Virus record (IMG/VR): IMGVR_UViG_3300025398_000930
DNA from: an uncultured virus (IMG/VR IMGVR_UViG_3300025398_000930)
Lineage: Duplodnaviria > Heunggongvirae > Uroviricota > Caudoviricetes
Reading direction: 5' to 3' (one strand)
Length of the DNA stretch: 64,000 nucleotides
Part shown: positions 1 to 64,000 of the stretch, in pieces
Numbering within the stretch: the stretch's first letter is position 1
Layout: each line of letters begins with the position of its first letter
The notes under the pieces: model-generated
Seen by the model: only the letters and a program-made list of their open reading frames with translations
Told to the model about the DNA's origin: nothing
The model's database searches: none
Made by a program: the position numbers and the translations under genes

Positions 1-2
1 AA

Positions 3-1670
3 CGTGCACGCAAGTCCATATTACATTTTTCTCGTTTTTTTTATATAGTTAACCTTGATGAAGGTAAGCAACCAATTAAACTTTATAACTATCAAAAGCG
101 TATTTTAAAAGCTTTAACTGACAATAGATTTAATGTTGTATTAGCATCAAGACAAGTCGGCAAAACTTCTTTGCTAACTATATTTGCTTTATGGATGATT
201 TGTTTTCAGGACGATTATAGAGTATTATTAATTGCTAATAAAGAAGCAACAGCTATTAATATTTTTAAGCGTATTCGGTTGGCGTATGAAATGTTACCGA
301 ACTTTTTGAAACCGGGTGTTATAAACTATGCTAAAACCGGTTTAGAGTTAGCTAATGGTAGTTCAATTGGTATTAGTACCACCACATCTGATGCTGCCAG
401 AGGTGAATCTATTAACTGTCTACTCATTGACGAAGCTGCATTTATTCCGCCTGAGTTTATGAACGACTTTTGGGAATCAGTATTCCCTGTAATTTCGTCT
501 TCGAAGAAGTCCAAAATTTTTATGTTATCGACCCCTAATGGTGTAGGCAACTTATTTTATAATATATATACAGAATCTTTGGATGGTAGTAATGGTTGGC
601 ACAATGAAAGAGTAGATTGGTGGGAGGTACCCGGTAGAGATGAAAAATGGAGAGATATGACTGCTAAGGCTCTTGGCTCTGTAGAAGCTTTTAACCAGGA
701 ATATGGTAATGAGTTTAGAGCTGCTGGTGAAAACGCTTTAGATAATGATTTAATGTTAGAGTTTGAAAAGACCGCACCGGACCCTATACTTGCAAGTGAA
801 GATGGTTGCTATAACATTTACGTAGAACGTAAACACAATCATTTCTATTCAATAGGGGTTGACGTTGGTGATGGTATAGGTAGAGCTAACTCTGCTATTC
901 AAGTACTGGATATAACGGATTTAACTAACATAGAACAAGTTGCTACGTACGCAAATAACAGACTTGATCCTTTTAATTTTGCTGGGAGATTGGTGGAAAT
1001 AGCTCACGAGTGGGGCAGACCACCTCTATTAGTAGAACGTAATAATTGCGGTGCTCAGGTTATAGATGCCTTAATACACACTCACCATTATGAAAGCTTA
1101 GTAAAGTACACACCAAGTATGGGTACATTTACAGATAAGGTAGATAGAGATAATAGAATGGGTGTATACTCTCACACCAATAGCAAGTTCAATGCTATGG
1201 CTAATTTAAGGTATTGGATGACTACTCTACGTTGTCTTAAACTTAACGATAAAGAAACCATTAATGAGTTTAAGACATATGTTAAACAAGCTAACGGGGT
1301 ATGGAAAAAACAATCCGACCGGTACTTGGATGATAGAGTAGAGTCTTTAATCTGGTCTTTATTTGCTTTAGATCCTAAAGTAATTGAACAGTTCTATGAA
1401 GTAATAGAAAGAGACGGTAATGGTAAACCTCTAAAGATACAACCATTAGATTGGGATCCTTATAGAGTAGAAGATACTGGCATACCAAGCCAACAAGATT
1501 TATACACCAGGTATGTAAAGAATAAACAACCTGAGTTGTCTGTACGTACACCCTCTATATTACCAGGTAAACAAGGTAATGGTAGTGAGATAGATGAGTT
1601 GTTTGAACAAGGGTGGAAGCCTGTAAACTTTAGTGCGGCTTCTGGTAGATTGCAAGGCGGAATGTTTTAA
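3..1670 (+). CDS. terL: Terminase large subunit (T4 gp17-like), 5' end outside window
   Basis: Frame is open upstream of 171 to the window edge and contains Walker A SRQVGKT; Walker B LLIDEAAF, STPNG motif, F-x-QEYGNEF, nuclease motif IGVDVGDG and late DD (YLDDRV). Confidence 0.95.
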   Translation, partial: RARKSILHFSRFFYIVNLDEGKQPIKLYNYQKRILKALTDNRFNVVLASRQVGKTSLLTIFALWMICFQDDYRVLLIANKEATAINIFKRIRLAYEMLPNFLKPGVINYAKTGLELANGSSIGISTTTSDAARGESINCLLIDEAAFIPPEFMNDFWESVFPVISSSKKSKIFMLSTPNGVGNLFYNIYTESLDGSNGWHNERVDWWEVPGRDEKWRDMTAKALGSVEAFNQEYGNEFRAAGENALDNDLMLEFEKTAPDPILASEDGCYNIYVERKHNHFYSIGVDVGDGIGRANSAIQVLDITDLTNIEQVATYANNRLDPFNFAGRLVEIAHEWGRPPLLVERNNCGAQVIDALIHTHHYESLVKYTPSMGTFTDKVDRDNRMGVYSHTNSKFNAMANLRYWMTTLRCLKLNDKETINEFKTYVKQANGVWKKQSDRYLDDRVESLIWSLFALDPKVIEQFYEVIERDGNGKPLKIQPLDWDPYRVEDTGIPSQQDLYTRYVKNKQPELSVRTPSILPGKQGNGSEIDELFEQGWKPVNFSAASGRLQGGMF

Positions 1671-1675
1671 ACAAT

Positions 1676-1701
1676 AAAAAAGCCCTCATTGCTGAGGGCT
1701 T
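1676..1701 (-). terminator. Intrinsic terminator between convergent genes
   Basis: AAGCCCTCA-TTGC-TGAGGGCTT hairpin with an A-run on its left, giving a U-tract on the minus strand. Confidence 0.75.
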
Positions 1702-1729
1702 GTAAACTATTTGTTTGTTTTACTATGTC

Positions 1730-2779
1730 TTAGCTATCAAACAAGGACTTTTCACCAGAAGCTTTGCTTGCACCTTTTGTGCCATCTACTTCAAATTTCT
1801 TGATGTTCTGAAGCTTCTTAATGTCGCCGTTAAATGGCTTTGGTGTTGGTTCGCTTTCGACTTTACCGTCATCAGCTTTACCAGCATTGACTTTAAGCTT
1901 TGGGCTATCAGTAATTGGCTTGTTTACTGGATCAGGGTTACCTTTCTTTAAGGCACCATTTGGTTTTGTTAAAACATGACCGAGGTCTTCTGCTTCAACA
2001 TCTTCAGCGATTGGTGACTCTTCAGCGTGACCAGCGATTTCTTGATCTTCTGCACCAAGGTCGCCATGTTCAGCATCAACTTCTTTGTCTTTCTTTAAGA
2101 AAGCAAGAATCTTTTCGAGCATTTCAATTGCTTCTTCATGAGTAGGAAGCTCTTCATGTTGCTCTTCGCCGCCCATTTCTTCGCCATCAGCAGCTGCATC
2201 AGTAGCAGCAGAAACACCTGCTTCTTCTTCGTCATGCATACCGTGCATTTCTTCATTTTCATTGAAAGGAACACCTTTAAGTGCTGCCTCGTATAAGTTA
2301 TCGAATTTTGATTTTGACATAGTAAACTTTGGTTTGTAGTTATATTTATTATTCTCAACTACGGATTCCTGAACTTTTTCTTCAGGAGTTGTTGTTTTTG
2401 CTGTTTCTTTTTCTGTATCGGAGTCATCAGATTCATCTTCTTTGCCTTCTTCTTCTTTCTCCATTACCTTAGGATCAGAACCTGGATCTTCAACTTTATC
2501 TACAGGTTTAAAGCCGCTTTTCTTAGGCACTAAACCAGCTGGGCCAGAATTCTTTAGTACTGAATTGACTTCAACACCATCTACTTTTTTGACAGCTTCC
2601 TTTGTACCGCCACCTAATGGGCTACCTGCTTTAACCATATCTTCTGTTAAATACACACTTGTATCAGTGTGAGTAACAGCACCAGTAGTGTTTTCATTAA
2701 CTGCTGATGGAATTTCGTGATTCGCAGCAGCAATACCACTGTAGAGCCCGCCGAGGTCGGATAAGGATTTGATCTTCAT
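1730..2779 (-). CDS. Acidic low-complexity protein, possible prohead core/internal head protein
   Basis: 349 aa, very E/D/K-rich, many x-x-E sites (LTE, LYE, IAE); TAAATA late-type motif upstream; lies next to terminase and neck genes. Confidence 0.45.
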   Translation of the reverse strand: MKIKSLSDLGGLYSGIAAANHEIPSAVNENTTGAVTHTDTSVYLTEDMVKAGSPLGGGTKEAVKKVDGVEVNSVLKNSGPAGLVPKKSGFKPVDKVEDPGSDPKVMEKEEEGKEDESDDSDTEKETAKTTTPEEKVQESVVENNKYNYKPKFTMSKSKFDNLYEAALKGVPFNENEEMHGMHDEEEAGVSAATDAAADGEEMGGEEQHEELPTHEEAIEMLEKILAFLKKDKEVDAEHGDLGAEDQEIAGHAEESPIAEDVEAEDLGHVLTKPNGALKKGNPDPVNKPITDSPKLKVNAGKADDGKVESEPTPKPFNGDIKKLQNIKKFEVDGTKGASKASGEKSLFDS

Positions 2780-2837
2780 TTACAATATTATTTAGTATAT
2801 CTGTCTACAAATCTATATAATTTAGTAAATAATTTTG

Positions 2838-3902
2838 ATGGCCACGTCTTATATCTCTCAGTATTGTATTGATACAGGTACTTATACACCACCAGCAGTC
2901 GACTACGTTGGTTACCAATTAAGTGGTGGTTACAACTGTACGTACGGTACAAGTGGTGTTAGATATCTTAATGTAACGGATAATGCAAATCAAATATCTC
3001 TTTTTAATAGTTGGTGGCAAGAACAAATAAGTCAATTTGGACAACAAATTAACTATTATATAAATGGTTATAATTTATCCGCACATGATTATCTTTATGG
3101 CGAACAATCATTAGTTAAATATGCACCACCTATTCCGATGGTGATGGCAATAACGTTAAGTAATGATAATGTTATATTAAGCAAATTTGGTTTACAAGGA
3201 GAAGCAGATTTAACAGCATTTATTGCTATAACTACTTTTACTTCAACGGTTACCGCAATTAGTGGTTCATTATCGGCTTCAAACTATGAACCTAAAGCTG
3301 GTGATCTCATAGAGTTAGCAGAGTACGGTTCAACACGTCCAGGTGGTAGAAGTGGGCAAGTATATGAAATAACAGAACGTCTTGATCAATCCGGTGGAGA
3401 TGAAGCTAATCAAATTTTAGGCCATTATATATGGACTATAAGAGCTAAACGTTATGAATGGAACTACGAGTTACAAGCTCCACGTGAAAAGCTTATGGAT
3501 CAAGTATATGACAACAAGTTTGAAGGTACAGCTAATAACTTACCTAAAGTACTTGAAACAAAAGAATACACACAATTTGTTGATAAAGACTCGGTAAACG
3601 TATTTGACTACGCTCAGTACCCACAATCTAATACAAGTGTATATGGTGATTATGAAGACACTAACACTCTTGTTAACTTAATTGGTGTAGAAAATAGAGC
3701 GGGTCGTACCACTGGTGCTCTTGCTGCTTCAGCCAATGTGTATGTTGTAATCCCAAGTCCAAGCAACTTCCAACAATCTACAACAGCGTCGGTTGCAGTA
3801 GCAAATGCAAATCAATCACAACTCGAACTTCTTACATCTTTACTTTCCAGTAATCCAGCTTTAAGTTCATTATTGATATTACCCCCTCAGGCTGCTAATT
3901 AA
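2838..3902 (+). CDS. Neck/head-completion protein (T4 gp14-like)
   Basis: Motifs DYLYGE, SKFGLQ, PKAGDLI, YEIT and QILGHYIW..YEW typical of gp14. Confidence 0.75.
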   Translation: MATSYISQYCIDTGTYTPPAVDYVGYQLSGGYNCTYGTSGVRYLNVTDNANQISLFNSWWQEQISQFGQQINYYINGYNLSAHDYLYGEQSLVKYAPPIPMVMAITLSNDNVILSKFGLQGEADLTAFIAITTFTSTVTAISGSLSASNYEPKAGDLIELAEYGSTRPGGRSGQVYEITERLDQSGGDEANQILGHYIWTIRAKRYEWNYELQAPREKLMDQVYDNKFEGTANNLPKVLETKEYTQFVDKDSVNVFDYAQYPQSNTSVYGDYEDTNTLVNLIGVENRAGRTTGALAASANVYVVIPSPSNFQQSTTASVAVANANQSQLELLTSLLSSNPALSSLLILPPQAAN

Positions 3903-3933
3903 TACGGAAACGTTTATAAGTAATTAAAGCCTA

Positions 3934-5967
3934 ATGTCCGCCGATAACCCACAATATATATATCCACACGAGTTACCACAAATAACTCCTACGGATACTG
4001 ATCTAATATTTTTAGAGCAGAATAATGGAGACGGTACTTATACTTCTTATAGTACCACGCTATCTGCTCTTTCTGCTGCAGGTTATACCGGTAGAGACGG
4101 TCAGTCAGGTTATTCCGGTTACTCAGGTTATTCTGGTGCAACTGGTGGTGCGGCTGCTTCTGGTTATTCGGGCTATTCCGGACAAAATGGTGTAATCGGT
4201 CACGATGGTGCTTCTGGTTATAGTGGTATTTCTGGTTACAGTGGTTACTCCGGTTCAGGTGTATCTGGTTATTCAGGCTTTAGTGGTATTTCAGGCTACA
4301 GTGGTTATAGTGGCATTTCAGGGTTTAGTGGTATTAGCGGTTTTTCTGGTATAAGCGGTTATTCCGGTTACTCAGGTATTTCTGGTTATAGCGGCATAAG
4401 CGGTTATTCAGGTATAAGCGGTTACTCAGGCTACTCTGGTAAGAGTGGTTATAGTGGTATTTCTGGCTACTCTGGTATTAGCGGTTTTTCTGGTAAAGAC
4501 GGTACTTCAGTTACTATTATTGGTACAGTACCTACCGTGGGTGGTAACCCACAAGCTACTTTAAATGCTGCATTCCCAAGTGCAGTAAACGGTAACGGCG
4601 TCATTGATGAAACGTCTGGTGATTTGTGGGTATACGCTAACGGTACTTGGTCTAATGTTGGTCAAGTAAAAGGTGATACCGGTGCTTCTGGTTACTCCGG
4701 TATTAGTGGTTATAGTGGCTACTCTGGTTACTCAGGTATTAGTGGCTACTCTGGTATTTCCGGTTATAGTGGTTCAGGTGTATCAGGCTATAGTGGTTAT
4801 TCTGGTGCTCAATACACATTCTCAAGTAATATTGTAGTTAATATTTCTGCTGGTTATTTCGGTCAATACGCAAACGGTAGTACAATACCAGCTGCTGGTT
4901 TAACACCTGCTCAAGTTATATTGTTAGCTTGTCAACAACAAATACCACCTTCTGCAAATATAAATTCTTCAAGTACTATTGCGTTTAATCAAACCTCAAT
5001 TAGTAATATAATAACTTTCGGTTACTCACTCAGTAGTTTAGGTGCAACTGCACTATCTGGTAACTTATACTGGAGACGTAACAGTTCTGGTAATTACAAT
5101 TTATTGTTAAGTGGTACACCAGCAATTTCTGCAACAAGTTTAAGCTACACTCATACATATACTGATACAAATTATAATACACAAAACTTTCAATACGAAT
5201 ACACTTTTGTAGATTCAAATAATCAAATTGCTACCCCGGTTACAAAGACAATTACACCTACAGCATATGTAAGTCCTTCAGTTTCGCTTTCAATAGCAGC
5301 AGCAAGTGGTACGACTTCTCCTGAAACAGCATACACAAGAGAAATAGGCAATACTGCTTCTACTATTACCGGTACAATTACAAATAATAACAATAGCACA
5401 TATGTTCCATTAAGCGCATACGTATTACAAGTTTCAGTAAACGGTGGAGCATATACAAGTTTAACTTCTGCAATTTCCGTTGGCCCGGGCACTTCATCGA
5501 TTACATCGTTTACCCATAACAACCCAACTTTAAGCGCTGCAACTTCTATTGCATACCGTTTATTGGTATACGATTCATATCAAAATTATATTTCAAGTTA
5601 TTATACAAGTGGTGCTACAACAGTTTCATTCTATCCATTAGCATGGTACGGTCCTATATCATCACTTCCAACTACCACTGCAGCTATTAGATCATTACCT
5701 AATAGGTATTTTATTAGTGGCTTATCAAACCCGTTTAACTTAGTAACAGGTACTACATATAATAACTTTACTGTAGCGTTACCATCTCACACCATTACAC
5801 AAGTGCTTGATACAGGCAACTTAAATGCTAATATTACTGCAAATTACGTGTTGTCGGCTTGGAACGTAAACAGCTACAATTTAGTACCTACATCATATAA
5901 TGTATATACATTAACTAATGCAGTACCTTATAACCCTTCAACAACTCACCAAGTAACTTGGGTATAA
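3934..5967 (+). CDS. Fibre/structural protein with (G-X-S)n repeats
   Basis: GYSGYSGISG triplet tracts, a GDLWVY..WSNVGQVKG module and a T/S/N-rich beta-rich C-terminus. Confidence 0.7.
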   Translation: MSADNPQYIYPHELPQITPTDTDLIFLEQNNGDGTYTSYSTTLSALSAAGYTGRDGQSGYSGYSGYSGATGGAAASGYSGYSGQNGVIGHDGASGYSGISGYSGYSGSGVSGYSGFSGISGYSGYSGISGFSGISGFSGISGYSGYSGISGYSGISGYSGISGYSGYSGKSGYSGISGYSGISGFSGKDGTSVTIIGTVPTVGGNPQATLNAAFPSAVNGNGVIDETSGDLWVYANGTWSNVGQVKGDTGASGYSGISGYSGYSGYSGISGYSGISGYSGSGVSGYSGYSGAQYTFSSNIVVNISAGYFGQYANGSTIPAAGLTPAQVILLACQQQIPPSANINSSSTIAFNQTSISNIITFGYSLSSLGATALSGNLYWRRNSSGNYNLLLSGTPAISATSLSYTHTYTDTNYNTQNFQYEYTFVDSNNQIATPVTKTITPTAYVSPSVSLSIAAASGTTSPETAYTREIGNTASTITGTITNNNNSTYVPLSAYVLQVSVNGGAYTSLTSAISVGPGTSSITSFTHNNPTLSAATSIAYRLLVYDSYQNYISSYYTSGATTVSFYPLAWYGPISSLPTTTAAIRSLPNRYFISGLSNPFNLVTGTTYNNFTVALPSHTITQVLDTGNLNANITANYVLSAWNVNSYNLVPTSYNVYTLTNAVPYNPSTTHQVTWV

Positions 5968-5979
5968 TAATTATTTAAA

Positions 5980-8247
5980 ATGTCACTCACTACAGGCTTA
6001 CAACTACCATATGGTATACAACCCGTTAACCCGGTACCGGTTGATGCATGGTCAGGTCCATATGCAGGAGCTACTGCAACAGCAGCACTTTCGGCCGCCA
6101 ATGCTTCAATACCATCAGGTGTTAGGTTTCAGTCAATGCAGGTACGTCTTATTATTAATAGCGTACCTTATATATACTGGTATCAAAATGGTGTATTAGA
6201 CTCGAACCTGGTTTTATTTGCTGGCAGTCCAACTTCATTAGTAAACGGCTCATATAGTTTTCAATTAAGTGCAACCGCTTTGTCTGGCGGTGCTATGATA
6301 TTCCCAGATGGTACCGTACAGTATACAGCTTCATCCGGTATAAGTGGTGCATCTGGTTATTCTGGTATTTCCGGTTTCAGTGGTATATCTGGCTATAGCG
6401 GTTATTCGGGTTACTCTGGTATCTCTGGTTACTCGGGCTATTCTGGTATCTCCGGCTACTCAGGTTACTCTGGTATCTCTGGTTACTCAGGTTATTCTGG
6501 CATTAGCGGTTATTCAGGTATTTCTGGTTACTCAGGTATAAGTGGCTATAGCGGTATATCTGGTTATAGTGGGAGTGGTGTATCTGGTTACTCTGGTTTC
6601 TCTGGTACAAACGCACCGTTAATACAAACAATAACGTATAGCAACTCTTTTACATCTGGTCAAGCAATTTATAAAACATCTGGTGGTTACGCTTTAGCAC
6701 AAGCCAATACAGTTACAACTTCAGAAATAATTGGTGTGGTACAAGCCTCCAATGGTAATTCGTTTACTTTAGTTATAAACGGTTTCATTTCTGGTTTATC
6801 GGCTTTAAGTTTAACTGATTCAGCTTGTTATTATCTTTCAGATACAACACCAGGCTTGTTAACAACAACAGCTCCAATTACCAGTGGTAGTGTAATTAAA
6901 CCAGTATTAATTGCTACAGGTACAAGTACAGGTATAGTTGTTGAGTACCCTGGAGTACAGATCGGCAGCACTAACAACGGCTATAGCGGTTACTTAGCAT
7001 TATGGACCGGACAACACACTTTAGGTAATAGTAGCGCGCTACAAGACAACGGCGCTGGTACAATAACAATGCCGGGCATTTTAAATATTACTGGCACACT
7101 ACAATTTAATGGCGTACCATATACCGGTACAAGCGGTTATTCTGGTATGTCTGGTTGGTCCGGGTTTAGTGGTCAATCAGGTTATTCTGGTTGGTCAGGT
7201 ATAAGCGGCTACTCGGGTTATAGCGGTTATAGTGGTATTTCCGGTTATAGTAGTTACTCTGGTTATTCCGGTATTAGTGGTTACTCTGGTTATAGCGGTT
7301 ATTCTGGTATAAGTGGTTATTCCGGTATTAGCGGTTATTCAGGTGTTTCAGGTTATTCAGGTCCAGGTGTAGCTGCAAGTCTAATGCGTGCTTCTTTAAG
7401 TGCTGCCCAGACAACAAACTTAACAGCTAATAGTAAAATAGCTTTTAACCAAGTTGATGCTTTAGTATATACCGACATATTGCTCAACACTTCAACTGGT
7501 GTAATTACTTTATCTGGCAATAGAACATACAGACTGATAGGATCAGTTCCTACATGGAATGGCAGCACCGCACGCCCTTCATTTGGGTGGTACAACGAGT
7601 CTACTTCTTCTTATGTGGGTAGTCTACAAGCAAGCTACAACACTCAAGATGGTGCAGGTAATTCTGCAACAGGTAGTGTAGCAGAGTATATTTTTACCCC
7701 ATTAACTACCACAAACGTTTCGTTCCGTATTGCAAGCTTAACTACCGGCACGTTAACTCAAATAGGTGGTAATTCAGATTTTGCTACAGCAGGTTCTTAT
7801 CCGTGGTGTGAGGTACAAGTGCTTGCAGGGAATGCTGGTACATTAACAAGTCAAATAACTAACAGCACTTATTCTCTTTCAGTAAGCTCTAATGGGGTTA
7901 TAATATTCCCTGATGGTACTGCTCAAACAACTGCATACACAGGTTCGATTCCACAAAATGCGCAGTCATCAAACTACACCATACAAACAAGCGATAACGG
8001 TAAACATATTTCCATAACAACCGGGGGCATTAATATTGTTAGTAACATATTTAATGTAGGTAATACTGTATCGATATTTAACAATTCGAATTCAACTCAA
8101 ACTTTATCTTCTGGTCCAGGAGTGACAATGTATCTTGGCGGGGTTGGTACAACCGGTAACCGCACACTTGCTGGTTACGGGTTAGCAACAGTACTTTGCG
8201 TTTCCGGTACAAATACATTTGTTGCTGTAGGTACCGGGTTAACATAA
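5980..8247 (+). CDS. Tail fibre protein with (G-X-S)n repeats
   Basis: Two G-X-S tracts, IFPDGT(V/A)Q modules, C-terminal YTIQTSDNGK..TLAGYGLAT module common in phage fibres. Confidence 0.75.
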   Translation: MSLTTGLQLPYGIQPVNPVPVDAWSGPYAGATATAALSAANASIPSGVRFQSMQVRLIINSVPYIYWYQNGVLDSNLVLFAGSPTSLVNGSYSFQLSATALSGGAMIFPDGTVQYTASSGISGASGYSGISGFSGISGYSGYSGYSGISGYSGYSGISGYSGYSGISGYSGYSGISGYSGISGYSGISGYSGISGYSGSGVSGYSGFSGTNAPLIQTITYSNSFTSGQAIYKTSGGYALAQANTVTTSEIIGVVQASNGNSFTLVINGFISGLSALSLTDSACYYLSDTTPGLLTTTAPITSGSVIKPVLIATGTSTGIVVEYPGVQIGSTNNGYSGYLALWTGQHTLGNSSALQDNGAGTITMPGILNITGTLQFNGVPYTGTSGYSGMSGWSGFSGQSGYSGWSGISGYSGYSGYSGISGYSSYSGYSGISGYSGYSGYSGISGYSGISGYSGVSGYSGPGVAASLMRASLSAAQTTNLTANSKIAFNQVDALVYTDILLNTSTGVITLSGNRTYRLIGSVPTWNGSTARPSFGWYNESTSSYVGSLQASYNTQDGAGNSATGSVAEYIFTPLTTTNVSFRIASLTTGTLTQIGGNSDFATAGSYPWCEVQVLAGNAGTLTSQITNSTYSLSVSSNGVIIFPDGTAQTTAYTGSIPQNAQSSNYTIQTSDNGKHISITTGGINIVSNIFNVGNTVSIFNNSNSTQTLSSGPGVTMYLGGVGTTGNRTLAGYGLATVLCVSGTNTFVAVGTGLT

Positions 8248-8248
8248 T

Positions 8249-8923
8249 ATGAGTATAGTACAAGCGTTTTTTGGTACAAGCGGTGGAATAATAACATCAA
8301 ATTTAGTTTTAAATCTTGATGCAGCTAATTACCCAGGTTCTGGTACAACTTGGACAGATATAAGTTCATCAGCTATGGTCGGTACTCTATCTAATGTTAC
8401 ATATAGTTCAAGTAACGGGGGGTATTTCAATTTTAATGGTACAAGTTCAAAAGTAGGTTCATTCACTAATACCGGTAATATACCTATAGGTAATTCTCAA
8501 TATACTATTGAAGTGTGGATTAATCAAACAAATGTTACTCAGGTAGGTGGTTGGATCGGTTGGGGTAACTTTGGTACTAATTATCAAGTAAATGCTTTTA
8601 GAAATAATTTGCAGGCTGTAGATCATTACTGGTGGGCTAATGATCTTGTCACTGGTAATTATTTATCGGCTAACACCTGGTATCAAATGGTAGCTACATA
8701 TGACGGTACAACTCGGTCTATATATCAAAACGGAACGCGTATAGGTTATGATACACCAACGGCAAATCATAATGCAGTGATGTCTAACTTTAATGTGGGG
8801 GTCACTAATAGTAGTGAATGGTATAACGGTAAACTATCTATAGTACGTGTTTATAATACGGGATTTACTTCTACTCAAGTAACTCAAAACTTTAATAGTA
8901 TAAAATCGAGATACGGCTTATAA
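8249..8923 (+). CDS. LamG/concanavalin A-like lectin domain structural protein
   Basis: LVLNLDAANYPGSGTTWTD, FNFNG, YTIEVW, WYQMVATYDG, VRVYN and terminal RYGL pattern. Confidence 0.8.
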   Translation: MSIVQAFFGTSGGIITSNLVLNLDAANYPGSGTTWTDISSSAMVGTLSNVTYSSSNGGYFNFNGTSSKVGSFTNTGNIPIGNSQYTIEVWINQTNVTQVGGWIGWGNFGTNYQVNAFRNNLQAVDHYWWANDLVTGNYLSANTWYQMVATYDGTTRSIYQNGTRIGYDTPTANHNAVMSNFNVGVTNSSEWYNGKLSIVRVYNTGFTSTQVTQNFNSIKSRYGL

Positions 8924-9025
8924 ACCCTGTTGGATTTATTTATTATAGTAAGTTGTTGGTGCTCCTGTACAAATGTTAAATAAATGAGCACTATTTACAT
9001 AAATAAATTATAACCACTAAATTTT

Positions 9026-12000
9026 ATGGCATTTTATAACGTATACAATCCAATCGGCGTTTCAGGTTATTCCGGTACCTCAGGTACTTCAGGTTATTCT
9101 GGTATCAGCGGCTACTCAGGCATTTCTGGCTACTCCGGCGTGTCAGGTTACTCAGGCATTTCTGGCTATAGCGGCTGGTCTGGTATTTCAGGCTACAGCG
9201 GTTATTCTGGCCAATCTGGTTTTTCTGGCTACTCTGGTATAAGCGGTTGGTCAGGTTATAGTGGTATTTCTGGCTACTCAGGCATTTCTGGTTATAGTGG
9301 TATTAGTGGTTATTCAGGTATTTCCGGCTATAGTGGTTACTCTGGTATCAGTGGTTATTCCGGTATTTCAGGTTATTCTGGTTGGTCAGGTATAAGTGGT
9401 TATTCTGGCTGGTCCGGTATTTCTGGTTACTCTGGTTATAGTGGTTATAGCGGCATATCTGGTTATTCAGGTATTTCAGGTTATAGTGGCTATTCTGGCT
9501 ACTCAGGCATTTCCGGTTACTCCGGTATCTCAGGCTATAGTGGTATTAGCGGTTACAGTGGTTGGTCAGGTATAAGTGGTTATTCCGGCTATTCCGGTCA
9601 ATCTGGTTACTCAGGTTGGTCAGGCATTTCCGGTTATTCTGGTTGGTCTGGTATTTCAGGCTTTAGCGGTATTTCCGGCTACTCCGGCATTTCTGGTTAC
9701 TCAGGTTACAGCGGCTATAGCGGCATTTCTGGCTACAGTGGCTATAGTGGTATATCTGGCTACTCCGGTATTTCTGGTTGGTCTGGTATAACAGGTGCAT
9801 CTATATATGGTAGAACATACTACTTCAACGAAACAAGTAGTGATCAATCACCTTATGAAGCCCTTACATTAATACCTGGTGGTGGTACTCAAAACGATGA
9901 CGTTGTTGTAGTTTCAACCGGTAACAGCTCGCTTGCAAGCCCTGTACTGATTGACGGTTATTTAACACCAGTTGGTGAGCCTGGTTTATTAGAAATACCA
10001 GCTGGTTTATGGGATATTGAGTTCTATCGTAAAGTAGATTCAAATTCAGCTAACTTTGTTTTCCAAGTTTATACTTGGGTCAATGCAACAAGCAGCACGG
10101 GTGTGCTAATTTTAAGTGCCGATTCTGGCGCTGTTACAGATACAACTGCAACATACCAAAAGATTGGTTACGTTACTACTAACCTTACTATATTAAGTGC
10201 TGCAGATCGAATTTTAACAAAGGTTTATGCATATTCGACGAATTCATCGTCGGTATCTGCTACATTCATTTACAACGGTTCTACAAATTATTCAGTATTA
10301 CGTTCACCAATCGGCCAAGGCGTAAGTGGTGCATCTGGTTACTCTGGTTATTCTGGCTTTGGTTTATCAGGTTATTCTGGTATTTCAGGCTACAGCGGTA
10401 TTTCAGGTTACTCTGGCTACTCTGGTTATAGTGGTATTTCTGGTTATAGTGGCTACTCTGGTCAATCAGGCTTCTCTGGTTATTCCGGTATTAGTGGTTG
10501 GTCAGGTTATAGCGGTATTAGTGGTTACTCTGGTATAAGCGGCTATTCTGGTATTTCTGGCTATAGTGGTTATTCCGGTATTAGCGGTTACTCTGGTATT
10601 AGCGGTTACAGTGGCTGGTCTGGTATTTCAGGTTACTCTGGTTATAGTGGTTATAGCGGCATATCTGGTTATAGTGGTTACTCAGGCATTTCTGGTTACT
10701 CCGGTATTTCGGGCTATAGTGGCATTAGCGGCTACTCTGGCTACTCTGGATACAGTGGTATTTCAGGTTATAGTGGCTGGTCTGGTATTTCAGGTTATTC
10801 TGGTATTAGCGGCTATAGCGGTATATCTGGTTATAGCGGCTACAGTGGTCAATCAGGCTTTAGCGGTATTAGTGGTTGGTCAGGTTATTCCGGTTCATCT
10901 GGTATATCTGGTTACTCTGGTATCAGTGGTTACAGCGGCTGGTCTGGTATTTCAGGCTACTCTGGCTGGTCTGGTTATAGCGGTATTTCAGGTTATTCTG
11001 GTACGCCTGCTACACTACAAGGTACAATAACATATAGCAACAGCTTTAGCGCAGGTCAAGTAATATACAAGACTAACGGTGGTTATGCATTAGCCCAAGC
11101 TAACAGCACATCAACTGTTGATGCAATTGGTATTATTCAGTCTGCTACATCTTCACAATTTACAGTTATATATAACGGTTACATTAGCGGTCTTACAGGC
11201 TTAACTGATGGCGCTGGTTACTATCTATCTGATACAGTTGCTGGTTTATTAACTACTACAGCCCCTACAGCAAGCGGTTCAATTATCAAACCAATGCTTA
11301 TTGCAATTGGTTCAACTGCCGGTTTAGTAGTAGAGTACCCTGGCACTCAAATCGGTTCAACAAATAACGGTACAAGCGGTTATTTGGCATACTGGACAGG
11401 ACCACAAACACTTGGTAATAGTTTAATCACTCAAACCAGTACAGGCATTATAGTAGCAGGTAGCTTAAGTGCTACATCAATTAGTGCTACTAACTTATAT
11501 GCATTAAATGAGTATTCAGTATCTGCAGTTAACCTTTCAGCTACTTCACTCGTATTACCATATAACTCCGATACAATAACAAATAGAGGTATATTAACTG
11601 TTGGAACTTATACTTCAGCACAATCAGGTCAATTAGCTACATTTGCTGGAGCAGATACAACTTGGTCTAACGTTACACTACAAAACACAAATAGCGGTAA
11701 TACTTCTTACGCAGCATATATTGTAGCAAATAACGGGTACAATAGTTACCTCGAAATGGGCGTAAACAGTACAAATTATAGTTATAGTGCAGCAAGTTAC
11801 CCAAATAATAGCTTATCTCTTGCTAATGCAAACTGGATCGAATCAACCGGTGGTGATTTAGCAATTGCAACGTGGGGTAGTAATCCAATTCACTTCGTTG
11901 TAAACGGTGGTACAGCTACAAACGATTCATTAACAATTGGTGCTAACGGTTACGTTGGTGTTAATACTCAAACACCTAATGCTTATCTAACTGTTAACGG

Positions 12001-12421
12001 TTCGTTATCAACTACAGGTGTAACAACTGAATCAACAGTATTTGAAACAACAACCAATACGGGTTCTGCTCCAACAGTTACAACCAACTTCGATGTATTA
12101 ACACAAGGTATACAATATTATACTTCTAACAATACTACAAATTGGGCAGTTAACGTACGCGGTAACAGCAGTACAACACTAAACAGCATATTGAATATCG
12201 GTCAGACAGTTACAATTGCAATGCTAACAACTAACGGCTCTGTAGCTTATTACTTGTCAGCTTGTCAAATTGACGGTACTACAACAGCTGCTAAGTGGCA
12301 GGGTGGTTCAGCTCCTTCGTCGGGTCATGCTAATTCGGTAGATGTATATACATTATCGATTACAAAGACAAGCAACACTCCATCATATACATTACTTGCT
12401 TCACAAGCACAATTCGCATAA
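9026..12421 (+). CDS. Long tail fibre protein with two long (G-X-S)n tracts
   Basis: 1131 aa; roughly 240- and 225-aa G-[YIWFQ]-S tracts; shares the TITYSNSF..GYLA.WTG..TLGNS module with 5980..8247; C-terminal KWQGGSAP..DVYT module. Confidence 0.75.
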   Translation: MAFYNVYNPIGVSGYSGTSGTSGYSGISGYSGISGYSGVSGYSGISGYSGWSGISGYSGYSGQSGFSGYSGISGWSGYSGISGYSGISGYSGISGYSGISGYSGYSGISGYSGISGYSGWSGISGYSGWSGISGYSGYSGYSGISGYSGISGYSGYSGYSGISGYSGISGYSGISGYSGWSGISGYSGYSGQSGYSGWSGISGYSGWSGISGFSGISGYSGISGYSGYSGYSGISGYSGYSGISGYSGISGWSGITGASIYGRTYYFNETSSDQSPYEALTLIPGGGTQNDDVVVVSTGNSSLASPVLIDGYLTPVGEPGLLEIPAGLWDIEFYRKVDSNSANFVFQVYTWVNATSSTGVLILSADSGAVTDTTATYQKIGYVTTNLTILSAADRILTKVYAYSTNSSSVSATFIYNGSTNYSVLRSPIGQGVSGASGYSGYSGFGLSGYSGISGYSGISGYSGYSGYSGISGYSGYSGQSGFSGYSGISGWSGYSGISGYSGISGYSGISGYSGYSGISGYSGISGYSGWSGISGYSGYSGYSGISGYSGYSGISGYSGISGYSGISGYSGYSGYSGISGYSGWSGISGYSGISGYSGISGYSGYSGQSGFSGISGWSGYSGSSGISGYSGISGYSGWSGISGYSGWSGYSGISGYSGTPATLQGTITYSNSFSAGQVIYKTNGGYALAQANSTSTVDAIGIIQSATSSQFTVIYNGYISGLTGLTDGAGYYLSDTVAGLLTTTAPTASGSIIKPMLIAIGSTAGLVVEYPGTQIGSTNNGTSGYLAYWTGPQTLGNSLITQTSTGIIVAGSLSATSISATNLYALNEYSVSAVNLSATSLVLPYNSDTITNRGILTVGTYTSAQSGQLATFAGADTTWSNVTLQNTNSGNTSYAAYIVANNGYNSYLEMGVNSTNYSYSAASYPNNSLSLANANWIESTGGDLAIATWGSNPIHFVVNGGTATNDSLTIGANGYVGVNTQTPNAYLTVNGSLSTTGVTTESTVFETTTNTGSAPTVTTNFDVLTQGIQYYTSNNTTNWAVNVRGNSSTTLNSILNIGQTVTIAMLTTNGSVAYYLSACQIDGTTTAAKWQGGSAPSSGHANSVDVYTLSITKTSNTPSYTLLASQAQFA
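9053..11002 (+). repeat. Coding 9-bp-period repeat (Gly-X-Ser triplets) in two tracts
   Basis: Degenerate GGN-(TAY/ATH/TGG)-(TCN/AGY) repeats at about 9053-9790 and 10320-11002; similar tracts in the two preceding fibre genes. Confidence 0.9.
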
Positions 12422-12446
12422 TAACACAAGTTATTATTACAAAATT

Positions 12447-12474
12447 AAAGCGCATAGAAATATGCGCTTTTTTT
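12447..12474 (+). terminator. Intrinsic terminator, possibly bidirectional
   Basis: AAAGCGCATA-GAAA-TATGCGCTTT followed by a T-run, between convergent genes. Confidence 0.85.
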
Positions 12475-12496
12475 ATGTTTAAAATTAAAATAAAAC

Positions 12497-14140
12497 CTAA
12501 CTATTTTTAATAGTATTAAATACTAACTGCTTTAGTTGTTCAGGTAAGCCTTGAGCTATACCAACACTAAAAGTTTTATAATCATTAGCACGAGCAGCTG
12601 CTCTTACTTTAGAAGCACTCATACCAGTAACACCTTCAGCGTCTGGATCTCTATCCCCGGAGCTTACAAATGTGTAATCAGGTATATTGTATGCAATATC
12701 CCCATGGGCGTCTGGTTTATTTACGTACTGTTTAATTAGACGTTCATATTCAGGTAAACGATCTGAACCAGCTATATGAATAACCCTATTATATCCGCTT
12801 TTACTTAAGTATCCAAGTACAGCAAATAGAGTCTTACCTTCTGGTAGTACTTGAACATTCTTAGGGGATATAGCTTGTAATACCTGTGCTTTAAGTTCAA
12901 AAGGTAATGGATTATCTTTATTAACTGTATGAGAAGGGAATATTGCTGTTAATTGAGCTTTATTTTGTGCACCTGTTTGAGATAGTGTTTGTAATAAAGC
13001 TTGATGTCCCATTGTTGGTGGGTTAAATCTACCATAAGTTATAACTGCTGTTTTAACTGGTCCGGTAGGTTCTTTTCTATAAGGACTTGCTGCTGCGTTT
13101 CTTACAAAAAAGTCTCCTGTTATTTTAAATTGTTTAATTGATACAGCCGGGTTGTTTATAACAACACCTTCTTGTTCAGAAGGTTTACCTAAATCAGAAT
13201 TCATTGCATCAAGTATTGCCTTACCGAGTAATCTTGTAGCGTGCCAAAACACAATACAGTTTGTAGCAACTGGTAAACTTTCTGGTGCAACTATACTGTT
13301 AATATCAACCCCGTTTTGTACTACATCTAAATATAGAGCTTGATTGATACCGGTTGCTGGTTTAGCGCCACCTAACCTCTTAATTACTTTATTAACCGGG
13401 TTAACAGCTGTACTTAACCATTGCTTTAATGTTTTAGTTTTACCGTTAATAGTTAATTCAGAACTTAATGCAGCATTAAAATCAGGCTTACCTGTCATTT
13501 TTGCTAATGTCTGATGTATAACGTTAAAACCAAATTCTTGTGCTACTACGTTTACTTTTTTAACGTATGCATTTAAAACATCTGTATTAAAAGGTAAATG
13601 CTCGCTACCATAACTCTTTGTACCTTTTTTAGCGCTAATTGTTTCTGTAATTTTAGCAGGGTAATGAATAGCTAAAAATTTATTATTATACCCTATTATA
13701 TTTGAAGTACCAGCTACATATTCGGTGTTAAAGAATATATTTGGATCATCATACAGACCCAATTCTTTTAATTCTTTTGTTGTTTGTGGTAGTGCTTTGT
13801 TAAAAATATTAAGCACTTGTTCATAAGATTTAATTGCACCTGGTGACTCTGCAAAACGAGTATTTAAATAAGATAAGGTAGCAGGAGGGCCTTCCATATC
13901 TATCTTTGCACCTCTATAAATAGCAAACTCTTTACCGTGTTCTGTATCTACTAACCGCACACTCACATTAGTGCCATCAATTTTAACTGGAGCACCTTTT
14001 AGTGCAAGATAGTCTGCAGATTTTTGGTACAAACCTAATAGATCTTTACCAGTTTTTATCTCGGGTAAATTAAGCGGATGAAGCATATGCCCACCTGCAC
14101 CACCTTCATTTAAGAGAAAATATTGTTTAAATGAAAGCAT
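12497..14140 (-). CDS. Fusion of an N-terminal ligase-like nucleotidyltransferase domain and a C-terminal cytidylyltransferase-like (HxGH class) domain
   Basis: N-terminal KIDG, EGVVI and FKITG motifs; C-terminal YGRFNPPTMGH, NPL, GSDR and RDPDAEGVTGMSASKVR typical of the T4-like phage cytidyltransferase family. Confidence 0.7.
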   Translation of the reverse strand: MLSFKQYFLLNEGGAGGHMLHPLNLPEIKTGKDLLGLYQKSADYLALKGAPVKIDGTNVSVRLVDTEHGKEFAIYRGAKIDMEGPPATLSYLNTRFAESPGAIKSYEQVLNIFNKALPQTTKELKELGLYDDPNIFFNTEYVAGTSNIIGYNNKFLAIHYPAKITETISAKKGTKSYGSEHLPFNTDVLNAYVKKVNVVAQEFGFNVIHQTLAKMTGKPDFNAALSSELTINGKTKTLKQWLSTAVNPVNKVIKRLGGAKPATGINQALYLDVVQNGVDINSIVAPESLPVATNCIVFWHATRLLGKAILDAMNSDLGKPSEQEGVVINNPAVSIKQFKITGDFFVRNAAASPYRKEPTGPVKTAVITYGRFNPPTMGHQALLQTLSQTGAQNKAQLTAIFPSHTVNKDNPLPFELKAQVLQAISPKNVQVLPEGKTLFAVLGYLSKSGYNRVIHIAGSDRLPEYERLIKQYVNKPDAHGDIAYNIPDYTFVSSGDRDPDAEGVTGMSASKVRAAARANDYKTFSVGIAQGLPEQLKQLVFNTIKNS

Positions 14141-14141
14141 A

Positions 14142-14534
14142 TCAATCTATTTTCTTTAAACCTAAAACTGATTTAGCTATATATTGAAATAATTGCTCTT
14201 TAGAAACTGTATCGGTTGCACCAAGCTTTGTAAACTTTTGCTGCCAAGCTTCTATATCTTTTGTAATTTTATTTAAAACCACTTCAAGTTCTTTTAAAGC
14301 TTCGTCTGTTTGTTTTTTCTCATTCGAAGTAACAGGATCAAACAAGCCAACAAGCTGAGAGCTTAATGCTGTGTTTGGTTGTAACGGATCTATTGCGCTT
14401 TCTTTTTCGTTATCTACTTCCTCTAAAGAATCTTCATAACCCACACCACCGTTAAAGCCACTTGCATCTGTCCAACTCTCTTTATACACATGTTGTATAT
14501 ATTTTTCGGATAATAATTTATATTCTTTGGACAT
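14142..14534 (-). CDS. Hypothetical protein, possible internal head protein
   Basis: 130-aa ORF with TAAGTA motif upstream and N-terminus KLLSEKY. Confidence 0.55.
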   Translation of the reverse strand: MSKEYKLLSEKYIQHVYKESWTDASGFNGGVGYEDSLEEVDNEKESAIDPLQPNTALSSQLVGLFDPVTSNEKKQTDEALKELEVVLNKITKDIEAWQQKFTKLGATDTVSKEQLFQYIAKSVLGLKKID

Positions 14535-14551
14535 ATCTTGTTAAATACTTA

Positions 14552-14579
14552 TGGACTTTCAGCAAAAATACACTATATT
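14552..14579 (+). promoter_or_regulatory. Sigma70-like promoter with 16-bp spacer
   Basis: TGGACT-N16-TATATT, ending 6 nt before ATG 14586. Confidence 0.4.
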
Positions 14580-14585
14580 AGTTTT

Positions 14586-15089
14586 ATGGGAATGTATGAC
14601 ACAATAACAGTAAAAGATAAGCTGCCTTGGACCGACGAAATGTGGGAAGAAGGATTGCCTAATAAATGTGCGTCATTTCAAGCTAAAGGCTTGATAGAAT
14701 GTTTAGCTAACTATAAAATCGAAAACGGTAGACTGTTATTGCAAGAATCCGAAAAGAAATGGACTGATCAAAACTACCACGGTAAGCTTAGTTTTTATGA
14801 TTATGCTCCAAATGATAAAATTGGTAATAATGATTGCTGGGTAGAGTTTGTTGCAACATTTACCAACGGTCAAGTAGATAAGATTGAAGTATCTAAATTT
14901 GAGAAAAACGATAACACTGAACGCATTGAAAAATGGAACCAAGTATTGTCGGAAATACTACACGAAAGAAAGCGCTGGATTAATAGATTCTTCTTCCACA
15001 CTAAACCAGTACGCTGGACACGTAGACGTATACACGAAGTTTTGTACTATATTGGAGACTTTTTTACAAGGCTAAGTTATAAGTTTTAA
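14586..15089 (+). CDS. Hypothetical protein
   Basis: ORF with probable start MGMYDTI at 14586. Confidence 0.65.
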   Translation: MGMYDTITVKDKLPWTDEMWEEGLPNKCASFQAKGLIECLANYKIENGRLLLQESEKKWTDQNYHGKLSFYDYAPNDKIGNNDCWVEFVATFTNGQVDKIEVSKFEKNDNTERIEKWNQVLSEILHERKRWINRFFFHTKPVRWTRRRIHEVLYYIGDFFTRLSYKF

Positions 15090-15105
15090 GTAAGTAATAA
15101 CTTAC

Positions 15106-16167
15106 ATGGAAAACCTAACGTTTGAGTTTCATAATGAGCTTAACCCGCTGTTGTGGGAAAATGGCAAGCTAAAGCCAGAAATTCAAGACAAGCTTTTGGA
15201 AATTGCTCAAGCGTTTTTAGACACAATTGATATTGATGTTGATGTAGAAGATGTTACTCTAACTGGTTCATTAGCAAACTATAACTACACAAAGTATAGT
15301 GACTTTGATTTACATATTATAACAGATTATACCGATTATAAGGTTGATACTGAACTACTTAAGGATTATTTTAACGCTAAAAAAACTGTTTGGAATACAA
15401 CACGTGATATTACTATAAAGGGTTACGATGTAGAGGTTTATATACAAGATATAAACGAGCCTCATCATTCAACCGGGGTGTATTCTCTTAAAAACGACGA
15501 ATGGATAAAAAAACCAAGCGCAACTAAAGAAAAGGCAGAGATAGATCTTTCCCTTGTCGGTAAAAAGAAACAGGCAATGTTGGATATGATTAATTTTGCT
15601 TTAAGTGATGACTGTGATGTAGAGTGTGCTGAAAAAGCTAAAGAAAAGTTTATGGAGCTTAGAAAGGCAGGTTTAGACAAAGGTGGAGAGTTTTCACCGG
15701 AAAATCTTGCTTTTAAAGAGTTACGTAGATCTGGAGATGTTGAAAGACTTGTTCAAGGTATACTTGCAAAGAAAGATAAACAATTATCACTGGATAGTGT
15801 ACAAAGATTACAAGAAAAGAATTTTAAGTCGTTTATGAGTGTCTTTAATAAGCGTGGACCTCGCCACCGTCAGCTCAAAGCTGGATTGTCAAGTTTAGGT
15901 AAGATAGGTACAGATAAAGTTAAAAGTATTGGCATGGTTGCACAGATGCATAAAATAAACAAAAATGATACCGTACCTGTACACAACCTAAAAAAGAAAG
16001 AACTTGGTAGTGGGCCTATTACTAACGATGTTGCACAAAATATTATTGCTCAATACAACTTGGATATAAATAAAATTAAATCCGGGCAACCTCGCAAACT
16101 CAGTACAAGTAATATAGAAATAGGGTTTGATTCACAGAATAATGTGTTTTATTTGCGTAAGTATTAA
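15106..16167 (+). CDS. Pol-beta superfamily nucleotidyltransferase
   Basis: hGS..DhD signature TGSLANYNYTKYSDFDLH with a third acidic residue in DVEVY; GEFSPENLAFK motif. Confidence 0.8.
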   Translation: MENLTFEFHNELNPLLWENGKLKPEIQDKLLEIAQAFLDTIDIDVDVEDVTLTGSLANYNYTKYSDFDLHIITDYTDYKVDTELLKDYFNAKKTVWNTTRDITIKGYDVEVYIQDINEPHHSTGVYSLKNDEWIKKPSATKEKAEIDLSLVGKKKQAMLDMINFALSDDCDVECAEKAKEKFMELRKAGLDKGGEFSPENLAFKELRRSGDVERLVQGILAKKDKQLSLDSVQRLQEKNFKSFMSVFNKRGPRHRQLKAGLSSLGKIGTDKVKSIGMVAQMHKINKNDTVPVHNLKKKELGSGPITNDVAQNIIAQYNLDINKIKSGQPRKLSTSNIEIGFDSQNNVFYLRKY

Positions 16168-16171
16168 TCTT

Positions 16172-17200
16172 ATGCCTGACATTAAAATTTTAGCAGAAAA
16201 ATACGAACAAGTACACACAACACCAAGCGCAGAGCAGCTAATTGAGAGCATCACAGCAACTGAGTTGCTTGAGTGCTTTAATGAACTCGCTAAGACAGAC
16301 GAAGAGAGTGTATTAGTATCTTTTAGTCACGCTATCGGTGCACGTTCACGTGGTGTATCAATGGTACAAGAAAGCGTAAAGTACGAAGATGATCAGGAAC
16401 TTAAGCTTGCGATACTTGCTCTCGAAAAAGTATTAACTCATTTTGACGAATCAAAAGACGAAGATTATTGCGTAATGTTCGAAACATTTGCACGCGGTAA
16501 AAAAGAAATTGAAGATGAAGATGTAAACCCAAATGGGGATCCTGCTGATATTGCAGGTGCAAATTCTACTTACCCATTGGCTGGTTTGCAGCAAAAGAAG
16601 CCTGGTTTTTTCAGTAAATTAGGCGCGGGTATTAAAAAATATGCAGGCAAAGCAGCAAGTGCTGTAGGTAAAGGTTTAGCTGCAGCTCCAGGCGCTATTG
16701 CTAAAGGCGCAGCTGCCACAGGCAAATATGTAGGTCAAACAGTTGGTGGTGCAGTAGGTGGTTTAGCAGGTGGTTTAGTTGGTGGTGCAAAAAATGCTTA
16801 CACTAATGCTCGTGATACTGCACCATATGGTGCTACTGCAACTGGTGGCGCAGATAAAGCCGCTCCAGCAGCAGCAACTCCTGATGCTCAACCAGCAGCT
16901 CCAGCCGCTGCTACTCCAGCAGCTCCAGCCGCTTCAGATGCTCAAGCAAAAGTTGGCGTTGGACAAATTAACAAAATTGTTGGTACCTTACGCGCAAGAG
17001 ATTTAGAAAGTATTAAGAAAAATATTGAACAACGTTTAGCAGCTTTAGCAGCAAAACGCGCTCCAAAAACACCTATTGCGAACGCAACAACTCCGGCAGC
17101 TGGAGCGGTTCAACCAGCAGCTGGTGCTACAAATGTAGCTGCTGAAGAGAGTGTTATTAAAGAATTCTACATTAGCAATAACAAACACTTCCGTAAGTAA
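16172..17200 (+). CDS. Ala/Gly-rich hypothetical protein, possible virion internal protein
   Basis: Probable start MPDIKILAEKY after a TAAGTA motif; glycine-zipper-like GGAVGGLAGGLVGG segment and A/P-rich linkers. Confidence 0.6.
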   Translation: MPDIKILAEKYEQVHTTPSAEQLIESITATELLECFNELAKTDEESVLVSFSHAIGARSRGVSMVQESVKYEDDQELKLAILALEKVLTHFDESKDEDYCVMFETFARGKKEIEDEDVNPNGDPADIAGANSTYPLAGLQQKKPGFFSKLGAGIKKYAGKAASAVGKGLAAAPGAIAKGAAATGKYVGQTVGGAVGGLAGGLVGGAKNAYTNARDTAPYGATATGGADKAAPAAATPDAQPAAPAAATPAAPAASDAQAKVGVGQINKIVGTLRARDLESIKKNIEQRLAALAAKRAPKTPIANATTPAAGAVQPAAGATNVAAEESVIKEFYISNNKHFRK

Positions 17201-17207
17201 GTGTTAG

Positions 17208-17795
17208 ATGAGTGTAGACTCTATACAGCAATCAATTCTTAATAAAAATAGGAAAGACAAGTTTCTACTTGTCTTAAGCTTGCCACCTATACTTAAGACT
17301 GTTAACAAGACTACTCTTGCTGAGCGTTCAGTTAATTTTCTGAGTTTAGACTCTTTGCAATATTCTATATATGGTACAGTAGTTCCAGAAACATCTGTAC
17401 CTGAAGTAGATCTATTATATTCCGGACAAACTGCCAAATTTACAAGCTATACAAGATCCGCTTATAAATCCATTACTGTTAACTTTACAGTAGATAACGA
17501 ATTTAATAATTGGTGGGTATTATGGTATTGGTTAAACGTCATAAACGATAGCCAAGAGAGTAGTTATAATTATGACGGATTAGTGAATCCTGATAAATTT
17601 ACAAACTTAAATAACTACCAAACAAACATTACTGTATATGGATTGGATGAATTTAATAACCAAAAAATACAGTGGGATTATACAAAAGCTTTTATAACTA
17701 ATTTGGGCGATATAAACTATAATTACAGGGATGGAGATCAAATAGAATCTTCTTTTACATTCGCTTTTAGCCAGTTAAATACTCAATTACTTTAA
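17208..17795 (+). CDS. Tail tube terminator/completion protein (T4 gp3-like)
   Basis: ITVNFTVDNEFNNW..LWYWL motif and tube-fold pattern, immediately before the sheath gene. Confidence 0.7.
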   Translation: MSVDSIQQSILNKNRKDKFLLVLSLPPILKTVNKTTLAERSVNFLSLDSLQYSIYGTVVPETSVPEVDLLYSGQTAKFTSYTRSAYKSITVNFTVDNEFNNWWVLWYWLNVINDSQESSYNYDGLVNPDKFTNLNNYQTNITVYGLDEFNNQKIQWDYTKAFITNLGDINYNYRDGDQIESSFTFAFSQLNTQLL

Positions 17796-17851
17796 TAAAG
17801 ACTGAGTTTTAGTGTTAAAATATCATAAATAATAGTAGAAACTTTACTATT

Positions 17852-20206
17852 ATGGCATCAACACGCACTATCCAATCTCCGGGTGTAGAAATTCGCGAAA
17901 TCGATCTTTCTACGAGAGCAGTAACACCTGTCGGTACTAACGTATTAGTTACCGGCTTTGCTCCACAAGGACCGACATACGAAATTGTTGAACTTGCTTC
18001 TTTAAGCGATTTCCAAACTGTTTTCGGTACACCGACAAACGCAGCAGAACGTTATTTTTATTATTCAGTAAGTCAACTATTTACAGCTGGTGGCAATCCA
18101 ACAGTTAAAGCTATTCGTTTACCTTATGGTACAGGTACAGGAGAAGGTACTTCAAGTAATTATAGTGCATTAGCATTCCCAGTATTGCCAATTCCTTCAG
18201 GTTCATTCGGTTCATTATCAGCTGCATTTGTTGCAGGTAATATACCTTATCAAACAGCTGCAGGTTACTATATCGGTGAACCAGCACTTGTTGCATTAAC
18301 ATCTGATCAATATACTTCTATTAGTCAAGGTGGTATTCCTTGGACATTAAGTGGTGGTAATGGTGGTACTTCCAGCTTCGTTACATCTGGTGCACAAGCA
18401 GTTAATAACCTTGGCGCTGCAGGTATTGTTGTTATCAATACATCGAAGGCTACAATTAATGAAAACTTTCAAGGCTTCTATTTAAATATTGGTGATTCTT
18501 GGAGCAACAATCCTTCCTCAGCGTATGATGATGCAGTAAACGTTTATTCTATCGGTGCTTCATACTTTGTAGATGCACAGGTATGTACAGATTCACTATA
18601 CACAATCGTACCTCCATCACGTATCGGTTTTACAATAACCGCTCCTGCTACAGCGAGTGTTACAAGTCTTTCCCACGACATTGAAAACATTCCTACATAT
18701 AATATTGCAGCTTCCGGTTATGGTGATAGTGCAATTATTTCACTATTTAAATTACGTCCTTCACCATTCTCAGTTAATACAAATCAACTACAATATGTAT
18801 TAACAGAAGGTTATGCAGGTTCATTCTATGCAAACCGTACAATTCAAGACGTCAATGGCGGTACACCTCAATCAAGCTACCTAAGAACGGTTATTAATAA
18901 TGCTTCGAACAATATTGAAGTACATATTAACCCTAACATTTCTTCATATGTAAATTGGTTAGACAATAATGGTAACTCAACAAAACAAGTCAGAGTATAC
19001 AAGTATGCTACTGGTACAGACGGTGATCCATTCTATACTACAGCTTCTTCATATCTTGCAATAAAGAACAGCACATTCTTACCTGCTAACAATCTTTATG
19101 CATTAGGTACATATGCAAATAGTTTACCGCAAAATAGCGCTAAAGCAATTGGTTCTGTAGCACAAAAACTACAATACGCTCTTAACGCTGCTGAAAACCC
19201 AGAAGTAGTTGATATTGACATTACTATTGATGCTGGTCTATCTACAATCTCAGCTGTACAAAGCCTATCAAGTGCTACATTACAGTATGATGATACAGCA
19301 ATGACTACTGATATAACAAATGCACTTGCTGCTTTACAAGAATCAGACGGTGGCACAAACTTTGTAACACCATTCGTAACTGGATGGCAAACAATTACGA
19401 ATATGTTTGAGCAGTTTGCAAGTCAGGTACGTAAAGATCACTACTTTATTTCTGATCCAATACGCCATATTTTTGTTACAGGTTCAAACTATAAGACTCT
19501 CAGTAACAAGAACAACAACTTCTCGCAAAACATTTACTGGCCACTACGTAACCTTTATAGTAGCATTAATTCAAGTTATGCTACTTCATACGGTAACTGG
19601 GTATTAGCTCAAGACATTTACACTTCTCGTAGCGTGTGGTTACCGTTTTCGGGCTATGCAGCAGCAATGACTACAGCAAGCGATGCAAACAATTACATTT
19701 GGACTGCTCCAGCTGGTTTAAATCGTGGTATCATTACTGGTATTAGCGATATTGCTATTAACCCACAACAAAAACAACGCGATCTACTTTACAAGATTTC
19801 TATTAATCCTTTAGTATTCTTCCCTAATGAAGGCTACACAGTATGGGGACAAAAGACCTTGTTAAAGGCTCCAAGCGCATTCGATCGTATTAATGTACGT
19901 CGTTTATTCCTCTACTTAGAAAAAGCTACTAACCAAACGATGCAGTTCTTCGTATTCGAACCTAACACTACCTTCACACAAAGTAGAGTTGTTAATACGT
20001 TAACGCCATTGTTTGAATTAGCTCGTAACACTCAAGGTTTATACGATTACTTGCTCGTTTGTAACTCAACTAACAACACTCCTGCTGTAGTTGACGACAA
20101 CACATTGGTAGTAGACATTTATATCAAGCCAGTTAGAACAGCTGAGTTCATCTTAGTAAACTTCTACGCAACTAAGACATCTCAAAACTTCAACGAGCTT
20201 CTATAA
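17852..20206 (+). CDS. Tail sheath protein (gp18-like)
   Basis: SPGVEIREIDL start, WTAPAGLNRG, WGQKTL, FDRINVRRLF, FEPN and IYIKPVRTAEFI. Confidence 0.97.
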   Translation: MASTRTIQSPGVEIREIDLSTRAVTPVGTNVLVTGFAPQGPTYEIVELASLSDFQTVFGTPTNAAERYFYYSVSQLFTAGGNPTVKAIRLPYGTGTGEGTSSNYSALAFPVLPIPSGSFGSLSAAFVAGNIPYQTAAGYYIGEPALVALTSDQYTSISQGGIPWTLSGGNGGTSSFVTSGAQAVNNLGAAGIVVINTSKATINENFQGFYLNIGDSWSNNPSSAYDDAVNVYSIGASYFVDAQVCTDSLYTIVPPSRIGFTITAPATASVTSLSHDIENIPTYNIAASGYGDSAIISLFKLRPSPFSVNTNQLQYVLTEGYAGSFYANRTIQDVNGGTPQSSYLRTVINNASNNIEVHINPNISSYVNWLDNNGNSTKQVRVYKYATGTDGDPFYTTASSYLAIKNSTFLPANNLYALGTYANSLPQNSAKAIGSVAQKLQYALNAAENPEVVDIDITIDAGLSTISAVQSLSSATLQYDDTAMTTDITNALAALQESDGGTNFVTPFVTGWQTITNMFEQFASQVRKDHYFISDPIRHIFVTGSNYKTLSNKNNNFSQNIYWPLRNLYSSINSSYATSYGNWVLAQDIYTSRSVWLPFSGYAAAMTTASDANNYIWTAPAGLNRGIITGISDIAINPQQKQRDLLYKISINPLVFFPNEGYTVWGQKTLLKAPSAFDRINVRRLFLYLEKATNQTMQFFVFEPNTTFTQSRVVNTLTPLFELARNTQGLYDYLLVCNSTNNTPAVVDDNTLVVDIYIKPVRTAEFILVNFYATKTSQNFNELL

Positions 20207-20226
20207 TATAACACCTAAGTAAATTT

Positions 20227-20751
20227 ATGGCACAGACAATACAAGACTTCTACAGAGTAGCACAAGAGCGCGGATTTGCACGTGATTTCATGATGCGAGT
20301 TCGCTCTATTGGCCAAGACACGTTTACCGAAGACGATTTTGTTTACATTACAACAAAACAACTTCCAGATCGCCAAATTAGCAATCAAAAAGTACCATAC
20401 ATGGGACTAAACTTCAATGTACCTGGTACTGTTGATTATACTGGTTCAGATGGTTGGGAAGTAAAATTCTACAACGATCTTAAAGGCGTTATTCGTAAAA
20501 AACTTGAAGACTGGCAAATCAATGGCGTGTTTAATGACGCAACAAGCACAGGAGATCTTTCATTACGTGGTACAGATAAAGTTATACAACTTGATCTAAT
20601 TGATGAAAGTCAAAACGTTCTCAACACTTATAAGCTTTACGGTGTATATATTGTAAACTTAGGTGCTGTTACAGGATATGATAATTCGGGTGCAGGTAAG
20701 CCTTTAGACTTTACTGCTAAATTAGCATACCAGTATTGGAGACATGTTTAA
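20227..20751 (+). CDS. Tail tube protein (gp19-like)
   Basis: Follows sheath; LP..VPYMG..PG..W.VKFYND..LEDW..FTAKLAYQYW pattern; followed by a terminator. Confidence 0.85.
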   Translation: MAQTIQDFYRVAQERGFARDFMMRVRSIGQDTFTEDDFVYITTKQLPDRQISNQKVPYMGLNFNVPGTVDYTGSDGWEVKFYNDLKGVIRKKLEDWQINGVFNDATSTGDLSLRGTDKVIQLDLIDESQNVLNTYKLYGVYIVNLGAVTGYDNSGAGKPLDFTAKLAYQYWRHV

Positions 20752-20769
20752 TAGTTAAAGTTTTAATTC

Positions 20770-20798
20770 AAAGCCCTGTTAAAAGCAGGGCTTTTTTT
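20770..20798 (+). terminator. Intrinsic terminator
   Basis: AAAGCCCTG..CAGGGCTTT hairpin followed by a T-run. Confidence 0.85.
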
Positions 20799-20822
20799 AT
20801 GTTCATACATTAAGTATTATAG

Positions 20823-21413
20823 ATGGATAGGGGCATATCAGACTTTTATAAAACAGCAACAAATCGTGGATTTGCTCGTACTAATCTGTTTAGAATTAAT
20901 TCTATATCAAGAAATGGTACAGGCGGTACTTCCGATATATACGCCCCTGCATCTGACAGTTCTGAAAACTTATTTTTGTATGCTCAAAGCGGTACTATAC
21001 CGTCTCGTACTATAACAACTACCACTGTAGATTTTAAATCATTTAAGTATACAGTTCCAATGGTTGCACAGTATCCTGAATCCGCCAGCTGGGCATTAAC
21101 ATTTTACTGTGATAGAGACTACGTATTGAGAAACGTTCTTGAAAAATGGTCAGTAGATACATTTGATGAACATACGTCCCAATCTAATGTACCAAACTGG
21201 TGGGATTGTAGTGTAGAGTTAGATTTATTGAATAACTCAGGACCTAACAGCCCTGACACATACCCAGTAATACGTAAATACAGACTTGTTGGTGCGTTTT
21301 TACAAAACGTGGGGTCTATAGAATATAGTTTAGCAGCTGGTGGTGATATAGCTAAATTACAGGCAACTTTAGGTTTTCAGTATATTACTTCCGAAGATTT
21401 ATTACCATCCTAA
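20823..21413 (+). CDS. Tail tube-fold paralogue
   Basis: Aligns by eye with 20227..20751 (DFY..A..RGFAR, W.LTFYC, Y.L.GAF, FQY). Confidence 0.7.
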   Translation: MDRGISDFYKTATNRGFARTNLFRINSISRNGTGGTSDIYAPASDSSENLFLYAQSGTIPSRTITTTTVDFKSFKYTVPMVAQYPESASWALTFYCDRDYVLRNVLEKWSVDTFDEHTSQSNVPNWWDCSVELDLLNNSGPNSPDTYPVIRKYRLVGAFLQNVGSIEYSLAAGGDIAKLQATLGFQYITSEDLLPS

Positions 21414-21428
21414 TTATAAGTATAATAT

Positions 21429-22088
21429 ATGGCATCCGTTCAAGGACAAACTATCAGAGATTTTTACACCAATGCAACCAACGTCGGCTTTGCAAGGGAT
21501 TTTCAATTTAGAATTACGTCATTTAACGTTAACGGTGTTACATTACAAGATCAAGATTTAGTATTTTTAAAGACAGCAAGTTTACCTGGTAAGTCTATTA
21601 GCACAACAACAGCTCCTTTTATGGGGTTAGATTTTCAAATACCCGGTACAGTAAAGTTTGATAATAACAATGCATGGAACGTTACGTTCTATTGTACTCA
21701 AGATTATAATTTAAGGTCGATGTTAGAGGACTCAATTACAGATACGTTTGATGAAACTCAATCATATGGTAATATGGAGCCAAGAGATTTAAATCAAAAC
21801 ATTATAAATCTTTCTCTCATCGATGACCAGTTAAACGAAATTAAAGTATATACACTATTAGGTGCATTCATTACTAAGATTGATGATATAGCTTATGATT
21901 TAACTAAGTCAGGTGGTATACAAGAAGTAAAAGCTACTATTGCGTATCAATACTGGCAAACAGGTCCAAGTTCAGGTATAACATCAGGTTTAAGTTTAGG
22001 TAATAATTTTGGTGTAACTAACGGTTTAGGCAATATAGCTTCAAAACTTGTTACCAAAACTGTTAAAAACTTATTAGGGGGTAGGTAA
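21429..22088 (+). CDS. Tail tube-fold paralogue
   Basis: TIRDFY..GFARDF..LPG..PFMGLDFQIPGTV..AYQYW closely parallels the tube protein. Confidence 0.75.
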   Translation: MASVQGQTIRDFYTNATNVGFARDFQFRITSFNVNGVTLQDQDLVFLKTASLPGKSISTTTAPFMGLDFQIPGTVKFDNNNAWNVTFYCTQDYNLRSMLEDSITDTFDETQSYGNMEPRDLNQNIINLSLIDDQLNEIKVYTLLGAFITKIDDIAYDLTKSGGIQEVKATIAYQYWQTGPSSGITSGLSLGNNFGVTNGLGNIASKLVTKTVKNLLGGR

Positions 22089-22831
22089 TGTCTTTTTTAA
22101 TTGGACCAAAAGCTAACGCACAAAACGCTGGCTCTGAAGTCAACACGTTTATAAAGTTTTTAAGTGACCCGAACACTCAGATACCGGTCGAATCAAATTT
22201 TTTAATAAGCTTTGATTTTCCTAAAGCACTTACTACAGATGCATGGACGGATGAAGAATTAGTTGATACCGATCCTTGGCAAGCATATGAAACCAGCTGG
22301 GACGTTAATCCGTCATTAAAAGATTTATATACAGAACTAACTAAACAAACTCACGGTGTGCATGGTGGCCCGGTATGTCTGTTTGCACAAGGTATAGACA
22401 TACCCGGTGAGTCTGTAGGCACACAAAGACATGAGCCGTTAGACGGTTCAAGTGGTGGTTTAATAGGTGGAATAGTTAGTACTTCTCGTGGCCAATATGA
22501 ACCGTTAAAAATAGGTTTCTTAGAAACAAATAAATCATTTATTGACTTCGTTCTCAGGCCTTGGATAACGCTTGTTGGGCATTACGGTTTAATAACGCGT
22601 GCTAAAACATCTACTCAAAATGTTAGAACTGATATAACTGTTGTTCATTACGATAAAAATAATAACGACAAAGGTAATGCAGGTATAAGAAAGATATTTG
22701 AGTTTCAGTCCTGTGCACCGGTTTCTCTTGGTGAGTCTTCTTATTCTTATGGTAAAGCTGAAATAAGAATAGCACCTGTAAGCTTTGTATATAACAAGTA
22801 CAGAGTACTATATACGCAAGGTAGAGCTTAA
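22088..22831 (+). CDS. Baseplate tube-initiator-like protein (gp54-like)
   Basis: AQGIDIPGE, FLETN..F..PW, F..CAPVS and VSFVY tube-fold pattern; position in the tail module. Confidence 0.5.
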   Translation: MSFLIGPKANAQNAGSEVNTFIKFLSDPNTQIPVESNFLISFDFPKALTTDAWTDEELVDTDPWQAYETSWDVNPSLKDLYTELTKQTHGVHGGPVCLFAQGIDIPGESVGTQRHEPLDGSSGGLIGGIVSTSRGQYEPLKIGFLETNKSFIDFVLRPWITLVGHYGLITRAKTSTQNVRTDITVVHYDKNNNDKGNAGIRKIFEFQSCAPVSLGESSYSYGKAEIRIAPVSFVYNKYRVLYTQGRA

Positions 22832-22864
22832 AGATTTTTTATATTACTGGTATAAGTCATTATA

Positions 22865-23794
22865 ATGGCATTTACGTATGGAGTTAAGCTACCCGGATTT
22901 AATAATAAGAAAATATGGGTAGGAGAGGTTACATCCAAGTTGTATAAAGACTTGGTTAAATCCCTTTATAATAATGATAGTACAGAGTTTGTACATCATT
23001 TAAACCAGCTTATAGAACACGCTTCTCCCGGGATATTACAGGGAGGACTCAATGCTATAGATAAGATCATATTACTGCTTCAAGTAAGGTCTATTTGTAT
23101 AAGTCCAGATCTTAAACTTAAAGCAACTTGTGTAGAAACTAAAAAAACGTTTGAATACAATTTACGTATTGAAGATTTAGTATCTAAGTTAGAAAGCGTA
23201 ACTTATAATAGAACTGTTTTACATGAAAATGTTACAGTTACTCATAGTATTATTAAAGCTAAAGATGAAATACATTTTGTTAACTTAGAACCCGAAAAAA
23301 CGTTTAGCTATCAATTAGCTTCCAGTATTGATACATTATTAGTAGAAGATAAAACTATCGATTTTAAATTATTACCGTTTGACAAAAGAGTTGAATTCGT
23401 GGATGCCCTACCACTGTCATTAACCACTAAAGTATATGATTCATTATCTGAAGTTGAAGTGGAATTATCTAAATTAAAGCTATTAGTGGTGCCTTCCCCT
23501 TACAGCAAAACACCGGTGGTTGATTTACCTATATCTACAAACACGAACGTGCTTCTCGAATTTTGTAAATTAATCTTTAATGACGATTTAATTAATTTAT
23601 ACAAAATAAATTTAAACTTAATTAGTAAAGCTAACTTTACACCAGATTATGCAGACTCTATAACACCTGCAGAACAACTATTGTATTGGAATCTTTATGT
23701 ACAACAAGTACAAGAAGAGATAGCTGCAAGTAACCCGAAATCAAACAACAGCCCTGCAAGTCTTGGTGCGAATGTACCGAATGAGTTTGCTTGA
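22865..23794 (+). CDS. Baseplate hub assembly protein (gp26-like, possible gp51-like C-terminus)
   Basis: LNAIDKIILLLQVRSICIS motif; C-terminal LYKINLNL..DSITPAEQLLY resembles gp51. Confidence 0.55.
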   Translation: MAFTYGVKLPGFNNKKIWVGEVTSKLYKDLVKSLYNNDSTEFVHHLNQLIEHASPGILQGGLNAIDKIILLLQVRSICISPDLKLKATCVETKKTFEYNLRIEDLVSKLESVTYNRTVLHENVTVTHSIIKAKDEIHFVNLEPEKTFSYQLASSIDTLLVEDKTIDFKLLPFDKRVEFVDALPLSLTTKVYDSLSEVEVELSKLKLLVVPSPYSKTPVVDLPISTNTNVLLEFCKLIFNDDLINLYKINLNLISKANFTPDYADSITPAEQLLYWNLYVQQVQEEIAASNPKSNNSPASLGANVPNEFA

Positions 23795-23823
23795 TAAACA
23801 ATATTGCAACCATAAGTCATTAT

Positions 23824-24633
23824 ATGAGTAACAATTTCAACGACATCCTTTCAGTATTGGATACAATCAATAAGGAGGTAACAGTACCGCTTTATATACC
23901 AAGTCTGCAAAGAGAAGTAAAGTTTAAAAGTATTAGTACAGGTCAACAAAAAAATATACTAAAAGCTGCAGTTGATAATCCAGTTTTCCAGACCCGCTTT
24001 ACGATCGCATTTTATAATTTAATACAAGAAAATTGTACTGAACCGGCTATTGTATCTTTATTAACCACTATTGATGCAGCTGCAATTGCTGTACAGTTAC
24101 GAGTGTTTACTGCTGGTACAAGCTACACACTACAACAAGGCGCAAACAAATACAAAGTTAATTTACAAACAATTATTGATGCTCTTAAAGAGGTTACCAT
24201 ACCTGCAGGAGACGTTGTTAATGATGGTACATTTAACATACAAGTCGGTGCACCTCTAATATCTGAGCATTATAGTATAGAAAAACAATTAAGAGAAAAA
24301 ACAATTAACGATCAACAGGTACTTTCATCTCAAATTACCGATACCATTGGTGATGCGTTTGTAGGTGAAGTATCTAAGTTTATTAAAGGTGTGGTGGTTA
24401 CATATAATAATCAAACTCAAGATGTAAACTATGCATCTTTACCTTTTGCAAAACGACATGCATTGCTTGAAAAGCTACCTAACAATGCAATACAGGGTGT
24501 ACTAAAGTATATGGAAAAGTATGTAACAGTACAAAAGGATTTATTAACTATTACAGGTGAAAATATTGATACCGGTGAAACAGTTAATGACTTGGTTTTA
24601 TTAATAGATAGCACGCTGTTTATTGTAAGTTAA
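23824..24633 (+). CDS. Baseplate hub assembly protein paralogue (gp26-like)
   Basis: IPSLQREVKFKSISTGQQK and LTTIDAAAIAVQLR motifs. Confidence 0.6.
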   Translation: MSNNFNDILSVLDTINKEVTVPLYIPSLQREVKFKSISTGQQKNILKAAVDNPVFQTRFTIAFYNLIQENCTEPAIVSLLTTIDAAAIAVQLRVFTAGTSYTLQQGANKYKVNLQTIIDALKEVTIPAGDVVNDGTFNIQVGAPLISEHYSIEKQLREKTINDQQVLSSQITDTIGDAFVGEVSKFIKGVVVTYNNQTQDVNYASLPFAKRHALLEKLPNNAIQGVLKYMEKYVTVQKDLLTITGENIDTGETVNDLVLLIDSTLFIVS

Positions 24634-24671
24634 TAACGCTTTTACTGTTCTACACCTAAGTAATTGGGTAT

Positions 24672-26696
24672 ATGGCAGATCAAACCAACGATCCGGGATT
24701 TATTTCGTCTTTAATAGCTACATTAAAGCCTAAGGATAATGGATCTATACCGCAAAAGTGGTTAGATGCAATGTTGGCAAATTCTAATAACGCTAATGCG
24801 CAAATGAAAGCGCTTATAACGTCTATAGATACTGGTAACAAAACCATAACTGCCCAAAATATTTTACAGATAAACACTTTAGATAGTATATCTAAAGCAA
24901 TAGGTCCATCATTTAAGCAAACAATGATTGACTCGTTTAAAGCGTACGATAAAGATATTAAGAATTCAGATGCAGTTAAAGAAGAAGATAAGAAATATGA
25001 TGCCCGTAAAAAGCAAAAAGATAAAGAAGAAGATGATAGAAGTAAGAAATTAGCTACTGATCTTTCTAAGCAACTATCTGAAAATGTAACGACTACTTCA
25101 AGTAAAGGCACTACAGCTGATCTTGAAGGAGGGGCCGCAGCTGCAGCAGCACTTGCAGAGGTGGAAGTACAACCAGTTAGTATTGCAAGTATTAGTTCTG
25201 AAGCAGTTGAAACCATTAAGAAAATATTTTCTACATCTATAGGTAATACAAAAACTGAAACGGCAAAGCAAACAGGTGCGGATGCCGGGGTAGGTAATAA
25301 TATAATTGCTGCTTTAGGTAAGGGTTTAGGTGCTGGTATAGGGGCACTCGGAGAAGGTGTAGGTAAGGGTATAGCTGGTTTGGGTAAAGGATTAAAAATA
25401 TTTTTAACATCTCTTGGTGAAGGTTTGACAGGTGTTGCACCTGGCTTAGAGGCTATAGCTGTAGTTGCTGAAACCGGGGCAATTGGTATTGGCGTACTTG
25501 TACTTGCTGTAATAGGCCTGGCAACTGCTTTAAGAATAGCTACACCAGCAATACAAGCAGTGGTGCCGGTTTTTATAGCGCTTGCTAAAGTTATAGGTGA
25601 TGTATTAATAACTGCTTTAAAACAGTTAGCACCTATACTTCAAACAGTATTTTCATTCTTTACTAAACTTGCAGAAATTGCGGGTAGTGTGTTTTCTAAA
25701 TTAATTACTGCATTTGGTAATATAGTAACTGCTTATACAGAGTCTACAGTTAAGTTAGCTGAAATAACTTTAGCTACATTTAAAGTTATCGGTGGTATAA
25801 TAGACAAAATCGGGGCAGCTATAGCATTACCAATTAAAACTATAGGTCAAGCAATTGGAGATGTTATTGAAAAGGTAGCTAATAGCGTATTAACTCTAAG
25901 CAGTATAAGCGGTGAAAGATTATTAAGCACAGCTGCGGGTATTACAGCAATTGCGGGTGCAATGGCTTTGTTTGGCGGTGGTTCGCTTATAAGTGGTATA
26001 GGTAATTTTTTCGGTAACCTACTCGGCGGTGGATCTAAGCAAAATTCTCCCGTTGATCAACTAATAGCTTTAGGTCAACAAACAAGCAATATAGATAATT
26101 TATCCAATAGCATTAATCGCTTAAAAGATGCTATGTCCACATTTGGCGATATAAAAACAAATTTCGATCCATTTAGTAAATTTATTGAATCTGTTAACAG
26201 TGTTAATATGCTTAAATTAGCAGCAGTTGCAGCCGCTTTACATTTTGGTGTTCCTGCAGCAGCTGCTTTACCAGGCATACAGGGCCCGGCTTCTGTAGCT
26301 AATAATACACCAGGTACTATAGTGTCCGCTGCGTTAGCCTCTACAACAATTGCTTCTACAGAAGCTGCTAAGTTAGGTAATATAGCAATTACCCCTGAAT
26401 CTAAAGAGGCAATGATGGAAACACCTCTTTACAAAATACAAGAAACACAGGTTAAGTTAGCTCAAACCATGGTTAAAAAGATGGATGAGTTAATTGCTTC
26501 GCTTGAACCTATGGTGGTTGCAAGTACACAAAATTCTGCTGTATCTAACAGTACTAATAACACTACAACATCTATTTTAAATACATCTACTGCAAATATA
26601 CTCGGTAAGGGTGGAGATAGTACAGATAGAGATATACCTTATATAGAGCGTAGTAAGTATAGAAACTCAATGTTATACGCTCGAGGTTTATTATAA
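24672..26696 (+). CDS. Tape measure-like protein
   Basis: 674 aa, A/G/I/L-rich amphipathic repeats and hydrophobic stretches, located in the baseplate cluster. Confidence 0.6.
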   Translation: MADQTNDPGFISSLIATLKPKDNGSIPQKWLDAMLANSNNANAQMKALITSIDTGNKTITAQNILQINTLDSISKAIGPSFKQTMIDSFKAYDKDIKNSDAVKEEDKKYDARKKQKDKEEDDRSKKLATDLSKQLSENVTTTSSKGTTADLEGGAAAAAALAEVEVQPVSIASISSEAVETIKKIFSTSIGNTKTETAKQTGADAGVGNNIIAALGKGLGAGIGALGEGVGKGIAGLGKGLKIFLTSLGEGLTGVAPGLEAIAVVAETGAIGIGVLVLAVIGLATALRIATPAIQAVVPVFIALAKVIGDVLITALKQLAPILQTVFSFFTKLAEIAGSVFSKLITAFGNIVTAYTESTVKLAEITLATFKVIGGIIDKIGAAIALPIKTIGQAIGDVIEKVANSVLTLSSISGERLLSTAAGITAIAGAMALFGGGSLISGIGNFFGNLLGGGSKQNSPVDQLIALGQQTSNIDNLSNSINRLKDAMSTFGDIKTNFDPFSKFIESVNSVNMLKLAAVAAALHFGVPAAAALPGIQGPASVANNTPGTIVSAALASTTIASTEAAKLGNIAITPESKEAMMETPLYKIQETQVKLAQTMVKKMDELIASLEPMVVASTQNSAVSNSTNNTTTSILNTSTANILGKGGDSTDRDIPYIERSKYRNSMLYARGLL

Positions 26697-26697
26697 T

Positions 26698-28020
26698 ATG
26701 CCAGCATCCACGTACACATCTTCAGGTAACAGCTCAACCTTTACGCCCCCAAGCTATACTGGGTTGCTGTTTGATTGGAAACAATCGCCAGATAAGTTAG
26801 GTGCTCCTACATTAAAACCAAAGACTCTTTCAATTAACGTATTTGATTTATTTCCGTGGACATTAACTCCAACAGACGGGCGTCAACACATACCTAAGGT
26901 TATTATAACAGAGTACAGGCAAACACAATCAAGTGAATTGAGAGGTTACTTATACAGTATACGCGGTACGGTTAGTGATCTGTCTATAGCCAATAAGGTA
27001 GGGTCAACAGAATCTTTAGCGGGTTTTTCTCAATCTTTAGGTCAACAAGTAAAAACAGCTTCTACCATCGCCGGTCAAGGTGCAGTTGGTAATGCTATAC
27101 AAACAGCTGCTAACGCTACAGTAAATGCTGCAACATCTGTTGCGACTTCAATATTAGATAAAGCTAAAAAATTCGATTTTACACCAAAAAGCCCAAGCGA
27201 CTTTGCAAGTGCAATGGATCCATATGCAGGATTATATGCAGTAGAGACTACCGGGTTTGTTTATTATCTACCCTATTATACAGCTACTAATATGGTAAAA
27301 GTGGGTAATACGTGGGGCGCTCCTGGTACAGGTGTAGGTAGTGGATTAGGTAAAGTAGCTGGTGGTATTAGTAATTTCTTTAGTGGCGCTAAGGGTAAAG
27401 CTAAAAAATCTGCTACCGGTAGTGGTGCTGGTGGTGGCGGAGGAGAAGATGAAGGCTCAGGAAGAGACTTTGGTAAAGCCCTGGGCGGTATGTTTGATGT
27501 AATGGGTGGAGCAACAGACGTATTATTTGGTGCAACAGCTGGTGCTTATGGAGAAAATGCTAAAGAAGAACTTATAGCATATCAAGGTTCAGGTGAAAAA
27601 GAAGGCGCGGAGATGTCTTTTTATCTTTATAATACTCTCGATAACGGAGATGTAACACAGTTACAGAAAAACTGGGAACTTTGTTATATATTAACATATC
27701 AAAACTTACCTAATAGAAAAGGTATAAACTTTTTAGATGCACCATGTTTATATAGAATAGATATACCAGGTTATAAGCAAATACCTTTAGCGTATTTGAG
27801 CAATATATCTATACAAAATATGGGTAACACCAGACTTGTAGATTTAACAACAGGAGAAGTTGTTAATGCAGATTCAGGTGACCCTTATGTAAAGCTTATG
27901 CCAGAAGCGTATAAAGTTACACTTGGTTTTACCGGTGTACTTAAAAACACTCGTAATTTATTTTTATCTAATGCTGATCCTTCTCAAAAAGTAACAGTAA
28001 CAACAAGTCTATCGGGGTAA
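26698..28020 (+). CDS. Baseplate tail tube cap-like protein (gp48-like)
   Basis: G/A-rich middle, C-terminal P..Y.I..LSNISI..MP..VTLGF pattern; precedes the gp53-like gene. Confidence 0.5.
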   Translation: MPASTYTSSGNSSTFTPPSYTGLLFDWKQSPDKLGAPTLKPKTLSINVFDLFPWTLTPTDGRQHIPKVIITEYRQTQSSELRGYLYSIRGTVSDLSIANKVGSTESLAGFSQSLGQQVKTASTIAGQGAVGNAIQTAANATVNAATSVATSILDKAKKFDFTPKSPSDFASAMDPYAGLYAVETTGFVYYLPYYTATNMVKVGNTWGAPGTGVGSGLGKVAGGISNFFSGAKGKAKKSATGSGAGGGGGEDEGSGRDFGKALGGMFDVMGGATDVLFGATAGAYGENAKEELIAYQGSGEKEGAEMSFYLYNTLDNGDVTQLQKNWELCYILTYQNLPNRKGINFLDAPCLYRIDIPGYKQIPLAYLSNISIQNMGNTRLVDLTTGEVVNADSGDPYVKLMPEAYKVTLGFTGVLKNTRNLFLSNADPSQKVTVTTSLSG

Positions 28021-28023
28021 CAT

Positions 28024-28392
28024 ATGAATCAAACACCACAATTACAAAGTGAAATTAGTAGCTTACCTACACTTGAGACGTTTAGGTATGAAAACATCTT
28101 TAACGTCTATCAAAACGATAATAATAACTATTTTTATAACATTTTAGCTAAAACCAATTTTCCTAATAATATAGAACAAGCATACTACGATGTATATACT
28201 GTTCCAGCTGAAAACATGCCTTACACTTTAATATCGTATAAGCTTTACGGTACTATACTTCTATGGTGGTTAATTTGTTCAGTTAATAATACAGAAAACC
28301 CTGTTTTCAGTCCACCAGCTGGTACACAGTTAAAGTATTTGACACCGGCATATGTAAGGCTTGTTATTTCGCAATTACAAGACGTAACGTAA
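28024..28392 (+). CDS. Baseplate wedge protein (gp53/LysM-like)
   Basis: ISYKLYGTILLWWLICSVNN..P..GTQLK motif. Confidence 0.75.
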   Translation: MNQTPQLQSEISSLPTLETFRYENIFNVYQNDNNNYFYNILAKTNFPNNIEQAYYDVYTVPAENMPYTLISYKLYGTILLWWLICSVNNTENPVFSPPAGTQLKYLTPAYVRLVISQLQDVT

Positions 28393-28395
28393 TAT

Positions 28396-29928
28396 ATGGC
28401 TCAGCCTCCATCAACGACTAAGCTAAGGGTTAATGACCAAACATATGAGTTTGGTGTAACATTGTTTAACGCAAAAGATACTTTTTTTGCAATTAACACC
28501 TCTGCATTAGTAAAGCTTTGTATTGAAGAGGATAGCAGAGAGTGGTTTAAAAAAGGTTACTTAATTGTCAACAATAAAGAGAATATAATTGAGCGTAGAC
28601 CAAATGAGTTTATCTCGTCTGCTGCTAACTACAAATTTAGAAATGATGGACGTGATCTTATATTAGTTAACATTAAACCAGTATATGATGGTGCTACAGA
28701 TAGTATAGAGACAGATGCATTTCCTTCAGCTGGTTGGGAATTAAATTACATATTTTCAGTATACGATGTAGAAGATATACCAGGTAATAAACCCGATCAG
28801 AAAAATATAAAGCTTTATTTCTGGGAATTTGATTATCAACTATTTGCAGAGTCTACTTCTACAGGGTGGAATACAAACAAAATATTATACGAGCTTTATC
28901 CTACTTTAAACGGAAAATCGAGTGTGCTTTCAGATGAACAACGCAAGGTACCAACAGGAGAAGCTATTAAAAGTTTAATACAAAATACATTAAACGCAAG
29001 AAGCGGTGTACAAAAGTTTAATCAGTTTTGGGATCCAGGAGCAAGTAAAATATTTTACACACCACCAACGAATTTTAATTCTGTTGATGATTTAGATTAT
29101 ATTTTTCATAAGCACGTAGCGAGTAAAAAATACGGACAAATAGACGGTGATGTACCATTGCTTTATAGAGATAGATACTCAAAAGAATGGACATTAACTT
29201 CATTTGCAAATGAAATGTCGTTAGCGGTAGTTAACAAAGCTGCTGGTCCGTGGCAGTTAGAGCAATTTTATTTAACTTCTTCTACATCTACTGGGGTTAT
29301 TATACCTTCTTTATTAAAGACACCTCAAACCCAGGAGTCGTATCTTAACCTGAACTTTGGTGGTAAGAGTGCAGTTAGTAATTATCAGTTTGTAGATATG
29401 TCAGCAATAGATAATGCATTTGTACTAATTAATACACCGTGTGCAAGTAATAGTATTAAAGATAAGCAGTTTAATTTAGACTATGTAGACAACTCTATTG
29501 ATAATATAAAAACGTACTTTCAAGATAACTATATACAAAAGTTTTCAAACAATAGAGCACCAACTGCATTACTATCTTTAAATAAAACCAAGACACAAAA
29601 TCTTTCTTTTAGACAGCCTTATTCTTATAATAGTACTAAAATTGAAAGATATCCAGATGCAAGAAACTCTATACTTAAGGCTGGTTTATTTTTAAATCAG
29701 TGCTTACACTTTACTGTACCTGGTACTACAATACGTAAATGTAACCGGTTCATTGGTCTTGATCGCTTGATAGGATCAGTTGATGCTGATTTTGATGAAA
29801 AGTTTTTAGGTCAGTGGTATCTTATGAAAGTAGAGCATGTTTTTACACAAAACAACTACGTTAATAATATTACTGCAGTAAAGCCTTTCGCGGATAAGGA
29901 TACGCGTATAGCGGACGATGTACTGTAA
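28396..29928 (+). CDS. Baseplate hub protein (gp27-like)
   Basis: C-terminal VPG..R..G.WYLMKVEHVF motif; lies before the spike gene. Confidence 0.55.
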   Translation: MAQPPSTTKLRVNDQTYEFGVTLFNAKDTFFAINTSALVKLCIEEDSREWFKKGYLIVNNKENIIERRPNEFISSAANYKFRNDGRDLILVNIKPVYDGATDSIETDAFPSAGWELNYIFSVYDVEDIPGNKPDQKNIKLYFWEFDYQLFAESTSTGWNTNKILYELYPTLNGKSSVLSDEQRKVPTGEAIKSLIQNTLNARSGVQKFNQFWDPGASKIFYTPPTNFNSVDDLDYIFHKHVASKKYGQIDGDVPLLYRDRYSKEWTLTSFANEMSLAVVNKAAGPWQLEQFYLTSSTSTGVIIPSLLKTPQTQESYLNLNFGGKSAVSNYQFVDMSAIDNAFVLINTPCASNSIKDKQFNLDYVDNSIDNIKTYFQDNYIQKFSNNRAPTALLSLNKTKTQNLSFRQPYSYNSTKIERYPDARNSILKAGLFLNQCLHFTVPGTTIRKCNRFIGLDRLIGSVDADFDEKFLGQWYLMKVEHVFTQNNYVNNITAVKPFADKDTRIADDVL

Positions 29929-29957
29929 CATTAATAGTACATGGATAAATAATAACA

Positions 29958-30767
29958 ATGGCTACTAACGTCAGAACCTTCGATTTATATAACACTAACT
30001 TTTATTGGAAAGGTTATAGTGTTACTGGTTTTGAAACTCAAGTCGGTGTAGCCCGGGCCTATTATATAGCTCAGTATTCATCTAATCCGATCGGTTCTCA
30101 AATAGACTTTTTTACATTATTAGCTGGAATCTCTTCTAATAACCCGGTTCTTAGTTTGAGTGGTACTACTATAAACAGTTTACCATACTTTTGGGGCAAA
30201 TATTGGTGGGATGAAGCAATGTACTACTCTAATAGTTTAGTGTTAAGTGCAATATCACAAGTAGCTCCGTTATACTATCAGCCTTTTTCTGAATCAGTAG
30301 GTAGCTTAGCGTATATATCCTACATGAACAATCAAAGTAACGTTAATAGTGTTCCTTATAATACTATTATAGATCGCTTATTACCTGCAGGTATATCCGA
30401 TACAGTAAAGTCGTTTTATAAAACAGCAAATACACTTTTTGTTAATAACATATCTAATATTGGTCCGGTAGGTACCGATGTAAACCCGAACAATAGTAAT
30501 TTAATAATGGCAGATACTGACTTATCTCGTATTGTAAACACGAACTCTGCTCTTATTACAAATATTAACAGTTTATATCCGGTATTAAATAGATTTTTAC
30601 CTTTTAATAACACAGTAATAGGTAACTTAATAGTACCATATAACTGGTCTACTCAAATAGAGTATGAAGATACAACAACTATAGGAGATACTACAGTTAC
30701 TGTTGATCTAACCAACACAACAACAGGCAATCAAGTACAGCTCACGATGGCTGCAATAACAGCATGA
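29958..30767 (+). CDS. Hypothetical structural protein
   Basis: 269-aa ORF with a TAAATA motif upstream, within the baseplate cluster. Confidence 0.55.
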   Translation: MATNVRTFDLYNTNFYWKGYSVTGFETQVGVARAYYIAQYSSNPIGSQIDFFTLLAGISSNNPVLSLSGTTINSLPYFWGKYWWDEAMYYSNSLVLSAISQVAPLYYQPFSESVGSLAYISYMNNQSNVNSVPYNTIIDRLLPAGISDTVKSFYKTANTLFVNNISNIGPVGTDVNPNNSNLIMADTDLSRIVNTNSALITNINSLYPVLNRFLPFNNTVIGNLIVPYNWSTQIEYEDTTTIGDTTVTVDLTNTTTGNQVQLTMAAITA

Positions 30768-32734
30768 AAAATTACCCATCAATATACCTCGGTGTAGTAG
30801 TAGCTAATAACGACCCGGAATTTCGTGGTCGTATTAAGGTATGGGTACCTCATGTTAATGCAAGTGTATATAACAAGTGGGAAGCTTTAAAACAAGATCG
30901 TAATTTTAAATTTCCTGGGCTTAATATAAATTCAGATTTAAGCTTAATTATAAATGACCTTAGAGACAGTTTACCGTGGGCAGAATATTGTGCTCCGGTA
31001 GCTGGAGAGAGTTCTACTGGAACGTATAATGCACATGGAGACACAGGTACAACTTCTGATGCAGCTTACCCATACAGTTTATCCGGTACTAATTTTTCTA
31101 ATTCATACACGCAATTTAACTTAAACCAAGAGCGTATGGGTGAGAAGCCTGGTTTTGTATATGAAAAGTATGCTACTAAATTAACAGACGCTTTTACTAA
31201 TACAGTAGCCAATAATACAAACAATATTAATCCTACTGGTGGGCAATATAGACCATCAACATATTCAAATGCAGCAAAGGGTGTGTTTGCAGTACCAAAT
31301 GTAGGTGCACATGTATGGGTATTCTTTAGAGATGGTATACCTACATACCCAGTATATATGGGTGCATCGTTAGGACAAAAAGATTTCCAAAGTATCTTTG
31401 GAGCAGATGACGGTACATATCAAGATTACCCACAAACATTTGAAAGTGAGGGTAAATCGGTTAGAAATGCAAACGATGTTAATACAGAGACGTACCGCAA
31501 TAAAATGGTTATTAATCAACGCGGTGCAGCGTTAGAAATCATTAACACTACAGATAGAGAACGCTTCAAGATAACGCATTTTGCCGGTGGTTTCTTAGAG
31601 TTTAACAACAAGTACAATTCTTTATTCAGTCCTAAAAACCTACAACTACTAACGCTAAGAGATAAATTCGAAACTATTAATGGACATAATAACTTGTGGG
31701 TGGGTAGAGATTTTGATAGTATTATACAGGGGGACTATTATGTAAAAACTGGTTCCTTAAACACAAGTGCAATGAACTCGTGGGTTACAGCTTACACGGC
31801 TATAGCAAACCTCTTAGCAGAACCAGAGAGTGCAAGCAATAAAAACAATCTTGCAAGTATCATAACTTCTCAAGCCAATGCATTAGCAGAAGCAGAAGCT
31901 GCACTTGGTTTTGGTGGTAATTTTATTGAAACTGTAACAAAACATAAATTTGTTAATGTTGGGTTAGTGTTTAATCAGTTTGCAAGTACAAGATACAATG
32001 GTACTGCTAAAACAATTACAGAGTATTATAATACTACAGGTAAAGTTACTACTACAATACCAGCAATAGAGTATACACACATTGATGATATGCCAGGTGG
32101 TAACTATACAGTATCCACTGGTAATAGATATAACTTATTAGTAGGTTCTGGTGGTATAGATATTAAGACAACAGGCCCAATTAATATGAGTGGTACTATA
32201 ATGGCATTAGCTGGTAAGCAAGTTAATATTGCTTCATCAGACGATACCAATATTGATGGTGGTACAAATTTATCAGTAATATCTAATATAATGACATTAA
32301 GAACTCGTAACCGTCAGCAAGTAGTTGTTGATGATAATTTAGGGGTGAGTAAGAACGTGGTTATAGGTGGTGGTGCTTATATTAATGGTGAAACGTTCTT
32401 ACAACACGTAACTGCACCTATAGAGTTTCAAGTTACAGAGTCTTCAACTATTATTGATAACGGAGCACAAATACTTAAACCTGGCGGTGGTACTGGCGGT
32501 AATGTTACATACGGTGATACAATAAGATTGATAATAAACCAACCACACACTCATTACTTTAAGAATATTCCACTTACACTTGTTGCAAGCCCTGCTGCTC
32601 TACAAACAGCTGCAGCTACTGTAAATGGCGGTACTGCTGCATTAAGCGCTACAGCTCCTGCTACACATTACAACTCAGTTGGTGGTAATCAAAATAGTAA
32701 CCCTAACGGTCCTGTAAACGGTATACCAGGTTAA
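30764..32734 (+). CDS. Central baseplate spike (gp5/VgrG OB-fold plus beta-helix)
   Basis: YLGVVVANNDPEFRGRIKV, LPWA, VPNVGAHVWVFFRDG..PVYMG; HTH motif near the C-terminus. Confidence 0.85.
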   Translation: MKNYPSIYLGVVVANNDPEFRGRIKVWVPHVNASVYNKWEALKQDRNFKFPGLNINSDLSLIINDLRDSLPWAEYCAPVAGESSTGTYNAHGDTGTTSDAAYPYSLSGTNFSNSYTQFNLNQERMGEKPGFVYEKYATKLTDAFTNTVANNTNNINPTGGQYRPSTYSNAAKGVFAVPNVGAHVWVFFRDGIPTYPVYMGASLGQKDFQSIFGADDGTYQDYPQTFESEGKSVRNANDVNTETYRNKMVINQRGAALEIINTTDRERFKITHFAGGFLEFNNKYNSLFSPKNLQLLTLRDKFETINGHNNLWVGRDFDSIIQGDYYVKTGSLNTSAMNSWVTAYTAIANLLAEPESASNKNNLASIITSQANALAEAEAALGFGGNFIETVTKHKFVNVGLVFNQFASTRYNGTAKTITEYYNTTGKVTTTIPAIEYTHIDDMPGGNYTVSTGNRYNLLVGSGGIDIKTTGPINMSGTIMALAGKQVNIASSDDTNIDGGTNLSVISNIMTLRTRNRQQVVVDDNLGVSKNVVIGGGAYINGETFLQHVTAPIEFQVTESSTIIDNGAQILKPGGGTGGNVTYGDTIRLIINQPHTHYFKNIPLTLVASPAALQTAAATVNGGTAALSATAPATHYNSVGGNQNSNPNGPVNGIPG

Positions 32735-32735
32735 G

Positions 32736-32763
32736 TTGAATAATTGCGGTATTATTATATAAT
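32736..32763 (+). promoter_or_regulatory. Sigma70-like promoter with 16-bp spacer
   Basis: TTGAAT-N16-TATAAT, ending 8 nt before the glf ATG. Confidence 0.6.
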
Positions 32764-32771
32764 AATACTAC

Positions 32772-33884
32772 ATGTACGATTATCTTATAGTTGGGTCAGG
32801 CTTATATGGTTCCGTGTTTGCTCATGAAGCAAATAAAGCAGGTAAAACTTGCTTAGTGCTTGAAAAGAAAGAGCATATAGGTGGTAACATATATACAAAG
32901 AACGTAGGTGGTATACACGTACACGAATACGGCCCTCACATATTTCATACGTCCAGTAAAAAAATATGGGATTATGTTAATCAGTTTGCAACGTTTAACA
33001 ATTTTGTTAATAGACCAAAAGTAGACTATAAGGGTAAGGTTTATTCATTTCCAATTAATCTGTTAACGTTGTATCAGCTTTGGGGTGTAAAGACACCAGA
33101 AGAAGCAATTGAAAAGCTTCTTGCAAGTAAAGTAAAAATAGATAACCCACAAAACTTGGAAGAGTGGTGTTTAAATGAAATAGGTACAGAATTGTACGAA
33201 ACGTTTATTAAAGGGTATACTCAAAAACAATGGAAAACTGATCCTAAAGAGTTACCAACGTTTATTATTAAACGAATTCCAATTAGAACTAACTTTGATG
33301 ATAACTACTATTTTGATACATATCAAGGTATTCCTGTAGGTGGTTATACACAAATTATAGAAAAAATGCTTTCCGGTATTGAAGTAAAACTCAATACAGA
33401 TTATTTAGCTAATAAAGAATCCTGGGATAAAGTAGCTAAAAAAGTACTTTATACTGGGCCTATAGATGCATACTTTAATTACCAGTTTGGAGATTTAGAT
33501 TATAGAACTACAAGTTTTGAGCATGAAATGGTACCCATTAAAGATTACCAAGGTAATGCTCTTATTAACTATACGGATGTTAATGTACCTTATACACGTA
33601 TAATTGAACACAAGCATTTTGATCCAGTAAACGTGCCGCATACTTTGATTACAAGGGAGTATCCAGAAGATTGGAAACGTGGTTTGACTCCGTATTATCC
33701 AATTAACAACGAAAAGAATACTAAAATATATAACCAATATAGAGAGCTTACTAAAACACTTCCAAATGTACTATTTGGTGGTAGATTAGCAGAGTACAAA
33801 TACTATGATATGCATCAAGTTATAGCAGCTGCTTTACACGATTTTGAAAAGGAAAACACTGGTATTCTTAACACACTTAAATAA
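32772..33884 (+). CDS. glf: UDP-galactopyranose mutase
   Basis: YDYLIVGSGLYG FAD motif, HIGGN, YGPHIFHT, YQGIP, TRIIEHKHF, PYYP and GRLAEYKYYDM. Confidence 0.97.
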   Translation: MYDYLIVGSGLYGSVFAHEANKAGKTCLVLEKKEHIGGNIYTKNVGGIHVHEYGPHIFHTSSKKIWDYVNQFATFNNFVNRPKVDYKGKVYSFPINLLTLYQLWGVKTPEEAIEKLLASKVKIDNPQNLEEWCLNEIGTELYETFIKGYTQKQWKTDPKELPTFIIKRIPIRTNFDDNYYFDTYQGIPVGGYTQIIEKMLSGIEVKLNTDYLANKESWDKVAKKVLYTGPIDAYFNYQFGDLDYRTTSFEHEMVPIKDYQGNALINYTDVNVPYTRIIEHKHFDPVNVPHTLITREYPEDWKRGLTPYYPINNEKNTKIYNQYRELTKTLPNVLFGGRLAEYKYYDMHQVIAAALHDFEKENTGILNTLK

Positions 33885-33892
33885 TTAACTTT

Positions 33893-35305
33893 ATGGCTAA
33901 AACGACTAAACCTCAAGCTTCAAAAACTACAAGCAAGAAAAAACCTGTCAGGGATGCTGCAGTAAATACTCCTGAACCGATTAAAGTGCCAGAGCCTGTT
34001 AAAGCTCCTACACCGAAGAAAAAATCACAAAAAGCAAAGCCTCGTATCTTTGTACAGTTTGCATCTTATAGAGACCCTCAGTTGATACCCACAATTGAAG
34101 ATATGTTAGCTAAAGCAGCTAACCCAGAACAATTTTCGTTTGGTATTTGCTGGCAATACGGGCCAGATGAAGACCCTAATGTGTTTGATGGTAAAGAAAA
34201 TTACAGAGTTATCAAAAAACCATACACAGAAAGTGAAGGTTTAGGTTGGGCACGTGCACTAACTAATACACTTTATGACGGAGAAGAGCTAACACTACAA
34301 TTAGACTCTCATCATCGCTTTGCACAGGATTGGGATAAAATGCTTTTAGAGGATTATGAACAAGCATTAACAATGTCCTCAAAGCCAATTATTTCTACCT
34401 ACTGTACACCATTTAATCCTGAGCAACCAATTACTGATACTGCACCTTGCTTAATGTCTCAGTATGAGTTTAGTTCAGATAAGTTACTCATGAGTATGCC
34501 GTATTATATTCAAGACTACAAGACTCGTACTCGTGTAATTAAGGCTCGTACTATTAGTGGTCACTTCTTCTTAGTAAACGGTAAATTCATTGAAGAGGTA
34601 CCTTATGATCCTGATATCTATTTCGGTGGTTATACAGAAGAAACCACTATGAGTGTTAGGGCATGGACGCGGGGTTACGACTTCTTTAGTCCTTACCGTC
34701 AATATATTTGGCACGAATACACTCGTAACTACCGTGTAAAACACTGGGACGATCATGGTAAGGAACGTTTTACAGGTAAAACATCCGGTGAAAGAGATAT
34801 CTATGCCCGTGACAAGACCCGTCAAATATTCCAGCAAGAAGACCACGGGATTGAACTCGGCATTTACGGTTTAGGTAATGTACGTACTTTAAGAGAGTAC
34901 GAACTATTTGGCGGGTTCGATTTTAAGAACTGTAGAATACAGGACTTTACTTTAAAAGTAAATGAACCACCAAATCCACCAGATTACGATTCTCAATTCA
35001 TATCTAAAGAATATAGAATTCAATGCGAGTGGGATACAAAGCAATTCTTAATTGAAAACCAAAATGATTCAATAAACTTTTTGACATTTGGTATTGAAAC
35101 ACAAAGTGGTGTTAACTTATATAGAAACGATTTTAACCCTCAAATGCATCCGGATTATACTTCTTTTGCTAATTTTAGACATTTAGCACATTTTAGAAGT
35201 CTGGATAAACCTTTTAAAATTGTTATGTATGCTAACTGGAAAAATAAAGGTTGGGGTCAAAGATACGAACAACTATTACCAGTAAGTTTAACAAATAACG
35301 CATAA
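33893..35305 (+). CDS. GT-A glycosyltransferase of the Skp1/Gnt1 polypeptide GlcNAc-transferase-like family
   Basis: IFVQFASYRDP, G..WAR, LQLDSHHRF..WD, EVPYDP, F.G..EE..VRAWTRGYD, WHEY and YGLG.VRTL. Confidence 0.75.
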   Translation: MAKTTKPQASKTTSKKKPVRDAAVNTPEPIKVPEPVKAPTPKKKSQKAKPRIFVQFASYRDPQLIPTIEDMLAKAANPEQFSFGICWQYGPDEDPNVFDGKENYRVIKKPYTESEGLGWARALTNTLYDGEELTLQLDSHHRFAQDWDKMLLEDYEQALTMSSKPIISTYCTPFNPEQPITDTAPCLMSQYEFSSDKLLMSMPYYIQDYKTRTRVIKARTISGHFFLVNGKFIEEVPYDPDIYFGGYTEETTMSVRAWTRGYDFFSPYRQYIWHEYTRNYRVKHWDDHGKERFTGKTSGERDIYARDKTRQIFQQEDHGIELGIYGLGNVRTLREYELFGGFDFKNCRIQDFTLKVNEPPNPPDYDSQFISKEYRIQCEWDTKQFLIENQNDSINFLTFGIETQSGVNLYRNDFNPQMHPDYTSFANFRHLAHFRSLDKPFKIVMYANWKNKGWGQRYEQLLPVSLTNNA

Positions 35306-35307
35306 TA

Positions 35308-36489
35308 ATGAGAATTGCATTTATATTAATCGGTAACAGCCGGAGAAGTAACTACTTAGATGGAGACACGCTACGCTATGGTATGGGTGGTGGGTCTGGT
35401 ACTGATACAAGTACTATAGTAGTTGCAGAACAGCTGGCAGCTAACGGCCATGAGGTAGTTGTCACTTCTGATAAACTTGAACCAGCACTTGAAGAAAGCT
35501 ATGCACAAGAAGGCATTCACTTCAATCCTGGTAAAAGAGTGAGAGGTGTGTATTATACTAATCAAGACTTCGAAAACATTGTTAATAGGGATTTCGATGT
35601 TGTTATAAGTAGTTTATGGTTTCAAGATTACGATAAGCTACCTATTACAGTATCTAAAGCTATTATATACTGGTGCCATATGCAATGGATATATGGTATT
35701 GATCATATTATAAAATATGCAAAAACCAATAATTTAAAATTAGGCTTTGTTAATATTTCTCCGTGGGAAAGAGACCAAAACAACGGTACAATACAGCATG
35801 CGGTTTCTCAATACTCTAACACTACATCTACATTAATACCTAACCCAGTAATGGATGACATTATTAATGAAGTGTTAGAAAGTAAACCTACAAGAAAACC
35901 TCATAATTTTGTGTTCCATGCTGCTTGGCCACGTGGTGGGGATGTTGCTATAGAAGCAGTAAGACAGTTAGATATGCCTGATAAAGAGTTTCATGCATTT
36001 GACTATCTACTGGTAGTTCATCCTCATGGGGATACGTTCTTCTTTAATCATAACGGGGTTGATAAAAGAACACTCTTTACACAAATAGCAGAGAGTGAAT
36101 ACTTTATATACCCTCTTTATACACCATACAAGGATGTACACAAAGACACGTTCTCCTGTGTAGTAGCTGAAGCAATTGCTTTAGGTGCTATACCAGTTAC
36201 TTACCCATTAGGTGCTTTACCAGATAATTTTGAAGGCTACTGTGCATGGATTGATTTCCCTGCTGGTGTTGATCCTGCTGCAATGCAAAAAGAATCATTA
36301 TCAAAAGATGAAGAAGGTAAATTTAAAGATAACATTCAAAATATAGTCAATAAGATTAACTACCTTGAAGCTAACCCACAAATTAAAGAAGAAATACGTG
36401 CAAAAGGTAAAGATTATATATTAGGTCAGTTTAATGCTAAGAAAGTAGGTCAAATGTGGGTTGACTACATCAATCAACTTACTACTTAA
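35308..36489 (+). CDS. GT-B (GT4-like) glycosyltransferase
   Basis: GGGSGTD..VAEQLAANGHEV, RG motif and DTFSCVVAEAIALG..GAL. Confidence 0.8.
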   Translation: MRIAFILIGNSRRSNYLDGDTLRYGMGGGSGTDTSTIVVAEQLAANGHEVVVTSDKLEPALEESYAQEGIHFNPGKRVRGVYYTNQDFENIVNRDFDVVISSLWFQDYDKLPITVSKAIIYWCHMQWIYGIDHIIKYAKTNNLKLGFVNISPWERDQNNGTIQHAVSQYSNTTSTLIPNPVMDDIINEVLESKPTRKPHNFVFHAAWPRGGDVAIEAVRQLDMPDKEFHAFDYLLVVHPHGDTFFFNHNGVDKRTLFTQIAESEYFIYPLYTPYKDVHKDTFSCVVAEAIALGAIPVTYPLGALPDNFEGYCAWIDFPAGVDPAAMQKESLSKDEEGKFKDNIQNIVNKINYLEANPQIKEEIRAKGKDYILGQFNAKKVGQMWVDYINQLTT

Positions 36490-37176
36490 ATGAAGATAAA
36501 CGAATTCTTTCAAAAAGGGTACTATTTAAATCTCGATCGGAGAACTGATAGAAAGGCTCAATTCGAAGCTGAAGCTAAAGCTATCGGACTTGAAGGTTGG
36601 TTTGAACGCTTCTCTGGACTTGATGGTGCAAGTGATTCATATGATTATGTACCCCCACCCCATGAAATGCCTTACATTAAGAAAGCTGCTGCAAGTAGTG
36701 AATCGTTTTACAATTTATACAAAAAAGCTTGCGAAGACGGCCACGAAAGAGTATTAATATGTGAAGATGATATGCTTTTTTATAATGGTGGTGAAGAAAC
36801 AGGTTTACAAATAGTAGAAAAAGCTTTAGATCAATTACAACAGTTTCCAGATTGGGACTTAGTGTATTTTGGTGGGTATGTTAAAGATAAGATGACCCGA
36901 CAAGTTTCACCTAACCTTCTCCGTGCTGATTGTATGATAACAGCTCATGCAGTAGGGTATAATAGAAAGTCTTTCGAAAAATTACTAAAGTATGTACCAA
37001 GACAGGATTGTATATACGATGAATGGTTATCTGCACGCCCTCAAATTATAAAGTATCTGGTATACCCAATGGCAGTTATACAGCAACACGGTGTAAGTGA
37101 TATAGATGCATGGGGATACTCACCTAATCTCGATAACTGGAAAAAAGCATACTCTGAAATTATAATAGAAAAATGA
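36490..37176 (+). CDS. GT25-like glycosyltransferase
   Basis: YYLNLDRRTDR, LICEDD, WDLVYFG and AHA motifs. Confidence 0.8.
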   Translation: MKINEFFQKGYYLNLDRRTDRKAQFEAEAKAIGLEGWFERFSGLDGASDSYDYVPPPHEMPYIKKAAASSESFYNLYKKACEDGHERVLICEDDMLFYNGGEETGLQIVEKALDQLQQFPDWDLVYFGGYVKDKMTRQVSPNLLRADCMITAHAVGYNRKSFEKLLKYVPRQDCIYDEWLSARPQIIKYLVYPMAVIQQHGVSDIDAWGYSPNLDNWKKAYSEIIIEK

Positions 37177-37835
37177 AAATAAACGAATTCTTTCAAAAAG
37201 GATATTACATAAACCTTGATCGTCGGCCTGATAGAAAAGCCGAGTTTGAAGCTGAAATGAAAAAAGCAGGGCTTGAAGGCTTTTTCGAAAGAGTGCGTGG
37301 TATTGATGGAGTGAATGAACCTGCAGAATTAAAAAAACATAACTACTGTGGTGCTACATTTGCAAGAATATTTAAAATGGCTCAAAAAGCGGGCTATGAA
37401 CGCTTTATTATATTTGAAGATGATGCACAATTCTATGATAGAGATGGTATAAGTGCAATTGAAATTGTAGAAAAAGCATTAGATCAAATACAACAGTTTC
37501 CAGATTGGCACATGCTGTATTTTGGTTGCTACACTTTCGGTAAAGAATTACAACAAGTATCTGAAAATCTTTTAAAAGCAAATGAAATACTAACACTACA
37601 TGCATGTGGGTATAATAGTACAGGAATGAAAAAATTCTTGGAATATGATCCTTTTTTTCATTGCCCTGTTGATGGCTGGTTAGGTGAACGGCTTGAACTT
37701 AACAAATATGTTGCATACCCATTAGCTGTAATACAAAGAGAGAGTAAAAGTGATTTAGATGCATGGGGGTTTGCTCCTAACCCCCATCACTGGGAGACAA
37801 ACTTTATTAAAGGTAAAATAATAAAGCAGTTCTAA
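37173..37835 (+). CDS. GT25-like glycosyltransferase, tandem paralogue
   Basis: Same motifs; shares MKINEFFQKGYY start, EKALDQ.QQFPDW and SD.DAWG with the preceding gene. Confidence 0.8.
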   Translation: MKINEFFQKGYYINLDRRPDRKAEFEAEMKKAGLEGFFERVRGIDGVNEPAELKKHNYCGATFARIFKMAQKAGYERFIIFEDDAQFYDRDGISAIEIVEKALDQIQQFPDWHMLYFGCYTFGKELQQVSENLLKANEILTLHACGYNSTGMKKFLEYDPFFHCPVDGWLGERLELNKYVAYPLAVIQRESKSDLDAWGFAPNPHHWETNFIKGKIIKQF

Positions 37836-37836
37836 T

Positions 37837-38526
37837 ATGAATGAACTGGTTGTAGTATCAAGGTACCGGGAAGATATAAGCTGGGTGCAGGGTTCTAAGC
37901 ACCCGTTTATAATATATGATAAATCAGAAGTACCTTTAGATATAACAATACCAAGACCTAATACTGGTAGAGAAGCAGAAACTTTATTACACTATATCAT
38001 TACTCATTACGAGCGTTTACCTGATATAACTATATTTCTACAAGGGGATCCTCGAGGTAACCCACCTGTAATACCATATGAAACGATATTACAAGGCATT
38101 AATACACCTCATGCTCCTATTTATATGCCGTTTATAGACGCATTAAATATCAGTAAGCCAGATTTTGTTTCGACTATGTGGGAGTTAAAGCCGTACAATT
38201 ACGAAGTTGCACTTGAAATTACAGCATTACTTCGAGGTTTATTCAATATAACGGAATACGATAAACCCGTACTTTATCCTACAGGTGTAGAATGTATCTT
38301 ACCTAAAGAAAATATACTGTGCAGACCATTAGAGTTTTATAAGCTCTTACACGAAAGATCGTTCTTGTCTGGTACCAGATCCTGGCATTGGTGTGATCCT
38401 AATGACTTACAAAAGCGTGTACAGTTTAGAAAATACGGTATAAGTGCATATGCTTTCGAACCTCTGTGGGGGGCTATTTTTAATCCTGAAATTAAAATAA
38501 ATAAAAACTATAAAGAACTTATATGA
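37837..38526 (+). CDS. DUF3431-like putative glycosyltransferase
   Basis: VVSRYREDISW, PNTGREA.T.LHYI..Y..LPD..IFLQG and late E..W..IF. Confidence 0.7.
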   Translation: MNELVVVSRYREDISWVQGSKHPFIIYDKSEVPLDITIPRPNTGREAETLLHYIITHYERLPDITIFLQGDPRGNPPVIPYETILQGINTPHAPIYMPFIDALNISKPDFVSTMWELKPYNYEVALEITALLRGLFNITEYDKPVLYPTGVECILPKENILCRPLEFYKLLHERSFLSGTRSWHWCDPNDLQKRVQFRKYGISAYAFEPLWGAIFNPEIKINKNYKELI

Positions 38527-39365
38527 AAGAAAAATTCACACTTTCCTCTAACTACGTAACTTGTCACATGATTGGTCGGTTAGGTAACCAGATGTTTCAA
38601 ATTGCAAACGCATATGCACAATCATTAAGACATAACCGTCAACTGGTTTTACCCATATGTGACACTTCTGTAGGTGATTATTATGATACAGTACATAGAA
38701 AATTAGATTTTTTAATTGACAATGCACCTTCTGCAACACCTGAAGTGCATACAATTAATGCAACCTATCATTATACTGAGTATAAACCGCATGATACACT
38801 ACCAACTGTGTTTAGAGGGTACTTTGAAACAGAAAAATACTTTAAAGACAAGTCAGAAAACGTAAAACAGTTATTCGGACCTACAGAGTCGTTCGTAGAA
38901 AAAGCACTACGGGAGTATCCGCAATTAGCTAATGGTACAAATGCTGTTATAAACGTGAGAAGAGGTGACTTTTTAACATTTCCTACACGTCATCCTGTTG
39001 TAACTAAAGAGTATTTGTATAAAGCTGCTGAAATGTTACCAAAAGTTGATACTATTTTTGTAGTTAGTGATGATTTAGACTGGTGTAAACAGAATTTAAG
39101 CTTCCCTAACACAGTTTTTGTCGATTATACACGACACGAAGCATTATGGTTCTTGTCGTTATGCCAAAATTTCGTAATTTCTAACTCAACTTTTACGTGG
39201 TGGGGGGCATATTTATCAAAAAACCCCAATAAGACTGTTATAGCCCCTGGGGTTTGGTTTGGTCCTGACATCTTACGGGATGTAGACCCGAAAGATGTAG
39301 TGTGTGAAGGTTGGAAAGTATGCCCCGCTGTTTATGACCCTGCAGGGTTTATACTACCAGCCTGA
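38523..39365 (+). CDS. Alpha-1,2-fucosyltransferase-like (GT11)
   Basis: GRLGNQMFQ, GYFETEKYF, NVRRGDF, SDD..WC and SNSTFTWWGAYL. Confidence 0.9.
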   Translation: MKEKFTLSSNYVTCHMIGRLGNQMFQIANAYAQSLRHNRQLVLPICDTSVGDYYDTVHRKLDFLIDNAPSATPEVHTINATYHYTEYKPHDTLPTVFRGYFETEKYFKDKSENVKQLFGPTESFVEKALREYPQLANGTNAVINVRRGDFLTFPTRHPVVTKEYLYKAAEMLPKVDTIFVVSDDLDWCKQNLSFPNTVFVDYTRHEALWFLSLCQNFVISNSTFTWWGAYLSKNPNKTVIAPGVWFGPDILRDVDPKDVVCEGWKVCPAVYDPAGFILPA

Positions 39366-39499
39366 TTTTTTGGTGTCTTCTTTTCAGAAACCGGCTTTTT
39401 TTCAGCCGGTTTATCTTTTTTGAAGATTAAGTCCCAATTATTACCGTATTCTTCTTGAGAAACAGAATAAGGACGTGGTTTTGAGCCTTTTCCTGACAT
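39332..39499 (-). CDS. Small phage protein, 55 aa, not in the ORF track
   Basis: Translates MSGKGSKPRPYSVSQEEYGNNWDLIFKK...; the GKGSxPRP..NWDxIF pattern is familiar from T4-like phages; ATG lies 1 nt after the upstream stop. Confidence 0.7.
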   Translation of the reverse strand: MSGKGSKPRPYSVSQEEYGNNWDLIFKKDKPAEKKPVSEKKTPKNQAGSINPAGS

Positions 39500-39500
39500 A

Positions 39501-39989
39501 TTAGCTCCTTGGTAGGACGTTATTAGTGGTTACGATAAGAATAGGCTCTTTAGTCTTAATGCTAACATTATAAGGTTTAAAGAATTTGTTTCCTACGTTA
39601 GCAATTGCTTGACCAATTGAAGATACTGGGTACTTTTGACCCTTTTTAGATGCATTAAAGTTATATGCACCCTTCTTAATACAGTCAACTACGTCACGTA
39701 CGTCTTCATCTTCTGGCATTTGTAATACCCACCCTGTAAGATCTTTATTAATAATACCAGTTGTATCAGAAACAAGCATAACATACTGTTTCTTTACCTT
39801 GGGTTCATCAGAATCTTCAGATTCATCAGGTGTTTCGGTTGATTCTGCTTCAGAAGTAGCCGTTTCATCAACTGCTACTGTTGCATTACTTAAAAGATCA
39901 AGAATCTCATCAATAGTTTCTTGATTCTCTACAGTTTTCTCTAAAGCGGCAATAACAGCCTGTAATTTAACGTATTGTTCTTCACTCAT
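39501..39989 (-). CDS. Hypothetical protein
   Basis: 162-aa ORF downstream of a sigma70-like promoter. Confidence 0.65.
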   Translation of the reverse strand: MSEEQYVKLQAVIAALEKTVENQETIDEILDLLSNATVAVDETATSEAESTETPDESEDSDEPKVKKQYVMLVSDTTGIINKDLTGWVLQMPEDEDVRDVVDCIKKGAYNFNASKKGQKYPVSSIGQAIANVGNKFFKPYNVSIKTKEPILIVTTNNVLPRS

Positions 39990-40013
39990 ATGTTTTTTAA
40001 AAGTTATAATACT

Positions 40014-40041
40014 ATGTTAACATATTTTACGCTTTAATCAA
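40014..40041 (-). promoter_or_regulatory. Sigma70-like promoter with 16-bp spacer
   Basis: TTGATT-N16-TAACAT with a TG extension. Confidence 0.5.
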
Positions 40042-40133
40042 GTTTTTAATTATGGATTTCCCACATTTTAACAAAGAATATCCAATAGTATTCATAAAGA
40101 TACACATTGTACCCGGGTATATTCTACAATTAG

Positions 40134-40141
40134 TATAAATA
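40134..40141 (+). promoter_or_regulatory. T4-type late promoter
   Basis: Exact TATAAATA 13 nt before ATG 40155. Confidence 0.6.
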
Positions 40142-40154
40142 TAATTAAATCTAT

Positions 40155-40379
40155 ATGAAATTTCAAGCTTTAATGGAAAGTTACGGTATGTTAAAACAAA
40201 CTAAACGGTTGTTTTATCCAAGAAATCTTAGTTTGTCAGATAAATTTACAAAGGCACTTAAAGAAGAGCTATTGCTTCAAGAAAAAGCCGGTATACCACC
40301 AGAAAAGTTTGCTCAAAAGCTTAATAGAGCTATTATATTCCTTGTTGAGGAACATAAAAAAAACCTCTCACCGAAGTAA
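40155..40379 (+). CDS. Hypothetical protein
   Basis: 74 aa, N-terminus MKFQALMESY, late promoter upstream. Confidence 0.6.
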   Translation: MKFQALMESYGMLKQTKRLFYPRNLSLSDKFTKALKEELLLQEKAGIPPEKFAQKLNRAIIFLVEEHKKNLSPK

Positions 40380-40387
40380 GAGGTTTT
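40356..40387 (-). terminator. Intrinsic terminator for the beta-barrel gene
   Basis: Minus strand CCUCUUAC-UUCG-GUGAGAGG followed by U8. Confidence 0.85.
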
Positions 40388-40410
40388 AATATAATTAATT
40401 GTAATTTAGA

Positions 40411-41178
40411 TTAGAACTTGTAGGAATAACCTACTGTATAACCTGTTACTTGAGTTGCTGAACTTGTAATATCGCCACGTTGTGCGAATAAGTCAGCTTC
40501 TAAACCTTTCCAAGCAAGACCAAGACCTGCATCTGCATACTTCTTGTTTAGTTTGAGAGCAGCAATTGTTGGTGCGCCTGGATCATTAAAACCAAGACCG
40601 ACAGCAGGAACAACTTTTAAGCCATAACCAACGCCGATTGGAAGACGTAGATTTGCTTCGTAGTTGTTGCTACGGTTCTTTGAGTCATTAAGTGCAATAC
40701 CATCCCATACAACGGTACCACCAAAGAGCTTACCATCTAATTTAACGAATGGTAGTGTGTCATTGGTTAGTCCACCAACCAAGGTTTCTGTACCTTGAGC
40801 GTGACGGAGTTGAGCACCTAATGTAAGGTTAGCAAGACCTGATGTAAAAACGTAACCAGCTGTTAAGTAGGTACGCTTTAAACCGGAAGCATCTGTGCTT
40901 GCAGTTGTAACTGATTTACCAGCTACTGTAGCGGTACTGTACTTCGTTAAACCGTTATAACGGCTAAACGTTTCAACAGCTAAGTCAACGCTATATACAT
41001 CAAGACCAATACCAGCAGTGATATAATTTGTGCCAGTTACTGCGCCTTGTTCAATAAGCTTAGAATCAAAACCAGCATTTACGCTAACACCTTTGACAGG
41101 TGATAGTACTGTTGCTGTTTGAGCAACAGCTGCTACGGTTAATGATACTAACGCGAGGAATGTTAATAGTTTCTTCAT
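40411..41178 (-). CDS. Secreted outer-membrane beta-barrel-like protein
   Basis: Signal peptide MKKLLTFLALVSLTVAAVA, alternating amphipathic strands, C-terminal beta-signal-like YTVGYSYKF. Confidence 0.75.
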   Translation of the reverse strand: MKKLLTFLALVSLTVAAVAQTATVLSPVKGVSVNAGFDSKLIEQGAVTGTNYITAGIGLDVYSVDLAVETFSRYNGLTKYSTATVAGKSVTTASTDASGLKRTYLTAGYVFTSGLANLTLGAQLRHAQGTETLVGGLTNDTLPFVKLDGKLFGGTVVWDGIALNDSKNRSNNYEANLRLPIGVGYGLKVVPAVGLGFNDPGAPTIAALKLNKKYADAGLGLAWKGLEADLFAQRGDITSSATQVTGYTVGYSYKF

Positions 41179-41184
41179 ACTCTA

Positions 41185-41192
41185 TATTTATA
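41185..41192 (-). promoter_or_regulatory. T4-type late promoter
   Basis: Exact TATAAATA 6 nt before ATG 41178. Confidence 0.6.
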
Positions 41193-41245
41193 TATTATTT
41201 GTAAAAAATATCTACTTTAATGTTGTTTTTTTCGGGAAAGGATTT

Positions 41246-41881
41246 TTAAAGCCAACTCGGGCCCTTTTGTCCTTGCTTGATTCCCATTACTTTACGCACT
41301 AAAAGCTTAAGATAGAAATAAGCTGTCAAACCAATTGAAAGTAATAAAAGTTTATTGCAGTCACCTTTTATCTTACTTGAACCAATACGATACACTACGT
41401 TTAACTTTCTACCAGTTTCGTGTTTTGCATTAGTAAGATCAACCGTACTACCGGAATAGTCTTGATCAGACCAATTGTCTACAAGTATATCTGCATTCAT
41501 TCTATTACCTGCTCCTTTTAGTGTGCCATTAATAGTAACGTTACAATTACCCTTTACACTAAAAATCTGATTACCAATATTAGATGTAGAGTTACCAAAT
41601 GTACCAGTAACTGTAGCTGTTACATTGTTGTTTGCATCTACTGTACATTCACTACCTTGATCAACTACTAAATTATCTAATGCAATATTAGCTCTATCAG
41701 CAAGTTTGAGAATGCTTGCATATTGAGTGGGGTTGTCAGGTAAAAAAACAGTACTGTTGTCAGTTGGTGCGGGTACCTGTTTAATATCAGGGCTTCCTGC
41801 TTTAAGAGACCAAACACAATTGCCTTGTAGGTCGCATGCATATGAAAGATAGTTAACGTCTATTGAAGTCGATTTACTCAT
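41246..41881 (-). CDS. Hypothetical beta-rich protein with C-terminal hydrophobic anchor
   Basis: 211 aa; TATAAATA at 41889-41896 upstream; LLLLSIGLTAYFYL segment followed by a basic tail. Confidence 0.6.
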   Translation of the reverse strand: MSKSTSIDVNYLSYACDLQGNCVWSLKAGSPDIKQVPAPTDNSTVFLPDNPTQYASILKLADRANIALDNLVVDQGSECTVDANNNVTATVTGTFGNSTSNIGNQIFSVKGNCNVTINGTLKGAGNRMNADILVDNWSDQDYSGSTVDLTNAKHETGRKLNVVYRIGSSKIKGDCNKLLLLSIGLTAYFYLKLLVRKVMGIKQGQKGPSWL

Positions 41882-41912
41882 AATAAACTATTTATACTAA
41901 TGTTTCATTAAA

Positions 41913-41946
41913 TAAAGAAACCCGACTCAGATTGCTCCAAGTCGGG
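41913..41946 (-). terminator. Intrinsic terminator
   Basis: Minus strand CCCGACUUGGA-GCAA-UCUGAGUCGGG then UUUCUUU. Confidence 0.8.
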
Positions 41947-41969
41947 CGTTATTTTTCTAACTTATAGTA

Positions 41970-42155
41970 TTAAAATAGATGTTGGTGCGGGGCTGAGATA
42001 GCTTCTTTCCAAGCTGCCTTAAACCCTACCCAAAACTTTTTAACACTTTCAACGAACTTTGTTTTTGTCTTACTGTTACCTATCTTATAGTCCTCGTATG
42101 CGAGTCTAACAAGACCACCAACAGCAAGATAACTTGTTATGATTAATACTTGCAT
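41970..42155 (-). CDS. Small hypothetical protein with hydrophobic N-terminus
   Basis: 61-aa ORF flanked by a TAAGTA motif with structured leader and a strong terminator. Confidence 0.55.
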   Translation of the reverse strand: MQVLIITSYLAVGGLVRLAYEDYKIGNSKTKTKFVESVKKFWVGFKAAWKEAISAPHQHLF

Positions 42156-42308
42156 ATGTGTTGTTTTGTTGAGAACCGCAGCCCGGGGGCTTTGGTTGTT
42201 ATGCTGGATAATGTCACCAGCACAAATACTTACTTAAGTTTCTTATATAATAATAAGAAAATCCATAGGGATAAACTATCACTTCTATTTGGATTAAAGA
42301 TAATTGTA

Positions 42309-42412
42309 ACGGCTATAGGTTGCAAGCTCGAGTGCCAATTCGTTGATACCGTGAGCAGAAAGGTGAAAAAAGCTCACATCCTTGATCCCTATAGTGTCAC
42401 CTTAACAGCCGT
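42309..42412. ncRNA. Unidentified structured RNA candidate with pseudoknot
   Basis: Nested complementary pairs ACGGCT/AGCCGT, ATAGG/CCTAT, CAAG/CTTG and GTGAGC/GCTCAC, plus a 7-bp loop pairing AAGGTGA/TCACCTT; sits 4 nt from the tmRNA 3' end. Confidence 0.4.
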
Positions 42413-42416
42413 AAAG

Positions 42417-42799
42417 TGGTGGACCTGAGGGGAGTTGCACCCCTGTGTTCCGTAACGTTCTTATCAGTTTCTACAAGCTTAGCACTATTAATAAAATGTA
42501 TACCCATAGTGCTGATATACAAGTTGTTTGGTAGTGTTCCTGCTATTCTACTACCATTGAATAGTCAGTCTCGCTGAATGACGGTTATAATATATAGCGA
42601 GAATCTATACTACAACCGATCGAGCTTAAGCAGCTGCGAGTGCGAAGCTATCGCCGAATGAAAGAGATTCTTTCACAGCAGCGACTGCGTTCTTGAGGCT
42701 TTGAATAATGCCGTTTGTTTTTGTAGTAATTTATAAAGGATTTACTAATCCTGCTTGCTTCTAATACATCTGCCACAGAGTCGAATCTGGTACAGGCCC
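42417..42799 (-). ncRNA. ssrA: tmRNA
   Basis: 5' GGGCCUGUACCAGAUUCGAC; 3' T-arm AGGGG-UGCAACU-CCCCU then CAGGUCC-ACCA with a G3-U pair; PK1-like AGGAU/AUCCU with AGUAA/UUACU; internal frame ending ..FALAAA-stop. Confidence 0.95.
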
Positions 42800-42843
42800 A
42801 TTAAAATATGTTAAAGAACAATAAGTAATATAATATATTTACT

Positions 42844-43257
42844 ATGAATAGCAACTTAAAACTGTTAGCAGAACAATATCAGTTAATTTTAGAAAAACGA
42901 GTTCAACCTGATCCTACTACAGAAGAATCACTTAAACAATTTTTAAAAAAACGTTTAGCTGGAGCAGAAAAAATTGCTAACAGTTCTGAACATAAAGGTG
43001 GGTTTGCAACACTAACAGCAATACATTACGAGGCTAAACTTAAGCCGTATAAAGAATGTAGTAAGATGGAAGATGATCCTAATAATGACTGCGATACATG
43101 TAACGCTCATTATAAGAAAATGGTAAAAGAATTGCATGCTAAATTAGCAGACATAGATAAGTTATCTCAAAAAGAATTTCAATCTCTTATGGGAGAGATG
43201 GAAGTGTATGGGGAAGTTTATATACGGGCTACTAAACCAAAAAGTTTAAAAATTTAA
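42844..43257 (+). CDS. Hypothetical protein, possible internal head protein
   Basis: 137 aa, N-terminus KLLAEQYQLILE, TAAGTA upstream. Confidence 0.6.
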   Translation: MNSNLKLLAEQYQLILEKRVQPDPTTEESLKQFLKKRLAGAEKIANSSEHKGGFATLTAIHYEAKLKPYKECSKMEDDPNNDCDTCNAHYKKMVKELHAKLADIDKLSQKEFQSLMGEMEVYGEVYIRATKPKSLKI

Positions 43258-43259
43258 AT

Positions 43260-43335
<76 letters not shown>

Positions 43336-43337
43336 GC

Positions 43338-44003
43338 TTACTTTGTACAATGAGCTACATAATAGCCATTCCACCAAAATACTTTATCTCCTGTAATTTC
43401 TGGGCCCCAAACACCTTGTTTTGTAACTGGGTATGCTGGTAAATGTACATCGTATAATACCTTTATGCCTTTATCTCTTATAGCATCTTGTGTACCACGC
43501 TGTACCTCTTCCCAATTATAGTCATCTACTATTAATATAAACTCATTCGCCAATGTATCATAATAGTTAGCTATAGCTTTGTATTGAGATTGGTAGCTGT
43601 GCTCTCCATCATAAAGATATGTGTTGATATTTTTAATTTTAAAATCAGCTGGGTTAATACCAAAGCAATCACAATCAAGAAAGTTTACTCTATTTTCGTA
43701 ATCTAAAAACGTTCTGCAATTCTTTTGAAACTCTTGACGTGGTCCATTGAACTGAATAAAATTATCAATAGCTGTATGGTACTCAGGGGTATTGTTATAC
43801 AGTGCTGAGATAGTTGTTGATCCTTTCCATACGCCAGTTTCAAGGTACCGAGCTGTATTGCCCTGTAAAGAAATAATATTGTTAAGTAAATGCCTTATTC
43901 TACTACTGGACATACCTTCCAGATCGAGAACTTCTTGTGGTAGTTTTGAAACTCCAACGTTGGCGTTATCTACCGATTTTTTAATAATTTCTGTATATGT
44001 CAT
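43338..44003 (-). CDS. Class I SAM-dependent methyltransferase (Methyltransf_24-like)
   Basis: YLETGVWKGST, IDNF, YDGEHSY, ILIVDDYNW and WWNG. Confidence 0.85.
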   Translation of the reverse strand: MTYTEIIKKSVDNANVGVSKLPQEVLDLEGMSSSRIRHLLNNIISLQGNTARYLETGVWKGSTTISALYNNTPEYHTAIDNFIQFNGPRQEFQKNCRTFLDYENRVNFLDCDCFGINPADFKIKNINTYLYDGEHSYQSQYKAIANYYDTLANEFILIVDDYNWEEVQRGTQDAIRDKGIKVLYDVHLPAYPVTKQGVWGPEITGDKVFWWNGYYVAHCTK

Positions 44004-44005
44004 TT

Positions 44006-44572
44006 TTAGCTACTTTTGTGATGTAACCAACTATTTTCTCTATAATCAAATATGTAATTGTTAGCTCCAAAATATTGATCAATAGCACGTCTTACTGAAT
44101 CATCCTTTACGTCGTGACCACCAATATAACCGCCGACTTTTATTTTAGGAAACCATGCAACCAAGTCTTGAATAACTGCTTCAAATACATGGTTAGCATC
44201 AATAAAAACAAAATCTAAAGATTTATCAGCGTATTTAGCAGCAGCTTCAATTGAAGTACTTCTAATAGGGTTAGCATATTGTCTTACTGGTGTTGTATTC
44301 TCTAAAAATAAATTATAAACAAAATCCCCCGGGTTGTCAGGTAATTGTTTCATAAACAAACCATCTGCTACATAACCAGACCACTCGTCAACGCAATCAA
44401 ATTTAATATCTTTACCCGAGTTAGCTATTTCTACGCCCATATAAGATGCAGATGCACCCATCCAACAACCCACTTCAACAAAATGTGAACCAGACGAGTG
44501 AATAGATACCATGCCGGTATATAATGTAGGAAACGAGAACCAGCCTGGTACTTTATAGTGATAATGATCCAT
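44006..44572 (-). CDS. Class I SAM-dependent methyltransferase (Methyltransf_24-like)
   Basis: FVEVGCWMGAS, DFVFIDANH..V..D and W.PKIKVGG.IGGHD; probable start MDHY at 44572. Confidence 0.85.
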   Translation of the reverse strand: MDHYHYKVPGWFSFPTLYTGMVSIHSSGSHFVEVGCWMGASASYMGVEIANSGKDIKFDCVDEWSGYVADGLFMKQLPDNPGDFVYNLFLENTTPVRQYANPIRSTSIEAAAKYADKSLDFVFIDANHVFEAVIQDLVAWFPKIKVGGYIGGHDVKDDSVRRAIDQYFGANNYIFDYRENSWLHHKSS

Positions 44573-44585
44573 TTTATAAGATATA

Positions 44586-44774
44586 TTAACGAAATAGTTG
44601 TTTAAAATCAACAAAATCGTTTTCAATACCTTCATAGTATTTATCTTGTTTATATATCTCTAATATCCGATTGTGCTCGTAGTTAGTTGTTAATATCCAT
44701 TTAGGTTCTTCACCCTTCAACATTATAACGGTGTAATCTTTCCCGTTTTTAGATGCTCTACGTATTAAGACCAT
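44586..44774 (-). CDS. Small hypothetical protein
   Basis: 62-aa ORF 5 nt after an exact TATAAATA. Confidence 0.6.
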   Translation of the reverse strand: MVLIRRASKNGKDYTVIMLKGEEPKWILTTNYEHNRILEIYKQDKYYEGIENDFVDFKQLFR

Positions 44775-44779
44775 ATTGT

Positions 44780-44787
44780 TATTTATA
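44780..44787 (-). promoter_or_regulatory. T4-type late promoter
   Basis: Exact TATAAATA immediately after tRNA-Gln. Confidence 0.6.
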
Positions 44788-44790
44788 TTA

Positions 44791-44861
44791 CTGCCCGACC
44801 TGGATTCGAACCAGAACTAAGCGAGTCAAAGTCGCTTGTGCTGCCATTACACAATCAGGCA
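44791..44861 (-). tRNA. tRNA-Gln(TTG), CCA not encoded
   Basis: UGCCUGA/UCGGGCA acceptor stem, loop CUUUGAC, GGUUCGAAUCC T-arm; followed by UAA instead of CCA. Confidence 0.93.
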
Positions 44862-44867
44862 AAAAAT

Positions 44868-44942
44868 TGGTACCCCCATCCGGATTCGAACCGGAATACT
44901 CGCAGTGAAAGTGCGATAGACTAACCATTATCCTATGAGGGC
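44868..44942 (-). tRNA. tRNA-Glu(TTC)
   Basis: Anticodon arm UCGCA-CUUUCAC-UGCGA, T-arm CCGG-UUCGAAU-CCGG, encoded CCA. Confidence 0.95.
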
Positions 44943-45011
44943 GAAAGGGACGGGAGCATCGCACTCCCGAGAGGGTTTTGTTCCGAAAACCCCTAAAGAA
45001 GATGTACAAAA

Positions 45012-45096
45012 TGGTGGGTACACTTGGACTCGAACCAAGGAAGCCGAGAGGCAGCAGATTTACAGTCTGCCGTAATTGCCGCTATACGATATACCC
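45012..45096 (-). tRNA. tRNA-Tyr(GTA)
   Basis: Anticodon arm GCAGA-CUGUAAA-UCUGC, long variable arm, encoded CCA. Confidence 0.96.
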
Positions 45097-45103
45097 AAAA
45101 AAA

Positions 45104-45179
45104 TGGAGCCCCAGACCGGACTTGAACCGATGACAGGCTGTTTACAAAACAGCTACTCTACCAACTGAGTTACAAGGGC
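45104..45179 (-). tRNA. tRNA-Thr(TGT)
   Basis: Anticodon arm GCUGU-UUUGUAA-ACAGC, T-arm UCGG-UUCAAGU-CCGG, encoded CCA. Confidence 0.95.
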
Positions 45180-45194
45180 ACTATAAAGAACTAT

Positions 45195-45225
45195 AAAAAA
45201 ACCTTAAGCTTAATGCCTAAGGTTT
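45195..45225 (-). terminator. Intrinsic terminator (attenuator 3:4 hairpin) just upstream of tRNA-Thr
   Basis: AAACCUUAGGC-AUUAA-GCUUAAGG followed by U7. Confidence 0.8.
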
Positions 45226-45259
45226 AAAGTAAAAAACTGACTGATACTTTAGACCTTAG
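45217..45259 (-). promoter_or_regulatory. Antiterminator (2:3) hairpin of a putative attenuator
   Basis: CUAAGGUCUAAAGUA (45259-45245) pairs 14 of 15 bases with UACUUUAAACCUUAG (45231-45217), which overlaps the terminator 5' arm. Confidence 0.75.
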
Positions 45260-45326
45260 CGCCCGAATAACAACGTTCCCAATATGATTGAGTCATTGTT
45301 ATTTGCACTGTAGGTTGTTGTGTCAT
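45249..45326 (-). CDS. Putative attenuator leader peptide MTQQPTVQITMTQSYWERCYSGAKV (25 aa)
   Basis: ATG 6 nt after a TAAATA motif (45333-45338); stop codon lies inside the antiterminator 5' strand; codons match the downstream tRNAs. Confidence 0.7.
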   Translation of the reverse strand: MTQQPTVQITMTQSYWERCYSGAKV

Positions 45327-45356
45327 TAAAAATATTTACTATAGTATCGTTACTTT

Positions 45357-45653
45357 TTAGTAAACGTCAAGCTTTTTTGTCTTACCCTTAGCTTTTGGTG
45401 TAACTTTTTCAAGAAGAAGTGTTTCTTTTTTAGGTGGTGTTGCTACATTACCGTTTATTAAATCATAAATTTGTTCGGGTGTCTCTTCAACTTCCCAAAC
45501 TCCATGGGGTGGACAGTGTATAGTAGTAACGGTCTCAATTGTACCGTCATCGCGTGTAACTTTGTTGGTTATCGCGTTTACAAGAAAGTCAGTATTAATC
45601 AATACAGTTAGCCCTTTATACTGAGGAAAGGAGTTAGTCAATTTAATGATCAT
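45357..45653 (-). CDS. Hypothetical protein
   Basis: 98 aa with IKLTN..IN and W.VEETPEQI patterns; promoter immediately upstream. Confidence 0.65.
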   Translation of the reverse strand: MIIKLTNSFPQYKGLTVLINTDFLVNAITNKVTRDDGTIETVTTIHCPPHGVWEVEETPEQIYDLINGNVATPPKKETLLLEKVTPKAKGKTKKLDVY

Positions 45654-45659
45654 ATATGT

Positions 45660-45687
45660 ATAATAACAGTTCTTTTCAATAAGTCAA
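45660..45687 (-). promoter_or_regulatory. Sigma70-like promoter with 16-bp spacer
   Basis: TTGACT-N16-TATTAT with a TG extension, 6 nt before ATG 45653. Confidence 0.55.
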
Positions 45688-45936
45688 CTAAAACTTAACA
45701 TCTCCTACCCCTATGTTGTTGCCGTTGCGTTGTATAAGCAATACACGTTTTGGTAGGTTTTCTTCAGCTATAAATTTTCTTGCTATCTCTACAGCACTAT
45801 TCGAGTCGGTATATTTTGTTGCTTTATTAATATCACGCATCCATGTACCATCACTATAAAAAAGCCCTTCCTCAATAGGGTTACGAGCATTCATATATTT
45901 TATAGATGCGTCCATTACTACAAATTCTGAGTTCAT
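45688..45936 (-). CDS. Hypothetical protein
   Basis: 82-aa ORF within the minus-strand gene run. Confidence 0.6.
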   Translation of the reverse strand: MNSEFVVMDASIKYMNARNPIEEGLFYSDGTWMRDINKATKYTDSNSAVEIARKFIAEENLPKRVLLIQRNGNNIGVGDVKF

Positions 45937-45938
45937 TA

Positions 45939-46502
45939 TTATAAATTAATCACCTTACATAATTCATCAAGTGAATTAACCATAACATCTGCTAACCCAG
46001 CATCGATAATTTCTTTACCTACATAATAGCTATATTCAGAAGCAAGACTATGTTCTCTGTGTTTATAGCCATAATCTAATAGTATATCTGCTACATAATG
46101 TTCTTGTTTCTCTTGGTACTCCATTTCGCTTTTCTGTACTTTATGTGGCATCTCAGATAATGTGTATATTGATCCGTGCATCATAGCTACAGCACCTGGC
46201 ATAACAATACGTTTACCTTTCGTACCCGCTGCAAGTATCAATGTAGTTATACTTTGTGCGTTTGAAGGAACCAATACAGCTACATCTGATCTTAGTAGCT
46301 TAAAAGAGTTAACAATAAACAAGCCATCTTCAACACTACCACCAAAAGAATTGATGATTACAAGTATATCTTTGTCTGATTTCTTGTCTAACTCAAAAAG
46401 CTGTTTTACCAGTTCAATAGAATTGATTTCAGTAACTTCTCCGTTAAGAAAAATTACCCGATCACTTCCAAGCGTTTTAACTGTTTTTCGATTTGTAGGC
46501 AT
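45939..46502 (-). CDS. ClpP-like protease subunit, divergent
   Basis: RVIFLNGEV, INSFGGSV, AQS..LILAAGTKGKR, MMH and GLAD. Confidence 0.85.
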   Translation of the reverse strand: MPTNRKTVKTLGSDRVIFLNGEVTEINSIELVKQLFELDKKSDKDILVIINSFGGSVEDGLFIVNSFKLLRSDVAVLVPSNAQSITTLILAAGTKGKRIVMPGAVAMMHGSIYTLSEMPHKVQKSEMEYQEKQEHYVADILLDYGYKHREHSLASEYSYYVGKEIIDAGLADVMVNSLDELCKVINL

Positions 46503-46744
46503 TTGATGTTATTGAGGTTTTTTTCTATTTCACGAGCGGTTTTAATCTTTATCATTAAAGCATCAGTACGAATATTAACATAATCTTGAATATCTAAAGG
46601 TTTGATATACTTCATACCTTCTTGACTGTCAAAGACTATGCCTCTATCTTCGCATTTATCAGCTATAATGTTAACAGCTTCTAATAAAGCTGCCCATCGA
46701 GCAAATTCGTAAAGTGATATCTTATTTGTAGTATTAGTTTCCAT
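46454..46744 (-). CDS. Hypothetical protein
   Basis: 96-aa ORF overlapping neighbours in the operon. Confidence 0.6.
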   Translation of the reverse strand: METNTTNKISLYEFARWAALLEAVNIIADKCEDRGIVFDSQEGMKYIKPLDIQDYVNIRTDALMIKIKTAREIEKNLNNIKCLQIEKQLKRLEVIG

Positions 46745-47159
46745 TATTAAGTGAAATTGTATTAAGTGTGGGTGCGTCGTAAATAGGATCGGTGACTAAA
46801 GCAGTCTCTGCAACTAAATAAACAGAATTTTTAGCACCACAAAAACCACAAGTGAAGCGATTTTCTTGATCTGTACGCACTATTACGTCGCTTTCTTTTT
46901 TACAAGATGCGCAAACAGCTTTAACCGTGTTTCTTTGCGCTAACTCAGCCTCTTTTAGTCTAATCATTCTCATATCACGTGCTGCTTTGTACTCTAAGAA
47001 AGCATTAGACACGTAAGATACTAAAAACTGAGTAACAAATGCTATTGCAAACCACATCCAAAAGGGGTAGCCGAATAGCTTAACAATGCCACCTACAAGC
47101 GCAGATATAACCACCGTTACGCTCAATGACGTTAATAATAATTTAAGTTTTTCGTTCAT
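46734..47159 (-). CDS. Membrane protein with a C-terminal zinc ribbon
   Basis: Two hydrophobic helices, then CASC..CGFC. Confidence 0.65.
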   Translation of the reverse strand: MNEKLKLLLTSLSVTVVISALVGGIVKLFGYPFWMWFAIAFVTQFLVSYVSNAFLEYKAARDMRMIRLKEAELAQRNTVKAVCASCKKESDVIVRTDQENRFTCGFCGAKNSVYLVAETALVTDPIYDAPTLNTISLNNGN

Positions 47160-47183
47160 AAGACCGCTATTAAAGCGAACTTA

Positions 47184-47627
47184 TTAACGAGGTGCAAGAG
47201 AAAAAGCTTTTAATTCTGCAGCTAAATTTTTACATTCGACCATTATTCCGTTTAATTTTTTACGGAAGTGTTCGAGTTTTGCTTCTCTACCCTTAAAAAA
47301 TGGTAATACTGCTGCGTCTCGTGCTTTGTTTCTGATGTCTTGCGCCTTTAAATAAAGATCTGCAAGTTCTCTGACAGTATCTTGCATCGGAAACGGTAAA
47401 TTTTCAGGTGTTTGATTTTCTTTTGTTTTATTTTTAAGTTCCTCAATTCTGTTCAGTGTAGGAACTGTATCTCTTGCAAATTCATACGGAGATGACGTTT
47501 CTGGTTTACCACCAGTCATACCACCTGTTTCATAACTTGATTCTTTAATTTGCACACCCTTTTTACTGGTGTGGGTTATTACTTCATCAAGGATTTTCTT
47601 AGTTTTTCTTGTTTTCACTGTTAACAA
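47184..47627 (-). CDS. Hypothetical protein, start uncertain
   Basis: 147-aa ORF. Confidence 0.5.
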   Translation of the reverse strand: MLTVKTRKTKKILDEVITHTSKKGVQIKESSYETGGMTGGKPETSSPYEFARDTVPTLNRIEELKNKTKENQTPENLPFPMQDTVRELADLYLKAQDIRNKARDAAVLPFFKGREAKLEHFRKKLNGIMVECKNLAAELKAFSLAPR

Positions 47628-47811
47628 TACTTACTACTCCGTTTAAGAATCTACTGTTACATCTTGGACAAATCCAATTAGCTTCTGTAACAATGTCTTT
47701 ACCTCTTCTTACTTGTGTAACACGTGGGTGAACCGGACCTGTACCACATGTTGAACAGGTTGCTGGACGTGGTTCTATTGTATTTTGTAACATAGACAAA
47801 TATTTACTCAA
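47599..47811 (-). CDS. Small zinc-ribbon protein
   Basis: CSTC..CPRC motifs. Confidence 0.6.
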   Translation of the reverse strand: MSKYLSMLQNTIEPRPATCSTCGTGPVHPRVTQVRRGKDIVTEANWICPRCNSRFLNGVVSIVNSENKKN

Positions 47812-48727
47812 ATGACTTGAAATACCCAGCTAAAACATCACTATTGGATGTCTTATTAAAAGAAGCTTGCCAATTACTCATTTTATCAATGATGGAATTG
47901 AACTCTAAATCAGTGCAATGAGTAAGAAAGCTACTAAAATCCGCTTTAACGTTTTTTGCATTAAATAGCTGTTCTTCGTAGAGTTTTATCTCGTTTGGAT
48001 GAGTAGCAAACCCGTATGTTAAGCTAACAAGCGGCATATTTAATGAAACTTGTGCGTTACATTGTTCTCGAGATTTAGCATCTCCTGCAACAAATAATTT
48101 TGCTAATTTTTGCCCTCTAACTTTCCCTACTCCTTCGATACCTGGTATATTATCTGATTTATCACCAACTATACACTTGTAATAAAGGAATTCTTTTGGG
48201 TTTAATCCGTAATAATCTTCGAAATTACTAACATCTACAAGAAGCTTTTTAATTGGGCTATATAGGGATATACTCTCATTAACCAATTGTGCAAAATCGT
48301 TATCAACACTAACAATAATTTTCTTTCCTTCTATATTCTCACTTAACCAGCTGATAACATCATCTGCTTCTAATTCTCCAGGAAATATATTCTTTATACC
48401 AAGTGTTTTTGTAATTTTAATGATACCATCAGCATCATCATATACTGCTTTGTTGCGTACTTGATCTCTTCCTGCTTTATATGTGCCTTCCATTAACGTA
48501 TTACGAAAATTAACAGCCCCTTCAGTTAATTTCTTGTCCCAAGCAATATACACGTCATCAGCATTAAACTGATCTACGTATGATTTAATTGTTTTGAGAA
48601 ACGTAAAAGTGCTTCCAACGTTTACACCTTTCGAATTAATTAATTGACGGCCAGTATTATTAGCCACCCAGTGAGTTCGGTGAAGGGTATTATTCCCGTC
48701 GATTAATAGCGTTATTTTTTTGGACAT
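47804..48727 (-). CDS. rnh: 5'-3' flap exonuclease / T4 RNase H-like
   Basis: LIDGNN, YKAGR, EADDVI, SVDNDFAQL and GDKSDNIPGIEGVG. Confidence 0.92.
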   Translation of the reverse strand: MSKKITLLIDGNNTLHRTHWVANNTGRQLINSKGVNVGSTFTFLKTIKSYVDQFNADDVYIAWDKKLTEGAVNFRNTLMEGTYKAGRDQVRNKAVYDDADGIIKITKTLGIKNIFPGELEADDVISWLSENIEGKKIIVSVDNDFAQLVNESISLYSPIKKLLVDVSNFEDYYGLNPKEFLYYKCIVGDKSDNIPGIEGVGKVRGQKLAKLFVAGDAKSREQCNAQVSLNMPLVSLTYGFATHPNEIKLYEEQLFNAKNVKADFSSFLTHCTDLEFNSIIDKMSNWQASFNKTSNSDVLAGYFKSFE

Positions 48728-49034
48728 CGGTGGCTTTAAGGTTGTATTCTGCTAAACAGACATTATATACTTTTTCAGGTAAAACATCTACTGGTTCTAC
48801 AACTTTATTTTGTAACCCCCAAGTAAAATCCTTTAATGGAATAGTACGAATATTTTTATCCGGTAAAGAAAAGAATATAACATTATTCTTTTCTTGTTTT
48901 ATTTTTAAAAACCACTCTCCTTTATATTGTCCTTTAAGAACAATATAAATACGTCTACGTTCTGGTAAAAACTTAAGCTTAAGCTTAGTCAGTATTGTTG
49001 TAACCATACGGATCAGTACCACCGGAGTTGGCAA
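48690..49034 (-). CDS. Hypothetical protein, start uncertain
   Basis: ORF fills the gap in the minus-strand operon. Confidence 0.5.
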   Translation of the reverse strand: MPTPVVLIRMVTTILTKLKLKFLPERRRIYIVLKGQYKGEWFLKIKQEKNNVIFFSLPDKNIRTIPLKDFTWGLQNKVVEPVDVLPEKVYNVCLAEYNLKATDVQKNNAINRRE

Positions 49035-49407
49035 TATTTTGATTGATCTTGTACATTACACGTCTAAAGCGTTCTAATAACGCGTCGTGTTCTGCAGTTG
49101 ATGATGCAGAAACCATTTCAACGGGATTATTATTAATATCATAGCCGATTAGCATAAACGGACCCATAAACTCTTTAATTTGGTTTTCAAGAGCTAAGAT
49201 TTCGTTTTGCTTATCCTTTATAATATTAGTTTTTACTTTAGAAAATTCAATTTGAGCGTGTAGTATTAGATCTCTTATCTTTTTCTGTTCGTCAGATAGA
49301 GTTTCCTTAGGTAATCCTGATGGCAAAGAAGAAGAGTCTAATTTAGCTTTCTTCTTTAGAAAATTCTTTTTAGTAACCTTAGAATCTTTTTGTTCTTTGC
49401 TCACCAT
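48985..49407 (-). CDS. Hypothetical protein
   Basis: 140-aa ORF starting just after the folE stop. Confidence 0.6.
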   Translation of the reverse strand: MVSKEQKDSKVTKKNFLKKKAKLDSSSLPSGLPKETLSDEQKKIRDLILHAQIEFSKVKTNIIKDKQNEILALENQIKEFMGPFMLIGYDINNNPVEMVSASSTAEHDALLERFRRVMYKINQNIANSGGTDPYGYNNTD

Positions 49408-49409
49408 TA

Positions 49410-50069
49410 TTATTTAGTGTCTCGCTCAGCGGAAGCAACAAAATCATAGAACTCTTTACGAGTTTGCGGTTCGTTCATAAAATCCCCTGATAATTTAGAA
49501 GTAATCATAGCACAACCATGATGCTTTACACCACGATGGCAAGCACAGGTATGAGCACACTTAAGAATAACTGCTACACCTTGATTACCAGTACATAGTT
49601 GATCGATAGCTTGATGTACCTGTACTGTTAAGCCTTCTTGTATCTGAGGACGACGTGCATAATGCTCTACGATACGATTTAGCTTAGATAGACCAATAAC
49701 TTGACCGTTTTTATCTGGTAAATAAGCTACGTGAGCAACACCAGTAAAAGCTAAATGGTGATGAGAGCACATAGACACTACAGGTATGTTCATTTGACTA
49801 ACAATGCCATCATAACCGTCTGAAGGGAACGTAGTAATCTTTGGTGGTCCCTCGTAGCAACCTTTAATAAGATCGCATACATATGCTTTAGCTACACGAC
49901 GAGGTGTATCGGCACTGTTGACGTCATTACGCCAATCAATACGTAAAGCATCAAGGAACGTTGAATAAGCTTCAGTCGCTTTATCAATAATAGCTTTCCT
50001 ATCTTCTTCTGTAGTAATCATACTACTATTAGCTGTAGGAAGCGTTGGGTGTTTAATCTCTTGTGACAT
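49410..50069 (-). CDS. folE: GTP cyclohydrolase I
   Basis: DTPRRVAK, SMCSHH, GLSKLNRIV..ARRPQIQE and HTCACHRGV. Confidence 0.96.
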   Translation of the reverse strand: MSQEIKHPTLPTANSSMITTEEDRKAIIDKATEAYSTFLDALRIDWRNDVNSADTPRRVAKAYVCDLIKGCYEGPPKITTFPSDGYDGIVSQMNIPVVSMCSHHHLAFTGVAHVAYLPDKNGQVIGLSKLNRIVEHYARRPQIQEGLTVQVHQAIDQLCTGNQGVAVILKCAHTCACHRGVKHHGCAMITSKLSGDFMNEPQTRKEFYDFVASAERDTK

Positions 50070-50078
50070 ATTTAAAAA

Positions 50079-50402
50079 TTATCGTGTTTGATATAGTTCA
50101 GTTTTATTGTTAATTCCGTATTTTACTAAATAGCTTATTATAACCTCAATTGAGTCGGTTTTCAACTTAAACTTTTCAGGAATAAATTGTCCACCATCAT
50201 AAAACTCAAAAAACGTTTCTCCAAACATACCTTCATGGTTAACATAGCAGGTACAAAATACTGATGCATTACCTGGATCAATCATAACAGTCCAGGAACG
50301 AGGATCAGCTTCTCCGTATTCATCAAAAATCTTATAGACCATGTAACCAGAGTCTTTAAGTCTTTTTATAAAATAGCTTTGAGTTGTTAATTTATTAGCC
50401 AT
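50079..50402 (-). CDS. Hypothetical protein
   Basis: 107-aa ORF coupled to the clamp gene. Confidence 0.65.
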   Translation of the reverse strand: MANKLTTQSYFIKRLKDSGYMVYKIFDEYGEADPRSWTVMIDPGNASVFCTCYVNHEGMFGETFFEFYDGGQFIPEKFKLKTDSIEVIISYLVKYGINNKTELYQTR

Positions 50403-51136
50403 TATTTAACTAACCCCGATATAATAAACTTAAATTCAGTTTCAGGTGTAGGTTTTACATAGAATGACATAATCTTTAATTTAAGATTAATACCCACTCT
50501 TGCAGTATCAAATTTTACGCCTGTTAATACTCTAAAAATATCTAAATTAAATGGTATTACTTGTGTTAGTGGTTGACCTTCTATTCTATCAGTTACTTTA
50601 AGTGATACGCTATCAGTATTAGCAGATTCTTTATCACCTAATTCGCAATACACTCCATCAGGTTGACCGTATAGGTATATCTTGTTAGTTTCAGTAGTAA
50701 AGGAACTTGCTTTAAGTATTTCTTGTAGTTTTCTATACTCAATATCAAAAAAAGTATCGAGTTGTAAAGCCTCTACTTTATCTTTCTTAATTGAAGCCTT
50801 AGGAACAGCTGTATCATCTAAAAAGTGATATTTAAATTGAATAGAATCAGATTTATGTAAAAGGTGATTACTATTAATTTTAAAAGTAATATTATCATCT
50901 TCAATACAGTCTACAACTCTTAAGAGTTTCTTAATATCACCTATATTGAGGGATTGTTCCGTTTCAACATCTAAAGCACAGTTGTATTTACCTAATAAGA
51001 TAATACTTGTATCAGGTTTATTACATAGTACATACAGGCCTTCTTTAGTGACCTTAATACATGCTACGTCTACAGCTTTACTGATAATGTTTAAAAAATT
51101 ATCGGCAAAATCTTTTTTAGCCAGCTTGAGTTCCAT
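50402..51136 (-). CDS. Sliding clamp (gp45-like)
   Basis: 244 aa, two-domain clamp-like pattern (IGDIKKLL, FKYHF), located in the replication cluster. Confidence 0.55.
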   Translation of the reverse strand: MELKLAKKDFADNFLNIISKAVDVACIKVTKEGLYVLCNKPDTSIILLGKYNCALDVETEQSLNIGDIKKLLRVVDCIEDDNITFKINSNHLLHKSDSIQFKYHFLDDTAVPKASIKKDKVEALQLDTFFDIEYRKLQEILKASSFTTETNKIYLYGQPDGVYCELGDKESANTDSVSLKVTDRIEGQPLTQVIPFNLDIFRVLTGVKFDTARVGINLKLKIMSFYVKPTPETEFKFIISGLVK

Positions 51137-51716
51137 TTGTTATCTTCGGTTTTTTTTTATTATTAGCGTCAACTAACATGTTAATTTTATCTGTTAACAT
51201 ATTAACCTTATTCTCTAATTTATCAATAGCGTTTATGATATCTTCATAACGAGCTTGTTTGTTTAAGTCGAACTCAAGTTGATTAGGATCAAAAAACGGT
51301 TGTTCAACCGGTTGTACTTGTTGTTGTACTATTGGTGGTGTAAAGAGTTGAGGTGCTGGTTGTTGAACAGCTTGAGGTGCAGGCTGAGGTATATATGGTT
51401 GTTGTACTGGTTGTGGTGGTCGTTGAGGTGTTTGAACTACTCCCATAGCCTTAGCAATACCTGAAGGCATTACTTTAGACATATCCACATCAGTAACCTT
51501 TAAGGAATCACCGATAGCATTCTTTTTAATGCCACCGATATCATTAGACACCATTTTACCAAGCATAGCAATAGCAATCATTTGCTCTTGCGTTAAGCCT
51601 TGAGTTTGAGCAGCTAATTGTTCAGCTTCAGCATCAGACATAGCAGGTGCAGCAGGTCTTTGTTGGACCTGCTGACGTGCTTGCATAATTTGCTGTCTTC
51701 TTTGTTCTTCAGTCAT
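51117..51716 (-). CDS. Q/P-rich hypothetical protein
   Basis: 199 aa; contains QLEF, a possible clamp-binding-type motif, and a C-terminal coiled coil. Confidence 0.6.
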   Translation of the reverse strand: MTEEQRRQQIMQARQQVQQRPAAPAMSDAEAEQLAAQTQGLTQEQMIAIAMLGKMVSNDIGGIKKNAIGDSLKVTDVDMSKVMPSGIAKAMGVVQTPQRPPQPVQQPYIPQPAPQAVQQPAPQLFTPPIVQQQVQPVEQPFFDPNQLEFDLNKQARYEDIINAIDKLENKVNMLTDKINMLVDANNKKKPKITNGTQAG

Positions 51717-51721
51717 TTAGA

Positions 51722-52639
51722 TTATAAGTCGTCAAGACCATCAAGAAGCGCTTTCACTTTGTCATCGCTTGCGTCTGTATCTTCTGATACAGCAGCTTTA
51801 ACCGGTGCCTTAGCAACAGCTTTTACTGCTGTCTTAGGTGCTGGTGTATCATATGGAACATCATCTTCCTCTTCTACTGCAGGTGTTGCAACAGGAGCTG
51901 CTTCTTCACCGTAGTAATGAGTATCAATAAACGTTTGTAATTCAGCTGGTGTCTTGTGTTCTACAAAGGTATCGAGATCAAAGATACTATCATAAATGTT
52001 CTGAATCTTATCTTCATCTAAACCTTCAATAGCAGAAGGTGCTAAGAATTTAGAAGCTGTATAAGTTGGGTACTTAGGTGCACCTGGCTTATCAGATACT
52101 AATTCCGCTTTAATACGTAAGTTACAACCGCTTTCGCTTAAGTCGAAGATCTTTGCACCGAATTCGGTAGAATCATCACCACTAATAGCTGATTCAATGA
52201 TCTTGTTTAATTGTTTACCGAAACGTAATACTTTAACAGTACCGTTGTTTTCTGGTGTTACAGGATCATTAACTACATAAACATTAACGTACCAGTTTTC
52301 TTTACGGCGTAGATTAGCTTTAGCACGTTCTTGTTCTTCTGGTGTACCACTACGTAGTACTTTAAAGTATAGTTCACTGATAGGGCAACGTTCACCCCAA
52401 GTAGAAGGAGATGTTACACTAACATATTGACCGGTTGCGATACTGTTCCAACCGTGATGAAAGTAATGTAGGAATGTTTCACCTGGATTTTTGATATTAG
52501 GTAGTAAACGTACTACATAATTACCTGGTTTAGCAATAGAAAAGATATTCTTGTAATTGCCACCGGTTTGTTTGGTTTTGGCAGACTCAAGAGCATTCTT
52601 GATACTGTCAAACATATTTGCGTTAAACGTAGGTTTCAT
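51722..52639 (-). CDS. Single-stranded DNA-binding protein (gp32-like)
   Basis: VRLLP, CPI, YVNVYVVNDPVTPENNG.VK..FGK, FD...G.N..K, YTASKF and an acidic tail ending LLDGLDDL. Confidence 0.9.
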   Translation of the reverse strand: MKPTFNANMFDSIKNALESAKTKQTGGNYKNIFSIAKPGNYVVRLLPNIKNPGETFLHYFHHGWNSIATGQYVSVTSPSTWGERCPISELYFKVLRSGTPEEQERAKANLRRKENWYVNVYVVNDPVTPENNGTVKVLRFGKQLNKIIESAISGDDSTEFGAKIFDLSESGCNLRIKAELVSDKPGAPKYPTYTASKFLAPSAIEGLDEDKIQNIYDSIFDLDTFVEHKTPAELQTFIDTHYYGEEAAPVATPAVEEEDDVPYDTPAPKTAVKAVAKAPVKAAVSEDTDASDDKVKALLDGLDDL

Positions 52640-52651
52640 AGTCGTATTGTG

Positions 52652-52679
52652 ATTTTAGTTTATATTTTAGTTTTATCAA
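52652..52679 (-). promoter_or_regulatory. Sigma70-like promoter with 16-bp spacer
   Basis: TTGATA-N16-TAAAAT upstream of the SSB gene. Confidence 0.55.
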
Positions 52680-53316
52680 TAGTATTTGTAGTTTTTATTA
52701 TTAATTTGAGACCTTCGTCGATAAGGTTCTTTGCTTTAGTGGATGTATTCAATCTCATTTTGTATTTCGAAATGTTATTGGCTACGTCTTTCAAGTAAAG
52801 TTCTTTATCTTGAGGGTTAAGAGAGTTTAGCTGAGTTTCAAAGAAAGGCAACTTAATTAACACATATATGTTGATTAGTTTGTTGTTGTAGTCGTTAAAC
52901 GACTTGTATGTATATCCTTCTTTAGTTTTACAGTACTGATTAAATGTAATCTTTTGTTCTAAGCACGTTGTAGCAATATGCTTTAAAGATTTCTTAATAT
53001 TAGCGATTTGATCCGGTGTGTCAGGTAGTTCTTCTGACTTCTGCTTTAAGACTGTAGTGTATATTGCAATAGCTTTCTGGGTAGTATAAAAATTAAGAGG
53101 GAAATGCTCTTCATCTTTATAAGCAATATACGGAGCTTTAAAGAATTCTTTAGGATCTATTTGTGGGAATTTCTTAAAAAACAATTCCAATCTCTTGCAA
53201 ATAAACCCATCTGGTGTTTTATCAAACCCTTCAAAATCTTGCCGTGCCTTCCAGGGCTTATTCAAAGAGCCACGGGAAATGCTTAGGTATGTGTTATAAA
53301 TTTGCGGAACGTTCAT
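52660..53316 (-). CDS. Hypothetical protein, possible gp59-like helicase loader
   Basis: 218-aa basic protein directly upstream of the gp32-like gene, as gene 59 is in T4; based on synteny and size only. Confidence 0.4.
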   Translation of the reverse strand: MNVPQIYNTYLSISRGSLNKPWKARQDFEGFDKTPDGFICKRLELFFKKFPQIDPKEFFKAPYIAYKDEEHFPLNFYTTQKAIAIYTTVLKQKSEELPDTPDQIANIKKSLKHIATTCLEQKITFNQYCKTKEGYTYKSFNDYNNKLINIYVLIKLPFFETQLNSLNPQDKELYLKDVANNISKYKMRLNTSTKAKNLIDEGLKLIIKTTNTIDKTKI

Positions 53317-53321
53317 TAGTA

Positions 53322-53618
53322 CTACGATTGTAGTACCTCTTTCACAACTTTGCTACGGCAAAGGTTAGAATTATACCGTAAAAATAGCATTATTGCTTCT
53401 TTTTCATTCTCTACTTGAATCATCCGCATGTATATCTTTTTGTAAATCTTGTTCTTAACAATTAACGAAAAGACTGTTACATTATTAAGTTTTTTATTAT
53501 GAATGATAGAACAAAACGAACTGAATTTCAATAGCTCTGTTTCAATTTCGTCCTCAATAAGCACATCAAGTGGATTGCTAAGCACTGCTTGTTCTAATGC
53601 ACCTATTACACCGGACAT
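53322..53618 (-). CDS. Hypothetical protein
   Basis: 98-aa ORF in the operon. Confidence 0.55.
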   Translation of the reverse strand: MSGVIGALEQAVLSNPLDVLIEDEIETELLKFSSFCSIIHNKKLNNVTVFSLIVKNKIYKKIYMRMIQVENEKEAIMLFLRYNSNLCRSKVVKEVLQS

Positions 53619-53619
53619 A

Positions 53620-54555
53620 TTATTTTACAATGGGGGTTAATTGTTTAACAAATTCCATGAAAGTATCAGTAATTTTACCTCCAGCTGCATACTCATGGCC
53701 ACCACCTTCGCACAACTTGTTAGCAAGTTTTGACATATCTACATTACATCCTTTTTTCTTTCTAAAAGATACATGCTGATTGTTAGTGTTAACGAAAAAC
53801 ACAACATCTGAATCATGCTTTTTAATTAAAAAGTCACACACGTCATTAACGTACTTGGTGCCTGTTGTACCAGTAATCTTTACGTCTTGTTTACTGATAC
53901 TAACGTTACCTGAAAATACTTGTAGAGCTTTAATAGCTGCATCTCTTCCGGTAATATATTCTTTAATTATATTAAGCTCTTGTTTATTGAAACCATTATA
54001 ACCATTGTAAAAACGTTCAACAAATTTATCTGTACGAGTCTTATCTAAAGTCTTTTGTGTATTTGTTAATAAGCAATTTAAGTTATAAGAGTCGTCCAAC
54101 TTAAATTGATAACTGTCGTAATCATCTGCTAATGCTATTAGTAGTTTTTGTTCTGCAGTTAATACCTTTTCAAACCCAGGTATCAATGTCTTAAAGTGTT
54201 TATAGATTTGCTTAGCACAAGACGTAAACTCAATAACGTTTAATTTAGCGTTCTTGTATGCACCTTTCTCTATAGCCTGTACATGAGTAAGATGATGATC
54301 TATAATAGTAACATTTGGTTTGTCAATTAAGTCAGCACAATTGCTTGTGTCGAGGTCTAAAAAATATACCCCATCATAATTGCTAAAATTATCTTCCTCT
54401 AACCACCTTAACAACTCTCTTCTTAAGTTACTGATAGTAGTAGCTTTGTATTTTAAATCGCCAATTTTAGCATTAAGTCCCCAGTGTAGTGCCAATAAGC
54501 TTGTGGAGCCATCTAAATCGATGTCTGTAAAAACGTATATGTTCTTGGCACTCAT
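53620..54555 (-). CDS. DHH/DHHA1 family phosphoesterase
   Basis: DIDLDG, FLDL, IIDHH, SFR and GGGHEYAAGG. Confidence 0.9.
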   Translation of the reverse strand: MSAKNIYVFTDIDLDGSTSLLALHWGLNAKIGDLKYKATTISNLRRELLRWLEEDNFSNYDGVYFLDLDTSNCADLIDKPNVTIIDHHLTHVQAIEKGAYKNAKLNVIEFTSCAKQIYKHFKTLIPGFEKVLTAEQKLLIALADDYDSYQFKLDDSYNLNCLLTNTQKTLDKTRTDKFVERFYNGYNGFNKQELNIIKEYITGRDAAIKALQVFSGNVSISKQDVKITGTTGTKYVNDVCDFLIKKHDSDVVFFVNTNNQHVSFRKKKGCNVDMSKLANKLCEGGGHEYAAGGKITDTFMEFVKQLTPIVK

Positions 54556-54569
54556 AAGACTTATTTAAC

Positions 54570-55913
54570 TTACTTGCCTATTTTTTCAAGTCTTCTTTCC
54601 AAACTTGTCATTTCATCGGCATCACTATCGTTATTGGCAAGGCCGATATAGTCTTTTTCTTCTGAAAGTGATAATGTATTATAATCAATTCTCATTGCTG
54701 TTGCTCCATGTTTAGGTCCAACACGATTCTTAATACCACCGACTTTAATAATGCCAAGCTCTTGATCCCCTTCATCTTGATGAATAGACCAAACAACGTC
54801 TGCAGTAAACGCAACACCTAAAGATTCACTTACGGTATCCAGGCTTGGTTTCTCCATACCTTCACGGTTAGTTTGAATAGCACTCACTATAGGTATACTA
54901 AAGAAGTAAGAAAGAGCTCTTAAGTCTTCTGCTGTAGATTTGCCTTGCTCGTAAGAGTTATCACCGCTACTCGCCTTTATCAGTCCAAGATAGTCTATCA
55001 CCAGTATATCCGGTTTTATCCCACTCTTTACTAAAGACTCAAGATAGGCTCTAATACCACCTATAGTAATGGATTTCGGTGGGAATTCTTTAATAATTAA
55101 CTTTTGTTTACGTTGTTCAGATACCTCTTGAAAGTAGCTTTCTAAAGGTTTAATCTGTTGCTGGATATCTTTAATAGGTATTTTTGATAGATGTGAACTA
55201 ATACGTTTAGCATACATCATTTCAGGCATTTCAAGAGAAATAAGAACAGTAGTTAACCCACGTTCAGCCATATTAGAAGCAATATTACCTAAGAAGATAG
55301 ACTTACCGACGTTAGTAGGTCCTAAGAACAAGTAAAGTGCTCTTCCTCTCTTAGATAAACCACCCCCAATTTTATCATCTAAGAACTTCCACCCTGTAGG
55401 TATAGTCTCATTAGGTGTACCAAGCTCGTCAATAATCTTTTGATACTGACCGTAAAAATCTAAACCAATATCGTTAATAAGTGTAACGTTACATGCTTTC
55501 TCAAACATTTTGAGAAATTTACCGTAATCAGCTTTATCATTAGTTACATCATCAACAATTTTTAATACAGCGTTATAAACGTTCTTTTCTTTAAAGTACG
55601 TTTCTGTGTTCTGTACTAACTCATCAAAATTACCTTGTAGGTCAATTTGCTTATAACTAATGAGTGTGTCTTTAATTAGCTTAGCTTCGTCTTCTTTCTT
55701 TATATAAGTCTTAATCTCAGTTACAGTAGGTAGTGCTTTACGTTTAGCGTAAAAGTCTTTTATAATACCCACTATGAGTTTATTACCCGCAGACTTAAAG
55801 TTCTCAGGGTTTAAATGCTCATATACTAAAGAAGTGTAATATGCATTAGTCAGTGCTTGACATGCAATCACGTTTTCGAAATATTCTGCGTTTACTTGAA
55901 GTTTATTCTTCAC
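54570..55913 (-). CDS. Replicative DnaB-like helicase (gp41-like)
   Basis: GPTNVGKS, SLEM, IKEFP, IDYL, SAIQTNR, VSES and KNR. Confidence 0.93.
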   Translation of the reverse strand: MKNKLQVNAEYFENVIACQALTNAYYTSLVYEHLNPENFKSAGNKLIVGIIKDFYAKRKALPTVTEIKTYIKKEDEAKLIKDTLISYKQIDLQGNFDELVQNTETYFKEKNVYNAVLKIVDDVTNDKADYGKFLKMFEKACNVTLINDIGLDFYGQYQKIIDELGTPNETIPTGWKFLDDKIGGGLSKRGRALYLFLGPTNVGKSIFLGNIASNMAERGLTTVLISLEMPEMMYAKRISSHLSKIPIKDIQQQIKPLESYFQEVSEQRKQKLIIKEFPPKSITIGGIRAYLESLVKSGIKPDILVIDYLGLIKASSGDNSYEQGKSTAEDLRALSYFFSIPIVSAIQTNREGMEKPSLDTVSESLGVAFTADVVWSIHQDEGDQELGIIKVGGIKNRVGPKHGATAMRIDYNTLSLSEEKDYIGLANNDSDADEMTSLERRLEKIGK

Positions 55914-55936
55914 TTTTTTATTATAATATATAAAAT

Positions 55937-55967
55937 AAAAAAAGCTAAGGTTTCCCTTAGCTTTTTT
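55937..55967 (-). terminator. Intrinsic terminator, bidirectional shape
   Basis: AAAAAAAGCTAAGG-TTTC-CCTTAGCTTTTTT. Confidence 0.85.
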
Positions 55968-55969
55968 GT

Positions 55970-57115
55970 TTATTCAGCTGTTTCAGCTTCGATTTTATCT
56001 TCTAATGGCGGGGCATCAAGCGCACCACCATAACGAACCTTTTCTTTCAAAGTATTTTCCAGTAAAGGAATAACTTTCTTTTCCCAGAACTCAGTATCGT
56101 TTTCCCATGTCTTTCTGTAGCCGATCTTCTCTCCATTTAACTGGAATGTAGAACCGGTTTGAGTTATAACACCAAACGCTACTGCCATATCAGCTAAACC
56201 AGCATAACGAGTTAATCCTGTACGGAAGTTGTTATACAATTCAGCTTTTAGGAAAGGGGGTGCAAAGCGGTTCTTAACTGTCATTGCTGACAGAGTGACA
56301 CCGCTTACGTTGTGGGCTACTGCTATTGCTTCTTCTCCTTCGTTTTTGTCGATCTTTTCGTTTCGAGTCGCAAGCTGTACGAGCAGAGAAGCAAGATAAA
56401 TAGGGCCACTACCACCGGATTGACGCTTAACCAGTTCAGGATAGAGTGAAGTTGGGTTGTCATAAATGTGATTAGTAAACAGAATAGGCACACGAGCTTT
56501 AGCTGCTTTAAAAGTTAAAGCACGCATCATAGATTTCATTGCTTTAGCTTTTGTACCCATATCTGCTGCATCCTTACCTTCAGTAACGTCGCGAAGCTCT
56601 TTTGCGCTTGCTAAGTTACCAAGACTATCAATAGCGATAATAACCTTTAAATTAGGATCATTAGCTGCAATAATCTTATCTAAGAATGTAGCGATTTGGT
56701 TACGACAATCTTCTACTGTTTCTACTGGATAGTATTTTAAGCGTTTTGGATCAATACCAACACCTTCAGCAGATTGCTTGTCTACTGCTGCTTCCGTGTC
56801 CCATACTGCAGCAAAGTAGCCTTTCTTTTGAGCGTTCGCAATGATCTTATTAACAATAAGCGTCTTACCCGCACCGGAAGGCCCGGAAAAACCAGTAACC
56901 CTACCAACAGGAATACCCTTGTAAAGAGATCCAGAAAAGATAGCATTAAGTGCATAAGAGCCAGTGTCAATCCAATCGCTTACAATAGATAAAGAATTAT
57001 CTTCAGAAAGCATCGATGCATCTTGATTCAATGCATCAACAGCTTCAAAGATATCTTTTAACGATGAAGCTTTCGTTTCGTCGTTATTATTTTCTGTACG
57101 TGGTTTACGTGCCAT
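55970..57115 (-). CDS. uvsX: RecA/UvsX recombinase
   Basis: DTGSYALN, GPSGAGKT, DTE, IDSLGNL, NHIY, SGG and KNRF. Confidence 0.93.
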   Translation of the reverse strand: MARKPRTENNNDETKASSLKDIFEAVDALNQDASMLSEDNSLSIVSDWIDTGSYALNAIFSGSLYKGIPVGRVTGFSGPSGAGKTLIVNKIIANAQKKGYFAAVWDTEAAVDKQSAEGVGIDPKRLKYYPVETVEDCRNQIATFLDKIIAANDPNLKVIIAIDSLGNLASAKELRDVTEGKDAADMGTKAKAMKSMMRALTFKAAKARVPILFTNHIYDNPTSLYPELVKRQSGGSGPIYLASLLVQLATRNEKIDKNEGEEAIAVAHNVSGVTLSAMTVKNRFAPPFLKAELYNNFRTGLTRYAGLADMAVAFGVITQTGSTFQLNGEKIGYRKTWENDTEFWEKKVIPLLENTLKEKVRYGGALDAPPLEDKIEAETAE

Positions 57116-57120
57116 ATATA

Positions 57121-57468
57121 TTAGTTACCGTCAGCGTCAAATAGCTTAATGGTAGGAGCAGCTTGATTCTGAGCTGGTTTAAACATTTCAGTATATTGTG
57201 CAGTAAGATTAGGTTCAAGACTAAGGTTACCGGTTAATACGATTGCTGATTTGCTATAAGTCCAGTTAGGAAAAGAATCACGGTCAGCGAAAAACTCTCT
57301 AAACATTAAAGGGTATAGCTGTACTGAAAGTTTCTTGTCCTGTGTTGGTGTTACATTAAGGATAGCTGGTTTAGTGACAGTAATAGTACTATCATCACCA
57401 CTTACGTATGTAGCAACAATTGTGCGTTGAATATTATCAAGGAATACTATGATTTGATCTTGGTTCAT
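57121..57468 (-). CDS. Hypothetical protein
   Basis: 115-aa ORF with its own promoter. Confidence 0.65.
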   Translation of the reverse strand: MNQDQIIVFLDNIQRTIVATYVSGDDSTITVTKPAILNVTPTQDKKLSVQLYPLMFREFFADRDSFPNWTYSKSAIVLTGNLSLEPNLTAQYTEMFKPAQNQAAPTIKLFDADGN

Positions 57469-57474
57469 ATGTTT

Positions 57475-57502
57475 ATATTAATATAGTTTTTGTTTTAATC
57501 AA
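57475..57502 (-). promoter_or_regulatory. Sigma70-like promoter with 16-bp spacer
   Basis: TTGATT-N16-TAATAT, 6 nt before ATG 57468. Confidence 0.5.
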
Positions 57503-57504
57503 GG

Positions 57505-58425
57505 TTACTGACGAGGAAACTTAAAATAAGGTGCTTTCGCGTTAATAAGATACTTGTTAAGTAGTTTCTTGTGAGATGCACGAGTAGGAACAATATCCCA
57601 ACCACCACGTCTTGCATAGTAGCAAGTTACCATAAGTTCTTCGGGTTGTAATAAGTCCCATAAACGTTTATAAGCAGCTTCACAAATTTCTTCATGGAAG
57701 TGACATTCATTACGGAATGAAACGATCCACTCTAATAGAGACTGTTCTGTTACTGCTTTATTACCTTTATAATAAATAAAAATATCACCTGAATCTGGTT
57801 GCTTTGTAATCTTACAGTTAGAACGTAACAGAGTACTCATATAGAAGTGCTGTTCTGTTGATTCAGTATCATTAGCTACTAATAGGTCAGCATTCTCATT
57901 AAATACAGTAAACTTAATCTTTTCTGCACTCTTAATTTGTTCTAAAGGTTTCCATATTAAAGAATGATGATCCTGTAACCAAGTCTTTCTATCTTCTTCA
58001 GTACTATCGTCAGTTACCTGAGAAAATAGTTCTACTTTAACATCAGTCTCTAATAATAAAGACAAGTCTTTAGAAGCTGTTTGCTTAATATTCTTAAGCA
58101 CTTCTTTAGTATTTTTACCCATTTTTTGCATATTAAATGAGTTCCAATAAAGCTTCATTGACTTAGACTCTACAATGAAATCATTCTCAGCAGAATAAAC
58201 TACTTTAGCAACACAAGTAACAGGTAAACCGTTATCTGTTAATGCACTACATTCATAACCGTTCCAAATATCATAACCCATGAAAGGTAGAAACCCGTTC
58301 TTAAGGTCAAGATAGGTACGGTTACGTTGGCGCTCTTCACGCACCAAAATCTCTGGTGTATAAGTGGTAGGAGAGTCAACTCTCTGACCAAGTACTTTGT
58401 CAATATTATTAGTATTATAGCTCAT
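57505..58425 (-). CDS. queF: NADPH-dependent preQ0 reductase, two-domain QueF
   Basis: GYDIWNGYECS, QueF motif VESKSMKLYWNSF, catalytic LRSNCKITKQPD, SFR...FHEE, YARRGG and terminal RQ. Confidence 0.95.
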   Translation of the reverse strand: MSYNTNNIDKVLGQRVDSPTTYTPEILVREERQRNRTYLDLKNGFLPFMGYDIWNGYECSALTDNGLPVTCVAKVVYSAENDFIVESKSMKLYWNSFNMQKMGKNTKEVLKNIKQTASKDLSLLLETDVKVELFSQVTDDSTEEDRKTWLQDHHSLIWKPLEQIKSAEKIKFTVFNENADLLVANDTESTEQHFYMSTLLRSNCKITKQPDSGDIFIYYKGNKAVTEQSLLEWIVSFRNECHFHEEICEAAYKRLWDLLQPEELMVTCYYARRGGWDIVPTRASHKKLLNKYLINAKAPYFKFPRQ

Positions 58426-58990
58426 TGGTAAAATCTTTTTTAATTGTATCTGTTATTATTTTAACTCTATCTTTTACTGATCCCATCACATAAACAAGTT
58501 TATCTTTAGGCATTGAATGGTGTTTGATATAAAAATCAAATTGCTTTACAACACCATCAAAGAATTCTTTATTTGTACTTCTTTCACCGTCATCTTTAAT
58601 ATCAAGTTCAGGTACAACATAAAAAATCTTATCGTAAGTACCTAACAGTGATTCATAAACAGATAAAGCTGCTTGGTATACATCTTTATTGACCTGTTCT
58701 TTCTCATAAAAATAAGTAGTATATGCAATTCCGTCTAAAGCACCTCTATCTAAGATCCAGTTACCCGGAGTTAGAGCATACTCTAAATGACGAGCCATTA
58801 CCAGATATTGAGTTAAAGAAGTACCACCTTCATTAATAGGTACATTTAAATCTTTAAGACCTCTTGTTAGATTAGTTCTAAAACTAAAATGCTGATCATC
58901 TAAGAACAGATCATCTTTTAGTGCTTTTACTAATGTAGTCTTACCTTGTGAATGAGCGCCACAGATTGCAGCTTTATAGTTTGATCTCAT
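58415..58990 (-). CDS. P-loop nucleotide kinase-like protein (AAA_28/NadR type)
   Basis: GAHSQGKTT, LDRGALD..AY, YD.IFY and DDGER. Confidence 0.8.
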   Translation of the reverse strand: MRSNYKAAICGAHSQGKTTLVKALKDDLFLDDQHFSFRTNLTRGLKDLNVPINEGGTSLTQYLVMARHLEYALTPGNWILDRGALDGIAYTTYFYEKEQVNKDVYQAALSVYESLLGTYDKIFYVVPELDIKDDGERSTNKEFFDGVVKQFDFYIKHHSMPKDKLVYVMGSVKDRVKIITDTIKKDFTNEL

Positions 58991-58992
58991 AG

Positions 58993-59571
58993 TTATTTAT
59001 TTAATAGGCTTTTACGCATAAAGCCAACCCAATTTTGAATTGCTACGCTATGTAAATGTTCAGTAAATAAATCTAAACTTGGATAATCTAAATACAAATC
59101 TTCTGTACTAAAACGCATTTCAGATACAACCCTACCAGCATCTACTTCTGGTATAACTTCATGAACAACATGTCCATGGGTATTGTACTTCTTTTGAGGG
59201 TATGTTTGCCATACCTTAGCTTGAGGGTCTTTGCCTTTTAATTCAGGGTACTTGGTTATAAGTCCTGGGTGTCCGTTATATATTTTAAATTTGCCGCAAA
59301 TTTCTGGTGGTAATATACGAAGATAGCCGTGTAAAGTAATTACATCAGCGTGTCTAATAGCTTCTCTGTATTCTTCTACGGTTGGTTTCTTAGGCAAGAA
59401 AATAAAACGTTCAAAGCATTTCTCTAAAAGACCAGGATTAATCTTATCCATGTCTTCGAAGCTTTTATTAGTTATAATTGCATCCGGAAACCTACCGATA
59501 TGTTTAGATATCTCGTATATCTCAGATCCACTCTGAGAGAAAAAGGTTTTCCAGATTAAGGCACGTTTCAT
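58993..59571 (-). CDS. PurN-like formyltransferase, DpdN-like candidate
   Basis: SQSGS, GYLRIL, NGHPG..P..KG and VHEVIPEVDAG; lies between queF and a TGT-like gene. Confidence 0.8.
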   Translation of the reverse strand: MKRALIWKTFFSQSGSEIYEISKHIGRFPDAIITNKSFEDMDKINPGLLEKCFERFIFLPKKPTVEEYREAIRHADVITLHGYLRILPPEICGKFKIYNGHPGLITKYPELKGKDPQAKVWQTYPQKKYNTHGHVVHEVIPEVDAGRVVSEMRFSTEDLYLDYPSLDLFTEHLHSVAIQNWVGFMRKSLLNK

Positions 59572-59798
59572 ATGTTTAGTCGATAACCTATTGTATTATC
59601 ACTAAAGAAAATTACAAGTGTAAAGTCAACAATACCGTGCTTTATTAGGTAAGGTTTAACATCAGTAAGCTCTCTTACCGGGAGTTCACAATTACGAATA
59701 CAATCCCAAAAACAATAATCCCTAATAGAAATATTATTTGCCAGGAGGTGGGGATAATTAGCATGGACGGAATTAGTTATAGCTTCTAACGTTGTCAT
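59568..59798 (-). CDS. Hypothetical protein
   Basis: 76 aa, overlapping both neighbours by 4 nt. Confidence 0.6.
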   Translation of the reverse strand: MTTLEAITNSVHANYPHLLANNISIRDYCFWDCIRNCELPVRELTDVKPYLIKHGIVDFTLVIFFSDNTIGYRLNI

Positions 59799-60601
59799 CC
59801 ATTAACGTAGTTTCTAAACTCAATTAAATTATTTGCAATGATTTTTTCTTGCATTGCATCTGGTACTACATCTAAAAGGTCTACAAGTTTAGTAGATTCT
59901 TTCTTCCAACTACCTATTGCATCTGTATATCTAACTCTTTTAATACCATGAACAATAGGAGATGAAGTATCTAATGTCTCAATCCAGTTATATTCGGGTC
60001 CTTGATAGAAACTAAACTCTCTTGGATGTGCACAACCTAATAAGTGATGAGGTTTATCTTTATTAATAATACCGTCATTCATTAATTGGTTAAGAGTCAT
60101 AACTCTACCCATCATATAGGATACCCATTTATTAGGGTGAGGGAATAGTTTGAGATAATAAGAATAATCGAATGAAATAGCTAACTTATCTACATCAATT
60201 TCTTGATCTAAAGTTACATAACATTTAACTAATTCTGCGTAAGTCTTACCTTGTATTACACCAATAGTTTTAGAATTATTAAAAAAGTCCCATTCTCTCC
60301 ATAAACATTTCTTAGCAGATTCAATCGTACCGTTACAATCTTCTAATACGTCTGGTATAATGTATTCAGTAGGATTAAGCTTTTCTATCCAGTGAGCGTA
60401 GCGTTTAGGATCGAAAGCTTCGCCGAGTTCGAATGTTGAGCAATCTAATAAAACGTGTCTGCCCATCGCTACACTATCTTCAAAGAACTTGTAATAACTT
60501 GGGATTTCTTCAAACAAATGCGTTAAAGCATAGTCGTAACAGTTATACGTACGAGATATTTCAAGCATACTCAAAGGGGATTCGTGAGATATTTTAATCA
60601 T
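59795..60601 (-). CDS. dpdA: TGT-fold guanine transglycosylase, DpdA-like
   Basis: LLDCSTFE, IIPDV..D...T, GVIQG, HLLG and LDTSS motifs; clustered with queF. Confidence 0.7.
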   Translation of the reverse strand: MIKISHESPLSMLEISRTYNCYDYALTHLFEEIPSYYKFFEDSVAMGRHVLLDCSTFELGEAFDPKRYAHWIEKLNPTEYIIPDVLEDCNGTIESAKKCLWREWDFFNNSKTIGVIQGKTYAELVKCYVTLDQEIDVDKLAISFDYSYYLKLFPHPNKWVSYMMGRVMTLNQLMNDGIINKDKPHHLLGCAHPREFSFYQGPEYNWIETLDTSSPIVHGIKRVRYTDAIGSWKKESTKLVDLLDVVPDAMQEKIIANNLIEFRNYVNG

Positions 60602-60632
60602 AAATACAGTTAATAGTTTAGTAAGTATATAT

Positions 60633-61391
60633 GTGAACTATAATAAATCAAGCTTTTACGTGTATGTATATACAAACCCTTTGAAGCCTGGAAACTTTAG
60701 CTACAAATCTGCGTCATTTAAATATGAACCTTTTTACATCGGTAAAGGTACAGGTAATCGAGCATACAGGCATATTTGGAAATGTAACGGTGGCGATAAT
60801 AGATTAAAAAAATCAGTACTAAATAACCTGAAAGAGTTTAACTTGAAAAACTATATAGTCTTTGTAAAGAGCGGACTAACTCACGATGAATCTATTACAC
60901 TCGAAGCAAAGTTAATATCTGAGATAGGGCAGATCATTAAAGGTAAGGGACCGTTAACAAATATTATGGAAAAGGGTGGTCGCACTTCTTCGTTAGAAGT
61001 TAAGCATAAAAGGCAGGAAGCGCAAAGAAAAGCGTGGACTAATGAGCGTCGTAAGTTGCACTCAGATCGTATGAGAGAGCTTTACAACGCTGAAAATAGT
61101 AAATTAAAAAAAGGACTAACGACACCTCACGACAACAATGGTAAACAAATAAGTCTTACAAGAAAGCGGTTGTTCGCTGAAGGAGCACTTACTACAAAAG
61201 GAAAGTGTAACTCAATGGCTAAGCACTGGCTTTTTATTGATCCTACCGGCAAAGAGTATAGTGTTGTGGGGGAATCTAAAATATTCTGCAAAGAACATAG
61301 TTTACCGGAATGGGCAATGAGAGAGTTAGCTAAAAACAGCGGTAAATATAAAAAAGACAACTGGAACGGGTGGAAATGTTGTTTCAAGTAA
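60633..61391 (+). mobile_element. Free-standing GIY-YIG homing endonuclease
   Basis: FYVYVY..PFYIGKG..R...H..E..LI..LTN catalytic pattern and a basic C-terminal DNA-binding region; inverted relative to the operon. Confidence 0.8.
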
Positions 61392-63948
61392 ACATTTCAA
61401 ATAAGTCTGTTTGTGCTTGATTGTTTACTTGTGGTAACTGCCAGTTAAGAGCTTCATAAACTGCCTTTACTGGAGGTACTATTATTGTATCGAACATTTC
61501 TTCGTAATCAACTTGAAAATCGTTTAATTCTGGTGGAAAACTAACAGGGTAGCAAAGAGTATCGATATTATACTTGTTAGGTGCAATATAAATCTTCTTT
61601 ACCTTACCACCAGACGTAATGCGTTCGTACTTTGTTTCTAACCCCCTATGCTTTAGTAACATATTATACCAAATAGCACCTTTAACGTGATTAGGGGTGC
61701 CTTTAGCTATTTTAAAGCCTTCTGAACGTACTTCATGTTTTTCTAAGTCACTTAAACCACCTCTAATAGCTACATCATCAATAGATAACGACTTAAACCC
61801 ATCATAAACGTCTCTATAAATAGCGTTCGCTTTATTTTGATCTTGTACCAGTAAGCTATTCTCAATAACCTTTTTAATTAATTCTTTAGCTTTCTTAGGT
61901 GTAGTAGAACGCGCAATTTCTACCCCGACGTACTTAAATTTGCTAACATCTGCACCTTCATCGTTTAATACGTGAATGATATAGCGTTTCTTTTCAAGAT
62001 ATACACCTACGTCACAAATAGATTCACGTTTAAAGAAATAGCGAGGATCGATTGAGTTGAGTTTATCTTTAGCCCACTGCTTAATGTTGTTATTAAGGTA
62101 AACTCCCAATTCATCATCAATGAACTTTAAGCCCTCTTTATTAACCTTGTTATCGGTTAATATATTTAACTTCATCTGTTCTAATAGAGGCTGAATAGTA
62201 ACGTGGGTACTATCCGTGTCGTTATATATTGTTAACGACTTACCAGACCAACCAAACTTTTCTTTAGCGTACTGATCAATGATATCAGATGCTTGCTTAA
62301 CCACCGACTGACCAGTAAGAGTGATGCTACCAGCATGATCGCTATCGCAAATAGGACTAAACTTATTAGCAAAAACCCCGTAGATAGAGTTGAGAAGAAT
62401 TTTGATGACGTGCTGGATTGTGTCTGCTCGTTCCATATTAAACTTACACGTTTTGTATTCATCGGTATCGGGGGTTAGTTTACTTAGTTTCTTTTTAAGT
62501 TCGACATATTGGTTTTTGTTTTTAACACGCTCACTATAAAGACCGTCAATCAGAGAAGGTACTACACCTTTCTTTTTCTGTGTGTAAAGTACGTTTGCTT
62601 TAGAAAGAGCGAGTTTTTCACTTTGTACAAACTGTATAAACTTCTCATGAGTTAGCTTATGTTCAGTGTTGTTGTTTAAACGTATAGTAATTTCACTATC
62701 ACTCTTATTAACTATCTTACCAACCTTTGTCTCAGGGGATATATTCAGGGTAATAATAGTATTAGGGTATAGTGAGTTAGCGTCATAACTTACAATAGAC
62801 TTCTGGAGCCCTCTTTCTGGTTCTCTCACAAATCCGCCTTGAATTTCTTCACGTAAAGGTCCTTCAACGAAAGTAGGTATAATCATACCGTGTTTATGTG
62901 CCTCTAACGCAACACACCCAGTAACGATAGATACTTTACCTAAAGCAGCTTCAAACGAAGTTAGACCTTTATAAGCTAACATACGAATGATCTTAAAGAA
63001 TTGTAGTTTCTTCTCCATTCGTACTAATAGGTCAACGTCTTGAATGTTATAATCTACAAAGTTCTTCCAATCGTTCTCAGATAGAGAGGCTAAATTAGTA
63101 GCATTGATAGCCAGTTTACCTTCACCAAGTTCGTGTTGTGCTACAAAGTTTAGAGCATAAGACTCTAACAAACCACGAGCAAAACCTCTATACACTTCAA
63201 GATAATCCATTGCAGATATACCGTGTATGTACCAACGATCTAACTCTTGACCTTTAACAAAAATACCTTTACGGCACCAAAGACTTTTTACCGGTGAAAG
63301 ACGTTTAGCAGCATCTTCACCTAAAAGATTGTTGATACGGTTAATTAAGTAAGGGAAATCGAAAAAGTCTGTATTCCACCCAGATAAGATGTCAGGGTAA
63401 TAGCCGTTTTCCCAGAACTCTAAAAACTTATCTAACAGATTGTACTCACTTGTACACTCAGTGTATGTAACATTACTACGAGTCGGAGTATAAGGCTTAC
63501 AGCCCCAGGTATAAAAGTGTTCAGATAGGTTATCATAAATCGTTATAAGGTTAATAGGGTGTTTAGCATCCTTAGCTTCAGGGAACTCATCTGGTGAATA
63601 AACTTCGATATCAAGAAAGCATACCTTTAACGGGTTAGCAGAGAATTCAGGCTTTTCATACTCTTCTTTAAAGTTTTCAATAAGAAACTGTTGTTCTACC
63701 TGAATATTGTGATAAAGTCTTTTAATTGCACCATCTTGTGCAGCTTTATTACGATCAAAATTACTCTTGAATACTTTCTTCTTTAGTTTAGTATTAAAGA
63801 TAGATAAAGCATCAGCTGTCTCTGCGTTTGTTTCAATATAAAAATAAGGATGGTACGGTGTTTTTTTAATTACACGGTTACCATCCTTATCCCAAGTAAA
63901 GAGATGACAAACACTATCGCGTTGACTATAATATATGTTACGGTACAC
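61384..63948 (-). CDS. Family B DNA polymerase (gp43-like)
   Basis: Exonuclease DIE, GWN..FD and YNIQD; polymerase SYDANSLYP, KILLNSIYG, YNDTDS and KKRY; C-terminal QTDLFEMF clamp-binding-like motif. Confidence 0.97.
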   Translation of the reverse strand: MYRNIYYSQRDSVCHLFTWDKDGNRVIKKTPYHPYFYIETNAETADALSIFNTKLKKKVFKSNFDRNKAAQDGAIKRLYHNIQVEQQFLIENFKEEYEKPEFSANPLKVCFLDIEVYSPDEFPEAKDAKHPINLITIYDNLSEHFYTWGCKPYTPTRSNVTYTECTSEYNLLDKFLEFWENGYYPDILSGWNTDFFDFPYLINRINNLLGEDAAKRLSPVKSLWCRKGIFVKGQELDRWYIHGISAMDYLEVYRGFARGLLESYALNFVAQHELGEGKLAINATNLASLSENDWKNFVDYNIQDVDLLVRMEKKLQFFKIIRMLAYKGLTSFEAALGKVSIVTGCVALEAHKHGMIIPTFVEGPLREEIQGGFVREPERGLQKSIVSYDANSLYPNTIITLNISPETKVGKIVNKSDSEITIRLNNNTEHKLTHEKFIQFVQSEKLALSKANVLYTQKKKGVVPSLIDGLYSERVKNKNQYVELKKKLSKLTPDTDEYKTCKFNMERADTIQHVIKILLNSIYGVFANKFSPICDSDHAGSITLTGQSVVKQASDIIDQYAKEKFGWSGKSLTIYNDTDSTHVTIQPLLEQMKLNILTDNKVNKEGLKFIDDELGVYLNNNIKQWAKDKLNSIDPRYFFKRESICDVGVYLEKKRYIIHVLNDEGADVSKFKYVGVEIARSTTPKKAKELIKKVIENSLLVQDQNKANAIYRDVYDGFKSLSIDDVAIRGGLSDLEKHEVRSEGFKIAKGTPNHVKGAIWYNMLLKHRGLETKYERITSGGKVKKIYIAPNKYNIDTLCYPVSFPPELNDFQVDYEEMFDTIIVPPVKAVYEALNWQLPQVNNQAQTDLFEMFT

Positions 63949-63984
63949 AGGTCATTATTATGTGACCTTTTAATAAAATATCAA
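63949..63984 (-). promoter_or_regulatory. Sigma70-like promoter and inverted repeat upstream of the polymerase gene
   Basis: TTGATA-N16-CATAAT; AGGTCA-N8-TGACCT repeat encloses the -10 box and abuts the GTG start. Confidence 0.5.
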
Positions 63985-64000
63985 GAGAAATATAGTCTGC

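Follow-up and report, generated by a model that had tools for sequence, protein, structure and literature searches.

The tRNA genes of an uncultured tailed virus (Caudoviricetes) are preceded by a short leader made up of a promoter-like region, a leader open reading frame (ORF) of 25 codons rich in Thr and Gln, and an intrinsic terminator with which an antiterminator competes. In the 64,000-nt stretch of DNA analysed here (the window), the terminator occurs together with a mutually exclusive helix between strands 2 and 3 (2:3) and a leader stop codon placed inside strand 2. These features are conserved in four sequence variants, in which the thermodynamic logic of a switch holds in silico. Judged from the sequence and from folding models, the leader may be a self-contained, horizontally mobile, translation-coupled attenuator cassette that is most likely ribosome-mediated. 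This reading is preferred here but held tentatively, at rather less than an even chance. The initial annotation had proposed an attenuator of this kind. Its geometry, the conserved ORF, the start context and the switching in silico have held up, but its matching of leader codons to downstream tRNAs and its "late-type" label for the start motif have not.

All features described below lie on the minus strand. At the left edge of the conserved cassette, a -35-like hexamer, TTGACG (45365..45370), overlaps the last codons of a gene for a 98-aa protein. It is followed after 16 nt by a -10-like hexamer, GATACT (45343..45348; GATAAT in L027), assigned by consensus match alone. Together, TTGACG-16-GATACT scores 9 of 12 consensus positions as a predicted promoter. 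The -35-like box reads TTGACT in L033 and TTGATC in L027, despite a different upstream gene, and homology between the lineages starts exactly at the promoter-like sequence. The terminator therefore appears to lie inside a transcription unit and not at the unit's end. A search for TTGAC[GT] as a phage early-promoter class was uninformative, as its 49 sites are mostly intragenic.

The leader ORF (45249..45326; MTQQPTVQITMTQSYWERCYSGAKV) ends in a TAA stop at 45251-45249, and its codons 4-12 form the predicted sensing zone. The ORF list and the sequence bear out the content first reported for it, namely 4 Thr (3 ACA, 1 ACT), 4 Gln (all CAA), 2 Tyr, 1 Glu (GAA) and 1 Gly (GGC), as well as the TAAATA motif 6 nt 5' of its ATG (45333..45338). 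TAAATA belongs to the gene-start context of this phage: among the ten TAAATA-N4-8-ATG sites in the window, eight are the starts of ORFs of at least 62 codons, one is the leader and one is spurious. The gap of 6 nt is unchanged in all four leader variants. The motif also heads replication-module genes in the window, which leaves its designation as late-type unsupported. A Shine-Dalgarno sequence is missing at the leader, which is normal here because only 2 of the window's 68 genes have one.

A comparison with relatives, as suggested by the initial annotation, found the short ORF conserved. In all four variants, it has 25 codons, keeps its frame and carries its UAA within strand 2. When the same substitutions were placed at random, such an ORF was retained in 12% (L027) and 5% (L033) of trials. 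The peptide itself is less constant, with identities of 18/25 and 14/25 between versions, while the residues W-E-R and Y are retained. The dN/dS values of 0.88, 0.51 and 0.29 come from tiny counts, with 8-17 substitutions per pair, and argue neither for nor against coding.

The codon content of the leader is also unusual. Thr and Gln account for 8 of its 24 codons, a level matched by 186 of 17,925 24-codon windows taken from the window's genes. The codon-enrichment check thus came out positive, with 1.0% of gene windows reaching the leader's value. Of 166 small ORFs, one did so, and among composition-matched open shuffles the share was 0.3%. In the three versions of the peptide, Thr and Gln make up 8, 9 and 11 of 24 codons (binomial P 0.0035, 0.00076 and 2e-5), and within codons 4-12 they make up 5/9, 6/9 and 7/9. 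These codons are scattered, with QQ and TT pairs and no long runs.

At the RNA level, the pairing scheme described in the initial annotation was reproduced in full. Strand 2 (CUAAGGUCUAAAGUA, 45245..45259), the 5' half of the antiterminator, includes the leader stop codon and pairs at 14 of 15 positions with strand 3 (UACUUUAAACCUUAG, 45217..45231), with a single C.A mismatch. Strand 3 can instead use 45225-45215 to pair with strand 4, and 9 nt of the terminator 5' arm also belong to the 2:3 helix. The intrinsic terminator (45195..45225) has an 11-bp stem (45225-45215/45209-45199), a 5-nt loop and a U7 run (45201-45195) that ends 15 nt before tRNA-Thr. The other strong terminators of the phage are of this class too. 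Upstream, strand 1 (ACCU..AGUGC, 45305..45315) pairs with 45262-45253, overlapping strand 2, and would act as an anti-antiterminator. The hairpin noticed earlier inside the ORF (AAUAACAAUG/CGUUGUUAUU, 45266..45303, 10 + 6 pairs) is part of the minimum-free-energy fold (fold z=-4.3; 0 of 200 shuffles as good) and is a possible pause or structure element.

Past the U-run, TATAGT is retained in all four variants and could be the -10 box of a separate tRNA promoter of the -10-only type. Between terminator and tRNA, TAGGCA-18-TATAGT was considered as a sigma-70-type promoter and not adopted because its -35-like hexamer is not conserved (TAGGCC and TAAGCC also occur) and because a 2-nt insertion in the terminator loop of L027 alters the TAGGCA-to-TATAGT spacing.

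The attenuator geometry is statistically unusual. The most stable duplex that the terminator 5' arm can form with the 100 nt upstream reaches -17.6 kcal/mol, against -7.2 +/- 2.0 kcal/mol for dinucleotide shuffles, which corresponds to a competitor-helix z of -5.1, with 1 of 500 dinucleotide shuffles equally low. The window has seven further strong terminator sites, which represent five loci, two of them scored on both strands; their competitor-helix z is +0.3 to +1.4, and none has a strong competitor helix. In the four variants, the antiterminator has a predicted energy of -14.5 to -17.5 kcal/mol, compared with -12.7 to -13.5 kcal/mol for the terminator, and nascent RNA extending through strand 3 is predicted to adopt the 2:3 helix in each of them. 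Strand 1 contributes about -10 kcal/mol in the window and L001, -5.4 kcal/mol in L027 and, in the same register, +0.7 kcal/mol in L033. L033 uses another register for strand 1, and 1:2 pairing is weak in both L027 and L033.

The leader cassette was found as four sequence variants in seven records from three lineages that share just 36-42% identity in the flanking 82-aa protein; the geometry is thus conserved in diverged relatives. Across the variants, the terminator stem is 100% paired, with 10 of 11 pairs invariant, and its loop exists in three versions (AUUAA, CUCAA and CUAUAAA). The 2:3 helix is 95% paired, and substitutions in strand 2 either replace A by G, which creates G.U, or replace C by U, which restores pairing at the C.A mismatch. 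Pairing is kept in 91.7% of cells for strand 1, including one compensatory pair, 37:82 (GC to AU in L033), and in 90.6% for the ORF-internal hairpin, where 46:71 changes from AU to UA in L027 and L033 and 55:61 from AU to UA in L027. Between pairs of variants, 0-1 of 17 columns differ in strand 3 and 0 of 22 in strand 4 with the U-run, compared with 6-13 of 42 in codons 9-22.

The search for compensatory changes proposed in the initial annotation thus yielded these three pairs and the pair-preserving substitutions in strand 2, but the shuffle controls were weak. Of 500 shuffles, 113 matched the number of pairs changed on both sides, and 5 matched the covariation score. The covariation amounts to a handful of events because just three lineages exist, and the high identity of the leader copies could also reflect recent transfer.

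Further copies were sought with a covariance model, R1. It recovered the known window copy (197.5 bits) and one copy each in the L027 and L033 records, and none in L002, L009, L014, L016-L019, L040, L043, L045 or the whole records G004-G006. The other R1 matches in the window (E 0.012-3.8) are ordinary terminators. With cmscan against Rfam (43000-45700, E up to 10), five tRNAs were found, along with noise elsewhere and nothing in 45180-45345; the Rfam leader families (Thr, His, Trp, Leu and Phe leaders) and the T-box gave no match to the leader. Among INPHARED phages, blastn at the "distant" setting returned tRNA-sized matches alone (7-11% of the query) and no relative of the leader. An exact 24-mer search of genome contigs gave 0 matching stretches, and the nearest genome record, G001 (24 kb), is without a match to the leader region. 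The pattern ATGACNCARCARCCNACNGTNCA had four matches, one of which, L029, was dropped as an unrelated G+C-rich coding match. Likewise, four of seven matches from a 16-mer scan (L020, L023, L025 and L026) were unrelated on inspection.

The genes behind the terminator were confirmed as tRNAs by ARAGORN and Rfam, in agreement with the earlier description. The first of them is tRNA-Thr(UGU) (45104..45179; ARAGORN anticodon tgt), followed by tRNA-Tyr(GUA) (45012..45096; gta), tRNA-Glu(UUC) (44868..44942; ttc) and tRNA-Gln(UUG) (44790..44862; ttg), with tRNA-Gly(GCC) (43260..43335; gcc) further on. A late promoter of its own had been attributed to tRNA-Gly, but no non-coding room is available for one because this gene begins 2 nt past the stop of a gene for a 221-aa protein. 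A conserved two-hairpin spacer (44943..45002) travels with the cassette and received no Rfam or ARAGORN call.

The proposal that the leader senses the codons read by the downstream tRNAs did not survive the comparison with relatives, as leader codons do not co-vary with tRNA content. One Thr/Gln-rich leader type stands before four tRNA sets: Glu only; Thr and Glu; Tyr, Glu and Gln; and Thr, Tyr, Glu and Gln. tRNA-Thr(UGU) is present in the window, L004, L005 (cut) and L033 and absent in L001 and L027. Downstream of the leader, tRNA-Gln is found only in the window type and L001, and tRNA-Thr in the window type and L033. In L027/L028, the leader precedes tRNA-Glu only, with neither a Thr nor a Gln tRNA downstream. 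A codon match to the regulated genes, which characterises classical attenuators, is therefore partial at best. Moreover, 11 syntenic related contigs carry tRNAs (Pro, Trp, Glu, or Glu and Gln) directly behind the upstream gene and without a leader; the device is therefore dispensable. tRNA-Glu and tRNA-Gln also fill the slot in leaderless sister phages, and the leader is likewise missing from four syntenic contigs without a tRNA in the slot.

In the mechanism proposed for the cassette, transcription would begin at the leader AUG or just before it, and the leader ORF would be translated. A ribosome reaching the UAA would cover strand 2, which would allow strands 3 and 4 to pair and stop transcription at the U-run, before the tRNAs. 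A ribosome stalled in codons 4-12 would instead melt strand 1 and leave strand 2 free, so that the 2:3 helix would form and RNA polymerase would enter the tRNA genes. Folding with a masked ribosome is consistent with this scheme. With the ribosome placed at the stop codon, P(terminator) is 1.00 in all four variants, and with a stall at codons 4-12, P(antiterminator) reaches up to 0.61 in the window, 0.99 in L001, 1.00 in L027 and 0.67 in L033. These equilibrium predictions are finely balanced, since the window and L001 differ solely in the terminator loop yet give 0.61 and 0.99. For L027, the antiterminator is the state predicted when no ribosome is present.

As the stall zone is rich in Thr and Gln, what the leader would report is the efficiency with which Thr codons (mostly ACA) and Gln codons (CAA) are decoded, and not the full set of tRNAs downstream. 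The Tyr, Glu and Gly codons of the window variant lie outside the zone in which a stall frees strand 2. In two of the three lineages, the first gene past the terminator is tRNA-Thr(UGU), which could therefore feed back on its own synthesis. A more specific form of the model, a self-regulating mobile tRNA cassette in which stalls at ACA and CAA, the most-used codons of the phage's genes, gate the tRNAs and foremost tRNA-Thr(UGU), is regarded as doubtful.

Other explanations account for part of these observations. The leader could be a moron-like mini-gene, i.e., a promoter, a gene for a 25-aa protein and a terminator inserted in a recombination-prone tRNA slot, with the peptide as its product, a 2:3 helix of no regulatory role, and tRNAs expressed by leaky read-through or from a weak promoter past the terminator. 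The order of promoter, ORF and terminator is the classical layout of such units, and the start of lineage homology at the -35-like box, the intact ORF with its gene-like start context, the retained W-E-R and Y residues and the conserved TATAGT all agree with it. So does the presence and absence of the cassette in very close phages, as L033 carries it and L040 does not, although their 82-aa proteins are 94% identical. Nevertheless, a mini-gene leaves unexplained why a competitor helix with z=-5.1 is unique to the leader terminator, why the stop codon lies inside the 2:3 helix in all variants and why substitutions in strand 2 preserve pairs. The peptide is short, hydrophilic and without any match, and its identity of just 18/25 and 14/25, with dN/dS up to 0.9, speaks against its being the product, while a strong terminator ahead of the tRNAs would cost tRNA expression. 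This explanation is considered unlikely, though it carries some weight.

Alternatively, the terminator and antiterminator could be real but set by a protein (phage or host antitermination), a small RNA, a tRNA, temperature or transcription speed, with the ORF incidental. The strongest signals are indeed at the RNA level (the competitor helix, the conservation of structure and the near-invariant strand 3, strand 4 and U-run), the antiterminator is the predicted default of L027 without a ribosome, and 25-codon open frames are common in DNA of 36% G+C. An incidental ORF is, however, hard to square with the joint retention of frame, length, start and stop (5-12% by chance), with a Thr/Gln enrichment that is frame-specific (0.3% of composition-matched shuffles), with an ATG at the phage's gene-start spacing and with the position of the stop codon, at which a terminating ribosome would sit on strand 2. 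The element also has no match in Rfam, the T-box among the families compared, and a switch of this RNA-only kind is judged quite unlikely. Very unlikely is a recombination scar or insulating terminator of no conditional function, carried along with tRNA gain and loss, in which quasi-palindromic CCTTAAGG-like repeats give accidental hairpins and sequence identity reflects recent transfer. Strands 2, 3 and 4 are variants of a near-palindrome, whose GCTAAGG/CCTTAGC core also makes a bidirectional terminator at 55938-55967; tRNA gain and loss occur precisely at the right edge of the block, and the distribution among relatives is patchy. Yet the 2:3 helix runs 9 bp past the palindromic core, substitutions keep the pairing, and loops and the middle of the ORF vary while the stems are fixed, which points to selection and not to uniform recent transfer.

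Phage tRNA genes are usually viewed as constitutive passengers that fix a codon-usage mismatch or replace tRNAs cut by host defence. In the open-access library searched, listings and abstracts gave no description of conditional-terminator control of phage tRNA genes, and no precedent for attenuation of tRNA genes came to light. If the reading as a self-regulating mobile tRNA cassette is true, the phage would top up tRNAs only while those of the host are in short supply, uncharged or cleaved, and the cassette would pass from phage to phage as one unit. No earlier leader-peptide attenuator is known for tRNA genes or in a virus, so that this one would be the first in both respects. A conditional terminator read by the ribosome would carry leader-peptide attenuation beyond amino-acid biosynthesis, to the translation apparatus, and beyond cells, to viruses. 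Some phages would then monitor their translation capacity in real time and set the supply of tRNAs accordingly, using a portable and compact sensor, about 150 nt long, that responds to decoding stress. Even with a sensor other than the ribosome, the element would be a conserved RNA switch without an Rfam family.

Several known systems resemble the cassette in part. Theta (minimal HDV-like) ribozymes adjoin phage tRNA genes, with hosts including Bacteroidota, and act in cleavage of the tRNA 3' trailer (PMC10879173). Compared by description alone, they share with the leader the placement of a conserved structured RNA beside phage tRNA genes, and they may be relevant, if at all, to the two-hairpin spacer at 45002-44943 and not to the leader. 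Like phage morons, the cassette is a self-contained unit that runs from a promoter-like box to a terminator, sits in a variable slot and is present or absent in close relatives. Unlike in morons, its ORF is far shorter than typical moron genes, its terminator has a conserved competitor helix that holds the ORF stop codon, and it stands directly upstream of same-strand genes that an unconditional terminator would silence. T-box riboswitches are tRNA-sensing terminator/antiterminator leaders of Firmicutes. They have in common with the phage element a terminator/antiterminator leader and a logic about tRNA supply, but the phage element is much shorter, lacks specifier and T-box motifs and has a conserved ORF instead.

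The closest comparison is with the leader-peptide attenuators of amino-acid operons. Classical attenuator leaders (trp, his, thr, leu, pheA and ilv) comprise 14-32 codons. The phage leader differs from these systems in that it precedes phage tRNAs and not cellular biosynthetic enzymes, its codons match the downstream genes only partly, it has no Shine-Dalgarno sequence and its transcript is possibly leaderless. Furthermore, Thr and Gln are interspersed in it, in contrast to the long codon runs of the his, thr and pheA leaders, and it has no sequence similarity to Rfam leader families. In its layout, it nonetheless resembles the amino-acid-operon attenuators (on these systems, see PMC3082878 and PMC6614838). 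A promoter-proximal short ORF, here of 25 codons, lies in a leader of about 150 nt, with an intrinsic terminator before the first gene and an antiterminator that shares the terminator 5' arm. A ribosome that terminates at the stop codon would, from that position, mask strand 2, and strand 1 may be able to sequester strand 2, with a predicted pairing that is weak in L027 and L033. Particular codons are enriched as well, and the TTVQTTITHT of L033 recalls the Thr/Ile-rich thr leader.

On the minus strand, the 98-aa protein gene upstream of the tRNA slot ends at 45357, and a sigma-70-like sequence, TTGACG-16-GATACT (45370-45343), overlaps its last codons. TAAATA (45338-45333) follows, 6 nt before the ATG of a 25-codon leader ORF (45326-45249; MTQQPTVQITMTQSYWERCYSGAKV), as read from the sequence and the ORF list. 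The stop codon lies inside strand 2 (CUAAGGUCUAAAGUA; 45259-45245), which pairs at 14 of 15 positions with strand 3 (UACUUUAAACCUUAG; 45231-45217). In an alternative pairing, strand 3 supplies the 5' arm of a terminator-like hairpin of 11 bp with a 7-T run (45225-45195). The tRNA genes begin 15 nt beyond this run, in the order Thr(UGU), Tyr(GUA), a gap, Glu(UUC), Gln(UUG); the gap of 69 nt contains a 60-nt conserved spacer. On re-examination of the sequence, the counts that the initial annotation gave for this region were all correct, and the hairpin it noted inside the ORF is part of the minimum-free-energy fold, together with the outer stem between strands 1 and 2 and the terminator (z=-4.3; 0/200 shuffles). 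With a promoter-like box of its own in front, the element appears to lie within a transcription unit, a place where a simple terminator would be hard to explain. An A6/A7 length difference between the window (45357-45375, minus) and the related contig L001 (3270-3290) moves the end of the 98-aa gene, which in the window runs into the cassette's -35-like box (…KKLDVY-stop) and in L001 ends at TGA within GCTTGAC.

The window comes from a large tailed phage (36% G+C) encoding a tail sheath, a DNA polymerase, a UvsX-like recombinase and a DnaB-like helicase; no close relative was found among deposited phages. A Shine-Dalgarno-like 4-mer precedes 2 of 68 window genes, compared with 7.4% of random 17-mers, and its lack at the leader ATG is therefore uninformative. 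Genomes poor in such signals are typical of Bacteroidota. Window genes carry, 4-8 nt before the ATG, either TAAGTA (structural genes, plus strand; e.g., 20216, 20811, 21417 and 24657) or TAAATA (e.g., 2838, 29958, 41178, 41881, 44774, 47793, 54555 and 58990). These motifs suggest phage promoters yielding leaderless or near-leaderless mRNAs. The leader ATG stands in a true gene-start context, since eight of the ten TAAATA-N4-8-ATG sites in the window open ORFs of 62-354 codons; the other two are the leader and a spurious site. The label "late-type", previously given to TAAATA, is unproven because replication-module genes carry it as well. In front of the 98-aa gene itself stands TTGACT-16-TATTAT, which ends 6 nt from the ATG and is conserved in the relative L002.

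Relatives were sought in IMG/VR, JGI metagenomes and GTDB genomes. The window type, with Thr-Tyr-spacer-Glu-Gln behind the terminator, recurs in L004 and L005, which are identical to the window across the compared stretch (L005 ends inside tRNA-Thr). L001 has the same peptide and differs in the leader solely by the terminator loop; its array is Tyr-spacer-Glu-Gln, without tRNA-Thr. L027 and L028 share the peptide MTQQPTVQTTITHSQWERSYLGAGV, followed by spacer-Glu only, and the single contig L033 has MTQQTTVQTTITHTQWERSYLDAEV, followed by Thr-spacer-Glu. The L027 and L033 phages are distant from the window phage; their 82-aa neighbour proteins are 36-42% identical to that of the window and 85% identical to each other. 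Their leader ORFs differ from the window type at 12 (L027) and 17 (L033) of 78 positions, and strand 3 through the U-run is almost invariant. Homology among the variants starts at the -35-like box, regardless of the upstream gene.

Other relatives have no leader. The slot of L002 (98-aa protein 81% identical) holds tRNA-Trp as its only tRNA, together with an AT-rich hairpin that has a T-run. In six contigs (L008-L013), tRNA-Pro begins 8 nt past the stop codon, and in L040, whose 82-aa protein is 94% identical to that of L033, tRNA-Glu begins 7 nt past it. L043, L044 and L045 carry Glu-Gln tRNAs, and no tRNA was found within the stretch examined in L014, L016, L017 and L019. A covariance model of the element found no further copy in these leaderless relatives or in three whole records. 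Hence, the element is optional and probably a mobile insertion in a tRNA hot spot. tRNA-Glu and Gln are part of the slot, and tRNA-Thr, Tyr and the spacer move with the cassette.

The hot spot (window 44636-45356) lies between the 82/98-aa genes and a methyltransferase-like gene, also in L002, L009, L040, L043 and L045. Its contents in relatives are Pro(UGG), Trp(CCA), Glu, Glu+Gln, or the leader cassette accompanied by Thr, Tyr or both, and tRNA gain or loss leaves clean junctions adjoining short TTCTTT repeats. The tRNA-Gly of the window begins 2 nt past the stop of a 221-aa gene (junction at 43335-43340, minus); tRNA-Pro and tRNA-Glu begin 7-8 nt past that of the preceding protein gene in relatives (junctions at L009:5335-5345 and L040:2757-2765). 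In this phage group, tRNAs are apparently excised from the 3' ends of mRNAs. Two methyltransferase-like genes (44006-44635 and 43338-44003) are adjacent in the window, unlike in L002, where an extra 121-aa gene (4249-4614) separates them.

In an alignment of four sequences from three lineages, pairing is complete (100%) in the terminator, where 10 of the 11 pairs do not vary and one changes from G.U to A-U. Three versions of the terminator loop occur, one of them longer by an insertion of 2 nt. Pairing in the 2:3 helix stands at 95%. Of the three substitutions in strand 2, two replace A by G and so produce G.U, and the third, C to U, mends a C.A mismatch. Compensatory changes occur at 46:71, 55:61 and 37:82 in the inner hairpin and the 1:2 stem. 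Shuffles equalled the covariation score in 5/500 and 16/500 cases and matched the pairs with both sides changed in 113/500 and 209/500. These controls are exceeded only mildly and, with so few lineages, covariation is support rather than proof.

The antiterminator was compared with chance at eight strong terminator sites of the window, by pairing the 100 nt upstream with the terminator 5' arm and flank (500 dinucleotide shuffles). The leader duplex reached -17.6 kcal/mol versus -7.2 +/- 2.0 in shuffles (z=-5.1; 1/500 equally low), and the remaining seven sites gave z=+0.26 to +1.38. In the window, the computed energy of the 2:3 helix (-14.5 kcal/mol) lies slightly below that of the terminator (-13.5), and RNA truncated after strand 3 folds into this helix. 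Between the DnaB-like and UvsX-like genes, a 13-bp bidirectional terminator (55938-55967, both strands) has a GCTAAGG/CCTTAGC core in common with strands 2 and 3, a hint of common origin or of recombination between terminators.

A ribosome at the stop codon is predicted to give the terminator (probability 1.00 in all four variants) when the leader is folded by partition function with the 29-nt footprint of the ribosome kept single-stranded. Stalls at codons 4-12 favour the antiterminator (window up to 0.61, L001 0.99, L027 1.00, L033 up to 0.67), and the window variant keeps the terminator when the stall is at codons 15-20; codons 4-12 are thus the predicted effective sensing zone. With no ribosome, the terminator forms in the window (1.00), L001 (0.95) and L033 (0.99), and the antiterminator in L027 (0.98). 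These probabilities are finely balanced equilibrium estimates, as a loop-only difference shifts 0.61 (window) to 0.99 (L001).

In all four variants the short ORF retains the start, the length of 25 codons and the place of the UAA. Randomly placed, the same substitutions would keep such an ORF in 12% (L027) and 5% (L033) of cases, these lineages not being independent. The leader dN/dS values are 0.88, 0.51 and 0.29, on 8-17 changes; the peptide seems weakly constrained, which is expected of a leader peptide but also of a non-coding region. Thr and Gln are over-represented against window usage, with 8 (window), 9 and 11 of 24 codons (binomial P 0.0035, 0.00076 and 2e-5); at least 8/24 occurs in 1.0% of gene windows, 1/166 small ORFs and 0.3% of composition-matched shuffles. 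A translation-coupled attenuator is the tentative prediction, held at somewhat less than even confidence. That the ORF is a moron-like mini-gene is rather unlikely, and that the element is an RNA-only switch is slightly more doubtful still. A functionless scar is improbable; variable columns number 6-13/42 in codons 9-22, 2-4/7 in the terminator loop and 0/22 in strand 4 plus the U-run, and this uneven divergence agrees better with selection than with uniform recent transfer. TATAGT, conserved beyond the U-run, is a possible second promoter.

The initial annotation had the attenuator sense the codons read by the downstream tRNAs. The attenuator anatomy holds; the sensing of that tRNA set does not, because the leader remains rich in Thr and Gln as the tRNAs vary, and L027 lacks both a Thr and a Gln tRNA. 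Leader codons thus do not co-vary with tRNA content, and the Tyr, Glu and Gly codons it counted fall outside the predicted sensing zone of the window variant. Thr/Gln codons fill 5/9, 6/9 and 7/9 of this zone in the three peptide versions. A narrower link, to Thr, survives: in two of three lineages the first gene to follow the terminator is tRNA-Thr(UGU), and in the Thr-richest variant (7 Thr codons) Thr is the only tRNA from the cassette.

The spacer before tRNA-Glu (window 44943-45002, minus; L027:2302-2366; L033:1104-1169) accompanies the cassette even without a preceding tRNA (L027). Hairpin 1 reads GGGGUUUU-CGGAAC-AAAACCC(U/C), and hairpin 2, GGGAG-UGCGAUG-CUCCC, resembles a tRNA T-arm in its 5-bp stem and 7-nt loop. 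ARAGORN and Rfam gave no call for the spacer, which may be the remains of a tRNA, serve in processing or act as a small ribozyme. Theta ribozymes adjoin phage tRNAs, where the role described is 3'-trailer cleavage, not transcription control (PMC10879173). A full-text search, at the level of listings and abstracts, returned no paper on attenuation or leader-peptide control of phage tRNA genes. The predicted leader anatomy matches that of ribosome-mediated attenuators feature by feature.
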